From the NCBI GenBank assembly GCA_047495785.1, contig JBLDXI010000046.1, positions 930,001 through 994,000 on the forward strand: DNA of 64,000 nt, in the 5' to 3' direction. A program made the position numbers and the translations under genes. Below are positions 1 to 64,000 of the stretch, one piece after another (the first letter of the stretch is position 1; every line of letters begins with the position of its first letter). The DNA comes from Lepidodermella squamata (lineage: Eukaryota; Animalia; Gastrotricha). The notes below the pieces were generated by a model. The model was not told where the DNA came from, did not search any database, and worked only from the letters and a program-made list of their open reading frames with translations.

Positions 1-673
1 CAAGACCTGGGAATTTTTCGACCAAGAACTTGAAAATATCGCGTTTTTTCGATTTTTCCCAATCATTTTTCCGGCCCATCAGAGTCAGATGAATAGCTGA
101 TCGGTCGATATCCCTCCAGCAGTTGACAAATGGATTAGCTCCAAGTTCTTCAGTCAAAAATTTGACCATTTCCAAATTTCCGGCTATAACTGCTGAGTGG
201 AGAATTGGACTGCCGTATCGAACAAATTCGCGTTTCGAGTTGAGCTTCAGAGGTTGAATATTTCCCAAAAAGTTACGAGTCTCATCACTCAATCCAGGTC
301 GTGATAAAATTTGCTTCAAAACCGTAAATCCGCCGTCGACATGCGGCTCTTCAGGAAAAAGTCTGGCAATATCGCTTGGAATTATATCAAAACCTTTGTC
401 AAAGTTCCAGTAGCAATGGCCGTAATTTTTGTTCCGGATCGGAATGTTAACGACCAGAGGCTCCTCGGTACAGCTACCATATTCGGCCGAATTAATTTTT
501 CGGTCGATTTTCAGGAGTTCCAGAGTTAATTTCATCAGATCTTCATAACTGGAAGAAGCAGCTAGCCGGAATTTCATGTTATTCAGGCAAGATTTGACTT
601 CGGCGGGCAAACGCTGGCTGGTCAAACCAGATTCCATCAAATTGAAAAGACATTTCAGCTCATCAGCCCTCAT
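1..673 (-). CDS. Ankyrin-repeat protein, array paralog 1 (5' part; runs off window edge)
   Basis: Manual translation from ATG 673 is open to base 1: MRADELKCLFNLMESGL...LFPEEPHVDGGFTVLKQILSRPGLSDETRNFLGNI...GSPILHSAVIAGNLEMVKFLTEELGANP, clearly homologous to the three downstream paralogs. Absent from the ORF track because there is no stop in the window. Confidence 0.85.
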   Translation of the reverse strand, partial: MRADELKCLFNLMESGLTSQRLPAEVKSCLNNMKFRLAASSSYEDLMKLTLELLKIDRKINSAEYGSCTEEPLVVNIPIRNKNYGHCYWNFDKGFDIIPSDIARLFPEEPHVDGGFTVLKQILSRPGLSDETRNFLGNIQPLKLNSKREFVRYGSPILHSAVIAGNLEMVKFLTEELGANPFVNCWRDIDRSAIHLTLMGRKNDWEKSKKRDIFKFLVEKFPGL

Positions 674-1568
674 TTTAATGGACAAATTCTAAGAAAATCA
701 ATAGAAGCCAAAAAAGTTAAGAAGTCGATAGTAACACTGAGCATTCTAAAGTTGAATAAGCATTTCCGAGTTTTTTTTCTAAATTCAGTCCCAAATCCCA
801 AGTTACGCAACATCTAGGAGCTTCTTAATCTTGATGGATATGCCCTCCATGACTGCGGGATTCATGAGCTTCCTGGTACCAGCTCAGTTAGGTAGAAACT
901 GTTTCAATGTTAGCTTCGACGAATCGGAAAAATGAAAAAAAATCACCAATTTGACACTTTGGAATCTAGTTAACTGATCGCCGATGGAAAAATAGAGAGA
1001 TCTATCGATAATACAAATAATTAGGTTTCAACGGAAAAATTGAAAATCGAAACCCATATTATGGGAAAATTGAGGGCTGGTGCCCTAAAGAGCCCTGAAT
1101 TTCGGGCGTTTACTAAGCGATTACTAAGTTTACTAAGCTAACCTTGCCAAAGCGATTTTAGGGTGTTTCGGCCTGAAGATAATCGCCGATTTCTTTTAAA
1201 AAATGTATACAATTTTTATTCAAGAATAGAAATAGAAGTATTAATATCTACTTGCGAAAATTCGCAAAACCTTGCGCCATCACTTGCTTTGGATCAACTT
1301 TTTTGAAAATGAGATTAAATAAATCTTTCTTAAATTTAATCATCTAAATAAATGAAAAAAATATATAATGCAGATCAAAGAAATGTTTAACATTCAGTGT
1401 TTCAGATCTTCTTTCAATATAGATAAAATCATTGGCTATTGAATAAAATCAAGTATTGGTATCAATAATCGAAAAAGCTATCAAACTTAACAAAATCAGC
1501 GGTGATAAGTCAGTTTTTTAGGTGTTTTTCACGTCACTTCAACATTTACCGCTGTTATCATTCGAATT

Positions 1569-3044
1569 CTAGTCCAAGTAATCAATTTCACAAATATCCC
1601 GCTCAAAATTAGAATCGCGATCGTCCAGAACGCTGAAAGCATCCCGCATTTCGACTTCATCGAACCTTTGCCCCTTGTTGTTTTCAAGCAAAGCCAAATC
1701 AGGGCATTTCTCCAGCAAAAATCGTTCCATCCTAACAAGGCGGTGATGGCGAGCCTTGTGCAAAATTGTGTTGCCGTTTTTATCCTGATTTTTCAAATCA
1801 ACCCCGATTGCAGCGAGGAATTCAACCAGAGCCGATTTCCCAGCAAACAGAGCGGCTTGTTCTGAATAGTCCAAACTATCATCGGTGATATGACCAAACA
1901 AATAAGGCTCAAAATTTTTGATAGCATGGATAAATCGCGGAAATTCATCGTTGTCCAAGACTTTTTCACAATTGGAGTCAAGCGGCCAAAAATCTTCGAA
2001 ATTTAAATGAAGCAATTTTTGGGCATCATTTCGAAATTTTTCCAATCTTGAAATAAGCAACGGCAATAAATCCGAATCGCCGCTTTTCGACGCTAAATGC
2101 AGCAGAATTGCTTTACTGTTCAAATCTGCCGTCTCAATTTTCGCCCCATTATCGAGTAAAAATTTCAAAAAATACGTTCGACCGATTCGAATCGCAAAAT
2201 CGACAGTCGCTTTCGAAATTTCGGCATTCAAGTCCTTGACCAAATACTTCAGAGTCTCAAAATCGTTGGCTCGAATCGCCAGATCGAGTAAACAAGCTGG
2301 ATGAGATTCAATTTGGGCAACGGACTGCAATAAATCAGGAAAATTTTCAGACAAATATTTTACGACATCGCGACGTCCCGATCTCGTGAAACAATTATCA
2401 CTCATCATAGCCGCGTGAATAGCTAGAGATTTTTCACGGGTCGAACTCGTGAGAAACGGATTGGCTCCAAGTTCTTCAATCAGAAATTTGACCATTTCGA
2501 TATTTCCGGCCTCGGCTGCTGAGTGGAGAATGGGACTGCCGCAATGGGCGAATTTCACAATTCCTTGCTTGAAAATTTTGATTTTCAAAGGCCGAATATT
2601 TGCCAAAAATCCAGAAATATCCGTGTTCAATCGAGGATGGTTGACCATTCTTTTCAGTAAGGAAAACCCGCCGTCATCGTGAGGTTTTTTCGGAAAAAGC
2701 GCCGCAATAACCGCCGGTGTAATTCCTAAATAGTCATCCTAAAAAGTTTGAATGAGAATTATTTTTTTTTCATCAATTTAAAAATGGATTAATCCGCCTA
2801 CCTTGCCGAATTCGACCGATCCTTCAGCCGCCGCGACTTTTTGATCAAATGTGAGCAATTTGGCGAATAATTCGTTCCAATTTTCGCGCGTACTCGATTT
2901 AGTGCGAGCTTCCGACATGATCAACTTGAGTTCCGCGGCCATGAATGGGTCGTGAAGAAGTTGTAAACGCTCGTGGAAACTGCCGACCATCAAATTTATC
3001 ATTATTTTCACAGATTGAACATCCACTTCTTCGAAAACGTCCAT
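1569..3044 (-). CDS. Ankyrin-repeat protein, array paralog 2 (exons 3044-2802, 2738-1569)
   Basis: Phase-0 GT-AG intron 2739-2801 joins two ORFs in frame; ankyrin motifs GSPILHSAAEAGNIEMVKFLIEELGA, LLDLAIRANDFETLKYLV, DKNGNTILHKA; acidic tail. Confidence 0.88.
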
Positions 3045-3720
3045 AATGAAGTGAAAGGAAATCTAAAATAAAATTAAAATATTCTGAGTACATTGGAATT
3101 AGGATGAGGGGATAGAAAAAAAAAGAAAAATTGTATCAGATTAAAAGGCAAATTTATCCGAATTCTAGCGTCAAATTTTATAAGGAAATTCGCGGCTGGA
3201 TTGAAAAATCATGAGAAATCAGGTGGTCTGAACTTATTTTTAGCGTTCAGCTAAGCAAAATTAGACATTTTCGAAGCTATTTTTTACAAATTGGGCCAAA
3301 ACGCTAACTTCAAGTCTTATATATCTAAAATAGTTCATAAAATTATGATGAGGCCTTTCAAAAGTTGCAAGATGATTTATGTGAATTTTTCATTTATAAT
3401 AAATTAATAACACTATAAAAATGCATTTTTGGTGAATTTGTCCGCTAAAAACGCTCCGTTTTTTCATTTTCACAAAATTTTATCTTTCTTATCTTCGCTT
3501 CGAACCTCGAATTTTCACTGATCAGACTCGCAGAATTCGAACTGATAACATTTCGGAACAATCGCTCACATTTCAAATTTCACGATTTAATCGTACAATT
3601 CGTTTAGATTCAAAGCCGCCAAGTATTTGATCGAAGTGATAAGAATATGAATAAAATCAATCGAATATAATGAATAATCATGCTGTCAAGTCGAGTAGAA
3701 AACTCAACAATAATTAGGAT

Positions 3721-5208
3721 TCAAGCAACTTTAACATCTCCGTTTTCACCATCAAAGTCCGAGTCGTTTTAGTACCCATTTTCCTCATCATCCGAGTTAC
3801 CATACTCGCTTCGAGTTTTTATTTCTAGGTAATTTTTCCCATTTTTATTCTTCATACCAGCGAGATCAGGGCATTTTTCAAGAGGAACTTCTCAATATCA
3901 TCCAAACGATGGTGCCTAGCTTTGTGTAAAACCGTATCGCCAGCTTCATCTTGAAATTTCAAATCAATTCCTAACGCAACAATAAATTTGACGAGTTCCA
4001 TCGATCCTGCGTAATGAGCGGCATGGCTTGCGTAATCGAAGCTATCATCTGTAAAACCGCAGTAGCCACTTTCACGCTTGAACAACCTGTGCTCATACAC
4101 TTTGATGGCGTGAACTTGCCGCTGGAAACTAGTGCAGGAGAAAACACGCTCCGAGTCACCGTGAAGAGGCCAAAAATCGTTGAAAATTTCATGCAGCAAC
4201 TTGGGCACATCTTCGCGCGAATTTTCAAGATCCATCGTCGAAATAATTACAGGTAGAAGGTCCGAATCACCGGTGTTTGACGCCAAGTGATAACGAATAG
4301 CTGAGCTGAGCAGAAAATCAGGCGAAAATTTGACCCCGTTTTCGACAAATAGCTTCAAAATATAGGTTCGGCCGGCTCGAATTGCGTAGTCCGTATCACT
4401 TTCCGTGATCTCAGCTTTCTTTTCTCGAACTAGAAATTCAACTATTTCAAAGTCATTCGCTCTCACAGCTAGATCAAGCAAGGAAACCGTTGCATAGTAA
4501 CTAAAATTCATTGAACAGCTGGCGAGCTTTGGAAATTTGTCCATCAAATACATGAAAACGTCACGCCGCCCCGAATCTCGAAAATGAGTCATCGCTCAGA
4601 AAAATCGAGTGAATAGCAAGGTGTTCACTTTCTTCCGAACTCGTGAGAAATGGATCTGCGCCAAGTTCTTCGATCAAAAATGTAACCATCTCCAAATTTC
4701 CGGCCGCGGCTGCTGAGTGAAGAATCGGGCTTCCCTTTGGGGTGTATTTAATCGTCAATGGGTATTCGCGCCAGCTTTCGTGAATTTCGAGCTTATCAGG
4801 GCGAACATTCGCTAGAAATTTCCGCGTTTCTTCCTTCAATCCAGGCCTTGTTAGAATATTTTTCAATATTGAAAAGCCTCCGTCTGGGTATGGTTTTTTC
4901 GGAAAAAGCAACAAAATGTCTGATGGAACGAAGCCCTGGAAATTGAAATTTTTTAATTTGTTGATCAATTTTTCACACTTTCTGAATACCTCATCAATTT
5001 TTTTCAATCCTTCAGCCGTTGCGATTTTCTGGTCAAATTTCAAAAATTCAGCCGTTCTCTCGTACCACTCACTCTTGAAATTAATAAGGGAGTCTAATGC
5101 CGCAGTTAAACTTGAATCGCGGAGTTTTTTCAAACGTTCAGGGAAGCCAGTTTCCATCAGACTTATAAGACATCTCGAATTTTCATCGCTCAATTTTAAA
5201 CGATCCAT
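3721..5208 (-). pseudogene. Ankyrin-repeat array paralog 3, frameshifted
   Basis: Versus paralog 4: one extra base at 4574/4575 (ccgaatctcg vs ccgatctcg), a 1-base loss near 3876-3881 (expected LLEKCPDL), and a TAA at 3769-3771 inside the homologous acidic tail. Could partly be assembly error. Confidence 0.75.
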
Positions 5209-5495
5209 TTCCTCGAAAAAATTAATATCTAAAATGGGATCGTGTAAATAGCCTCATTATTGTTTTGCGGACAATTTGTCAATTTTTCACGCTTTTTCAA
5301 GTCTCGATGTACCAGATTCGGGTCATTGATCAAAATGTGGATTAATAATCTTCAATATAATAACAAAATTATTGATTCAATCAAGTTGAGATAAAATTCC
5401 GAAAGAAATGGAAAAAAAATCACAAATCGTTAACAAATTCAATTCAAGAACTGTTGCGCTCGAAAGATGAAAAAACTTAACAAGAGCAATTAAAT

Positions 5496-6983
5496 TCAGG
5501 AAACTTCTGCTTCTTCGTTCTCACTGTTCGAATCCTCGCCGTCGCCCGAGTCTTCGCCATAGCCGAACATCTCATCCTCCGAGTAGCCGAACTCGCTGCA
5601 CGTTTTCATTTGCAGATAAGTTTTGCCGCGATTGTTCTTCACAAACGCAAGATCAGGACATTTGCTCAACAGATACTCCTCAATTTCTTTCAGACGATGC
5701 TGCCTAGCCATGTGCAAAATTGTATCGCCATATTTATCCTGGTATTTCATATCAACGCCTAGATTTTCGATGAAAAACTCAACGAGTGCCTTACTGCCCG
5801 CGTAATTCGCAGCGGCGGCCGCGTCGCAATACCCATCGCCTGAGAATCCACGATCGCCAAATTTGTCGACATATAGATTCAACTCATTCAATTTAATAGC
5901 GTGAATTTGACGCGAAAAACGCGTTGAGTGGTACGCGCCGCCAGAATCGCCATTTAGCGGCCAAAATTCGTAGAAAACCGAAAACAGCAATTCAGGCGCC
6001 GCTTTACGCAAATTTTCTTCGTCAATTGTTGAAACAATGAAAGGCACGAGATCAGAATCTCCGGTTTTCGACGCTAAATGGTAGAGAATTGCAGAGCTGA
6101 GCAAATCTCTCGGGTTAAATTTAACGCCATTTTCGACGAGAAATTTCAAAATGTAGGTACGACCAGCCCGAATAGCGTAATCGACATTGTCTTTGCTGAC
6201 GGCAATTTTTCTGTCTTCAACCAGAAATCTGACTATTTCAAACTCGTTCGCTCTGATGGCAAGGTCGAGCAGCGAGCTTTGATGGGCAGCTGGACATTTG
6301 TCGATCAGGTACATGAAAACATCACGCCGCCCCGATCTCGAATAGCTGTCATCCCTCGTCAGCGTTGAATTAATCGCAAGACATCGGTCGGATAAGGAGC
6401 TCGGTAGACATGGATCTGCGCCAAGCTGTTCGATCAAAAATTTGACCATCTCCAAATTCCCGGCCGCGGCTGCTGAGTGGAGAATCGGGCTTCCCTTAGG
6501 GGTGTAATCAATTTTCAACGGGTATTCACGCCAGCTTTCGTGAATTTTAAGGCTATCAGGTCGAATGTTTGCTAGAAATTTTCGCGTTTCTTCTCGCAAG
6601 CCCGGCCGGGCTAACAGCTTTTTCAAAATTGAAAAACCACCATCAGGGTGAGGCTTCTTCGGAAAAAGTGCCACTACGTCAGAAGGGACAAATTCTCGGT
6701 AGGCAGGCTCAGGAGAAGAAAAATTATTTAATGTTTAAAATTATTTTAATCTGACTACCTCATCCGATTTGATCGAACCTTCAGCTGCCGCGATTTTCTG
6801 ATCGAATCTGAGATATTTAGCCGTCAACACATTCCACTCTTCATTGCTACAATTTGTCGTTAATGAATCAAACTCGGCTGTTAAACATGAATCTCGCAGC
6901 TTTTTCAAACGCTCAGGAAAACCGGATCCCGTAAAATTAATCCAAACTTTCGAATCTTCAGCGCGTAATTCTATACTCTTCAT
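5496..6983 (-). CDS. Ankyrin-repeat protein, array paralog 4 (exons 6983-6759, 6707-5496)
   Basis: In-frame join through a 51-nt intron 6708-6758; same ankyrin motifs; D/E-rich C-terminus. Confidence 0.85.
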
Positions 6984-7162
6984 TTAGCCGCAAAATTCAA
7001 TCTGAAAATTGATTTTGAAACACGGAGTAAACTTCTAGAACGTGAAATTTTTGAATTATTTCGAATTTATTTTACACAAAATGTAGATAAAATTTCTGCA
7101 AAAAATCTGAGTGAATCACAAATCTTCAACAAGTTTATCACGTCAATTGAATTGTTGTGTTT

Positions 7163-7704
7163 TTAGACGCCTCGATGGCTTTCTCGGAAGTGCTGCAAAA
7201 GCAGGTGCTCTGAGGCAACGGTCATCGGGCACATTTTACAGGCGAATCGACGAGTCACTAACGATGAGTTTGGAGGCGGAGGAAAGACGCGCTGAGTATT
7301 GCGACGAACCGGCAGAGCTGTTGCAAATTTACGCGAGTTTTGAGCCAATTTTTGAGTAGTGGGGCGTCTTAACCCAGTATTAGCTTCAGGTCTCGGCCGA
7401 TCGATGTCGATTGGAGTTGGTTGAATAGGAATAGGCGGAAGTTTTGCTGGTGATTGCGATTGAATTTTCCCGCAAAAATCGTAAATATTCAAATCTGGTT
7501 TTAAATTTGAAAAAATTCCACCTTAAATTTAGAAATAAAGTTATTACGCATGTTGAGGTGAGCTTTTTCGATATCGACCAATTTTTCGACCAAATCTTTC
7601 GCCTCGTTATCTTCAGGGTGCTCTTTTTGATAGCGAAAAATCCAATTGCGGCTGTATTCGAAAAGGCCGTAAAAATCTTTCGCCATGCCAAGAGAACTCG
7701 ACAT
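7163..7704 (-). CDS. Small protein with one C-terminal C2H2 zinc finger (exons 7704-7548, 7494-7163)
   Basis: Phase-1 intron 7495-7547 (53 nt) joins frames; C-terminus FACKMCPMTVASEHLLLQHFRESH fits C-x2-C-x12-H-x4-H; Pro-rich linker. Confidence 0.7.
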
Positions 7705-7772
7705 TTTTAAATAAAAACCCCCTAAAATCACACGATTAAATCTATAAAAAACCAAGGAGATTTAGAAAATAT

Positions 7773-9299
7773 TCAATCGCATTCTGCGACTCGTCTTGAG
7801 CTGGAGAAAAATAAGCACTTTAGCCTTTGGTCATCGCATCGTCTCGCATACTGTCTAGCAGTCCATCCGCGAGCATCAGTTACGTTAATATCAGCCCCAT
7901 ATTTCAGAAGGGTCTTCGCCATTTGAAAATTGGCACGTTTCACAGCTTCAATCAAAACTGTTGAATCGTTCGATAATTTCACGTTCAAATCAACGCCAGC
8001 TTTGCATAAATCTTTGATGGTTCGAATGTCCCATGTGTTAACAGCATCACTCAACGCCGCGGCTACATCTGCACCGAATTCAATTAAAAGCCGGACGATT
8101 TCGGGCCGAGAAGATGCCATCATTAGCGGGACGTTTCCGAACATTCCGCGATCATTCGGATTCGCTCCGTTTTCGAGTAATACTCGGATGACATCGATAT
8201 TCATCGAGTTGTAATCGCAAGCTAGGCAAATCGCGGTATCTTCACAGGTTGTTCGTCGGTGCAAGATATCTTGAGGAATCGAGTTGTTGAGAACTTCTCG
8301 TACCAAATCTGGACGTTTCATTATTACAGCTTTCCATAATTTAACTGCCTGGATTAGGGATGCGTGAAAATTCATTGCGAATTCTCAAATATTCTCCACT
8401 TACATCGAAGATTTTTTCAGCGTTTCGAGGAAAGACCAAATCGATAGTGGTCGCGTTGTCATCGCAAAACACCAAATATTGAACGTCAAAACGATAAGGC
8501 AAAAGCAGGGTGGGTCGACTGATGGGGGAGAAATCCCAATCTGGCTTCAAAGGGGAAGATAAATTCAAGGTACCAATTCATGAAATTAAGCCTCACCTCT
8601 TTCAATGCGATATCTTCTATCTTTGCCATGTTTCGAGTTAGAAATACAGGAGGAACGGCGAAAAAGCTGTTAACATGCACATCGATAACAACAGGAAGCC
8701 GCAGCAAATGATAAACCTTTAACAGATCTTTTTTAAAAGATTCCAAAAAAGCCAATGTCTTCAAACTACCTCAGGAAACGGGAATAGTTTCTCAATGTTA
8801 ACAAGCCACCAGTAGGTATTTTGCCGACGGGCCTTTCCAATCTTTAATGCGGATAATTCTTCTTGAGACATGCACCCCAGCAAGACATCAACAAACTCCA
8901 TTGCATTTTCGAAGTTGCGCCCATTGTTAATTTTCAGATAAACTTCATCACTCAGATCTATCTCACCAATAAGCCGAAAGCGCGATTTGAAACTGCCGTC
9001 AGTCAGATGTTTGCGAAATCGTGTTAATGCTCCATCGACTTGGATGAAATTTCTTGCGCTTTCTCTCCCGAATTCACGCACAAGAAACGCAGCCCAAAAG
9101 CCATCTCCATTTAGATACTGATGCCACCTGTTGTTAAGGATAGGCATTGCAGATTCAAGTAAACAGCGAAAAATAACTTTTTGTTGACGACATTACATGC
9201 CTTGAATAAGTCAGAATTCGACAGGTTTAACAATATTTTGGATACAACTTCCGGTGGCAATGTCTCCACGGGATCAAACAGCCTCCTCCTACTGCCCAT
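7773..9299 (-). CDS. F-box + ankyrin-repeat protein (exons 9299-9178, 9127-8770, 8716-8597, 8544-8404, 8348-7773)
   Basis: Four GT-AG introns of 50, 53, 52 and 55 nt give one continuous frame; spliced F-box DPVETLPPEVVSKILLNLSNSDLFKACNVVNKKWHQYLNGDGFW; C-terminal ankyrins (VIRVLLENGANPN, GNVPLMMA, LLKYGADINVTDARGWTA). Confidence 0.82.
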
Positions 9300-9839
9300 A
9301 ATTAATCAGTCTAAAGCCTAAGAAACAGGAGAAACCTATCAAGGCAAATTCGAGCATCAGCAATCAACGAATCGAAAAAACTTAACAGTGAATCCGTACG
9401 TGCTCAGGCATTCCCACATGCAACATATTAATCGCAATTCTGGCAGTGAAATATATTCAAGTCAATAGACAGAGCATAGAGCGGCGGATTGTCATGTTTC
9501 AATGGGGCATCTAAAAATTTCAACCCAGCAAGCCTCATTCGAAAGTGGAGGCACAAAGTCGAGCAGAAAACCGATGCTGAGACAGGCGAAAAGTCCGAGA
9601 CCAGATAACCGAAAGAACTCCGATCCGAAACCAGGTAACGAGACGCAGGCAACTCCTTGCAGAAAAAGCGCGCGCAAAATTTGCAATACTAAAAAGTCGA
9701 CCTTGAAGATTTTTGATCATTGCACTCCAACTTTATAAAATAATTGCGATTTCAAATTTTTTAATAAGTTAATCCTGAAGCTGAGCCGCAGTAATTTTGT
9801 AGTCTTCTTGAGCTTTTCGTTGACTTTTCTTTGCATTTT

Positions 9840-10277
9840 CGGTGTGGCTATTGGCACATAATTATGTGCCCCTTAATGGCTATTGGCACATAACATTTTT
9901 CATTTAACTGCTTATTTCGGGAGTTTAATTCTCAGATACCAGCATTTCAACCTTGCAATAGCAATCTAGGGGCGGCGAATTCACTGGAATCGTCGGATTT
10001 CACGTAACTGCGATAGACTTCAGATACTCTACTTGGGCTACCCATTAGATGACGGATACCCCGATTTGCGGGCCCATGACTGCAATTTCGATATCGCCAA
10101 ACGATTCCCTGTTGACGAAAACCCTAATATCAATACTCGTGGAACATTTCGATGCGTGACTTTCTAAAACATCGAAAGTTGAAATTAGCGTTATGTGCTA
10201 ATAGCCATTAAGGGGCACATAATGTATGTGCCAATAGCCAATAAGAGGCACATAATTATGTGCCAATAGCAACACCC
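9840..10277. mobile_element. Non-autonomous Mutator-like MITE
   Basis: TIRs ggtgtggctattggcacataattatgtgcc / ggcacataattatgtgccaatagcaacacc with internally repeated subunits; exact 9-bp TSD ttgcatttt at 9831-9839 and 10278-10286. Confidence 0.85.
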
Positions 10278-10407
10278 TTGCATTTTTTGCATAGCCACGG
10301 TGAAGAATTTTATTGTTTTTCATCGAGATTGACGATATGTTATCAAAAGCAATGAACAACAAGGTTTTCTTGTTCATATTTAGTATGCATCGCTGGTCGT
10401 TTCAAAT

Positions 10408-11578
10408 TTAATTGACGTATTTCTCTGCAAGCGGATCGAATGCTTCATCAAGAGCATCACAAGCTTTGTCAGATGCATAATTCGTCGCGCAAGCCATGGC
10501 AAAGTTTTTCCTTGGAGCCACCCAAGCGGTTGCGTACCAGGCCTCATTAGAGCCGGAATGAGTTAAAACATCATCAGCCCATGTTGGGCTCTCTACTGAC
10601 CATCCGCCAGCATAGTCGCCAACTGGGCGTTGAAGACGCTGGATGGTTGCTGCGGTTAATATCTGGGTATTCGTGCCTCTTCCGCCAGCAACGTGAACCT
10701 GCAAAAACTTGCCATAGTCTGGCAACGAACAATATACGCTACCAGCTGGACCACAAGCCGGTGGGTTGTCAGCTTCCGGGCTATCAGGGGAGATCGGACT
10801 CGGGCCTTTTTGAGTCTTGCCGTGTCCCCAGGGTTGATCGATAACCCTAGCACTGCCAGGGGCACCGAATCCACAACTAGTCATACCTAGTGGGTTGAAA
10901 ATTCTCTTTCTCATGATGTTCTCCCATGTGTCATTAGCAGCCTTTTCCAACACGTAGCCAACGACCACATAACCGGCGTTTGAGTAAACGAACTTGGAAG
11001 CTGGTCTATAAATATCTCTTATCTCTATAAAATACTTCAAACATTAAAATGTTGAATAACCTGTATTCAGGTTTTGCTCGCAGAAGAGATCGAACGGCCG
11101 TGGTACGAGCCATGGGAGAATCGCCATCCTGCCACATTTTTTCGAATACACTGTCAGGTTCATGTTCAGAAAACCCACCACGATTTTGTATTAGTTGCTC
11201 GATAGTTGCACCCCGTAATTCAGCATGAATTGTCTCCCCTGGCAAGAGCGTAGATAGGGTGTCCTCAAATCGGAACAGGCCTTGTTCCACGAAGATTCCG
11301 ACCAGTGTCGCAGTCATTGCTTTGGTATTCGACCCGAGGTGCCATTTGTCATTGAGGCCAACTCGAGTTGGGTTACCGAACTTGCGCACACCCGTTGCTC
11401 CTTGACCAACAAGCTGGCCGTTTTTCCATACAGCGCAAGCTAGAGCAGGAGCCCCGCCTTTCAGGCGATAAGGCTCAATCACTGAAGTCAAATTTTCCTG
11501 AGCTGATGAAGATTTTAGCCAAGCTAAACTTAATGCAGCAAAAATTACGATGAATCCTGAATCTGAAAAGATAATCAT
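10408..11578 (-). CDS. Secreted beta-lactamase-family (AmpC/class C-like) serine hydrolase, copy 1 (exons 11578-11061, 11005-10408)
   Basis: Motifs GSNTK (SxxK), YSN (YxN), HSGS; hydrophobic N-terminal signal; phase-2 intron 11006-11060 (55 nt). Start codon inferred. Confidence 0.9.
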
Positions 11579-11667
11579 GGCAAATAAAACTCTCACTAGT
11601 GTCGAAAGTTTTTTTTACTGAACGGGGATATAGCCACGCATTTTGGCAAGAAAAACGACTGCCTTTA

Positions 11668-11686
11668 TTTACTCAGCTGAGGTAAA
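11668..11686. promoter_or_regulatory. Conserved upstream motif of serine hydrolase copy 1 (bZIP-site-like)
   Basis: tttactcagctgaggtaaa matches ttgactcaggtgaggtaaa upstream of copy 2 (17/19) at a similar distance from the ATG. Confidence 0.5.
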
Positions 11687-11947
11687 TAATGCACAAGTCG
11701 TGCTTGTAAACCTAAATGAACCTGCAAAAAACGGATAACAGCCCGCGTTTATTGCATAATAAAGGAAGGTGCGTGATTTTTAATCAACGGTTATGCCAAT
11801 AAGCTGCGGTGCATTTTAGTGTTAGGAAGGCGAGGAAGACTTATCGCCTTGGGAAAACAGTGATAATAAAAATGCCACACCTGAGAAATTGAATACAGTA
11901 AATAGTTTTCCCATGTCACACTATTAAGTATTTGTAGCCAATTACAC

Positions 11948-13096
11948 TCAATCGGCATATTTATCGAGAGGATCGAAAGCTGAATCCAAAGCATCAGATG
12001 CGTTCTTGGAGGCGTAATTGCTTGCACAAGCCATGACGAGGTTTTTTACCGGGGCGACCCACGCAGATGCATACCAGGCCGTATTGGAACCAGAGTGAGT
12101 CAAAACTTTACCACCAGCCCAGTCCTGATTATCCACAATCCAACCACCAGCGTACTCTCCAGTCGGTTTCTGCAAGCGTTGAATCGTTGCTGACTTAAGG
12201 AGCTGGGTATCCTCACCTCGCCCGCCAGCAACATGAATCTGTAAGAATTTTCCGTAGTCCTGCAGCGAGCAGTGAACTGTCCCGGCCGGTCCAACTGAAG
12301 CAGGATTATCAGCTTCTGGATGATTCGGAGCCATAGGACGAATACCACTCGTGCTGTTAACATGGCCCCAAGGCTGATCGACGTTGGTTGAAGTACCAGG
12401 AGCCCCGAACCCACAGCTCGCCATACCTAACGGATCAAACAAGCTCTTCTTCATTATGCTCTCCCACGTGTCCTTGGCCGCCTTTTCTAGCACGACACCA
12501 GCAATCATGTATCCTGAGTTCGAGTAGACAAATGCCGACCCGGGGCTGAGATAAATTTCGAACAAATATTAGAATTTCATCAAAGGAATGAGAAATTACG
12601 TTGAGGAAGGTTTCAGTTTTAGAATGGCTCGAACTGCCGTGATTCGAGCATCCGTAGAATTGCCATCGTCCCACATTTTTGACCAAATATCATCTGGCGC
12701 GTTTTCCGACAACCCACCGCGATTGTGAAGAAGTTGTTCGATTGTAACATTCTGCAAATCAGGGTGGATCTCTTCGCCTGACAAAAGTTTTGAGAGCGGG
12801 TCGTCAAACTTTAGTAAGCCTTGCTCAACGAATATGCCCACGAGTGTGGCTGTCATAGCTTTCGTGTTCGAACCAAGATGCCATTTGTCATTAGGCTGCA
12901 CTGGGGTTGGGTCGCCTGATTTACGAACACCCGTTGCTCCGAAACCGACAAGCTGGCCACCTTTCCAAACTGCACATGCCAGGGCAGGGGCGCCGCCCTT
13001 CAGCCGAATTGGCTCCAACGTCGCAGTTAGGTCATCTTGGGCTGCAACGAGGATAAAACCAATCGCGAGAAGTCCTACTTTACCAACGAAACGCAT
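11948..13096 (-). CDS. Secreted beta-lactamase-family serine hydrolase, copy 2 (exons 13096-12600, 12545-11948)
   Basis: Signal peptide MRFVGKVGLLAIGFILVAA; WHLGSNTK, FVYSN, LTHSGSN; phase-2 intron 12546-12599 at the same codon as in copy 1. Confidence 0.92.
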
Positions 13097-13182
13097 TGCA
13101 AATAAATAAAAAGGGGAAAGTGTCAAAGTGTTGGCACTTTTGCCTTCTTATATAAATACATCATGAAAAAAGTGAAGCTTTG

Positions 13183-13201
13183 TTGACTCAGGTGAGGTAA
13201 A
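13183..13201. promoter_or_regulatory. Conserved upstream motif of serine hydrolase copy 2 (contains TGACTCA)
   Basis: ttgactcaggtgaggtaaa, about 30 nt upstream of a TATA-like box (13149-13158); shared with copy 1. Confidence 0.5.
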
Positions 13202-15035
13202 CACTATTGAAAATGACGGGATTTTCTGTTAAATGCCGAAATGGAAACTCTCTCAAATATACCTGGCTATGTACCCGAAATCGTAATTTGTGTTCTGAGA
13301 GTAAGTTCAGCCTGTTCCATAACTGCGCCTAATTTTTTGCATCAGGGCTAAAATAAAACCGCCATCTGAAGTTCAAGGTGACATTTGAATGGTTCAATCG
13401 ATAAAATCTTGTCGCTGTTTTCTCGTTTCACTTGTGTTCTTAAGCTTTCGTTCCCAACAGCAATACATATTTCGTTCAGTGCCGGACGTGTTATTGGGAC
13501 TTGGAAGCATAATAGCAAGATCAGCTAGATATACTCAAAACCTGAATTTTCAGTATAATTTCAATATGTTTTGGCCCCAAGTTTTGGCCCCGCTATGCAG
13601 GTAATCTCATGTACGTGGATCAACACTTTTACCGATTTTATTCGATTTTAACAATTTCCGCTTATCAATGATGATGTGTCTTATAATCCTTGGATTTTTA
13701 TTTGAGAATCCTGGCTCCCACTTTATCAAATTTGGCTTTTTGGACAGCTGGTTTCTAAAAAATCACGGATTTATTGTAAAATCGATACTATGGAAATCGA
13801 AATCGTAACACGTGCCGAAGTTTAGCTCGCAAATCGCGAATTAACCCTCGCTAGCGCAAAATACGTCCAATACGGACATTTATCGGTTGCGCACGATGAT
13901 AAAAAGTTGGCAACTATAGGAGACCCAGCTAAAAAGTCGAAATCCTATATCTGTGGAAATAAATCGCAGGGATCCAGACCGGCATACGATAAGCTGAAAA
14001 GTGCTAAAATGTTAAGTTGAAATAATCTGTCAAGTGTTTCCGTGGATTTCAGCTTAAAATTTCAGCATAATTTCCAGGCGAGGAAAACTCTTTCTCTTAA
14101 GCGGATGGCGTCATGCCATTTCAGCCATTTTCAGTTTGCAATCTTTATTTTAGCGTTTTAAAAGGTGGCCTATCAATTTCGGGGAAGAAACGAACTGAAA
14201 CAGGACGCGTCAATCGGCTGTACATCAAATTGCATTGATGTGAATACGACGTAAAGAGTAGGGCGAGGTTAGATACTACGGTTGAATCGGCATTTTTAAT
14301 TCATTTTACTACATATATTTTCATTGTCTTAAGTCCACCACTATGAGATATATTTTCAATTAATGAAAAAAACCAACATCTATATTGCGTATAATTAGTG
14401 AGGGATCTTTACACCGCTCAAGTCTGAAGCGCTAAAAAATGAATATTGTACACACAGCTGAGGCGATAATCTTTCTGCTAATCCTGATGATATAGCGTAA
14501 TTCAATAGAAGGCTGCTAATTATTTTTCAATTATAAAAATAATATACCAGAGTTTTCTTCACCACTGCGAAATTTCTTCAAATATCAACCGGTATAATGC
14601 ACGATTATTTTCGAATGACTCAGGCCAACACCTTGCTCGCAAATATTCGGAATCACTGAAGCGTGTATAGCCGACCAGACAATTGCATTATTCCTTTATA
14701 GTATATTTTACCATTTTTTATCGCGGATAAAAGAATTAGCTTTCCCTATTAATGCCCGCGGCCGTATATATTTTTGGTTATCTCGCCCTATATATTAGCC
14801 GTCACTCAAAATAAATTATCAAGCATATGTTCATTCCTTATGCTTTTTTCAGTCACCCTGTCACGATTTATTGATATTATAATATCGGTGAAAAAATTAG
14901 ATTTTTTTATTGGAATTTTTTATCATCGCGTTTCCTTATATTATTATATAGATTTTTGTGTATTGGTACGGATAAAAAATATCGCGCATATATATATAAA
15001 TCCAAGATCGTTGGTTCTGTTTCTCTGCATGGATA

Positions 15036-18000
15036 ATGAGTTTTAGAAAATCAGCAAATGGCTACGGAACAGAGTCATCGAGACCTTCTGCGACCAATGG
15101 ATTCAAGAAGGTGAGATAAATTTGATAATATTTTTTGCAGTTCTGATTTTTCATGGCACATAGTATATTATGAAGTACCGGCCCTTCGCACAATTTCGTT
15201 AAAAATTTATTGCGCGAATGGTCTGAAATGCGCAATGTGATGTGCCGCGTCCTATTAATAAATAAAACGATGTAATTGGCCAGCCGGGCGAAAAAAAACA
15301 ACTTTTTACAACTCGCGCGATTTTATATACTACTTACTCTCGGCCGGCATCGAATTATTATTGATAGCGCGAGGAAAAATGCTGTAAAAATTTTTGTCTC
15401 CTCATCGTTGTCAATTCTTATCCATCTTTACTTAGGCTAATTCGCTTCGATCAAGCATGTGTAATATTTCTTCTCATCGCGCGCATCCACGCCGCGTTTT
15501 GTTTAAACAGCCGTATACGATTTAGTTTACATGCAAAATTACTATCTGAATTAATTACTAAATACAATACCTATATTGCTGTAATATATGGTATAAGATC
15601 ACTGTGTATTATAATATTGTCTCCTGACATTGTTTTATTGACTTTATACCCCGATAAAACCAGTGGGTGAAAAAATCCGAAATATTTGTTTCATGTGAAT
15701 TTTCCCCTATGGGAATTAGCCGTAATTTTTCCCCGTCACTTTCAGTTCGCGATATCATATCAGCATATCAGCCGCTTTTGTTCCGCTATTTTGTATAAAA
15801 ATATTATAGCCTATATATAAAATTTATTTAGACGCCAAAACGAGCTTAACTACCTCAATTTTATATATTAAACAATCAATTTAAAAGGAATTGAAGTGTA
15901 GATGGGAATATGCCAAAATTTACGGAAGGCAACGATCCGTTTTTACGCACTTACAATTCTATTCGATATTCGACCGTTCGAGTTCACTACGTCTTGAACC
16001 AAGTAAGCATAATTATTAGCGGCGCGATTCATAATAATTTAATTTTCACTCAATTTATGTTAATTTTATTTGCGCAATGATGATGATGTTTATGACGGAA
16101 TTTTAATGATGTGATTTCTTACGCTCGCAGATTCAGGAGGACAATGATTCGGATGCGGAGATTGAAATGACTGATTCTTTTTCGGCCCCAATACCAAAGC
16201 CGCATAAAGGACCTATCGATTCGACGTGTTTCTTCCGCGATGGCAAGCGGCGAATAGATTTTGTCATTGTCTACGAGGAGGAGGATGTTGTTAACGATGA
16301 GGAAGAAACGATTGGCGAGGTTAAGGAGCAGCCCTCGGACTCGATTATCGAGAGCAAGGGTGACGCGCCCATTGTGGTCACCCGGAAACATAAGAAATCC
16401 AAGGAAGAAATGCGAATGGACCGATGGCGGGCGACTTTTATTCGTAATCTAAAGAAGAAAGTTCATATTGAGGAAGAGGTAAAATTTTGTTAATTAAAAT
16501 TGATTAATTAATTAAATAATTTATTTTAAGGAGGAATTTGTTGTTAAACAATTCTTTTTTATTATTTTATAAATTGAAATTGTTAAGGTAAAATTTTGCT
16601 TATTGAAGGGTAAGGCAACAAAACAGCAACTTTGCAGGAGAGCGAATGCGACAAAACAGCAAATTTTCTATTTTGCGACAAAACAGCGAAAACTTACCGT
16701 GTAATACGGTGTTTCTGCTGTTATGTCGCAAATCGAAAAAGTTGCTGTTTTGTCGCGTTTGCTGTTTTGGGTATTTGCTGTTACCTAATAAAGCGGCACA
16801 CCGTCATAATAGCAAATACCCAAAACAGCAAACGCGACAAAACAGCAACTTTTTCAATTTGCGACAAAACAGCAGAAACGCCCTTTCACATCGAAAATTG
16901 TCGTTGTTTTGTCGCAAAATAGAAAATTTGCTGTTTTGTCGCCGTACCGTTAAATAGATTTGAATCGGATACATTTTTCATTTTTTATTTAATTTTTAAT
17001 TTGTTTTTTTATAGAAAAAGAAAGTTGGCGACGATAAGATAATTCATTTCTTCAAAATTCACGTGCCTTTCGATGTGCTGTGCTACTACGCCGAGCATTT
17101 GTCATTTCGAGCCCCGCTTCAGGCCTACACGCTGAAGGCTGAAAATTTCTCGGCGACATGGCTCAAGCGGTTCCGCATTCCGAACTTCATGCAACAAGAA
17201 TTGCCGCGATATCCGCTGCACTACTACACGTGCCCGTTTAAAAATAGCAAAATCAACAGATTTTTAGGCGCTGAAAACAAAAATACCTTCTTCACGGATA
17301 CTCAACGCTCTCGTGTTGCCTGGGAAATTTTGTGTAAGCTTCATAATTATTTTTAATTATTTTTAATTAATTAATAGTTATTGAAATTTGCTTTGAATTT
17401 TTTTAGGTGAGACTGTGTTTGGGCAGCGCCGACGAGCTCAAATCGGTATCGAGCGTCTGCTCGATGACGACGTATTCAGTGGAGCGTATCCACTGCATTG
17501 CGGCCCAGCTGACCCAGAAGACGGCGATCCTGAACATTTAAATGACCGCCAAATTCTTCGCAAATACTGGGCCGGCTGGGGCTTGATGTTCCGCTACCAG
17601 CCTCTCGACCACATTCGCGCCTATTTCGGTGAGCAAATCGGTCTTTACTTCGCCTGGCTTGGCTTCTACACGGCCTGGCTGTTACCGGCGGCTATTATCG
17701 GTGTCTTGGTCTTCATGTATGGTTGTTTCACCCTGCATCTCGACTCAAAATCGTAAGTTCAATAATCTCGAAAAAAGTTGAAAAAATTCGGGGTTTCAGC
17801 ACCATTTGCCCATATTATTGTTTTCCAAGTTTTCAACTGTCCCATAATTTTCAAATTTTTTATTATTATGCCTAACCGATGGATTTCAAGAGTACGCGTA
17901 TTTTGCGCTATCGGCGGTCAATTTACGAGTTTAACTTTATTTTGCAGAGCCGATATCGATTCCAATTATCGATTTCACAAATCAGTGATTTTTTCCAATA

Positions 18001-20410
18001 TTAGCAGTCTAGAATACCAACATCAGAAGTTTTTTTCAATCGAAAGGTTAGGAAAGAAAAAATTCGATAACGTTAGCTAATTTAGTGGTTGAACCTACAT
18101 TTTTTACTGATGGAAAAATTAGATTCTTGACTGAATTCTTTGATTTTTTCCTAGGCAGCAAATTTGTGCGGCTAACATTACCATGTGTCCTAATTGTGAT
18201 ACGTGTACAACTTGGAAATATGCTGATACTTGTCTATACGCCAAGCTGAGTTACCTATTCGACCATCCTGGAACGGTCTTCTATGCAATACTCATATCCT
18301 TTTGGGGTATAAGCAATTCCAACTAAAATTTTAGAAAAATTGAATTATTTCCCTAATTTTAGCTGTATTTTTTCTCGAATTTTGGAAACGGACCAATGCC
18401 GATTTAGCGCATCGATGGGACTGTACAGAGTTTCAGGATGAAGAGGAAACAATTCGGCCTAAATACGCTGCTCTTGCTCCGACTAGCGAGCGAAACCCGG
18501 TCACAGGCGTCATTGAGCCGCATTGTAAGAAAAAATTGAAAAAAAATCAAATTTTCAAATTTAAATTTATTTAATTATAGTCCCGGATCGCATGCGATGG
18601 CCTAGAGTTGTTTCAGCTGTTGTGGCAATTGCTCTTATGGTAAACAATTTTTTTTAATAGAAAAAATCCGAAAAATTTGTTTAGATATCGCTGGTTTTGA
18701 TTTTCATCGTCGCGGTTATTCTGTACCGTGTCCTGGTTAACCGGCCGCTTTACGAGGTGAAAGCGCTTCGAAGTCAGGCGCAACTTATCGCCAACTTTTC
18801 AGCGGCCATCGTCAACTTGATCCTAATTATGGCGCTATCTAAAGTCTACGAAGTTTTAGCTTTCAAACTTACTGAATGGGGTGAGACAAAAATTTGAATT
18901 TTCCACGAATTTTTCAATTTTTTTCTGAAATTTAGAAATGCATCGTACTCAAACAGCTTTTGACGATGCGTTGATTGTTAAAGGCTTCCTGTTTCAATTT
19001 ATCAACTTTTACTCATCAATCATCTACGTCGGCTTCTTCAAAGGCAAATTTGTGGGGTACCCAGGGCACTACAACTCGTTTTTGGGACTTCGACCCGAAG
19101 AATGCGGTAACGGCTCTTGTCTAGTCGAATTAGCTCAACAGGTCATTTTAATAATTTCCCAATTATTTTTGCAATTAATTTATTTTTAATTGTTTCAGCT
19201 TGCTGTAATTATGATCGGCAAACAGATGATTGGCAACGTGCAGGAAATTTTGATTCCGTATGGCAATTGTTGTTTCCTACGATTTTTCCCACGATTTCTT
19301 TTCACAGAAAAATGAAGACCATGGTTCATCGTTTCAAAGTTGGCGGTTTTAATTCGGTGTTTAAAAAGAAACAAGCCATCAGACCGCGTTGGGAGGAAGA
19401 TTACGACACGATCGAGTACGAGGGGCTTTTCGATGAGTACCTAGAAATGGTCCTCCAGTTCGGTTTCATCACTATTTTTGTCGCCGCATTCCCTCTGGCG
19501 CCGTTGTTTGCGCTACTAAATAACTGGGCTGAAATTCGACTAGACGCGCAAAAATTAGTCTGCGAGACGAGAAGGTAAAAAAAACTTTCGAAATTAAAAT
19601 TTCAAATTGGGATTTTTGAATTTTTGAATTTTTCATGAATTTTCCAATTTTTCAATTTTTGAAATTTTCAATTTTTCCCAATTTTTTAGACCGGTTGCTC
19701 AGCGAGCACAAGACATTGGAATCTGGTTCGCAATTCTCGAGATTTTAACCCGAATAGCTGTGATCAGTAACGCTTTCTTGATCGCTTTCACGTCAGATTT
19801 TCTTCCACAATTGGTCGGTATTTTTCAAAAATTATTCCCCAAAATTAAATCGTAATTTTTCCCAAGGTCTACAAAGCTGAGAACGAGGGCAAGCTGGATG
19901 GCTACGTCGAATACTCATTGGCATGGGCTCCAAGAAATTCAACTTTCGATTTCGAAGGTGAAAGTTTGGAGTGCAGGTAAAATTTCAAAAATTTCAAAAA
20001 ATTTCAAAAAAATTCAAAAATTTCAAATGATTAGGTATCTAGATTATCGTGATGAAGAAGGCCATCCGACTTCATTTTACTACAAACTGCTGATTGTTCG
20101 ACTCGCCTTTGTCATTGTTTTCGAGGTTTGATTTGCATTTTCGTAAAAATTCCAGAAAATTAAGGTTGATTTCATTTAGCACGTAGTTTTCAGCATTCAG
20201 CGTTTCATAGATCTAGCCGTGCCCGATGTGCCGGAGAAGCTGCAGCTCAAGATAAAACGCGAGAAATTCCTCGCCCGCCAAGCGCTCGCCGATACTGATG
20301 AGGTTGAAAAAATTCTGCCAACAAACACTGCCAGCCCGCCGTTGTCGCCCAATCCGGCGGCGGCGCGACCTATTTCACCTGGTGATGTGACAATAAAACC
20401 AGACGCTTGA
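15036..20410 (+). CDS. ANO/TMEM16: Anoctamin (TMEM16) Ca2+-activated channel/scramblase, multi-exon
   Basis: Hallmarks [102 protein letters not shown]. Core exons start at 16131, 17015, 17407, 18155; stop at 20410. First exon uncertain (15036-15110 or 15910-16002). Confidence 0.93.
16609..16948. mobile_element. Foldback MITE in anoctamin intron
   Basis: Termini ggtaaggcaacaaaacagcaa / ttgctgttttgtcgccgtacc; repeated gcgacaaaacagc units in both orientations; no TSD recognised. Confidence 0.75.
17900..18025. repeat. Dispersed intronic repeat, inverted partner at ~23015-23130
   Basis: tttgcgctatcgg...aatcagtgattttttccaatattagcagtctagaa is the reverse complement of ttctagactgctgatatcggaaaaatcactgatt...ccgatagcgcaaa. 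Confidence 0.65.
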
Positions 20411-20525
20411 ACCAAAAAAACACACAACAACTCATCCTCTAAAAAAATAATTTTTCTGGTCAAAAGCACTTTACTCTATGATATTTTTGTTCTCTTGCTG
20501 GGATTTTTAATGGCTACTACAGTTC

Positions 20526-20681
20526 GGTAAGGCGACAAAACAGCAAATTTTAAATTTCGTGACACAACAGCGAAAACTTTCTATGTAAAAGATGCATTGA
20601 TCGTGTTTCTGCTGTTATGTCGCAAGTTTAAAAAGTTGCTGTTTTGTCGCGTTTGCTGTTTTGGGGATTTGCTGTTATGAC
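20526..20681. mobile_element. Truncated second copy of the gcgacaaaacagc MITE
   Basis: ggtaaggcgacaaaacagcaaatttt...gttgctgttttgtcgcgtttgctgttttgg matches the left half of 16609-16948. Confidence 0.7.
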
Positions 20682-20903
20682 TATATACGATCTCTACCGT
20701 AGTTCTACCGTAGCACTACGGTAGAAATACGGTAGAAATACGGTAGAACTACGGTAAAGCACTACGGTACCGTAGTTTTCTGATGAAAACTTACTTCTCT
20801 TGAAAACTAGAAATTTAATTTTCGAAAAACTGTCTTGCTGGGAAGCTAAAATTCTAAAAGCTAACTTTCAAAAAACTAACGCGTGAAAAAGACTCATGAG
20901 ACA

Positions 20904-21128
20904 CTTTCGAAAAACTAGCGTTTCCAAAATTGTGCATGATAGTTTTTCCGAAAAACTAGCGTTTCCGAAATTGTGCATGATAGCTTTTCCGAAAAACTAG
21001 CGTTTCCAAAATTGTGCATGGTAGTTTTTCCGAAAAACTAGCGTTTCCGAAATTGTGCATGATAGCTTTTCCGAAAAACTAGCGTTTCCAAAATTGTGCA
21101 TGATAGCTTTTTCGAAAAACTAGCGTTT
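20904..21128. repeat. 41-bp tandem repeat, about 5.5 copies
   Basis: Unit tttccgaaaaactagcgtttcc(a/g)aaattgtgcatgatag(t/c)t, with alternating variants. Confidence 0.92.
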
Positions 21129-21287
21129 GGCTAGCTGCAACATGTGGCAGTTATTGATTGCGCAACAATAGTTACCAATGTTACCAATGTTACCAAGTTG
21201 CCAATGCTGCAAACTTAGCCAAAGTAACAAAAGTTAACAACCCAAAAAATTCATACATAAGCGCAAAAAATGACCAATATTATATGA

Positions 21288-21381
21288 CAGCCAATGGCTC
21301 AGTGGAAAGAGTGCCTGTCTTCGTAAGAGATGGTGATTAAGGATTGAGGGTTCAAAGCTCATCACCAACCATCCTTTTTTT
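21288..21381 (+). other. tRNA-derived Pol III cassette (A box, B box, T run); not an intact tRNA
   Basis: tggctcagtgg at 21295-21305, ggttcaaagc at 21349-21358, T7 at 21375-21381; acceptor and anticodon stems do not pair fully. Confidence 0.55.
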
Positions 21382-21770
21382 CATTTTCCCACTACGGTAC
21401 CGTAGAGTACGGCACCGTAGCTTTACCGTACTCACTACGGTAAAGCTACGGTAAGAACTACGGTAGAACTACGGTAGAGATCGGCGGTCTGCCATCTGTT
21501 CTTGTTGAGAGTTCTGAATAATTTTTCCATGTCTTTATATATTATTTTATCAAGAGCTGATATTTGTTGTCTTTTTTTCTGTTGAGATAATTAAATATCT
21601 GGGTCACTGGGTCTTCCGAAGATCAGGTGCTTCTGTGTAAACAACTCTTTTTGTGATTTATAGCATCATGAAATAAAAATAATTAAATACCAAACATTTT
21701 TTATGTAAAAACAAATAAATGTCTAGAACCGAGATCATGCAATTAAATTATAAGAGACTGGGGAGGTTGA

Positions 21771-23789
21771 TTATTCATAGTTTCTTTCTTCGACGATCGA
21801 GCCGTGCTTTTCCTCCTCAATGTTGTCCTCCTTATCGAAATCTTTCTCATCGGCGGATTTGCCGAAAAACAGCGCTGAAATGCGGTTGAAAAGTCGCGTT
21901 AAGCAAGTTGCGTGTTTGAACGAGTAGACCAGGTAGCATTCGGCGACGACGCAGAACATGACTATGATGATGGGTAGAATTTCGTAGTTGATGTAGAAGC
22001 AAATCGACGTCCAATCGATTGTGCTTTCACTGCGGCGCATTTCTATCGTTATCGTTTGACCGCAAAATTTATCGCTTGTTTCAATATCGTTCGAAACACC
22101 TTCAACTTCGGCCTGTAGCAGAGAAAAATGTGAACGTTTAATAAAAGTATTTATCAAACGACAATAGCGCAAACACATTAGCGCAAGCAAATTTCTTGGT
22201 AAACAGGGCTAAATAGCGCAATGACAATTGCGCCAATGATAGTAAAAAAATTTAAGCAAAAAAATGCTTCAGATTGAAATTCTAAATTTTTTAAATTCAA
22301 ATTAATTTATCTAGGGTTCAAATGTTTTTAAATTTTTTAAAATTCAAATTAAAAAAGAAATGCTGTGAAATTCGAGCGTAGAGAATGATAGAGACTGGTC
22401 GATGGAATACGGCAAATCGAGTGGAATTTCGCCCATCTTTCTTGATAAAATTTTCAACCTATATCGTGTCCGATAACTAGTGCAATCATTTACGATTTTG
22501 CAAAATTCAACTGATTTTTTAAATCAAACCTACCTGGAGAATCTACCATCCTTTATCTACAATTTATCTACAATTTTACCAAATTTTACCAAATAAATAA
22601 CTAATTTACCGAAGGAAATCCGGAAAACCCCGATGGTAACTGGTTTTTTGTAATTTTCAGAATTTGACCCGTTTAGGCCAAATTTCTTAGGATTTCTTGA
22701 TCCCATTGGCAAGTGACTTACTTGATTAATATTCTCATGGCATTTAGCTTTTTACTAATATTTGTTGGCCATGCGATATTATGACGTTGTCACTTATTTC
22801 AGAGTTTTTGATCCCTTTTACTGCGCATTTTGCTTGTTTGCGTAACTTGGGACACACTGTATATTAATTAAACCTTGAAAAAAAAAAATTAAAGGTCTAA
22901 ATAAATCCATCACTCAAATTGAGGCTCCAGCCGTTCCAGCTTGAATTTTTTCGATTTTTGATTTATCGACTTCCACTATTCATTGAATTCCCAATTCCTT
23001 GGGGTACATGGAGAAGGTTGATTTTCTAGACTGCTGATATCGGAAAAATCACTGATTTTTAAAATCGATACTCGAAATCGATATCAGTGAAATACAACCC
23101 CGAAAGTGAGCACCGATAGCGCAAAAAGGGACCTTTTCAGTTATGGCTAGAGCGTGAACCCAGTTCATTAACTTTCGGGAGGAAAATCGAAGTGTCCTGA
23201 ATTTAGGACATTAGTAAGAAATTATTTAATTAAATTAATTTGCGCCTAATTGAGGGCGTTCCCTTCAATCATTCAAAATTCAAAAATCAATTCAAAATTA
23301 TTAAAATTATAAAAATTGTAATATATTTACCGCAAAAGCTGTCTCCGGTTTCAAGTGAACATCGACCTCGAAATGGCGAGCTTTCAAAACAAGCGAAACC
23401 TTGCGCGGCGTCGATGCTTTGTCCTTACTCGGCAGGACATACGCAAAGGCATAGGCATCATTCTGGAACCCAGGCGCATCGTCCCAAGAACACGCGATAC
23501 GCTGCGTATTCTCCTCTAGCAGCGTCTGATTACAAGCGAAATTTCGCGTCGAAACGCGGCAGTTGGCAATCGGCTTCGATAGCCCGGATGAGGTGATAGT
23601 ATGCAGGGTTGATTTATCGACGATAACCGGCTTTGTTAGGTACAGGTACAACAGAGCGGTTATTCCTAAAACGGCGACGGCGACGAAAAAGCAGACGGTC
23701 ATGATAAGGTGAGGCGATTTGTTAAGATCGGACTTAAGCCAAGGACTGTTGACGTCATTTCGACGCCGAGCAATTACAGCTGGTAACAT
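21771..23789 (-). CDS. Uncharacterised two-TM protein (exons 23789-23331, 22112-21771)
   Basis: Phase-0 GT-AG join; hydrophobic segments IMTVCFFVAVAVLGITALLYLYL and ILPIIIVMFCVVAECYLVYSF flank a Cys-containing loop; acidic tail. An upstream exon is possible. Confidence 0.65.
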
Positions 23790-25211
23790 CTAAAAAAAAT
23801 ATAGCGGAGAAAAATATCGTCAACTGAGGATAAATTTCAAATCTAGATCGTAAATGTTTTTGGGACCCTTGGGATTGTTAAGCCGAGCCAAATTCACTCG
23901 AGGCTATTTTCCTATTAAACTCGAGTTGTTATTTTTTCAAGATTTTTTTATAGGCGCATTTTTTATGCGCAGTTAACGTATTGACGATAAAAAGTGCTCC
24001 CTTCATTACATCCTTTCTCCTAGGGAGCGTAATAATGAGTATAAGGAAAAAATTATTGATGCCGTCATAATAATATACTTGGCTCAAGTAGAATAATATA
24101 AATTATTGATTTATTTTACTGTGTACTATTGTCGTGCGATTTTTTCTTCGATGTTGTGTATGTGCGCGCGCGCGTATAAAAAACTGTGAGCGAAAAAATT
24201 GGCGCGGCGTAAGAAGTGTATCACATTTTTTTTATTATCTAGCCGACGCAATATGATATACGCCCGCTTGATTGACTCCTCGCCAAGTCGGGCGTTAAGG
24301 ATTTCGCCGCAAAAATATAAAGTTTGAAGAGCAGTTTAACAACGGCAAAATGAAACAAAATCTAGTTTTCGCCATCGGAAACGGTATTTAAAATATAAAC
24401 ATTTTTTTGCCATCAGTTGTATTTATTCAACAAAATAGAAATTAACCTGATCTATGTGCTGGATATACAATTCAACTTTAATGTTATATAATAAGCTTAT
24501 GAACACAATTTTTTCTAAATTGAAAATTCCGAATTTCTTTGAAGGCTCCAACGAACGGAGAGCAGAAAATTACCACGTTTTACTATGGAATATTTAAAGA
24601 TGCTGAGACTGAGATAGGTAGCCAGTTACTAGCCTAATATCATTGGGATTTCAAAGTATCTGGTTTCGGCCTTGGGACCGGTTCAAAGTCATAAAAGCTT
24701 CAAAGGCTTTAGAGGTTTCATTTAAGGCCTGTAAATCCGTTACAATTTAAATTTAGCATCGAGGTTCCACTATACCGTAAAAAGACGGTGAAATAATTGC
24801 GGCCTGGCGTGGAGATCCAATCACTTAGCAACGGTTGCTATGATTTGGCGGTGTGTTTTTATTTTTTCGAATTTTGCAGGGGAGGATTGATTGCGCCAGA
24901 AAGCGCTGTGAGTCGTAAGAGCTCAAACGGTCCGAACCTTTTCGAGCTTCATCTGACACAAAGTTTCGCGGCAATTCTAGGTTCGATTGCCGATCCAATT
25001 GACGCGAAATTTCCTAGCTTTATTATCACAATTTCATAGCTCATCACAGCATCGCATATGCATTTCACCAGTCAAAGTATCTTATACTACATTACCCACA
25101 TTATTCTTATATATACATATATAGATTCAAAGTCACAAGTCAAAATAATAGATTTCCAAGTTCAGACGTGGAGCATTTTTAAGCTCTAATATAGAGTTAG
25201 CGCTTGATTTT

Positions 25212-28200
25212 TCAGCGAATAGCATCCTCGGCCGCGTAGCACTTATTCGGCGCGTCGTAGCTCCTTAACGTGACCTGTTGTTCGAATTAAAGAATAAATC
25301 AAGTTTATTTCGATCGAGCAGGCCTACCTCTCCGGATCGACATCCAAAGCCTGGACCAGTGCGTCGGCAATCGGAGAAGCTGCCGTTCTTGAAGCAGCTA
25401 GCGTAGGACTAATGTGGAATATATTCAAGATATACTAGGACATATCTGTAGACTCGAAGGAAAACCCACATAGCCGTACTTGTGTTGGCACTGCAACCAA
25501 TTTCGGCTGAAATACTTGTAACCACTGAAAGTTTCGACCTGAAACATGACGTCAATACAGAATTTGTAACAGTGATTAAATGCGAAGCCACAACTCACAA
25601 CTTGTTCGTCGCCTGAGCACTGGTTCCTCATTTCTCCGGAAATGCATCGAAAAACATCCGGATTCGTTTTGCGTGCGCATTTAAGTACAGTCTAGGCGGC
25701 AATTGTTGACATTTATGACAGTAACAGATGATGCTACTCACCCCGCGATTGCAAGTAGGTTGGTCGAGCGTCTTTGACACGGGTAGAGCGTATTCGTCGC
25801 TCAGACACTTCAAGCGACAACCCATGAATTCTTGCGTTAATTTATTCACGCAGCGATAGAATGACGGATCTGAAATACAATAGATTTTAGATAATTTCCC
25901 ACTATTCAAGGTTTCGAGAACCAAGATATACGAATATTCTTTACGAATTGGCATTTTGAGCCAGCAAGTAAACCGCACTAACCTTTGATGCATTTACTGG
26001 GGCTGCGACAGGCGACTAAAGTCCCATTTGTATAGCAACTTAGTCCAGCGCCGGAGTTGGGGTTGCGGCAGGCATTCAGCGATTCATTGAGGCGTCCATA
26101 CGGGAAACTGAACCCGGAATACGTCTGCTGTTGCGTCCAGGCATCGCACGGTGCGTTATTAGCTGCGGTTGTCTTAATCGCAGTGCCCTCGTAGTCGTAG
26201 CTCGTCGACGTGAATGTGCACTCTTTATCGAGGGTGCTGGCTTTAACCCCAGGGCAAGTCGCAAAGGCGATGAGTTTGAATCCGTTGCCTGATTCTTCTT
26301 TCAGCGATTCGAAGTGCACCAATGCCTGGCTTTTGTCAGTAACGAAAACTCGCCCACTACTGACTCCGCAAGAGCAGAACCTTCGAAAATCAATCATAGG
26401 GATTAAGTTAAAAGACATGAAGTTAAAAGACCCACTTGAATCCTGGATAGCCTTCTGAGCCGAGGTCGCGGATTCAGACGCCATCGCCGCAGATCAAGTT
26501 ACCAGGTGCGAATGGGCTGCTGTCTTCGCATTTCATGCCAGGTTTCGCCTCGAATCCGAATATTAAACCACTGGTATTAGCCTGGGATATAGAATTAGAA
26601 AGTACTTTCAAGGCCTGTCTAATACATCAGCCGCAGATACCGTTGAAACAAGCCACGAGCAAGTATCGCCAGCGGAGTACTGGCCTGGGAAGCCGGGTGA
26701 CGTTAAAGTGGCCGTTTGACAGGGCGTAACATAGATAGGACCTCCACAGCGGCTCGGTGTAGGTTTCGCTGGTGCGAATGTTTCGCATGTCGGGCCACCA
26801 AAGCCACGAGGACAACGGCATTCCGAGCACTGTTTGGCTGGATCGGGGAAACCACCATTGTTGCAAACCGTTTGATTACAAACTGGATATTGATCTTCAA
26901 AGAAGTAAATAAGAATATTATAGATCAGTGAGGGGGAATTTAAATCTCACCAAAACAATGGTAGAATTGGTTCAACTTGAGAATATCCAAGTGGGACAGG
27001 TACATTTGTTGGCCGAGTGTCATGGAGTATCGCAAATCGAGGGGCTCGTATAGTCGCTGGCCAGTGGGACTAAACGGCGCCATGGACGTTAGCGCGTCAA
27101 AGTCGAAATTGCCTGTATTGTACATTAGGGGAGGAAATACGAGCGAATCCTGGCTGATGATAGAAATAGAGTGAATTAGAAATAGTTATTGGAAATCGTT
27201 TTGGAAACATACTATAAGAGATAGCTCGAATCGATCATTTTCACAAACATCTCACGGTCTGGCCGTGTGATTTCGTACCTTAAACCCATGGCATACATCA
27301 GGAATTCCAAAAACTTCCACTTCTGAAATAATAGCGGAAAAAACAGGGACTGAAGATATTCTCGACACACTTCATATTTAACCAAAGCAAGTCACAAGCT
27401 CTACCGTCTAGCTAGTGTTGAGGTTCTTTTTGAATTTCATTCATTCATGTTCAGAACAAATTGTAGGGCAATGTGCCCTGATGTGTCATATTTCGCTTAC
27501 TTTTTTCGAGGCCCGATATCTACTCACCTGATGGGTCCCGGTCTGATTTTTTTTGACAGGGACCTCGGTTCAGGTCTTGACTTCAATATTTCGCCAACAC
27601 AATTCGACCTCGATGCCTATTGTGGGCCTGGCAGCAGGTGTTGTTATGCATGAGACCTATTATGAAAGATTAGGATCCGGCGCCCAATTCGCCCAATTCG
27701 CCATAATTTTTCGACCAACGGTCCCAACTGTCATAATGGGGACTGTCTAACTGTCTAGAGTGATTTTTTGGCCTGTCATTATAAGAATAGGTAAATCAAG
27801 GCCGGCTAATTCGATTTTCATGCTCAATTCATTCAAAAATTGACGTTTATTGTCAAGAATACCACTTATATGGAAATAAGTAGATCTGATGCGCCGTAAA
27901 ATATGTATAATTATTGTAACAATATAGCTCTAGTTAGTTCTCAACTTCTATGTGTCTTAGGGCAAACAGTTAGATTCTATCTATCATAAGTGTTCTTTCA
28001 AATAAAACATGATTTCTTCTATGACCACCTAAAGCGACATGCGATTTTTAGCCCCAATTACCTTGCAATTCTATTGAAATACAAATGAAAGTCCCTTAGG
28101 CAAATACTGATGTTTTCAACTGGAAATGTAACTTCTTGAGCATGAAAACAGAATCCACCGGCCTTGATTTACGTATTCCTATAATGGCAGGCCAAAAAAA

Positions 28201-28540
28201 TCACTCACTGATCACGAGCCCATTTGTACTGCGTACTGCTGTTCCTGAGCAGCAGCCTATGAGTCACCAGAAAAATTAACAGAATTATCCGGACGCTGCA
28301 TAGGGAAAGAGTAAATTTTGTTGAAAGAATAGGCAACAAATAGGCACGTGACCAGCATCGCTAATATCAGTGTAATATGCTTTGACAAAATGAAAATGAA
28401 AATGTAAAATATGTGAATGGAAGACATATTTATTTTCTTCAGAACGTACCGTTAGGCGGACGTCCTCGGCAGCGTGTATCACTTTTGTCCATTGTCCCTC
28501 CGACCCCCAACCGTTCGCTGTGATCGATGGCTCTCTTACA
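25212..28540 (-). pseudogene. Astacin-like (zinc ligands absent)/EGF/CUB/kringle gene, copy 1, disrupted
   Basis: Exons give GCCS, EFLMYAMGLRYEITRPDRE, FDFDALTSM...LGQQMYLSHLDILKLNQFYHC, CNNGGFPDP..CSECRCPRGFGGPTC, CGG...TSPGFPGQY, NACRNPN; TGA at 26474-26476 where copy 2 has TGG; insertion ~27476-28206. 5' end not found. Confidence 0.72.
27758..28206. mobile_element. MITE inside astacin-like copy 1
   Basis: ~47-bp TIRs gagtgattttttggcctgtcattataagaataggtaaatcaaggccgg and complement; absent from copy 2. Confidence 0.8.
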
Positions 28541-28610
28541 GGATGACCACTGTAATTGTGGGAGAGATAAATGGGAAACAAAAAAGATGTTGGTGAGAAA
28601 CGGTTATATA

Positions 28611-29190
28611 CCGTAAAATCCGAAATCCCCAGGTATATAATAAGACCTCTTCCGATTTATGCCCCAGTCTTTACGACGATTGAACGAATAAGCCCCCAGG
28701 CCTATAATAGTACCGCGTGGTTCAAATAAAACTTTAGCATGCCTCACGTGACTACAAATTTTCAATTGCGTTCCAAGTTCGTGATCAAAAATATTACCAT
28801 GATCGCTGCGAAAGATGGTCGACTCGTATATAAAGAACCCCCAATGAAATCATTTTTCATCATTTACCGACAACAAAACAGTCGACAATATGTTCAGTTT
28901 CATCTTTTTAATCTTGAAACGCCCCGTGTTTTTGGCGAGCGAGGAAGACAGCGAGGAGAACGAGAAGAGAAGGAGAACATATATGTCAAATGTCCTCTTC
29001 GTAGAGGTCGTTTTCATTCTTGTCATATATGACACTTGTTAAATTTTTGATCTTTCTCATTTTAACATTAGAATCTTTGAGCAGTTGAATAAATAAGTCC
29101 AAGGCCTACAATTGCTCTGCCGTATTAAGCCCCCAGTTTTCAGTAGCTTTGAAAATATAAGCCCCTGCGCTCTTATTTCGGATTTTACGG
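28611..29190. mobile_element. Tc1/mariner-superfamily (pogo/Tc2-like) MITE
   Basis: ta|ccgtaaaatccgaaat ... atttcggattttacgg|ta; internal taagcccc motifs. Confidence 0.8.
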
Positions 29191-29443
29191 TATCTTGTAA
29201 AACAAATGAAGTTTTGCGCGATAATTTTAGTTGTTTCCATTTTTCCGAGTCCCGAATCGCAAAAGCTGGATTACAGAAATGCGTAAGGCCAAAATAACTT
29301 TCCCGTAACTCAATATCAATTTGAGAATTTTCAATTCGATTATCGATTATCGGAAAAAACCAATCAATTGGGTGATTTTGGGTGAGCCCTATACTACTTA
29401 AGTCTCTATGTTTCACACTTAAAAATTCAAAAAATAATAGAAA

Positions 29444-29825
29444 CATCGTGGAACCACTCAAAAGTCCAATTGAGATGAGCGCACGTCAATCGATCGTTGC
29501 CGTGAGTCACGGCGACCCCTGGACTCGCGGATGAACAGATGAACGGATGACTCACGGACATTCATGTCGTACGATCCATAAGATTTTAGCAACAAGTGTT
29601 TGTTGTCGCAGTAATTTACCGCGATTAATAAGGAGTTCACGCCCGTGCGGTCGATGGAAACGTTGCAGAGGGCATGGCATGGTCATATTTTAACATAAAC
29701 ATAAACTATAATTTATTAGTGGATCGCACGACAGAAATGTCTCACCCCGGATCCCGGAGTCCCGGATCAGTTTTAACAACCAGTGTGTGCGCTGAATAGT
29801 TCAACTTTTTAGTGGTTCCACAATG
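29444..29825. mobile_element. MITE, family shared with 50462-50761
   Basis: TIRs catcgtggaaccactcaaaagt / actttttagtggttccacaatg; internal tttattagtggatc...cagaaatgt shared with the second copy. Confidence 0.7.
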
Positions 29826-31055
29826 ACCCAGCTAGCAATTCGGTAATAAGACCGTAATAATTATCGCGCAACTTGCACCTAATTCTACGAGAGGTCCGAA
29901 ATCGCTTTCACATTATACTCACGATAAGTCATCACCGAAAAGGACAATTCCTCTTTGATCGAAAATGTTGATAAAGCCGTAAATCGATTTTAAACAGGAA
30001 ACACTTTGCACAATATTCAGTGTAGTGTCGAATAATCCTATCGCCAAAGGACCTGAAAAACATTTAAAAGGGCTTATAGACACTTTGATTGAAATTATAA
30101 TTTTGAGAGTCGGGTTTGGATTACAAGGGAATATTCTATAGCCATAGAGAAATGAAATTTCCTGCTGATCTCAAACTCCGGGCGCGTTTGGCGCAGCCAA
30201 AACGAGGAGTCGACAATTCGGTTTTTTCATTTTTCCAACTTGATTTTTGGTCAACAATCATTCGACGACCTCGTTTTCCGCATTTTGTCAACTTTTTCAT
30301 TTTTGAACGTAAAATTGCTTTGAAATAAAATAGGCTTTTTCGCTGTTCTAGTGATGACTTTCATGACGTTTTTGAGGGTTTTCGGGACCACTTCCGAGAC
30401 AATACGTCTTTCGACAGTTGCCAAGGCAACGCGCTGAAAGAGACGGACACGAATTATGTGTAATTGTCAATTTTGCTCGTTGAAGGCTGTGAAACGATAA
30501 CGCGATGACTAATAAGTGCATCGCCAAGTCTTTTCTCAGTTGCCAGGCCGACTTTGATCGTCAACTGGGGTGACTTTGGGCAGTGGGGTCACTAAATTCA
30601 ATTAAATCTGAAAACAAGGACTTGATTATTCGTGATGACGCAACACAGCTGGGAAACAAATTTGAAAAACGGAAAAACTCATCATTTAGAGTGGAAAATA
30701 CAAGAATTTTCGACCAGAAAAACCTGAATTATACTAGTGATTTCCTATTAGGCTCAATGTTGATTCCAGCGGGGTTCTTTCAAAAATAGAGAAACCATGA
30801 AGTTTCAGCTGTTCCTAAAAATACCTAATCACGATTTACACAGTTCTTACGTTGTAATATGCGGACATCGCGCTCGTTAAGGGTTAAGGCGGTCAGCCCC
30901 TTAATGCGGACGCGCACTAATACGGCCAGTTTTCTAGCTACGGTCGCAAATTGTCACAAATATATTTCTATCTAATTCGACTTGCCATTTTAGCAATAAA
31001 ATTCCGAAGTTGGACTCATAAAATTTCAGAATCTCCATTTGTATTCAAAGTTGAA

Positions 31056-31316
31056 TTTCTCAAAACGGATGTCTCCGTTGTTCACCGAATGTTGCATGCA
31101 TACAGATTGCGAGCTGATCTTTCACGTGGTATAGGATTTGAGGTGGGCAACCCAACCGTTGTTACGATACAAAAACCTCGTTTTCACTATGGTTTCCTTT
31201 ATTGTGATGAGATCAAGACTGAGCAGAACTTGCCCATCTAAAATCTTATAGCACGTGAAAGAGCAGCTCGCATTCATGCAAAATTTGGTGAACAACGGAG
31301 ATATCCGTTTTGGGAA
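31056..31316. mobile_element. Degenerate MITE (inverted repeat)
   Basis: caaaacggatgtctccgttgttcaccgaatgttgcatg / catgcaaaatttggtgaacaacggagatatccgttttg. Confidence 0.65.
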
Positions 31317-31323
31317 TCACTTA

Positions 31324-32107
31324 CACCTTTTCCCAGAGCTATTTGCCACGGCACCATTGGCGTTTGCCGATCTATTATTAGCATGAACTTGTTGACGTGA
31401 ATGATGGTCATTATTTTTGCGTCTTCTTCGTTGTCGTATTCCACTTCTTTGGTATTGATAGTAATGAATGGATTTTATTGCTTTTGGAGTTGATCAGTAG
31501 CAAAAAATACGGCTCGCGCAAAATTTTTATCAAGCTGATAATGTTTGGGCCAATTTTTTGTTTTTACTATTAACAGGCGTTGGCTACGTATTTTCAAAGA
31601 CAATAATAGACAGGGCAACATAGAATAGTAACCGTTAAGTATTCTTGCCCAATGACAGAATTTCACCCCTAATTTTATACATTGCGTATCCTATTTTAAT
31701 AAGCTAACTAACGATGCATCGTACGAAATTGGTTTACTAATGATTCCATTAGAGAACCTGAAATTTGAAAAATTTTGTGAGATGAATCCGGGATATTTTT
31801 TAAATGACGAAAGACTAGGATTGGGAAGTAAAGCATCGTAAAAGTACGAAGAAAAACTTCATTCTTAGTGTTTTAAGAAAACGTAAAAACCATCTGATTG
31901 TTCCAACGGTTTGAAATTGCATTATGTCAAGGCTGGGCTTCGACACTTTCAAATTTTAATATTTTGGCAATTTTCTAACTGCTCTAAATCGCCAATAAAC
32001 AGAGTTGCAAGACTTGAAATATTTAACAAGTCACGTCAACAAGTTCATGCTAAAAATAGATCGGCAAACGCCAATGGTGACGTGGCAAATTGCTCCGGGA
32101 AAAGGTG
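31324..32107. mobile_element. MITE with CACCTTTT termini and TA flanks
   Basis: ~75-bp TIRs ta|caccttttcccagagc...gttgacgtga / tcacgtcaac...gggaaaaggtg|ta. Confidence 0.85.
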
Positions 32108-32401
32108 TAATGTAATAATGCAGATCAACATTTTAGCTTGAGTGCTTACTCTGGTCATTTTTTTCTATGGGCAGAACCTATTTTGACATAATATGCCAAA
32201 GGTCGCTTTCCGAATAATTTCAAAATTTGTTTCCGCGAAAAGTAAGACCCTTTAAACTTTCATCATTGACTTCTTATGATTATATTAATAAACTTTCAAT
32301 CAGAAAGTGACGTTATATTATAGCCCGATGGCGCTCACAGCGAGGGCCGAAATGCCGCCTAATAAATTGCGGTTATTTGCATTTTTTAAATTCTCTGTGG
32401 G

Positions 32402-32656
32402 TTATTTGCATTTTTTATTCAAGTAACCTGGCGAGGCGAAAAGTCCTGGAAATAATGACCATAATCCCTGGTTCGGGTCGCCAACCCAAACTAAAAATGG
32501 ATTCGGGAGAAGTGCTGACGGCGGCAACTGTAGCATTGGGATGTCCTCGGTGTTATTCGCTGCTCCCGATGGGTTCGGCAACGTCTTCAGCGCAATTTGT
32601 CCGGACAAGCATCTTACCGCCAACAGGAACGCAAGTAAGTTTTGCAGGTAGCGCAT
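32402..32656 (-). CDS. Possible first exon of a secreted protein
   Basis: MRYLQNLLAFLLAVRCLSGQ resembles a signal peptide; donor-like CCAG|GTTACT near 32427; downstream exons not identified. Confidence 0.3.
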   Translation of the reverse strand: MRYLQNLLAFLLAVRCLSGQIALKTLPNPSGAANNTEDIPMLQLPPSALLPNPFLVWVGDPNQGLWSLFPGLFASPGYLNKKCK

Positions 32657-32950
32657 GACTTTTAGTAACCAAATCTACAAAAATATATTTGATCAGAACA
32701 TTTTTATATATGATATATAGTTGAGATAGATAGTTGAGAAAGATTCGCACACGCAGTATCAGATACACCCCTGTTCACAGACTCGTATCTTTTTCTCTCG
32801 CATACCGTAGCAACAATTTGAACTCTTATGATTAATTATGCAAATTGTTCATAAAAAGAAACAAGAAACAAATGCCTGCCAAAGGTTCGAGGACAAAATC
32901 TTGCTTCGTGCTTTTCTACCGACAATTTCTAATTTCTATAAATAATTATA

Positions 32951-34197
32951 CACTAGAAAAAAATTTAGGTTTATCAGCTGAAGATACAAATCTTTTATGG
33001 CTATTTATCCTGAGGTTTATTAGCGGATTTTTAGGGTCCCCTACAAAGTAGGGAAAATTTAGCAAAAGGCTTCAAAGCAAAAGCTTCAAAATGGCTTCAA
33101 AGTAAAATAATAGCATTAATTCCAAAACATATGGTGATCATTGCTTAATACTTTATTTTACTTTTGAAATTTTTTTTGAAATTGAAGAAAATTATCTCCA
33201 AATTTTTAAAATAACGAATTGCAAAAGCAATAGCAGCCATTTGAAATTTTTGTATTATAAAATTTTTGTAACTTTGTTGTTTTTAACGACTCGGAAAAAA
33301 TGAAAAATCAATCTAATAAAATCCGGAAAATGCCAATTCTACTTATTTTCTAAAAAATAAGTTTTCTATTTTTTCTAAGTGTTATCCACACAGAATGTTT
33401 ACAAAATAATTGCATGTTACGCTCAAAATTTATTGCCAAGTTCGAAAAATGTCATTTTATCGGCCATTAGGATAGTCTATTTTTTTAATTTTCTCTATTT
33501 TAAACTTGTAATTCTTAACTTCAATGAAATCCTTATATTTTCCAGATGAATCTCACGCGCTTCGTCACAAATTATCATGCTGTGTGCTGACTAATTTTTA
33601 CAGGTGAACGTTTCCCTTATCGGAACTTTTAAAATTAAAAAAAGACTTGATTTTAATAGGATTTCGCTTGCCACGTCTCATTCGGGTTGAAATGATTCTA
33701 CCGGTCGACGATTTGGCCGAAATCTTGCGTTTCTCCATCCCGTTGATTTCTCTTCATAAATCTAAGCAGAAAATTGACTTAAATTGGAAATTTAAACAAG
33801 CCTATGGCGAACAACTGTGTTAAATGTTGACTCTATTTGATTATTTGATGAATTGATTTACCTGTTCAGATCGTGAATTTCTTGCGCGGCCATTTTTAAT
33901 AAAGCAATTATATTGAGAAGCGCACGCTTTTGAATTCAGTTGAAAAATGAAAAAGGAAGGAGGAGGGAGGAAGGGCCTGCTGGGTCCGAAAATTCAATTT
34001 ATTGTTGCGTCATGGGTCACAGATGGTGATAACTATAATGCCGCTCGCTCCATGGACGAAGGCTAATACACCAAAGCCAGCTAAAAAGCCACCACCTAAA
34101 TAGCCAAAACAGATAATAAACCCGTCGCCAGCGGGGTTATTATCCTAGCCAAAATTTTGGCTATTTATCTAGCTAATAAACCTAAATTTTTCTAGTG
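32951..34197. mobile_element. Non-autonomous CACTA-like element
   Basis: Termini cactagaaaaaaatttaggtttat / ataaacctaaatttttctagtg; 3-bp flank ata on both sides. Confidence 0.7.
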
Positions 34198-34840
34198 ATA
34201 ACATTTCAAAATGTTACTACGGGATTCGTGTATCTATTTTGAGAGCGATTGCTTCGAAAAAAGCTAGAATCGAACCTAAGTCTTTTGACGAGAAGCGGCT
34301 AATTAACATGCGAATGCACCAGTTAGCATCTACGATTTTTTATCCTAAAATGTCTGATGGCAATTGATTTGTAGCGATACAGATTTCACCGCGTCTGCGA
34401 AGTTGGCGTAAAGCCACTAGTGAGAAGCGTCTCGGGTTCAAATCCCGATTGCGGCAGTGCGATTTTTACTCGAAGCAATCGCTCACAAAAGATACTTGGA
34501 TGCGAGAAAAAAGAACGGGCGAGTTTTTGAACGGGTCTTTGTCTTGATTTGTCGTAGTTTTTTAGTGTTGCATACAAGGATACTGAAAAAATATTGGAGG
34601 AAGGACATAGCGAAAATGCGTAAGAATTTGCGTGGAATACCTACGATTGCCGAAAAAAGTATCATTATGAGTCGTCGAGAAAATCAAATGTGAATATAAA
34701 AACTGTAGCGATCACCACTTCTCGATTTTATCAAAGCTTTTATTGGCCAAAATAACTGACTAAACAAACTAAAAGATGAAAAATAATTCACACAATTCAC
34801 TGCAATAGGGATTGCTTAATAGGAATCAAACGACCAAATT

Positions 34841-36154
34841 CATGTTACATATAAGTGGTATCGCGATAAATAACAATAACATTAATGAAAATACGGGCGA
34901 ATAGCCACGTATTGGGACGCGTGATGCGATCGTAACGGGCGAAACGCGTGCCTAAATACTAAATAATAATGATTTATTACGATTTAACCTTGCATCCCGC
35001 ATCAAGTGCGGGAAGGTGCGGCTTGCATTCTGTGTGATCGGACGCGTAAAACGGTCACAATAATCGGGCGAAATTCCACGTACTAAGACGCGTGTCTTAA
35101 TACAGTGACAACAAAAAAAAGCGCATGGTGGGAGCGATATTATGATGTTTTCTTAAATTTCAAGCACGTGCGTGATGAGGCTATTTTTAGCTAAACAACG
35201 GACCAGAATGATGCTGTTTTCGAGAGCTCAACAAATAGCTACCGTAATCCGGTACAACTTTGAACAGTTTAAGTTTGAACATTTCACGAAAATCAGCTTT
35301 TCTCTGAAGCCATGGGGATCTACCACTTAGGAATTTTACTGAATATAGATATCGTTGAGATCTAACATTTTGCTAGGTTTCATCGCCATAGTCCCCACGG
35401 TCTCTGCCTTAAAAATTCTTGAAAAAACAGCGTTTTCGGTCTACTTTGAAGTGCTGCCCTGCGATAACCGTAGCAGATATCCGCGCGGTCCAAATTGGCG
35501 AATCGAAGCAAATACCTTTCTGAAGAAGTAGCCAAAAAGGCACGCCCATCTATAGAGAGGTTTTCGCGGGGAATGCGCTCAAAGTTGCAAGGGTAGCCGG
35601 TACAACTTTGAACACCAGTACAACTTTGAACACGATAGAAATGCATTATTTTGACTTTGAGGAGAATGTTTCAAGTATTATCCAGTCATTTTTCGCATTT
35701 ACTGTCGAGCATAGAGAACGTAGTGATCGAAGAGGACACTTCCTATCTCGTAATGGCAACGAATTAATTTTAAATACGGAGAAACAACTAGAAATCAAAC
35801 AACTTATTGCATGTTACATTCAAGTGGTATCGCTATGAATGGCAAAATCGATAATGAAATTATGGGCGGATCGCCACGTATTAAAACGCGTGCCTAAATG
35901 CTAAATAATAACAATTTACTACGATTGAACTTTGCATCCCATACCAAGTGCGCGAAGGTGTGGGGTGCTTTCTGTGAGATAGGACGCGCACAATGGTCGC
36001 AATAATAAGGGCGAAACGCCACGCATTTAAACGCGTGCCTAACTACAGTGTGAACCAAACAATCCACATGGTGGGAGCGATGTGATATTTTCTCAAATTT
36101 CAAGCACGTGCGATATGAGGCTGTTTTTTAGCTAGGCAACGGACCGGAATGATG
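34841..36154. repeat. Two diverged ~350-bp direct repeats (34841-35214, 35810-36154)
   Basis: Shared catgttacat..aagtggtatcgc, catggtgggagcgat, aaatttcaagcacgtgcg, gaggct.tttttagcta..caacggacc.gaatgatg. Confidence 0.8.
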
Positions 36155-36330
36155 TTTTTAGCATTCCGGAAAAGTTCTTTTGGAATTTGTGGGAAAGGAA
36201 AGTTTTTCTCCAAGAATTTTAGAAACAATTAAAAATCGAAAAAATTACAATGGTCGGATAGGGCGATGAGTGAATAAAAGTAAAGGTCGCCTGCCCGCTT
36301 TTTCACGTTTTGGTGTGAATTTATTTACTA

Positions 36331-37181
36331 CACCTTTTTTACTTTGCAATTTCATTATTTTTATTAAAGAAAAACGCGTTTATTTTTTCATGATTATCAG
36401 CGTATTCATTTTATTCATTTTCTTGCTTTTTTCTACCTAAGGATTTACTCGATCTTCGAAGGTTCGCTGTATGCGAATACGAAACCCAAATGGGATGAAT
36501 TATATATCAAATTGAAGCTAGAGATCTGATCTATCTAGCTGTGAAATTAGAATACTGGATGCCATTTTGTTCTTGAAGGTATTCAACGTTTTAGCCGACT
36601 GGTTGATTCGAAAGTTTCTTCTGATTTTACCTTCAATGATGTTTATTTTTCAACAAATAACTACTAAGGAACTATTCTATTACTTAGTCTTCGCTAATTT
36701 CATCATTTCATGATGATACCAAAGCAATATTTGTGAAAACTACCTCAGCACCCGCGTAAGCTATTGCCCAAAATGCTACTAAAGCCAAATTTTTTGAGTT
36801 TCTATCGCTTCTACTCGAGATATCACCTTCGCCTGATTGTTCTAATCCTTTTTGGGGAGGAGGGAGGGGCCTTATACCTATAAAATATAAAAATTACCCA
36901 AGGAAAACATCTTTGCAGTTCATTCTACTTACTCCTTAGTTTCTGCGAAAGAAATAATGATTTTGTCGATCTGATCGCATATTTTAAAAGATTATATATC
37001 TAGCTTCAATTTGATATATAATTCATCCCATTCGGGTTTCGTATTCGCATACAGCGAACCTTCGAAGATCGAGTAAATCCTTAGGTAGAAAAAAGTAAGA
37101 ACATGAATACGCTGATAATCATGAAAAAATAAACGCGTGTTTCTTTAATAAAAATAATGAAATTGCAAAGTAAAAAAGGTG
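36331..37181. mobile_element. MITE with ~195-bp near-perfect TIRs, CACCTTTT termini, TA flanks
   Basis: ta|cacctttttt actttgcaat...aattgaagctaga and its reverse complement ending aaaaaaggtg|ta. Confidence 0.9.
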
Positions 37182-37619
37182 TATAGAAAGATTTACTTTC
37201 CGATCTGAATAGAGTTGACTATGGTGACATCGTTCCGCCTGCTGACATCATTTATGGTGCGGGATCTTGCACGCCGTCCCGCTTGTCACATGGAGTAATA
37301 CCGAGTAATGGAGTAAAAAGTAAAAAGCATTGAGGTTCCACTATACGGTAAAAAGACCGCCTAATAAACGTGGCCAGGCGTGGAGATCTAATCACTCTTA
37401 GCAACAGTTGCTAAGATTTGGCGGTGTTTTTTTTTAATTTCACAGTTGAGCGATTGCGTCAGAGAGCGTTGTGAGCCATAAGAGCTCAAGAGACCCGAGC
37501 TTTTTCGACCTTCATCTGACGCAAAGTTTCACCGTGATCTCGACACTTGGATTTGGTCGCCGTTCGCATTGACGCGAAATTGCCTAGCTTTATTATCACA
37601 GTTCCTGAGCTTATCATAG

Positions 37620-37812
37620 CGCGACTTCCGCGCCAGAACAGTGTGCCGGAAATAGAAACAAATGGCGTAATGCATTTGATGCGCAGAAAAAAACTGGCGT
37701 TCACCATTTTTTCTAGCGATCAGGCACGCGACTGACGTGGCGAAGATGCAAAAAGTTAGTTTTACGCCATTTGTTGCTATTTCCGGCACACTGTTCTGGC
37801 GTGGAAGTCGCG
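37620..37812. mobile_element. 193-bp MITE with 4-bp TSD
   Basis: TIRs cgcgacttccgcgccagaacagtgtgccggaaatag and complement; TSD atag; empty site present in copy 1 (~25045). Confidence 0.88.
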
Positions 37813-38461
37813 ATAGCATAGCATGCATCTCACCAGTCAAAGTATCTTATACTACATAGATTCAAAATCACAAGTCAAAATAATACATTTCCAAGTTCAG
37901 ACGTGGAGCATTTTTAAGCTCTAATATAGATTTTTCAGCGAATAGCATCCTCGGCCGCGTAGCATTTATTCGGCGCGTCGTATCGCCTTAACGTGACCTG
38001 TTGCTCGAGATAAAGAATGAATCAAGCTTATTTTGATCGAGCGGACCCACCTCCCCGGTTCGACATCCAAAGCCTTGACCAGTGCGTCGGCAATCGGAGA
38101 AGCTGCCATTCTTGAAGCAGCTAGCGTAGGACTAATGTGGAATATATTCAAGATATACTAGGACATATCTGTAGACTCGAAGGAAAACCCACATAGCCGT
38201 ACTTGTGTTGGCACATCAACCAATTTCGGCCGAAATACTTGTAGCCGTTGAAAGTTTCGACCTGAAACATGACATCAATAAAGAATTTTTAAAAGTGATT
38301 AAATGCGAAGCCACAACTCACAACTTGTTCGTCGCCGGAGCATTGGTTCCTCATTTCACCGGAAATGCATCGAAAGACATTCGCATTCGTCTTGAGTGCG
38401 CATTTAAGTACAGTCTACGCGACAATTTTTGACATTTATGACAGTAACAGATGATGCTACT

Positions 38462-40870
38462 CGTTCGTGGCGCGGAAGAACCCGCACTTAGGTGATTTTT
38501 TGCCTTGAACTGTACTGCGCGGAGTACAGCCCCGAACACTGTACTGGGGAGTACAGCAATTACGAGCTGTACTCCCCAGTACGGTATATGGACTGTACGC
38601 CGAGTACAGCCTATGGAAGGGCTGTACTACCCAGTACAGCAATTCAGACTGTACTACCCTGTATACAGCAATTAGACCGTACGATGCCAAGTACAGCCAT
38701 TGACCGTACTGCCAAGTACAGTACTTCAGACTGTACTGCTCAGTACAGCTATCGTACAGCATAGCTATATGGGATTTAACAATTTGTTACTCGGATGGCG
38801 CGCGATATGAAAACGCATCTCTGTTTGAGAGAGTACTTGAATCGCAGCAAGTGGGCATGTGCCGTAAAATGAAAATAAGGACTTCGAAATTTTAAAATGT
38901 CCCGCTCCAACCAGACAACTCCTAGCTTACAGTGAAGCAAACCACCAATACTGATTTATTCTTTAAATCAATCATGTACCCCAAATCCCATATGCCACCC
39001 ACTATTTCACAAAGTATAATGCGATTAACAAAACGCAAAATGGCTCGAAGGCTGAACTCGGGTGTGTTTTGCGGGCAATTTTCCGTGACAGGTAATCTTT
39101 GCTTCGAGTTCTAACTATGACAGACGAATAGAGCTCCTCGTTTTTATGATTGCGGATTTATTTGTTGCCATCGGCCGCCGCCTCCGTTAAGCGGTTTTGG
39201 AGCGTCAAAACGCCAAAATTGCGCGATTTTGAGGCCAATTTTCGATGGTAGTTAAACTTTGCTTCGGGTTCTATTCAATAAAGACAAATAGAGCACCCTT
39301 GCTCCAATAACCCCGTAAGCTCTTGTGCGTCAGTCCGTCAATGTTAGGCGGTTGTGACGCGTCAAAAACGCCGAAAGCGCGACCCTGCCGTTGTACGTCT
39401 GCGATGACTCGGGCTAGTGTCGGAAATTTCGTGTCTACGTGAGGTGGCGTGCCTCTACAGCGGGCCTTTACATTCTCTCTTATGTCTGCTCGACAACGTG
39501 TGCCACGGCAGCCAGTACACCCTGCCAGATTGGGAAGAGGCAGGGGCCGTGGGCCGTGCCGATTTCGGGCAAGCCGTGTGGTGCGGTGCCGTCACAGCGT
39601 CTCTATTGAAGAGACAATTTTGCCAAGATTATCGTGCGTTGGATGCGCCAGGTGTTGGAGGCTCAACATCTCCTACCGAACAACCAGTGCGACTCTCGTG
39701 AGCCGACGTTCCAGAATCGATTCACTCCGCGTGCAGGAGGCCCGCTGGGACAAGCGGAAGGTATAATGTGAAAACTGCCAAATAGTGCGTTCACCAACTA
39801 TTTCGGAGACTGACCGCTTCGGAGTGCGGGGTACAACCTTCGGAGAGAAATAGCAAAACTTCAGCGGCCTTACCAGTGGCATTTTCTACGCTCGCGCGCA
39901 GCGTGACGACCGGAGTATCTATTGCTTACGACCGAAAATTGGCCGCGCGCTCACACACCACGCTCCTATGGCTCCTACTTGGGGTCAATGCAATTTTTTC
40001 CATTTTACCTAAATTCTCCAACTTTCTGCTCAATGAGACGCAACTTCTGATGAGGATAAAAAGACGTGACCTAAAATGAACTAAATTTCAACGCTCGCAG
40101 TTCACCAGCTTCGTTATATGTGTGCGCCGTGCACACAACTTTTACAAATGACAAATTAACCTCACCTTCCTGACCACCGTTCGAAGTCTATATGCTCTGT
40201 CCTGGGTTTAATCCTCTCCAACCTAAATATTGTGGTTAGTTGTCACATGCGAAGCAAGGACTGAGTGAAAAGCATTTTGGTTGTTCGACCGCGCGCCCGG
40301 AGGGTGTAACCGGTGAAAAATCGGGAATCATGCACCGCCGCGACTGTGTCAACTTACTCACTCCTTATTATACGCAATCATTAATACTTACAATTAAGTC
40401 ACGGGGTTGCGTACTTGTATAGCGTATTGCCAATATCAGATTTTCCAATTAATAGCAATCGAGCGCAGTGAAAGAAATCGCGCTGAAATGGAATCTTTAC
40501 AAAAAAAGCGAAGAAATTTCTAAAACACGCTATTTACAGCCTGATATGAGTGTACCTATAATATTATAATATAGTACGGTGGATGTTACTGTAAACTGCA
40601 AGTACAGTGATCGAGGCTGTACTTCGTGTACAGTAATCAAGGCTGTACTTCGAGTACAGTCATCAAGGCTGTACTGCGGTCTACAGTCTCCCATACAGCT
40701 GTACTTCCGTGTACAGCCTGATGAGCTGTATTTCCGGTACAGCCACCAAAAGACTGTACAATAAAAGTATAGCCCAGGACTGTACCGGAGAGTACAGCCG
40801 GGTGTTATACTGTACTAGCCAGTACAGACACTTTTTTGCCTGAAGTGCGGGTTCTTCCGCGCCACGAACG
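38462..40870. mobile_element. 2.4-kb non-autonomous DNA transposon with ctgtact/agtacag subterminal repeats
   Basis: Perfect 28-bp TIR cgttcgtggcgcggaagaacccgcactt; TSD tact (38458-38461, 40871-40874); empty site gatgctactcacccc in copy 1. No transposase ORF recognised. Confidence 0.92.
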
Positions 40871-40890
40871 TACTCACCCCGCGATTGCAA

Positions 40891-42219
40891 ATCTTCAATT
40901 TTACCCAGCAAAAGGCTGGTTGGTGCTGGACGTGAGCTGGACGAAGCTGGGTTGTGCTGGGTTGTGCCTGAAAAAAGTGTGCTGGACACGCGATTTGCTA
41001 TCCAGCACCTACTCGAAAATCATCCAGCACGAAGTCGTGTTACACACCTCATTCATCCAGCACGGTCCTGAAAATGGACTCGAACAGCTAACAAAAATTG
41101 ACAAAGTCGTGTGCGCGTGCTGGACTATAGTTCCAAGCAGGCAGAGTCAACATTTCTGAGAATCAGGTGTGACACAAAAAAATACGAATGGAGTTTCGAT
41201 TTTGTACGCCAATTTGACTCACTTTGCACGCAAGTTCAGCGCGAACCAAGTATCGCCGGTCAATAAATCTTATATCGGCGGATAGCCCTCTAAATTCTGT
41301 ACAAACTATCAGCGGCCGCTGGCCAAGTTCGCCGCCGATCGTGTCGATGTCGGCTTCGGAAATCGCGATTTTGGCCTTGGCCGCACGCCAATTTGACTCA
41401 CTTTGCACGCAAGTTCAGCGCGAACCAAGTATCGCCGGTCAATAAATCTTATATCGGCGGATAGCCCTCTAAATTCTGTACAAACTATCAGCGGCCGCTG
41501 GCCAAGTTCGCCGCCGATCGCGTCGATGTCGGCTTCGGAAATCGCGATTTTGGCCTTGGCCGCACGCCAATTTGACTCACTTTGCACGCAAGTTCAGCGC
41601 GAACCAAGTATCGCCGGTCAATAAATCTTATATCGGCGGATAGCCCTCTAAATTCTGTACAAACTATCAGCGGCCGCTGGCCAAGTTCGCCGCCGATCGC
41701 GTCGATGTCGGCTTCGGAAATCGCGATTTTGGCCTTGGCCGCACGCCAATTTGACTCACTTTGCACGCAAGTTCAGCGCGAACCAAGTATCGCCGGTCAA
41801 TAAATCTTATATCGGCGGATAGCCCTCTAAATTCTGTACAAACTATCAGCGGCCGCTGGCCAAGTTCGCCGCCGATCGTGTCGATGTCGGCTTCGGAAAT
41901 CGCGATTTTGGCCTATATTCAAAAGCCGTCACATTTGATACAGTGAATCCGGTGGCGTAGAGGGTTTGCCGCCACATGTGCTGGATGGGTGCCGAGATCG
42001 GGTCACAGAACCGCCACCTCGTTTTTCGCTTTCAATTAGGCCTTTTCCTGCACTGTCCAGCACTGGTGCTTTTAGTGCTGGATTCAGTGCTGGATGCGTG
42101 CCGGTCATGGCTAGGGACTGGTGCTGGATAATGGTGCTGGATAAATCGCACGCGTGCTGGATAGTGCGAAAAATTAGTGCTGGTTAGGTGCTGAAATTCG
42201 TGCTGGATACAATTGGAAT
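40891..42219. mobile_element. 1.3-kb insertion with ccagca/tgctgg subterminal motifs, carrying a tandem array
   Basis: Absent from copy 1 (gattgcaagtaggttgg); imperfect TIR ttcaattttacccagca / tgctggatacaattgga; TSD unclear. Confidence 0.78.
41206..41914. repeat. 179-bp tandem repeat, about 4 near-identical copies
   Basis: Unit begins acgccaatttgactcactttgcacg; identical spurious ORFs recur at 41224, 41403, 41582, 41761. Confidence 0.97.
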
Positions 42220-45200
42220 TAGGTTGGTCGAGCGTCTTTGACACGGGTAGAGCGTATTCGTCGCTCAGACACTTCAAGCGACAACCCAACAATTCTTGCG
42301 TTAACTTATTCACGCAGCGATAGAATGACGGATCTGAAATACAATAGATTTCAGATAATTTTACCAATACCAGTACGATGCACTAACCCTTGATGCATTT
42401 ACTGGGGCTTCGACAGGCGACCAAAGTCCCATTCGAATAGCAACTTAGTCCAGCGCCAGAGTTGGGGTTGCGGCAGGCATTCAGCGATTCATTGAGGCGT
42501 CCATACGGGAAACTGAACCCGGAATACGTCTGCTGTTGCGTCCAGGCATCGCACGGTGCGTTATTAGCTGCGGTTGTCTTAATCGCAGTGCCCTCGTAGT
42601 CGTAGCTCGTCGACGTGAATGTGCACTCTTTATCGAGGGTGCTGGCTTTAACCCCAGGGCAAGTCGCAAAGGCGATACGTTTGAATCCGTTGCCTGATTC
42701 TTCTTTCAGCGATTCGAAGTGCACCAATGCCTGGCTTTTGTCTGTAACAAAAACTCGCCCACTACTGACACCGCAAGAACAGAACCTGGCAAAATCGAAA
42801 ATCAATTATAGGGATAACACACACAAGATAAGTGAAAATGACCCACTTGAATCCTGGATAGCCTTCAGAGCCAAGGTCGCGGATCCAGACGCCATCTCCG
42901 CAGATCAAGTTACCAGGCGCGAATGGGCTGCTGTCTTCGCATTTCATGCCAGGTTTCGCCTCGAATCCGAATATCAAACCACTGGTGTTAGCCTACAATA
43001 TTTTAGAGTAATTTTTAAAGGGTTGTCTAATACATCAGCCACAGATACCGTTGAAACAAGCGAAGAGCAAGTATCGCCAGCGGAGTACTGGCCTGGGAAG
43101 CCGGGTGACGTTATGGTAGCCGTTTGACAGGGCGTAACATAGACAGGACCTCCACAGCGGCTTGGTGTAGGTTTCGCTGGCGCGAGCGTTTCGCATGTCG
43201 GGCCACCAAAGCCACGAGGACAACGGCATTCCGAGCACTGCTTGGCTGGATCCGGGAAACCGCCATTGCTGCAAATCGTTTGATTACAAGCCGGATATTG
43301 GCCTTCGGATCCACCGAAAAATTATAATAGATAATAGATAATCATCATCGAATTTAAATCTCACCAAAACATTGATAGAACTGGTTCAGCTTAAGAATAT
43401 CCAAATGGGACAAGTACATCTGTTGGCCCAGCGTCATGGAGTATCGCAAGTCGAGGGTTTCGTATAGTCGCTGGCCAGAGGGACTAAACGGCGCCATGGA
43501 CGTTAGTGCATCATAGTCGAAAGGGCCTGTATTGTACATCACGGGTGGCCACGCGATCGCATCCTGGCTGATGATTGAAATTGAGTGAATCAGCAATGTT
43601 TAAAATTTTTTTGGAAACATACTATAAGATATAGCTCGTATCGATCATTTTTACAAAGTTGTCACGGTCTGGCCGTGAGATTTCGTACCTCAAGCCCAGA
43701 GTATACATCAGGAATTCCAAAAACTTCCACTTCTAAAATGAGAGCGAAAACAAAAAAACAAGGACTGAAAGAAACTGGTGATGACACAATTCAAATTTAA
43801 CTGACGCAAGTAACTTAGGGACTTTTCAAACAAATTGTATCAGCGATGTTGGTCACGAGCCCACTTTTTCCTTTTTCTCCAGTTCATGAGCAGCAGCCTA
43901 TGAGTCAGCAGAAAAAATTGATAAGATTGTCCTGACGCTGCATAGGAAAAGAGCAATAAGCATAAAATGTAAAAAATGAATAGGCACAAAAATGGGCACG
44001 TGACCAGCATCACTAACACTAGTGTAATTTGCTTTGAAAAAAATGGAAATGCAAAAGAAAACATGTGAATGAAAAAACTTCATTTTAATCAAAACGTACC
44101 GTTAGGCGAACGTCCTCGACAGCGTGTATCGTCTTTGTCCATTGATTGAAATTCAGCAAACCCCAAATTTTTGCTGTAATCGATGGCTCTCTTATACTGT
44201 TTCCGCTGTAATCGCTGTAATCCCCGCCGCCATGCTACTAGGTGTGTCGACCATGCAATTTGGACAAGTCAGATATTTATCGAATTTTCAAGGTAATTTT
44301 GATGTTAATTCGATTTTCTTTAATTTACCCGCAATTTTCGAAGGTTTGTCCCGCGAATCGATTTTGCTGTCGAACCAGTCTTAACGAGCCGGTCAACAAT
44401 TCGTAACGGTATCGATGAATAATTAACAAGGTATTTTCGTGTTCAATTAATTTCAATTATTAATTTCAATTAATTTCTACAGGTAATCGGGCCTGCTCCA
44501 GTGGCGGTTTCTGCATCAGTCACAGCCGTTGTTCGAGCGTCTCGTGAAACATCATTCACTATTGACTTGACAATTTTCCAATTTTTTTTTATTGATCAGT
44601 TTTGATGAATAAAATGATACTTGCATCGACGGATTTGCGTGAAGGGTAAAACTGTCTTTTTTGAAACAGAGAGTGAAAGCCGCATTTTTAATAGTGAATG
44701 CGAAGTGCAAATGGCCCAAGTGAAAGTTCTAGTGAAATTAGCAACGAGCAAGTGACTGCGCAGTATAGAAACCATCTCTCACCACAAAAACTCTCACTGC
44801 AGAAAACCACCCAGAAAACTGTCCAGCTCGGCAAAAAACTAGACTTTTGACAGAATACTGCCAACAGAAAAACTCTCGCTAATTTGCATATTTAGTTTTT
44901 TTGATTTAGGCAGTTAAAAGGCCCGAAATTGTCGCTCAGGGTGTAAACATCAGCATATTCAAGCGAGAAATTGACACTCTAGGCCCGCCACAACATCGCT
45001 TAAACCAAGGCTGAACATTGTTTGGTATAAATGAAAAAAAACTCATTTCAAATTTTTTTAATTTTTATGGCATCTGAATATCCTCTCATGAATATTCTTA
45101 ACCTTATGAATATGAGTATGCCTTAACACCTAAAAGGATTGCTGCGCCAGTCAGAGTTATACTTGTTTTCTTTTGGCTGATTTGAACCCAATCGTGAAGC

Positions 45201-46218
45201 TAAAAATAGCTTAAAAATAGCTAAGAATAGCTGAAATAAAGCGCGTGCGTTATTTGTTTCATCTCAGCAAATTCCGATTATCGCTATAAACGATTTCCTC
45301 CGATTTAACTCAAATGCGGGAAGGGGCGTTGTGTGACATTGATCTCGCCAGCTGACATCATTTATGGTGCGGGATCCCGATGAAATTCAAATCGGAGGCT
45401 TATAATTGAGTTTCAATTTATTTGCATGAACGTTCAAGTTTTATTTTTTAGCTAGTTTCGTCCTACGACTTCGTAAAATAAGTGATACGATGTGATTTTG
45501 AATGCGAGATTGGGAATCGCACGTCATCGCGCTTCACTACCAATCGTGAATTGGCAATTGAGTCGATGGACGAGTCTAATTAGAAGAGCATGCACGCGTT
45601 AACGAGACGTTATAGCCATTTATTATTTCTTAAACAATAACTGAACTCCTACAAGCAGTAAGTACTCGATGCATGATCACGGCAATGAACAATACCTAAA
45701 AATATAAATGAGACAAATCCAATCAAACCCCGTCAAAACATGCAGCCAAGACTAAAGCGCGTTCGACATCATCCTACATCCTACTTGTCTTTTAGATTCT
45801 GGATATTCTTCCGGGTTCGCTGACGCAGATAAAAAAATAGCGTCGAAAATGTTGCGAGACCCTTATTTTGGCTTGGGACTAAATACTAATAATGAATATT
45901 AGTCCCAAGTATGAATTTTTGAAACTCAAATTTTTCGGAAGGAATTTGTCACACAGAGCAATTCAGATGGTCAAGATTCGGTATCGCCCGGTTTTATGTA
46001 TACATAGCTGGGTTTTTAGACTAGACCTAAAAGAGAGGATGGGCTTCGTAAAGAGCATTTTCATGATGTGAAAAAATCGTAAAAACCGTTATTATGCTCA
46101 CTTTTTAAAATTTAAACTCGAATGAAAACGCTTATAAGCGAAAAAAAACAAAAAACGAGTAGCACATTGGCGATAGTCTATTGTTTATACTCCTGTGTGT
46201 ATTTTCATGAAAAAGTAA

Positions 46219-47276
46219 ATGAGTAACTTATTAATTAAAGTTTCTTATACTGCATCCAACCGCCGTTGTTATTCAATGCTGGCTACGATTTTTAGCTGTA
46301 TTAGAAATTTGACCTACTACAGCGGAATATCTCGTTTATTGAGAAGCCGGTATTCTGTATCGTTCCGGAGGCGGTCATGCTTGTTCACCCTGATCACCCT
46401 TATAATCACAACTCTTTACCTGTTGAGACACCTTGGTTGGCTCGATATAGAGGGAGAATGCGGCGCTATGAGCCAGTATTACGATTCAAATGCTGGGAAA
46501 CCTCTGTACAACGTTGGCTTACTGATTATGGCAACGGGGCGTTACGTCAACTTCACGCATGGCCTCATCGAATCAGCGAGGAAGTACCTACTAACAGATT
46601 CAAGGCGATATAAGGTGCATTATATTGTATTCACCGACCACGTGAAGGATGCGCCGAAAGATCCTGATGTTACAGTAGTTTTCCAGAAGAGACTAGGCTG
46701 GCCTTCGGACACCCTATGGCGGTGTGGCATCTACCTTAACAGCTCAAAGCTTTATGAAGAGGTTTGCGTAATTTCCGCGTAATCAAACAATCCACCTTGA
46801 TAGATTTTCTATAGAAAAAACTGGATTATATGCTGTCTCTTGACGCGGACATGCGGATTGTGAACTGTATCGGCGGTGAGATTCTCAACGAGTTGTCTGC
46901 CGCTAGACACCCTGGCTATTACTTCCTGAGGTTCAACCCGTTCTTCCCGTTCGAAAGGCGCGACGAATCTTGCGCCCACGTTAGTAAGCTGGACTGGCGA
47001 GGTTACCGTGGTTATTTCTGCGGCGGGGTGTTCGCAGGGTCTCGTGATCGGTTCCTTCATCTCTGCCAGACTACAACGAACTGCATTCATGAAGACATGG
47101 GCAAGAATGTTGTAGCATGGTGGCATGACGAGTCTCACTTGAATCGGTACCTCATTGAGAATGATCACACAGTGCTCAGTTCGTCCTATTGCTTTGCCGA
47201 GGGATGGCGGTTGCCTTACAAGCCGAAAATCGTTGCGCTTAACAAGGACCATAACGCTATGAGAGCTGCTCGGTGA
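46219..47276 (+). CDS. Glycosyltransferase family 6 (ABO/alpha-1,3-Gal(NAc) transferase-like), type II membrane (exons 46219-46761, 46815-47276)
   Basis: GLLIMATGRY, HYIVFTD, GWPSDTLWR, DAD, HPGYY, PFERR, YFCGGVFAG, WHDESHLNRY, KDH; N-terminal TM; phase-0 intron 46762-46814. Start could be 46276. Confidence 0.92.
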
Positions 47277-48004
47277 TATGGGAATACTTCAATTCGGTTA
47301 TTGTGCGACTAACCTAATCTATACCTGTTTTTCGATGTTGAGAGATTTCAGGTATTAACGGGTTACGAGTCCGAAAAGTACGCCCGATGCAGTCCTGAGA
47401 AAATGCTATAATCACCGATACTTTACGATTACACATATCTTGTGAGATGAGAGGTATGTAACTATGGTAGTAGGGTATCGATGACTATTGCGTTAAAAAA
47501 TCTCGTCGTGCTATATCTTTCAAACGATACCTATATGTAATCGTGTTTTTAATAAATCATTCTAATGAAGCAAAACGTTATACCCCGCTAGTTTGAAGGC
47601 TAGTTATAGGCAATGTTTGAAAGCTGTATTTCAGATTGGAGCCACCATGGAGAACAGAAAATTGTTATCTCTTGCGTTTCTCTTCTAATTCCCGAGGAGT
47701 ACTTGAGTTTCTATTATGCTTCCCTCCAGCGTAAGAAGCTCCTTGGAAAACTAACTAGTCGGCTGCATTGGGTTAAAAGCAATATATCCTCAGTTTATAA
47801 GTCAAAAGGATTCTGCGTGAAAAATCTGGCTAATTACTTCGACATGGCGAATCTCTTGCAGTAGCGTACAAACAGAGTTCAGAATTCTTAAGTTTATTAG
47901 AAGTTTATTAGCTCATTACGCTACTGATATACGTTGAAGTGGGAGTGAACATGTTTACTTCATAAAAACGTTTGCTAAGGTCCCTCATTTAGTGCAGTTT
48001 TATA

Positions 48005-49914
48005 TTATACAATATTGTCGGGCTTACGGACAGCAGTAATCAGTAAAGTTACAGTAGGATAGATGAGTAGAACAGAACACATGAAAGATTGTAGAACCAC
48101 AAGTTGGTTTCCAATCATTGCCGTAACAGCAATCGAAGCGATGAAAAGCGTGAAAGCGGCGGCATTAGCAAATTTCCTTCTCTTAATCGCTTTAGGCAGC
48201 TTCATCTCTCGAAGCTTAAAAGAAAAAAACGTTCCAATAATTAAAGGAATAGCATTCAATACTATTAGGATAGCTTGGACAATTGATCCGAGACCGTTAG
48301 AAGTTGCGAGTTGGCAGGTCAATGCTTTGTTTTCGATCCATGAATCAGATTCATCGTCATATTGAGACGAGAGCAAAACTTCATTCACTATGGGCCCATC
48401 ACCGATTAGCCAGCCGATTACTCCGACAATGTTGATAAATGTGAAGATCGCTACTCTGATGGCTCTGATGATGAGCTCACAACTTCAACTGTAATGAAAC
48501 CGGACAACAAAAAGTCTGCGTAAATTGTTGATTTGCGGGCTCTGTCAGCTGGAAAATCAGGTAAGCCTTTCAGCTCGTTAATTTTGAACGTAGCATTCAT
48601 GTCATCGGCGCAGTTCAGAACGCAAATCATTCGATATCGAACTTCAATTGATTGCTTTTCTTCCGACCAAGTTCCAAGCAACTGGGGCTCGTTATCCCAC
48701 TCCATCCGTTTAGAGTACCGAAGTTCGCCGAATCTCAAGTCCCTAACTTCAGCATGAAAACTTTGCTTAGCAATCTCGACAATTCGTTGAGGGTCTGTGG
48801 CATAGTCTTCAAAAGTCAAATTTTGCGACTTCAAAAGCTGATCAGTTACATTGAGGCGAACTACCGTGTGGAAGGCTGAATCATAGCAGAGATGTCGAAA
48901 CTGGTAATCTCCAGCAGGCCTAGATCCGTTCGTGTAAGCCTCTACTTCAACCTCAAATCGCTGCAGCGTCTTTCCAAGTGAATCCACACTCCCAGCCGGG
49001 GGCGGTAGCCAGATATCAGTCGGAGCTCCGACGTAGATCGTATATTTCATTTGCTCTAGCAAAACTTGCCTCGTGCAGTTCGACCACGGCATCGGTGGTA
49101 GAATGGGTGGGAAATATTGCGAGACCATCTGCAGGATAAATCGATATTTCGGCCCACAGATGCCATGTTTGTAAGCCATGCAAAGGAAACGTAAGGCAAC
49201 CCAACCTTCGTTCGACTCGACGTTGAAAATTCGAATGTCACGCTTTTTCAACTGCGCCATGAAATCATCGTTGAAATCTAGGTTAGCTTCGAAGGCCGTT
49301 ATTTCGAAGCCATGATAACTGGCGGCTTTCAAAAGAAAGCTGCCAGTTTCGATGTTGTACGAATTGGATGATAAATGCATGATGATAGCCATTTTCTTCA
49401 CGTGGCTAGCTTTTTGCTCAAGAAAAGCCAATCGACTCGTCATATAAGCCTGCGCTGGCCCACGAATTCTGTTTAGATTCGGAAATTTCGACCTTTTATC
49501 TATTAAACCAGGTGCATTGCAAGATAAACCAATGCAAACTAGGTTCAGGTGGTGAAGAACTGCCCCCGAAGCTCTACATCCGTGGCTTTGAAGTGGACCA
49601 CTTGTAATAGGTGAGAGAAGTGTTGAAGAATCAAAAGGCTGTCGGACGAAATCGAAAGTGCTTTTAACAGCTAGCATTCCAGCTATACCTTCATTGCTGA
49701 AATCATATGCTAACTAGTAGTCGGGTAAGATATCGCTTCGCCTGTTCACTTCGTCGAAGACCATCTGTTGTACAGAACGGCAAAACTGAAAGTTGAGGGG
49801 TTCAAACCCAGTGAAAGGATGCAGAGATAGAACAACGACAGTTTTAGTCTTGTTCAAAGCTTCGCAACTGATCACCAAAAAGACGAACAAGAAAATCATT
49901 CGAAACAAAGCCAT
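48005..49914 (-). pseudogene. Class C GPCR (GABA-B-receptor-like), intronless, disrupted
   Basis: Signal peptide; EVNRRSDILPDY, DIRIF, FLCMAYKHGICGPKYRFIL typical of the Venus-flytrap domain; in-frame TAG at 49714-49716; TM1 jumps out of frame to a TM4-like segment near 48470. Confidence 0.72.
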
Positions 49915-50262
49915 AACTTGGTTGATACTGATCCTTGCAGAGCAGCCAAACAACTAATGCCGCCCAGTAGGGGTAATTCAATTAATCTTCAATGATGGAA
50001 AGAGGAGCGCGACTAGCGTCAAAGCGCATTGCAACGTGATGATTAGCCGTCTTGCAACTACGACTTTTTTGATGAATAACAGCCTCCACGAAAATTGAGC
50101 TTTCACCTAGAAATTTCCCGAAATTTGTATCGAAAACAATTTTTTATTTCTTTAGAGAACTCTACCGTCTAGTAAATAGTACCGATCAAACCGAAGAGCC
50201 GGTGAGATTGCCTGTGCAATTTGCTATAAACGCCATTCACTTAAAAATACAACGGGCATGGA

Positions 50263-50404
50263 GGGACTACTCCAAAACAGCCAAGGAAAAACGAAAGAGA
50301 CCATAACAGCCAAAAAAATTCGATTGTTCTCGTTGCGCAACAATCGAAAAGTTTGGCTGTTATTGTGCCTTTTATTTTAGTTTCATTTGTTTTGGAGTAG
50401 TCCC
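50263..50404. mobile_element. Short MITE
   Basis: TIRs gggactactccaaaa / ttttggagtagtccc; imperfect 8-bp flanks ggcatgga / ggtatgta. Confidence 0.65.
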
Positions 50405-50461
50405 GGTATGTAAAAACTCAAGTATATCAAAATTCAAGAAAAGGGGCTATAATTTATCTGA

Positions 50462-50761
50462 CATAGTGGAACCTGTCATAAGTCCAATCCTGAAGAGCAT
50501 GCCTATTGGCCAATCGATCGTGGCTATGACTCCTGACAACAAGTGATTTTTGCCGCAATATTTTGCCACGATTGATATGGAGTTTACGCTCGTGGTCAAT
50601 GGAAATTTTGCAGAGGGTGTGGCAAGGTTATTTTTACATAAATACAAAATAATTTATTAGTGGATCAAGCGGCAGAAATGTTTCATCCCGGAGTCATAGC
50701 AACGAGGAATTGACCAATCAGCGCGCGCGCCAAAGTTCAACTTTTTAGTGGTTCCACGATG
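50462..50761. mobile_element. MITE, second copy of the 29444-29825 family
   Basis: catagtggaacc ... gttcaactttttagtggttccacgatg. Confidence 0.65.
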
Positions 50762-50923
50762 CTTCGAATCAAGTGAGAACATCAATTGATAATGTGAGAT
50801 TGCCTGTGCAATTTCATTTCCGATAAACATTCGCAAAAAACACAATATGAAAACTATCAAAATTCTATCAAGAATTCAAGAAAAGGGGCTATAATTCATC
50901 TGAGTCAATTGATATCGTTGGAT

Positions 50924-53507
50924 TCAAACGTAATCTTCGAAATCGGTCTGCGTAGCCGCTGAAGTCTTGTTTCGCATAGCGTCACGTCGGCGAATGGACG
51001 CCAATGTTGGTCCACCATATCGTCGGTCTGTCATTATTGCTTTATCGACCTGATTTTCCTCGCTTCGATGAATGTTGACCTGGGTAGGTCCGCCTAGATA
51101 ATCGACGTGAACCGCTAAATCGCTGCGATCTAAGCCTGAGCTGGTTAAACTCTTCACATCGGCTACTTCACCAGTTCCGACTAAGGGAACAAAAAACTAC
51201 TATTAGAAACTGGGAATAGAAGTGTCTTAAACAGCCTTACTTGTGAAATGAATGTCTCCGTAGAAACCAGGGGTCGATTCGCTCATAAGCCGGATGAGAG
51301 CAGCTTCCTGAGCTTCGACGGATATGTCCTCATACACAGCTTCCGATGACGCAACTTCGACCTGGAACATGCTAGAAAAGCCAGGTCGGGATTTCGCTAG
51401 GTCTTGCGAGCTGTCTAGTCCTTGCGGCATCTTGATTACCGAGATGCTCTGATGTAATCGCCGCAATTCACCGTGAGGGCCGATTGGAACCTCGGAGCAG
51501 TGCTGTTGAAACTCTGCAACAGCTTTTTCAACACTATCGACGAGCTTGAAATTGTCCAGCCCGATAACCTCCATCTCGTGGCGGACGTGTTCGGCTAAAT
51601 TGACGAAAATTATGTGCTTCTTGAGCTTGAACACGAGCTGCATCAACATTCGCCACGCCTGTATCCCAGTGAAGTCGACCCCGGTGACGAAACGACAGTC
51701 CAGAACGAAATGAAGGTCCGGGCTAGACAAAATACCAGTCATTCGATCGATGAATTTATCGACGGATGGGTACTTCATTCCGTGAGATAGCTGGATAATT
51801 GTCGCCCGGCCAACTTTCTCATCTCCAATCGGTAGTCCGGTTGAAAGGATGTCAATAGGCTCGTGGCTCACAGATAAGTGCATGGATACAATTGGTCTCA
51901 AAAATAGGACCATGTTGATAAGTATAGCAATAACTATTCCATAAGCAAGGTCGTAGAACAGGCAAAGCATGAACGTAAACAGGTATAGAAAGAAGTCTGG
52001 TTTGTACTCTCTCCAAATCTTCATAGCCTGCGGAATTCAAGTCAAATTTAGTAGATTATTCGATTCAAATCAAACTTACAGCATGGTAATCGAAAAGGTG
52101 ATGAGCTGCAGCGATTAAGATTGAGGCAAGGGCTGCTTTTGGTACAAAGTAGATAACTGGGGTGAAACAGCTAAGGGTGACAAGGACGATTACTATACTT
52201 ATCGCTGAACTCAGCAGCGATTTCACCCCGCATCGATCGTTCAATACAGTTTTCGCAGTCGCTGCAGCGCAAGGATAGCCCATTATGAAGCTTTGCAGGA
52301 AGTTTGATAAGCCGATAGATACTAATTCTTGGGTCGCGTCGATTCGGTAACCATTTTTACGGCCCATAGCTTTCAGAATAGCAAAAGTCTCCATTATTCC
52401 CATCAACGGGAGGATAATGATTCCTACCGATATTTTCTGCATGATTTCTTGTGTAGTCTCTAGAACAACTAATTCTTCGACCCATTCTCCAGCATGCGTG
52501 ACATTTTCATGCCATTCTCCAGCATGCGTGACGTTTTCGTGCCATTCTCCAGCGTGAGTTGTATTGACAGCCATTTCGAATGGCCTCCAAACCACGGTCC
52601 TGTTGTAGAGAACAAAATCGGGAGCTCTTGGGGTTGGAAAGCCGGGTTTTATGTACCCGACCATGCCAAGATGAGTTTCCGTCCAATGCGGGTCCTCGAT
52701 ATACATCGAATAAGCAATCGCAGTCGCTCCGATGAAAACGAAGCAATTTCTGGTCGAGATTACCAATCTCAAGACAGTCAAGCCAACTTGCTTAATTTTT
52801 TTGCCAATCGCACTTCGCGGTTCCGGGAGACGAGGCACAGCATAGGTTACAAAGAAATCATGTGCGTATTCAATCGTAAGAAGGATAACCAATGAAATGA
52901 CACCAAACTTGACGTCCATGACTTTGATTTGATCGCGATGGTCGTAGTAGTACTTCAGCTGTTTAACGAAAACACCAGGGCTGTCATTTGGGCCCTTCTT
53001 AAAGCCAAGGAAGCTTTTCAATTGAGAGGCGATAATGCTGAAGCACGCAGCTGATGTGAAGCCCGAGACAACAGGAATGCTGAAGAGATTGACGAGGAAG
53101 CCGAGTTTGAATACTCCGATTGCGATCATCAGCAGTCCGCTGATCAGCGATAGAATTGAGGCGTAAGTATTGTCTCCTTCACTACTCAACGGGTTCAAAA
53201 TGTTGAACTGCGCCAGTAGCATAGAACCGATGGCTGACGGGCCAATTACAGCATCTTTGCTCGAGCCGAGGAATATGTAGATAAAAGCTCCGAGAAAGCT
53301 ACTGTAAAGACCGAATTCGGGTCTCAAATAAGCCAGTTGGGCATATGCGAGCGAAATAGGAAGTAAAGTAAAGCCGACAGTGAAACCCGCTATTATGTCG
53401 TAGGGAATGTTCGAAAGTTGGTAGTTGGGCAGCCATTTGACAATAGGAAATGCATCTCTTAGCCAGGCTCGTGGGTCTGTCTTGATTTGTATTATAAATT
53501 TCCGCAT
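50924..53507 (-). CDS. SLC26: SLC26/SulP anion transporter with STAS domain, copy A (SLC26A11-like; exons 53507-52080, 52027-51241, 51180-50924)
   Basis: FPIVKWLPNY, DIIAGFTVG, PEFGLYSSF, GSSKD, PVVSGFTSAA, IDATQEL, VLDCRFVTGVDFTG; phases consistent. Confidence 0.93.
52481..52560 (-). repeat. Coding 30-bp tandem repeat (THAGEWHENV)
   Basis: ccattctccagc(a/g)tg recurs at 30-nt spacing three times. Confidence 0.9.
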
Positions 53508-53859
53508 TGTTCAAAAAATAGGCAATATTAACCTTGTTTATTCAGACACTGCCCTTTTAATAATGAGGCTTTTTGATTGACGCAATCCTCATTTAACGTG
53601 CTTGTTGCATTGGTTCAATCAGTCTGATGTTGCGAGCACGACTAAAACATCAAGTGCAACTAAAAAAGAGTAAGCTATGTTTTATTCTTCGAGGAGCAGA
53701 AAAAAGTTGCCCGAAGAGAGCATAAAAGAATAGAAAAATGCTAATGCTAATAATATCAAACTAATTTAAAAAACTGATAAGAAACATCTTATCAAAAAAC
53801 TGAGAAAAATGTATAATAGATGCTGTTTCTATCTACTTGAGTAATTATTCCCAATCATC

Positions 53860-56484
53860 TCAATCAGTTTGCGTGGCAATGGATTTCGCGTTGCTATCGG
53901 GATCGGCAAAAGTAGTGCTGTAGCCTGTATTTCTTCTTCGCCTAAGCGAAGCGTTTGACATTCGGTCGATCACAATGCCATCGACTCGAGAATCGACTCG
54001 ACTGAAGCCGCGATGGAGGTTGAATTCAGCCGCACCTCCCGGGAAGCCGGTGTGCACAGCAATCTCGTCATCCTCCATCTCAATATTCGCATCCCCGGGT
54101 TCCTCGCCAGTTCCGACTAAGAAATGTATTCACGTATTATAAAGGATTGCTAAAAAAATAGCTTACGTGTAAGAGGCACGTCTCCCCAGAAGTAGCCAGG
54201 AGTCGAGTCTTCAATAAGCTTGGCAAGAGCAGCTTCTTGCGCGGCCTTCGACGCCTCGTCGCCCTCCTTTTCATCAATCGTAAGCACTTTGTGGTTGTGG
54301 TGATCGACATTGATGTGATGTTTGGATTCAACGTGGCTCTGCATTCTCGAAATTGTTGGAGAGGATCTCACGACCGAAATACTATGGCGAAGCCGTTTCA
54401 ATCGATCACTGCTACTGTCCGTTAAGTAACTATTGCCGAACTCGACTACAGCACTCTCGATGCTGTTAAGAGGCTTGAAGTTGTCCAGACCAATCGTCTC
54501 CATCTGGTGTCGCACAGAGTCGGCCAAGTTCACGAATATGATGTGCTTCTTATGCCTGATGACCAGGGCCATCAGCAATCGCCAGGCTTGAATTCCGGTG
54601 AAATCAATCCCTGTTACGAACCTGCAATCCAGGACGTAATGGATATCCGGTGTTGATAGCAGTGCAGTCATGCGGTCGATGAATTTGTCAACAGATGGAT
54701 ATTTCATACCATGAGATAACTGGATGATAGTGACGCGACCATGCTTCTCATCGCCTACCACATGCCCATGGCTAACGATGTGAAGCGGTTCGTGGGAGAC
54801 CGAAAGGTGCATGCTCACAATTGGCCGCAGGAATGTAACCATGTTGATGAGAATGGCGATGACGATGCCGTAGGCTAGGTCATAAAACAGGCACAGCAGG
54901 AACGTAAGCATGTACAAAAAGAAATCGGGCTTGTATTCCTTCCAAATTTTGATTGCCTGTGAAAAAAACAGGATTTTTAAAAGTCGAGCCAAAATTCTAG
55001 AAATGAGAAAAATCCATCCTAAAAATGAAAAATTCTGAAATATTAATTACTACTTGAAAATTACAGTTTTTAATCTCGGATATTTCAATTTTAATTTATT
55101 TGCGTAAATTTGAAAAATTTCTTACCGCTCGATAGTCGAAGAGATGGTGAGCTGCAGCGATTAGAATAGCAGCTAGCGCAGATTTTGGCACGAAATAGAA
55201 AATCTGAGTGAGAGAACCGATGGAAACCAGAATGATCACAATGCTTAAAATGCTGCTCAACAAAGATTTAACACCACATCGCTCGTTGAGAACCGTTTTA
55301 GCGGTGGCCGCACCGCAGGGATAGCCCATGTAGAAGCTCTGTAGGAAATTTGTCAATCCAATAGAGATCAGCTCCTGAGTAGCGTCGATTCTATAGCCAT
55401 TTTTGCGACCCATCGCTTTGAGAATGGCGAAAGTCTCCATGATACACATTAGTGGGACAATGATGATACCGACCGCAATTTTGGTCATTATGACCTGAGT
55501 AGTTTCAAGCAGGATCTCTTGCTCGACCCATGATCCGTTGGTTCGATTGGTCGGGTCGGGCACGAATACTTGCGTTTTGTTCCATAATTCGAATCTTGGA
55601 GCCGTTGGAACTGGAAATCCGGGCCTTATGTAGCCAACCATGCTGATGTGCTTCTCAGCCCAGACTTTATCCTCCTTAAACATGGCATAAGCGTAACCTG
55701 TCGTTCCCAGGAAGACGAATACGTTCCTGCCAGAAATGAAGAGCTTCAAGACAACCAGAGCAACTTCGCGAGCTTTCTGTGCCTTTTCCGATACCGGCTT
55801 TTTAATTCTCGGTAAAATGTAATCGCAGAAAATTTGATATCCATACTCCATGACTAGAAGAACCGCAAGAGATATAATTCCGATGTAAACATCGTGGAGT
55901 CGAATTTCTTCTGGATGGTCGGCGTAATTTTTCAATTGCTTCACGAACACCCCAGGGCTATCATTTGGATTCTTCTTGATGCCGAGGATGCTTTTCAGCT
56001 GAGAGGCAATAATCGTGAAACACGCTGCAGATGTGAAGCCCGAAACAACGGGAATGCTGAATAGGTTGACGATAAAGCCAAGTTTGAAAAAGCCGATGAA
56101 GAGCATGAGGAGACCACTTATCAACGCGAGGATTGATGCATAAGTGTTATCGCCCTGGGGACTCAACGGGCTTAGGACGTTGAACCCGGCCAATATCGTT
56201 GATCCAATCGCCGACGGTCCGATGACAGCATCCTTACTCGATCCCATGAACAAGTACAGAAAAGTGCCGATGAAACTGCTGTAAAGGCCAAATTCTGGCC
56301 TCAAGTAAGCAAGCTGGGCATAGGCCAGGGATATAGGAAGCAGGGTCAGGCCGACCGTTAACCCAGAGATGATATCATAGGGTATGTTCGCCAGCTCATA
56401 TTTAGGCAGCCATATCGCGATAGGAAACACTGATTTTAACCATGCCACTGGGTCTCTTCTTATTTGCGCAATAAATTTGAACAT
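53860..56484 (-). CDS. SLC26: SLC26/SulP anion transporter, copy B (exons 56484-55126, 54956-54167, 54116-53860)
   Basis: Same motifs and intron positions as copy A. Confidence 0.93.
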
Positions 56485-57048
56485 TTTATTTAACAAGCTA
56501 AATACGAAACTGGGGAGAGCACGCTGTGTTGACGTTATGGCTTTATATTTTTTTGCCGAGGTGTTCAGCTATAAACGCGCAGACAATGGCACGTTGGAGA
56601 GTGCGAGCGGCGTAATTATCACCAAAAGAACACGCTTTTTTGTTTTCTTTTTGACTGCTGCTTGCACTTTGATTCCAACCTGCGTCACAGGTAAAACTGG
56701 CGCAAAGCCCAGCAATCGGCAGTGGAATTTCATCATGAGGACGGCCGCGTCACGAAATTATGAGTGTAGGTTACATGTACACATGAGCCGCATTTACAAA
56801 GTTATTTATACATCAAACTTGAGTGCCAGACTTAAATAGGTCGAATGACCTGTTAACCTAGAATCTCAAGACAAAAAGCTTGAATCCTCTTCAACTCTTC
56901 GATTTCAAGGGTTTTAGGTTATTAGGTTTCAAGTCGAATACCTCTATTAGCTCGAAAGGTTTTATTTCAGATAAAACAGCAATGGAATGTAGGAGATGCA
57001 ATTAAGCAACATGCGAAAGGAATTGTCATAGAATTTTCTGGAATTTTC

Positions 57049-58726
57049 TTACGTGGATGAAGCTGATTGGGAGGCATCTGGACGTGGCTCAGTTTCCCCG
57101 GCGAAAAGCTGTCGTTTGGCATCGATGAAGCATTGGGCAAGATAGTGATGACCGCCGTCAATGGCCCAGCGAATCGCACGCTCCGCCTCCAGTCGTTGGC
57201 TGAAAATCGGCTTGCATCCTTTGCTGATCAAATACAGAGACTGGTCCACCTTCTCGGCTTCGTTTTCACATTCCCTAAACATTGTGTTGTACGCAGTTTC
57301 TCCGGCCTGGTTTTCATAATTCACATCGACGTGTTTTTCGTCGATCAGAAATTCAACAACGCGTTGTTGCCAGGGCGACATGGCGTAAATCAACGGCGTC
57401 CAGCCAATTCCATCAACAGCCTCAGCCATTTTCGGGTCACGATCCACGAGAAATTTGATGATGTCAAAGCGGCGGTCATAAAAAGCGACGTGGATTGCAA
57501 GAACCCGGTAGCCGGCAGAGTTCACGCTTGGAATAACCGAGTAAATGTCAGCGTTTTGCTCTTCCACCAAGTATCGCACGATATCAATGTGACCTAGAAG
57601 AACAGCGTGATGCAAGGGAGTCCCGTGGATTCTGTGAGATCTTCTGTATTGAGAGGTCATGAAACTTTTGCAATCAGCTGGCAATTTCGGGTGGTTGTAG
57701 ATTGCTTTCACTTCTTCGACGTCTCCTCGATCGATAGCTTCGTAGAACCTTATCTTCTCGCTTGGATTCTAGAAAAGTACCGATGATTAAAATCAGCGAC
57801 AAAGAGGGATGGAAAAATTACGTAATTCGGGACTACAATTGGCTTTGAAGTAAAGCCGATAAAAGTCTCGTCGGTCTCCCTTGGGTCTACTTGATATTCG
57901 ACGCCAGGTAGAAATGCTTGCTCCAATCGCCAGAGCTGAAAAGGGATCATTTAGCTTGTAAAATTACGGAAAATCAATTGATACCCGTAAGTCTTCCGCT
58001 GTTACTTCGAGGAACAAATCAACCAGTCGCTCGGCATCCAGCTGCAGGAAAGAAACCTCGTCGTACAGCGCTGAAATTTCGTGATCTCGACTCCAGCGAT
58101 GGCCGAATGACTCATTTATCGTTTCAGTTGGCCGAGCCAATGCCATTTTCAGCCTATCATAGCGCTCTGAGAGCTAAAATTTACATTCATAATTTGTTCA
58201 TGAATGAGCAATCTAGCTGGCCTACCCGGTGAGCAAACCATCCGATTTCCAGTCGAATCGATTCCAGATGAGTCGTGAAGCAATCTTGGCACATCCTTGT
58301 CTCGCAATGCCGACATAGCAGCGGATTTTCGATCATGCAAAAATGTTTACAGCCATGATCGTAGCTGTAGCGCTGTCGGTCTCGTTCCCAAGTTTCTAGG
58401 AACAAGTTTTTCGTTCGGAGATCAAGAGTCGGTCTACGGCTTAGCTGTTGTTGTAGGCCGCAAATCGGGCATTTCAGCGAGCATCGCCTGGTTCGATCGT
58501 CGCGCTTCAAGCCTTGACGCAGGCAGAAAAGACACATTTGATGACCGCAGACTGGCATAATTTGCGGCTCGATAATGATATCGTTACATACAGGGCATTC
58601 GAGGAGCTAAAACCGAAATAGGCACAAACATAGAATGAAAGATTATCGACAACTATAACTTACACGAAATTGTTCCTCATCTTCGTCATCTGAGATTATC
58701 GGGTATGAATAACGATAGTCCTCCAT
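57049..58726 (-). CDS. TRIM-like RING/B-box/coiled-coil protein with C-terminal ankyrin repeats (5 exons)
   Basis: Spliced RING CPVC...CGHQMCLFC...CPIC; B-box-like CKH...LLCRHCETRMCQDCFTTH; helical linker; ankyrins GTPLHHAVLLGHIDIVRYLV, GWTPLIYA, GETA. Four short phase-0 introns (e.g. 58607-58663, 58174-58225) keep frame. Confidence 0.8.
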
Positions 58727-58772
58727 TCTACAAGCTACAAATTACTGTTTAATGTTTGAAATTCGAACGATA

Positions 58773-58900
58773 ATTATAATATATTGCCTTAGTTGTAATT
58801 TTAGTCAGCGGGCGGATTTTTGGTCGGAGGCCGCCAGGCCGGAGACCAAAATCCGCCAGCTGACTAAAATTGCAAATAAGGCAATATACTTATTATCACC
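58773..58900. repeat. Long hairpin palindrome, probably the end of a repeat element extending to ~59890
   Basis: tatattgccttagttgtaattttagtcagc...ggatttttggtc / gaccaaaatccgccagctgactaaaattgcaaataaggcaatata; ttattatcaccc pairs with gggtgataataa at ~59880-59890. Confidence 0.7.
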
Positions 58901-60241
58901 CATCTGCGACTTGTCCTAGTAGTAATCCGCGTCACGACGGAAAAGAGACTGATTTTTTTTCCTTTGGACTAAGACACGTGGACTTCGTAAACATTAGTAG
59001 GGCTTCATTTTTCCGAATTTTGATTCGAAAGCTACTAGCATGTTTTAAGCTGAAATTTGGAGGTTTGAATAGATTCTTTTTAACCGAAGGTGGCAAGAAC
59101 GGCTCAAGTTCAGGTATTTTCAGTAATTATTGAGGTTTCAGGTGATGTAGATTGTCAGACCTAGCTCTACATTATCTACTGTAAATACAATTCCGTTTTT
59201 TGTTTAAATACAGTTTTAGGCGATAAATTTCAGTTGCCATCAAGCTGCTCCTAAAATTTATAGAGGGATCTAACCCTATTACTCTTTCCGGCCTGCAATT
59301 CGATATTCATGGCATTGCTATTGATTTCAAATTAAAGCACCAGCTGATCGAAAATTGGCAATTGGCAAATCCAAAAATTTTGATCACTGATAACAACGTT
59401 GAACAAATTAATCTAAAATGAATGAGAACGGTATCTTTTCCTCAAACCTGTTCTAATCTCTTGAATTCTGGAATTATTCTGAATCTCTGCGTAGAAAACG
59501 GGGTGAATTGTATAAGTCAAATTGGAACGAATTTTTGTCTTGATTCAATATTGAGCTCTATATTCTATTAGCCAAGCCATTTTAGTTAATTTTTTGCTAT
59601 TTTCAACGTGGCCTTTTACCTTTACCTAAGCCAGGAATTTGTTGTATTTTCGCCATTTTCGCCATTTTTTCCTTAACCTATTTTTGTGTCTTGTCTTTTT
59701 TTGGGTTGTCTTAATTTTTGCTCTGCCATCTGACGGCTACTGAGTTGACCTTCGTTCGAGTTAAGACAAATCAGACCGGCGGCTCGCTCATAAAATCCGC
59801 CGGTCTGATTTTAATCCGAACAATGGTCAACACAGTGGCCGACTGATTTTAGGACCAAGGCAAAAATATTTTCAGAGGGGTGATAATAATGTAAGATTTG
59901 AAACAGCAACGTGCGACATCTGCGGAGCTTCTGTGTGCAATTTGTCAAATAACGGCACCATTCGTTTTCTAATGTGGCCACAAGAAAGATTTGAACGCGT
60001 CAAATAAGCGTCAATTGGTACTTCTGCAGATGACTTTGTCACGTTTTATCAATTCAACATCGAAAAACTTGAAAATCTTGATCGATTTTCGATTTTGTGA
60101 TTATGGGTGTGGGTCAGACTGAATCAATAATGAAACAAAACTCATATGCCATATCAGCTTTATTATTCAAAATCCCAAGAACGCAAATTCCAAGTCAGCA
60201 GTCATTGAACTAATGTAAACTCGTTGATACTGACTTGACTT

Positions 60242-61541
60242 TTAAGACTTTTTCGTCGGTTGATGAACAGCAAGTTCTGATGCTCGAGACTGCCGTTCGT
60301 TAGAAACAGTACTTGTTGCACCTGTCCGTCTGCTGTTCGAAACCATCGATTGCCGACTCTCCGCTAAGCTGACAGCTCCGGGCGCGTTGCGTCTCGGTGC
60401 TCTTACGTTCCCAACATCTTGTCCCTTATTATAACCAACCTATTTAATAAAAGTTAACCAGTTTGAAGATTTTAGTGGAGTAATTCTTTACCCCATCCCA
60501 ACCAGGTTCTCCGTAGAAGCTTTCAGGCGATGGAGAGCTTGATCGATTTAACACGACTCGTCTAGGGTAGTCAAATCGCTGTTTAATCGCATCAGTCTGA
60601 TCTCGATTCCTCGGCTTGCCAGTCACAGATGGGACCGAGTTCTGAGTATTCCCCCTCTCAGGTGATTGATGTGCTCCCCCTGCTGTCGTATCACTACTAC
60701 TACTTATAAACAAAATCAATATGAAAAAATGTCATTCGTGTGATCAATTCTTACGATGGGGAGAAGAGAGAAGGAGGCAGGGATGAGGAATTTCGAGTGT
60801 CAGCTGTTGATGGAATAACGGGCTCTGCTGTTGGCGGAGGGCGAGGCTCGTCATGTTTAACGGTTTGGGCTGGAGGCTCCTCTCTCTTGAGGATTAGATC
60901 GGGTGCTTTTGCCTTAGCCTTCTCGGAGTCTGCTTTCGGCTCGACCTTGCTCGGCTCTTGAACTTTGACCTCTTTTCCAGGCTTTTGAACTTCGGCCTTG
61001 CTTTCTTCCTCCGGAACTTCTAAAGGTCCATCAGGGAATGGATTGTCAAACTCTTTTTGCTTGGCCGTTCGTTCGTCGAGATTTTGCTTTGAAGGCCTCC
61101 TTGTCAAGGCATTTTTCCTGAACCGGGCTGCTGCTTCACGTGAGAAGGAAACGGGCATGGATGGACGGGTCTTCTGCTCCTTTAGCATCTGGATGACTTT
61201 TTCGGCACGATGCTATAAATCGAAGAGTAATATAAAGGATTTCTATCAAGGAATGTGCTAACCTTCTCAGCTAGCCGTTGAAGATACCGTTCGTAACACT
61301 TTTCGACAACTTCACTTATGACGATACTTTCGAGTACAATCGCAATAATTATGACGATAGCGTAGAAACACCTTGGCAACGCGTCTTGCGACGAATCGCC
61401 ATCATCCTCGTTGAAGTTAACTCCGGTCGTTGTGCTGGAAATAACCGTCGCTGTAGTTGTCTCATCCATATCATCGAGTTGAGTAAAATAAGGCTGGGGA
61501 AGTGCTGCCATTGAAAAATCGGTCAGATTTTGAGGGGCCAT
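60242..61541 (-). CDS. Uncharacterised single-pass membrane protein with disordered tail (4 exons)
   Basis: Thr/Asp-rich N-terminus, TM FYAIVIIIAIVLESIVI, P/E/K- and S/R-rich tail; exons 61541-61263, 61212-60755, ~60702-60492, ~60439-60242 join in frame. Confidence 0.7.
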
Positions 61542-62319
61542 AGCGTCGATATGAGAAAGAGCTTTTTGAAATATTGATTAGTTTGTTAAGCGTTCTTATA
61601 TGGCCAACTAATCGATCTCTCGAAAATGGCTAGACTACCAGAGTCGAGACATCAGGCAAACACAGCGACCAAAACCGTAGGTGTCCATCTTATTTTTTGT
61701 GTTACCTTTTGAACTGCTTCTAAACCGGTGCATTATCTGTAATAAACAACTTGGCGTAGTATAGTGCTGTGCTATTCAGCCATGTTTCTATGGACATATC
61801 TTCACAGTCAATTTATCCATTCAATGCATGCTGATATAGCTGTGTTAAATGCTCCCTTTCATCCTTTATCCTTTAATCAAATAATGGTGAAATTTCTTCC
61901 GTCTCGAAAATTATATATAAGTATCTTTCTTTATATGAATGAAAGCCTCGCGGTATAATTTTAATCAAACCATAATTTCATCGTTGAAAATCACCTAAAA
62001 TAAAAAAGTAGGTAAACATTTTGAACCTTTTGAAATTGAAATTTGTTTTTCGAATGAATTTTGTCGTTGTAAGAGTTGTAAGAGTTGGAATCGTTGTTGC
62101 ATTCTTATTCCAACTAGCTATTCCGAAAGAAATCATGAATAATTTAACACTCTGGAAGTGTCGCAGGGTTGCTAACCTTGCCATGGCTCCAATTGATCGA
62201 AAAAGCTGTAGAATAAAACATCATGCCTAGACATGAATCGAATTACGAAAGGTAACAATAGCGCTTAGCATACTTTGAAGCTGTCTCGCTACATGATGCT
62301 GCCAATTAGAAACTAGTAC

Positions 62320-62926
62320 ATGGCAAGCTCTAACACTGTCGGGGCTTTGAATCCTGGTAATGACGAGCTATCAAGGCTGAAATCAGCCAGCCAGCTGCCA
62401 GACTACTTCCCGCCATCTTATGAATTTCCTCCTAGCAATAACTCTGTGTAAGGATACAGCATTTTGAAACAAACTCGAAAATAATTGTCTCATATTTAGT
62501 GAAAACTTTCCGATCGAGCTTCCCGCAGCTCCTGTGCGGCCAGGCTACGCCATACCACAAACTTTAATGGAAGCAGCTATGCCTGAAAGAGACCCTCTCG
62601 TCATCACAAAATTGACACGGTGGCGCAACATCGCCCTAGCCCTTTCCATTATCTCTCTAGTCCTCACCTGCATGTGCTGTATAGCAATACCGGCCCTCGT
62701 CATGGCTGCGAAACGGCCGCAATACGTCGAATCTCGTAAACATTACATCATTGCTATATCACTGGCGGTCCTCGCCTTCGTCCTTGGTGCTATGTGTATA
62801 ATCGCAGCTGCTGTAACTCTGAATATTTTGTATCAAGCTAGGGCGGCTGAGGCTGAGCTAGCAGCGCGGTATCGAACAACATTACCAGCATTTCCAGTCC
62901 AGGGTAGTACTCATCACTTTTCTTAG
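62320..62926 (+). CDS. Proline-rich two-hydrophobic-segment membrane protein (CD225/dispanin-like) (exons 62320-62447, 62500-62926)
   Basis: Phase-2 intron; PPSY motif; LTCMCCIAIPALVMA followed by short basic loop and second TM. Confidence 0.6.
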
Positions 62927-62970
62927 ATTTATTGCCATGCATAGAATAAAATTGTGAAGACTATCACTAC

Positions 62971-63386
62971 TCATTGTTTGTAAACAAAAGCGAGCACCGA
63001 GAGAATAACACTAGAGAACAAGAAGGGCCTTGAGACTTCGATAGACTGAGCACTGTTGCAACTATCCTTCGTACAGCAAACTATGAAAAATATTCCGAAT
63101 TTTTTTAAGAATACGATTAGCACAATTCCTTACGTGTGAATCCACCGAACGTTCCGCCCTCAGTGCAAGTAGTTGTGCAGCCTTTTATAACGGCAGATGC
63201 TGTGTCTACGGTTAGCACTGTTTTGTAGCAGAACGAATTGAGGATACCGCTCTCGCAGGATTCTGCTCGCTCGGTTCCGTCGCAGTTTGAACATTGAACG
63301 CATTTCAAAACTGCCGAAGTAACGATTGAAGTTGATGCCAGCAGAGAAATTGCCGCGATAGCAACCGATAAGTTGATCCTACTCAT
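62971..63386 (-). CDS. Ly6/uPAR (three-finger) GPI-anchored protein (exons 63386-63134, 63080-62971)
   Basis: Signal peptide, LKCVQC, CYK, IKGC, spliced CCTKDSCN, hydrophobic C-terminal tail. Confidence 0.88.
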
Positions 63387-63845
63387 TGTTTTATTTTAGA
63401 TCTGCGACAAAATACTTATTAGCAGCTGATAGGCGAAAATTATGATATTCATGCATCGGTTGTGGGTTGTGGTAGAAAAAAATGAGGTTCATAACTCAGT
63501 TTGTCTCATGGGAATAAAATTTCGCAGACAGTGTAGCGTCATTTGCATAACAGGATCGGGAGTACCAAATCAATGCCTTATTAGTAGAACCAGTTTTTTC
63601 TGCGCCAAAATGAGATCTTTTGAACCGGCTTCTCACGTGATTACAGCTGTTTTAGCTATTCAACAGTTCTTTCGTATATAGTTATTTGTTTACAAATGGA
63701 GGGGGAGGGCCTTTCATACTACGTTTTTTACCAACGTGAGTAAGTAAGCTACAACACTGATATAACAGCCAGCTTATCATATATTGCATGTTGTAGCATT
63801 AAGAAAGACTACCTAAAACATCAAACAGCTTTATTCTCGCAAATA

Positions 63846-64000
63846 ATGGCCGATGACTATGAGAGCCGGGCTATCCAACAGCTGTTTTGCCATTGGAACC
63901 TAGGCGAGTTGAGCGAGAGGGAGGCCCGCAAGCGAATAAAGGACTTCGCTTCTGAGCTGGACTATCGATGCACTAGAATTTACGAGAAAATAATCCCAAT
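63846..64000 (+). CDS. Possible start of an unknown gene running off the window
   Basis: ATG 63846 open to the end: MADDYESRAIQQLFCHWNLGELSEREARKRIKDFASELDYRC...; no motif. Confidence 0.3.
   Translation, partial: MADDYESRAIQQLFCHWNLGELSEREARKRIKDFASELDYRCTRIYEKIIP

Follow-up and report, generated by a model that had tools for sequence, protein, structure and literature searches.

How two genes for serine hydrolases of bacterial type came to lie in the genome of an invertebrate, and what their products do there, are the questions raised by the 64-kb window analysed here, by which we mean the whole stretch of DNA under study. The answer that we consider likely, taken as a whole, is that a bacterial gene was transferred to the animal, domesticated and duplicated, and that it now provides secreted hydrolases of the D-peptide type that would act on microbial peptides.

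The two genes stand in tandem on the minus strand, gene B at 13096-11948 and gene A at 11578-10408, with the ATG of gene B (13096) and the stop codon of gene A (10408) as the outer ends of the pair. Gene B encodes a protein of 364 amino acids and gene A one of 371 amino acids. The structure of the pair is as follows:

12600-13096, minus strand: gene B exon 1, with the start codon, the predicted signal peptide (residues 1-19) and the N-terminal half of PF00144
12546-12599, minus strand: gene B intron, 54 nt, GT..AG, phase 2
11948-12545, minus strand: gene B exon 2, stop codon included, with the C-terminal half of the domain (Pfam E 6.1e-24)
11061-11578, minus strand: gene A exon 1, with the start codon, the predicted signal peptide and the N-terminal half of the domain with SNTK (Pfam E 9.6e-17)
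11006-11060, minus strand: gene A intron (phase 2, 55 nt, GT..AG), interrupting the codon that corresponds to the one split in gene B
10408-11005, minus strand: gene A exon 2, stop codon included, with the C-terminal half of the domain, YSN and HSG (Pfam E 2.5e-24)

Gene B exon 1 holds the SNTK motif (Ser76, Lys79) and matches PF00144 with an E-value of 9e-23, and its exon 2 carries YSN, DQPWGH, ADNP, GPAGTVH and HSG. The first-pass annotation had described two intact paralogues with full SxxK, YxN and HSG sets and an intron at a shared position, and all of these elements were recovered at their coordinates. Both introns cut a codon after its second base and occupy the same alignment column, 8 residues N-terminal of YSN, with 198 whole codons in exon 2 of each gene; this identity of column and phase bears out the earlier proposal that the intron is older than the duplication. 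A search of the 64-kb window for a third or degenerate copy found none.

Both genes are expressed and correctly spliced. The introns are absent from public transcript-derived contigs of two runs, X2 and X3, the first of which is identified as cDNA by its SMART adaptor sequences, and both are retained in the DNA run X1. In gene A, contigs of X2 and X3 skip exactly the 55 nt between 11005 and 11061. In gene B, an X3 contig skips exactly 12546-12599, while in X2 the loose ends at 12545 and 12600 each carry sequence from the end of the other exon, and exon 1 is covered by cDNA-type contigs. SMART adaptor sequences in run X2 further show that each of the two mRNAs has a 5' end of its own, with the template-switch oligo and its GGGG adjoining 13124 for gene B and the PCR-primer sequence adjoining 11597 for gene A. 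Towards the 3' ends, cDNA-type contigs reach 11841-11874 in the 3' UTR of gene B, and an X3 cDNA contig extends to 10318 for gene A. The features that flank the coding sequences are:

13124-13158, minus strand: mRNA start of gene B near 13124, with a TATA box (13147-13158) 23-34 nt upstream
11748-11784, minus strand: candidate poly(A) signals of gene B from a motif scan, 164 and 195 nt past the stop codon
11594-11633, minus strand: mRNA start of gene A near 11594-11597, with a TATA-like box (11627-11633) some 30-36 nt upstream
10309-10314, minus strand: candidate poly(A) signal of gene A from a motif scan, 94 nt past the stop codon

The products of genes A and B are serine hydrolases of the Pfam PF00144 or PBP/beta-lactamase family (MEROPS S12-type). 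Family and homology searches were run on exon pieces, together with an alignment that joins them to a bacterial homologue. The four exon translations score 61.6-86.5 bits against PF00144, for which the cut-off is 27, and the pieces together cover profile positions 3-321 of 329. Both proteins contain SNTK, YSN and HSG, which align with the corresponding motifs of Pab87 and R61, the HSG of the third motif matching HSG in Pab87 and HTG in R61. In the aligned bacterial relatives this third motif has an invariant His and Gly and a variable middle residue. When 80 bacterial homologues were compared, 69 columns were conserved in at least 90% of them, and gene B keeps 66 of these and gene A 61. All three catalytic motifs are among the conserved columns kept by both genes, and both enzymes are predicted to be catalytically competent.

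Both products are probably secreted, as had been proposed at the outset. Read by hand, the two N-termini each show a hydrophobic core of 11 residues (Kyte-Doolittle 2.8-3.0) and, after it, a small-x-small site, with candidate cleavage at VAA|QDD in gene B and SSA|QEN in gene A. The conserved domain begins about 20-27 residues past the Met, directly behind the hydrophobic signal peptide.

Three functions had been suggested for the pair, namely detoxification of antibiotics, hydrolysis of D-peptides and processing of the cell wall. Hydrolysis of D-peptides or cell-wall peptides is probably the best fit, judging from relatives that are at most 24% identical, and this part of the suggestion stands. 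In the profile search the best solved relatives are an alkaline D-peptidase (4y7p, E 7e-29), Pab87 (2qmi), IS11 (7spn), ClbP and the R61 DD-peptidase. For fold comparison, a predicted model of P0173, the closest bacterial homologue, served as a stand-in (pLDDT 88.7), and its first matches are Pab87, R61 and an FmtA-like protein; fold matches to esterases and class C beta-lactamases are nearly as good, and identity to any characterised enzyme is 24% at most. The D-stereospecific S12 peptidases (B. cereus 4y7p, P. abyssi Pab87 2qmi, Streptomyces R61 1cef/3pte and ClbP) provide the best matches by both profile and fold, and they share with genes A and B the fold, SxxK, YxN and a third motif of His type. 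They differ in being only 17-24% identical, and Pab87 and ClbP have extra domains that genes A and B lack. In the acyl-enzyme route of the superfamily, Ser76 of SNTK (gene B numbering, as for the residues that follow) would attack the carbonyl of the substrate, assisted by Lys79 and by Tyr173 of YSN, with His316-Ser-Gly318 placed along the active-site strand. To our knowledge, animals make neither peptidoglycan nor D-amino-acid peptides. Since the animal would have no such substrates of its own, the likeliest targets would be microbial peptide bonds adjoining D-amino acids, either in peptidoglycan stem peptides of the D-Ala-D-Ala type or in bacterial peptides containing D-residues, which would be met while feeding on, or living with, bacteria.

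One alternative, with the same horizontal origin, is that the substrate is not a peptide and that the enzymes are esterases, lipases or acyl- or cyclo-transferases, of the kind represented by family VIII esterases and PBP-type thioesterases. Weak matches to the PBP-type cyclases SurE and Ulm16, to the esterases Est-Y29 and EstA and to the methyl acetate hydrolase AcmB are in keeping with such a role, yet they are weaker than the matches to D-peptidases, and the bacterial homologues have no surrounding biosynthetic cluster. We regard a non-peptide substrate as unlikely. A bolder proposal, to which we give a rather low probability, is that the enzymes act on the chemistry of microbial partners, by destroying antibiotics that bacteria in the animal's tissues produce, whether beta-lactams or compounds containing D-amino acids, or by trimming peptidoglycan fragments, with the faster-evolving copy A, which lacks a conserved His, serving a second substrate. 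If true, the antibiotic-destroying version would amount to a host-encoded antibiotic resistance that shapes the microbiome, and the peptidoglycan-trimming version to a means of tuning immune recognition.

It is also quite improbable that the genes, again of the same horizontal origin, encode true beta-lactamases that inactivate beta-lactam antibiotics in the animal's surroundings, for instance as a shield for beneficial bacteria. Class C (AmpC) enzymes have the Pfam family, the overall fold and the SxxK and YxN motifs in common with the two proteins; for exon 1 the highest, though weak, matches are to NCBIfam class C models, and many AmpC structures match the P0173 model at a TM of about 0.7. 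On the other side, the two halves of gene B, scored apart, reach 31.6 and 15.2 bits against the NCBIfam bla_class_C equivalog, whose cut-off is 415, and the sum of the two scores is also far below it. The third motif is HSG in both genes where class C has KTG, identity to class C enzymes is 16-19%, and D-peptidases lead the profile search by more than 10 orders of magnitude in E-value. Of the three functions first suggested, detoxification of antibiotics has the least support, in view of the missed class C model and of HSG in place of KTG, and hydrolysis of D-peptides or cell-wall peptides continues to be the reading that we prefer.

As to the source of the genes, the earlier description of the proteins as bacterial in type agrees with both sequence identity and phylogeny. 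Among 1.84 billion representative proteins, the top match was a protein from a Kofleriaceae MAG (P0001), with 58% identity over exon 2. Over the full length, gene B is 57% and gene A 53% identical to P0173 (locus L007) in an alignment that is collinear end to end, and this range of 53-57%, over about 350 residues or the full mature length, is shared with single-exon proteins of Myxococcota genomes. Named relatives among the matches listed are bacterial without exception, and the protein atlas clusters that were matched are generic bacterial PF00144. Proteins of this type are common in Myxococcota, Planctomycetota and Verrucomicrobiota. Those of the Myxococcota and the PVC group have SxTK, YSN, PWGH, ADNP, GPAG and H-x-GSN in common with the animal proteins, and their mature N-terminus begins at the same DDLxxTLEP block. 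They differ in being encoded by single exons of 64-75% GC and in having mostly a lipoprotein-type leader (consensus ...ACG), whereas genes A and B are interrupted by an intron, are about 50% GC, have TATA promoters and encode N-glycosylation sequons and a predicted signal peptide of eukaryotic type. These bacterial relatives are annotated as 'D-alanyl-D-alanine carboxypeptidase', 'CubicO group peptidase' or 'serine hydrolase domain-containing protein' and are uncharacterised; inspection of the gene neighbourhoods of the bacterial homologues for a functional clue found none conserved.

In a maximum-likelihood tree of 87 rows (LG+C20), genes A and B group together with support of 100/100 and fall within Myxococcota clades of 12 rows (100/85) and 15 rows (99/90). 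A quick tree of 102 rows again places the pair in a Myxococcota-dominated clade, with supports of 97 and 96. The immediate sister of the pair differs between the two trees, and an AU test did not reject a clade of the 22 bacterial sequences of the Myxococcota clade without the animal genes (p 0.14); a myxobacterial donor lineage is therefore favoured, not proven. Myxobacteria-like bacteria are, on these alignments and trees, the most likely donor.

Could the genes instead belong to an old animal lineage of PBP/beta-lactamase proteins (LACTB, LACTB-like or esterase-like) that merely looks bacterial? Four lineages of this kind (LACTB, LACTB-like 1, LACTB-like 2 and esterase-like), all bearing the three motifs, exist in animals (PMC2266909), and the trees of 87 and 102 rows hold no LACTB-family or other animal PF00144 sequences. 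The LACTB family resembles genes A and B in consisting of animal genes of the same superfamily with, ultimately, bacterial ancestry, but its ancestry is traced to Alphaproteobacteria, its members share 17-40% identity with human LACTB, and LACTB is broadly distributed among animals and has a mitochondrial leader and an N-terminal extension of 50-100 residues (PMC2266909). Genes A and B are, at 53-57% over the full length, closest to Myxococcota proteins and lie inside a bacterial clade, and the alphaproteobacterial relatives in the 87-row tree (Hyphomonadaceae, Glycocaulis) form a distant outgroup. Neither gene has the N-terminus of LACTB type, with its mitochondrial import sequence and extension, in place of which a signal peptide is predicted. 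No LACTB protein figures in the top 60 matches by sequence or the top 50 by fold to solved structures, and no eukaryote-named relative occurs among the listed matches of three large searches. The collections searched lack this genome's own proteins, as seen from the lack of a self-match in both the profile search and the exon 2 search, and the missing orthologues in related animals are therefore weak evidence of absence. Taken together, these observations make vertical inheritance highly improbable.

An old horizontal transfer from bacteria is well supported, and the first-pass annotation's view of the genes as a domesticated transfer is upheld by cDNA splicing, host-like codon composition and the Myxococcota affinity in the tree. 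GC3 is 0.48 and 0.43 in the two genes and 0.43-0.56 in the neighbouring genes, whereas the bacterial relatives range from 0.71 to 0.97. An identity of 67% between the paralogues and the saturation of their synonymous sites point to an old transfer and an old duplication. The neighbouring genes are eukaryotic: ankyrin-repeat genes, an ANF-receptor gene and two transporters of the SLC26A11 type, for which the best-matching named relatives come from animals. The pair is therefore physically integrated into the host's DNA, and its gene structure and expression are those of a host gene. Contamination had already been thought unlikely because the genes are embedded among animal genes; bacterial contamination and a chimeric assembly alike have a negligible probability, given animal genes on either side on a single contig, two spliceosomal introns that are spliced out in cDNA, a GC3 like that of the host, TATA boxes upstream of SMART-tagged cDNA 5' ends, candidate poly(A) signals past the stop codons and the presence of the locus in three independent studies.

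The history that we propose begins with a single bacterial gene whose product was a serine hydrolase of the PBP/beta-lactamase fold, either periplasmic or a lipoprotein. An ancestor of the host invertebrate would have acquired this gene horizontally. In the animal it would then have come under a eukaryotic TATA-box promoter, acquired one spliceosomal intron, exchanged its bacterial leader for an ER signal peptide and drifted to the base composition of the host. A tandem duplication would have followed, with separate transcription, splicing and purifying selection of both copies.

Bacterial enzyme genes domesticated by invertebrates are an already known class, which includes the dae amidases of ticks and mites and ldcA and amiD of aphids, and the PF00144 lactamases of fungi were reportedly also acquired horizontally from bacteria. 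The gene pair opens no new category, such transfers having been documented in sponges and other invertebrates. The horizontally acquired bacterial genes of sponges resemble it in encoding a secreted hydrolase, in their gained introns, host-like composition and expression, and in tandem duplication (PMC4784904). PF00144 was not found in the sponge transfer list (PMC4784904), and a literature search found no report of a PF00144 family of this type in an animal. The pair presents an unusually clean case of transfer in its gene structure, splicing, adaptor-marked 5' ends, composition, selection and well-sampled bacterial tree, and it offers a first experimental handle on a very large and uncharacterised bacterial subfamily. 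As animals make neither of the substrates considered above, the conservation of a secreted enzyme with this fold suggests that the host engages with bacteria directly at the biochemical level, for which digestion, defence and the management of symbionts are possible settings.

Both copies are under purifying selection. Between the paralogues, pN is 0.20 and pS is 0.76, and 24 of the 33 coding variants listed are synonymous, with 9 nonsynonymous. A second sequence, about 8% divergent, may represent either an allele or a further locus. Gene A evolves at about three times the rate of gene B, and the family-conserved His of its GPAGxVH motif is replaced by Tyr (H264Y); its activity may be changed or weakened.

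Two serine hydrolase genes of the PF00144 family, gene B followed head-to-tail by gene A, occupy 13096 to 10408 of the minus strand.

ATG 13096, exon 1 13096-12600, intron 12599-12546 (54 nt), exon 2 with stop 12545-11948, minus strand: gene B, 364 aa
ATG 11578, exon 1 11578-11061, intron 11060-11006 (55 nt), exon 2 with stop 11005-10408, minus strand: gene A, 371 aa
13147-13158, minus strand: TATA box of gene B, 23-34 nt upstream of its transcript 5' end
11627-11633, minus strand: TATA-like CTATATC of gene A, approximately 30-36 nt upstream of its transcript 5' end

All exon translations of both genes score far over the Pfam cut-off and jointly cover almost the whole profile, and SNTK, YSN and HSG are found in both proteins, such that the two intact paralogs described in the first-pass annotation are confirmed as observed. 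That annotation also placed one intron at the same codon and phase in each gene; indeed, both introns are GT..AG, split a codon after its second base and lie in the identical alignment column, 8 residues ahead of YSN, and exon 2 comprises 198 whole codons in A and in B. The signal peptides it proposed are likewise predicted here, each N-terminus having a hydrophobic core and then a small-x-small site (cleavage between VAA and QDD in B, SSA and QEN in A), straight after which the conserved domain starts. There are four N-x-S/T sequons in gene B and two in gene A. No third copy lies within the 64-kb window, and the two loci are alignable in coding sequence only, their flanks having diverged beyond alignment. 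A motif common to both start contexts, TTTATTTGC(A/C)ATG (13097-13110 in B, 11579-11590 in A), hints that the 5' UTR or the surroundings of the start codon have been conserved.

Genes A and B are real, expressed animal genes. We compared 10300-13300 (3001 letters) with contigs of three public sequencing runs from three studies, here X1, X2 and X3. X1 behaves as genomic DNA and retains both introns. The gene A intron (11006-11060) is skipped exactly in contigs of X2 and X3, and the gene B intron (12546-12599) in X3; in X2, the loose end at 12545 continues into the end of exon 1 and that at 12600 into the start of exon 2. SMART oligo sequences in X2 join the window at two places: a template-switch oligo with its G run at 13124, which is 28 nt upstream of the gene B ATG, and a PCR primer at 11597, which is 19 nt upstream of the gene A ATG. 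These cDNA oligo sequences identify X2 as cDNA and show that the transcript of each gene has its own 5' end. No upstream ATG occurs in the 5' UTR of either gene, and candidate AATAAA-type signals lie downstream of both stop codons. At 12308-12559 and 12770-13040, X1 and X2 each contain two sequence versions, one matching the window and the other with 22 differences per 252-271 nt (~8%); both are expressed, and they are explained either by strongly diverged haplotypes or by a second locus.

The neighbours, the SMART-marked 5' ends and a host-like GC3 together bear out that the pair is embedded among animal genes and is not contamination. GC3 is 0.48 and 0.43 in the pair, 0.43-0.56 in neighbouring host exons and 0.71-0.97 in bacterial relatives. 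The flanking genes are eukaryotic, comprising several ankyrin-repeat genes, one ANF-receptor gene and two SLC26 transporters.

51227-53507: SLC26A11-type sulfate or anion transporter gene, first of a tandem pair, with a confirmed STAS-domain exon
54150-56496: second gene of that pair; the long exon encodes 466-480 aa in each

Among named proteins, the SLC26 gene is closest to animal SLC26A11, including that of molluscs and chordates (30-35% identity).

The closest relatives of A and B themselves are bacterial. An exhaustive HMMER search of 1.84 billion representative proteins with exon 2 returned 8259 matches, headed by a 398-aa single-ORF protein from a Kofleriaceae MAG (58% identity); the top-match clusters bear bacterial names (Gammaproteobacteria, Planctomycetota MAGs) and the JGI labels 'CubicO group peptidase' or 'D-alanyl-D-alanine carboxypeptidase'. 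When a collection of 5.8 billion clusters was searched with the profile and with the exon alone, all listed matches were either bacterial (Kofleriaceae, Polyangiaceae, Deltaproteobacteria, Verrucomicrobiota, Nocardia, Hyphomonadaceae) or metagenomic without a name; none of those listed exceeded 53% identity to gene A exon 2, and the self-match was also absent. Over ~350 residues, the spliced proteins are most similar to P0173, a Myxococcota-type protein from an 'uncultured delta proteobacterium' MAG (57% for B, 53% for A). Across prokaryotes, sampled at one genome per species, at least 559 relatives were identified, with identity to gene B of 50-57% in Myxococcota, falling to ~40-46% in Planctomycetota and Verrucomicrobiota.

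Trees were built from A, B and their bacterial and metagenomic relatives. In a careful maximum-likelihood tree (87 rows, 377 columns, LG+C20+F+G4) rooted on alphaproteobacterial relatives, A and B join at 100/100 within 12-row (100/85) and 15-row (99/90) clades of Myxococcota sequences. They also fall in a Myxococcota-dominated clade (97, 96) in a denser quick tree of 102 rows, for which 70 metagenomic sequences were added, with a different and weakly supported immediate sister. Given this shifting sister, and since an AU test did not reject a clade of 22 bacterial sequences without A+B (delta lnL 35, p 0.14), a 'Myxococcota-like' donor is favoured but not proven. Nocardia (Actinomycetota) homologues are nested in the Myxococcota clade of the 102-row tree, and a homologue in a Myxococcota-type genome (L083, 5040-9961) is flanked by DDE/IS transposase genes; therefore, the gene moves between bacteria too. 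The bacterial-type origin first proposed, by horizontal transfer of the ancestor of A and B, is thus well supported; this applies to the transfer itself rather than to a particular donor or distribution in animals.

Four ancient PBP/beta-lactamase lineages are known in animals, namely LACTB, LACTB-like 1, LACTB-like 2 and esterase-like, traced to Alphaproteobacteria and sharing 17-40% identity with human LACTB (PMC2266909). A and B differ from the LACTB family in leader and closest relatives. Alphaproteobacterial relatives form a distant outgroup in the 87-row tree, and LACTB does not occur among the solved structures ranked in the top 60 by sequence or the top 50 by fold. Transfer of this kind is already documented in a sponge, whose domesticated bacterial enzymes likewise have introns and tandem copies (PMC4784904); the supplement of that study lists no PF00144-type gene, and we found no literature report of the A/B subfamily in any animal.

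Of the functions first proposed, hydrolysis of D-peptides or cell-wall material is the best reading. Against solved structures, the bacterial-subfamily profile matched alkaline D-peptidase first (4y7p, E 7e-29), then Pab87 (2qmi), IS11 (7spn), ClbP, SurE and R61 DD-peptidase, with AmpC enzymes from ~E 1e-14; in pairwise alignments, YSN lies opposite YSN or YLN, and HSG opposite HSG (Pab87) or HTG (R61). The AlphaFold model of the closest bacterial homologue, which is of high confidence (pLDDT 88.7), matched Pab87, R61 and an FmtA-like protein first, with 16-24% identity over all fold matches. Among S12-type enzymes the family forms its own uncharacterised branch, nearest to D-stereospecific peptidases, and its animal members are best read, from profile and model matches, as predicted secreted hydrolases acting on peptidoglycan stem peptides or on microbial peptides that contain D-amino acids. 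Gene neighbourhoods of bacterial homologues are not conserved and gave no functional clue. Esterase-type and beta-lactamase activities are possible; the first class C beta-lactamases are interspersed with SurE and alkaline D-peptidase in the top 14 fold matches, but the NCBIfam class C model was missed by a wide margin, making antibiotic detoxification the weakest of the proposed roles.

The data fit an order of events in which transfer would have come first, followed by gain of the intron and a new leader, then duplication and, last, prolonged divergence of A and B under constraint. The two proteins are 67% identical, with pS saturated at 0.76 and pN at 0.20, and the 33 coding differences listed from public runs comprise 24 synonymous and 9 nonsynonymous changes. 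All catalytic motifs are intact in both, as are the family blocks PWGH, ADNP and GPAG. Among 80 bacterial homologues, 69 columns are conserved at 90% or more, and of these gene B retains 66 and gene A 61. Gene A, with a terminal branch of 0.45 vs 0.16 for B, has evolved ~3x faster and has Tyr in place of the conserved His of GPAGxVH.

Other features of the window were noted. The sole close relative (53%) of its SLC26 gene lies on L085, a 41-kb ENA metagenome scaffold (CAOS20-1...) that is eukaryote-looking (40% GC), has a STAS ORF adjoining the SLC26 relative, as in the window, and probably represents host DNA from a relative of L. squamata; the 17 kb of it examined contain no PF00144 gene. 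At least five long ORFs in a row at 1569-8375 (minus strand) code for ankyrin repeats. Directly downstream of gene A, a MITE-like element (9841-10276) carries terminal inverted repeats of 52 nt (94% complementary) on either side of ~330 nt; shorter inverted repeats are nested in the element, and an 18-nt palindrome, GGCACATAATTATGTGCC, occurs twice. At 41206-41914, within a GC-richer 38-44 kb stretch, a 179-nt unit is present as four tandem copies with 99% identity.

Follow-up and report, generated by a model that had tools for sequence, protein, structure and literature searches.

The window analysed here, a stretch of 64,000 nucleotides from the gastrotrich Lepidodermella squamata, contains a locus confirmed as an intact, transcribed and spliced gene on an animal contig. 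The gene quite probably encodes a functional type II membrane (Golgi-type) glycosyltransferase of CAZy family GT6 and, as part of the same judgement, is one member of a GT6 family that expanded inside this invertebrate lineage. The ABO, Forssman and alpha-Gal enzymes all belong to GT6. This family has been reported absent from invertebrates (PMC3961637), our literature search found no description of an invertebrate GT6, and horizontal transfer between bacteria and eukaryotes has been proposed for the gap in its distribution (Brew et al. 2010, as cited in PMC5377540).

The focal gene is laid out as follows (window positions).

46219-47276, forward strand: focal GT6 gene, two exons, from the window sequence and the list of open reading frames
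46219-46761, forward strand: exon 1, 181 codons, an open reading frame for the cytoplasmic tail, membrane anchor, short stem and N-subdomain of the GT6 catalytic domain
46762-46814, forward strand: intron of 53 nt, GT..AG, phase 0, 9 residues upstream of DAD, from a spliced cDNA contig
46815-47276, forward strand: exon 2, 153 codons plus stop, an open reading frame from the DXD motif through the C terminus of the GT6 domain

The TGA stop codon occupies 47274-47276, the coding part of exon 2 being 46815-47273, and the joined exons encode 334 amino acids. Splicing was seen in sequencing run X2, which is cDNA because SMART cDNA adapters and poly-T are present: a 283-nt contig joins 46759 to 46813, omitting exactly the 53 intron bases with their GT..AG ends. 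The X2 cDNA contigs span 46397-47560 at ≥99% identity. The first cDNA base, 46397, lies 3′ of the first ATG and also of the point where the anchor begins, and M1, M20 and M84 are candidate starts of the protein; a start at M84 would yield a soluble product. An upstream open reading frame of four codons (ATG AAA AAG TAA, 46207-46218) abuts the first ATG. Adapter-bearing loose ends near 47473-47562 were considered as the 3′ end of the transcript and dropped as uninterpretable.

Exon 2 matches the Pfam profile PF03414 (Glyco_transf_6) at 92.4 bits over profile positions 164-312 of 313, and exon 1 matches at 24 bits (residues 98-147, profile 76-122), the curated cut-off being 25 bits. In a comparison with the PDB, the top solved structure for exon 2 was that of Bacteroides ovatus BoGT6a (4ayj, 85 bits, E 4.6e-23), and from this similarity to solved GT6 structures the protein is predicted to adopt a GT-A fold; human ABO transferases ranked after BoGT6a at 74 bits. 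Exon 1 aligned to BoGT6a at 34 bits, with BoGT6a residues 2-81 matching residues 98-176, and the alignment of residues 98-325 with BoGT6a 2-232 is nearly gapless. The following elements were located in the protein.

46378-46434, forward strand: hydrophobic signal-anchor CLFTLITLIITTLYLLRHL, residues 54-72, Kyte-Doolittle 1.77
46842-46850, forward strand: DAD, Asp191-Ala-Asp193, the metal-binding DXD motif, aligned to NAN 95-97 of BoGT6a
47019-47027, forward strand: Cys250-Gly251-Gly252, the ABO 266-268 donor-specificity positions, aligned to Ala-Gly-Gly of BoGT6a
47124-47135, forward strand: His-Asp-Glu-Ser 285-288 with the catalytic Glu287, aligned to WHDES of BoGT6a and invariant in alignment A2
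47244-47264, forward strand: C-terminal Lys325 and Arg331, UDP diphosphate-binding residues by homology, Lys325 aligned to BoGT6a Lys231

A basic stretch ending in RRRS lies directly N-terminal of the anchor. Nearly all paralogue models carry an anchor, and the positions of the FRRxS, anchor and GECG stem motifs are kept in the closest paralogue, L018. Alignment A2 shows no variation at either aspartate of the DXD motif (D10 and D12). Glu287, within WWHDESH, aligns to BoGT6a Glu192, the equivalent of ABO Glu303, and His222 aligns to BoGT6a His122. Lys325 and Arg331 are spaced by 6 residues, as are Lys359 and Arg365 of alpha3GT (PMC3961637); in alignment A2 the lysine (K144) is invariant and the arginine (R150) nearly so, and the C-terminal Lys is common to all GT6 enzymes while the Arg is kept in most metal-dependent ones (PMC3961637). 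The profile, the PDB comparison and the cDNA contig thus bear out the sequence-only reading in its account of intact GT6 motifs, one short intron, a membrane anchor and DAD, as well as in placing Cys and Gly at ABO positions 266 and 268 within YFCGGVFAG. The DXD motif, by contrast, does not set this protein apart from its bacterial relatives: across 228 aligned GT6 sequences (28 paralogues from this genome and 200 database relatives), DxD occurs in 206 and NxN in only 10.

By homology, the type II topology would place the GT-A domain in the Golgi lumen, where Asp191 and Asp193 would hold the Mn2+ that binds the UDP diphosphate of the UDP-sugar, and Lys325 and Arg331 at the C terminus would close over the donor diphosphate. 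Together with Glu287, these residues would be expected to support retaining transfer onto a terminal beta-Gal(NAc) through an alpha-1,3 link. UDP-GalNAc would be the likelier donor given the small Cys-Gly-Gly tripeptide, and we lean somewhat towards that sugar. The tripeptide code was established in the human A transferase and in bacteria, outside this invertebrate family. In vertebrates, LGG or AGG denotes A, MGA denotes B, GGA Forssman synthase and HAA the alpha-Gal/iGb3 synthases (PMC6351642); among bacterial genes, AGG and CGG are A-type (GalNAc) and TGA is AB-type (PMC5377540). We consider it rather unlikely that the enzyme is instead a galactosyltransferase (B- or alpha-Gal-type) or one of dual specificity. 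Tripeptide rules do vary among GT6 enzymes, in which several non-native tripeptides are active and acceptor context matters (PMC6351642), and the paralogues in this genome carry TGA, SGA, AGG and others, most being of the xGA type to which the AB-type TGA belongs. However, CGG is listed with AGG among the A-type bacterial genes, Gly at position 268 leaves space for the N-acetyl group, and BoGT6a, with AGG, uses UDP-GalNAc (PMC3961637). Assignment to the GT6 class with a GalNAc-type donor appears reasonable as a reading of the sequence, and the xGG tripeptide agrees with that of the blood group A transferase type (EC 2.4.1.40).

An exon-wise search of the genome, of unvalidated sensitivity, found no match to GT11 (PF01531) at E <= 0.001, the best candidate reaching 18.6 bits (E 0.04). 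An H-antigen acceptor is therefore without support, and the acceptor need not be the H antigen. A GT37-type enzyme supplying an H-like acceptor was considered and dropped, PF03254 (plant xyloglucan fucosyltransferase) being without a match. GT10 fucosyltransferases (PF00852) gave 89 matches, many in tandem arrays such as C19:2107632-2176798 and C45:823710-846514, and the genome encodes a very extensive set of tools for terminal glycans.

The focal gene lies on a contig of 1.8 Mb and is flanked by animal genes. Those downstream are ordinary animal genes.

48005-49677, reverse strand: receptor, whose ANF_receptor ligand-binding region precedes a hydrophobic exon
51227-53507 and 54150-56496, reverse strand: two tandem SLC26 genes (Sulfate_transp and STAS) with short introns

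Run X1, which is probably the source sample, contains a second copy of the gene that is absent from the assembly and present at about a third of the depth. Over 46815-47093 it differs from the focal gene at 22 sites, 21 of them synonymous and one non-synonymous (in exon 2, pS 0.36 over 62 synonymous sites against one change over 217 non-synonymous sites). With 21 of 22 differences silent, the focal gene is evidently under strong purifying selection. Taken over 46749-47429, overall divergence of the second copy from the focal gene is about 7%, and its 3′ flank contains indels; a diverged haplotype, a homeologue and a sibling lineage within the sample are all candidate explanations.

A PF03414 profile search of the whole genome (121 Mb, 151 contigs) returned 42 matches on about 15 contigs, corresponding to at least 35 genes, and 37 domain models were built from 32 loci, 28 of them nearly complete. 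Among all these copies the focal gene scores highest against a profile of the environmental relatives and so is the most canonical. Its closest paralogue, L018 (G000:C33:1268418), is 56-58% identical. The best splice models of 20 two-exon paralogues place a GT..AG intron of 47-431 nt at one common position, in phase 0 in 19 of the 20 and 8-10 residues before the DXD in 16 of the 17 in which a scan found a true motif. This intron occurs in all three paralogue groups of our trees, and the fish GT6 gene has its entire catalytic domain in one exon; the intron is therefore a feature of this lineage that is older than the expansion. Five paralogues (L001, L007, L013, L014 and L023) lack the family intron, and four of the five form one clade; they could reflect intron loss or be retrocopies. 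It seems that L013/L014 and L007 stop short, and they may possess another 3′ exon.

In one subgroup DAE replaces DXD and HEQG or HEQA replaces HDES, in intact reading frames that are often in tandem pairs.

G000:C29:3496553-3500020: DAE subgroup locus L010
C46:279554-283012: DAE subgroup locus L012
C46:677000-680700: DAE subgroup locus L015
C46:365100-368700: DAE subgroup locus L024
C29:3684000-3687600: DAE subgroup locus L025

The catalytic Glu in these paralogues is changed to Gln, as in the BoGT6a mutant E192Q, which has low activity (PMC3961637), and judged by these substitutions they are probably inactive or repurposed. Some pairs of loci on different contigs have identical or near-identical scores and equal spacing (G000:C36:1265586-1281181 and C42:891633-907224; C29:3496553-3500020 and C46:279554-283012), which suggests large duplicated blocks or homeologous regions.

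Outside this genome, relatives were sought among protein, bacterial-genome and metagenome sequences, and no database protein exceeded 50% identity to exon 2. A homologous-protein search with exon 2 gave 14 matches, none above 47% identity, and a metagenome scan found nothing nearer to the focal protein than 47%. Queries with an intronless paralogue and with alignment A1 recovered GT6 sequences from fish, four in number, and from a further eukaryote, with no named invertebrate among the matches. In BLASTP comparisons, the focal protein scored highest against paralogues in its own genome (L018 314, L002 231 and L011 206 bits), followed by P0007 (194 bits), P0011 (186 bits) and P0029 (180 bits), the second of which is in a bacterial operon while the other two are on metagenome contigs of ambiguous origin. 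P0037, from a related animal, scored 158 bits and fish GT6 sequences 71-77 bits. Identity is 40-45% to the DXD-type bacterial and environmental GT6 sequences (Chlamydiota, Dependentiae and others) and 27-31% to those of fish, in line with the prokaryote-like catalytic domain that had been noted from the sequence. A screen for similarity would on these scores flag the gene as foreign, whereas the trees do not nest it within the bacteria.

The trees were built from 228 sequences (FastTree) and from 84 (IQ-TREE, LG+C20), to which 77 named bacterial sequences were then added; all are unrooted, and the vertebrate sample consists of four fish sequences from a single subfamily, without mammalian ABO and GGTA1. 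The focal gene pairs with L018 at 100/95 in the trees of 228 and 84 sequences, inside a clade of six genes from this genome (98/87). In the 84-sequence tree, a branch with 92/99 support separates own-genome groups A and B, the four fish sequences, P0037 and P0117 from the 60 other rows, namely all environmental and bacterial sequences, the clade of a metagenome eukaryote (ERZ21830300), the long-branched own-genome group C and L027. The same split received 91-93 after addition of the 77 bacteria. An approximately unbiased (AU) test did not reject a single clade of the own-genome, metagenome-animal and fish sequences (p-AU 0.34), nor a single clade of all 23 own-genome paralogues in the set (p-AU 0.15). 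Nevertheless, the best tree divides the paralogues into three or four groups, and L020-22, L026 and L027 fall among bacterial sequences on long branches. These points count against a single resident family, the monophyly of which therefore rests on the common intron and the non-significant AU test.

The sequence-only reading had put the gene forward as possibly a second independent horizontal acquisition in this window. That the focal gene is a separate and fairly recent arrival from a bacterium or phage, which later gained its intron and anchor, seems highly improbable. Bacterial and environmental sequences do outscore those of fish (194 and 186 against 71-77 bits), and the top database matches belong to glycan operons of bacteria, in which they either neighbour GT2, GT4 and GT11 genes or are fused to GT2. 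The gene's own paralogues, of which there are at least 35, are nearer still, however, it is nested in no bacterial clade and is separated from bacteria by the 92/99 split, and the identity of exon 2 to database sequences nowhere exceeds 50%. The intron position common to 19 of 20 two-exon paralogues already contradicts a recent acquisition. The focal gene itself is a canonical member of the resident family, a more ordinary result than a new acquisition.

The family is also older than this species. Genes for a nuclear receptor, TBP and Kri1 as well as a CCDC17-like gene accompany P0037 and P0117 on their metagenome contigs, and these flanking genes have counterparts in this genome at 43-86% identity (64-86% for the animal that carries P0117). 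In this genome the receptor's counterpart is found 8 kb away from the GT6 match C74:360761. P0117 is thus syntenic with C74:360761, and the GT6 family predates the split of the two animals.

For the origin of the family as a whole, we regard ancient transfer and old eukaryotic descent as roughly evenly matched. A single bacterial founder, for example Chlamydiota- or Dependentiae-like, may have entered an invertebrate ancestor independently of vertebrate GT6 and then acquired the anchor and intron and multiplied, a scenario we find plausible while stopping short of calling it probable. The similarity of the family is far higher to the bacterial DXD-type than to vertebrate GT6, the fish gene lacks an intron at the common position, and the reported absence of GT6 from invertebrates fits such a transfer. 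Among bacteria, sampled at one genome per species, we found 423 GT6 relatives, of which the best 80 (L046-L125) are 36-48% identical to exon 2. These 80 are mostly Chlamydiota (Simkaniaceae, Parachlamydiaceae and Rhabdochlamydiaceae) and Dependentiae/Babeliae, mostly obligate intracellular organisms of eukaryotes, together with some Pseudomonadota, Verrucomicrobiota, Thermodesulfobacteriota and Bacteroidota. The unrooted trees, however, put the family and the fish sequences across the split from bacteria (92/99; 91-93), and an all-animal clade is not rejected. Moreover, the trees have no root, so the direction of any transfer cannot be read from them, and the intracellular bacteria, which often take up host genes, are possible donors or recipients. 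DXD-type GT6 is common in such obligate intracellular bacteria, and different phyla are interleaved in this part of the tree, the pattern that gene exchange between bacteria with common hosts would produce.

The other reading is vertical descent, in which an old animal or eukaryotic GT6 expanded here and in vertebrates and was lost in most invertebrates, the bacterial DXD-type genes being host-derived; this we hold to be possible, though short of probable. It accords with the tree in which own-genome groups A and B, the related micro-animal and the fish stand together opposite all 105 bacterial and environmental rows, with the AU result for the animal clade, and with a bacterial cluster that mixes phyla sharing eukaryotic hosts. 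Part of what the sequence-only reading had set against an acquisition, a grouping with other metazoans, is indeed found, in that fish and a related micro-animal share its side of the split and an all-animal clade is not rejected (p-AU 0.34), but the sampled set does not show a broadly conserved metazoan clade. Cryptomonads are reported to carry three GT6 genes each (PMC6260743), and a large GT6 family occurs in a second, unrelated eukaryote from metagenome ERZ21830300, so that GT6 is wider among eukaryotes than the 2014 statement of its absence from invertebrates suggests. That organism (L038-L040; ctg717489l, ctg715783l and ctg716991l) is AT-rich (31% GC) and only distantly related to the present animal. 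It has no fewer than 15 GT6 genes; these lack introns and encode anchors, and some of them are arrayed in tandem next to a PTR2 transporter. Split kinesin exons were also seen on its contigs. Against vertical descent, the fish sequences sit on a very long branch (2.6 changes per site) of unsure placement, vertebrates are represented by four sequences of one subfamily only, identity to vertebrate GT6 is low, no other invertebrate phylum was represented among the GT6 sequences, and the clade of the ERZ21830300 eukaryote groups with bacteria. A bolder form of this history would make the family, with its diverse donor tripeptides (CGG, AGG, TGA, SGA and others), an ABO-like variable glycan code outside vertebrates, of old animal or eukaryotic age, and would have Chlamydiota, Dependentiae and further host-associated bacteria acquire their DXD-type genes from eukaryotic hosts; we think this improbable as a whole.

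An invertebrate with at least 35 GT6 genes, expressed and constrained and lying between vertebrate and bacterial sequences in trees, changes the picture of this family. It offers a second animal lineage in which to test the origin of GT6 and the direction of its transfer, and the tripeptides of the paralogues form a natural series of donor-site variants for studies of specificity.

Among known systems, BoGT6a (4ayj, 4ayl and 4cjb) is the best solved match of the focal enzyme. The two have in common WHDES, the C-terminal Lys, an xGG tripeptide (AGG versus CGG) and an EGW-LP-P loop on the acceptor side. BoGT6a, however, has NAN in place of the DXD and is metal-independent (PMC3961637), whereas the focal protein has DAD; BoGT6a is a soluble, operon-encoded protein of 246 residues, whereas the focal gene has an intron and encodes an N-terminal membrane anchor. 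The nearest non-animal relatives are the DXD-type GT6 proteins of Chlamydiota, Dependentiae and other bacteria, with which the DXD, HDES and C-terminal K..H..R are held in common and of which that of Parachlamydia acanthamoebae is metal-dependent (PMC3961637). These genes lack a eukaryote-type structure and lie across the 92/99 split. The vertebrate enzymes (ABO A/B, GBGT1, GGTA1 and A3GALT2) resemble the focal protein in type II architecture, DXD, catalytic Glu, the Lys/Arg spacing of alpha3GT and an A-type-like xGG, and fall on the same side of the tree. They differ in their low similarity to it (27-31% identity for fish and 74 bits for human ABO), in the acceptor-side C-terminal loop, which in the focal protein is of the bacterial type, and in the one-exon catalytic domain of the fish gene, which is split by an intron here; the vertebrate H antigen, in addition, needs a GT11 of the FUT1/2 type, the class for which our genome search returned none. 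Closest of all is the resident paralogue L018, which has the same CGG tripeptide, intron position and anchor layout as the focal gene.
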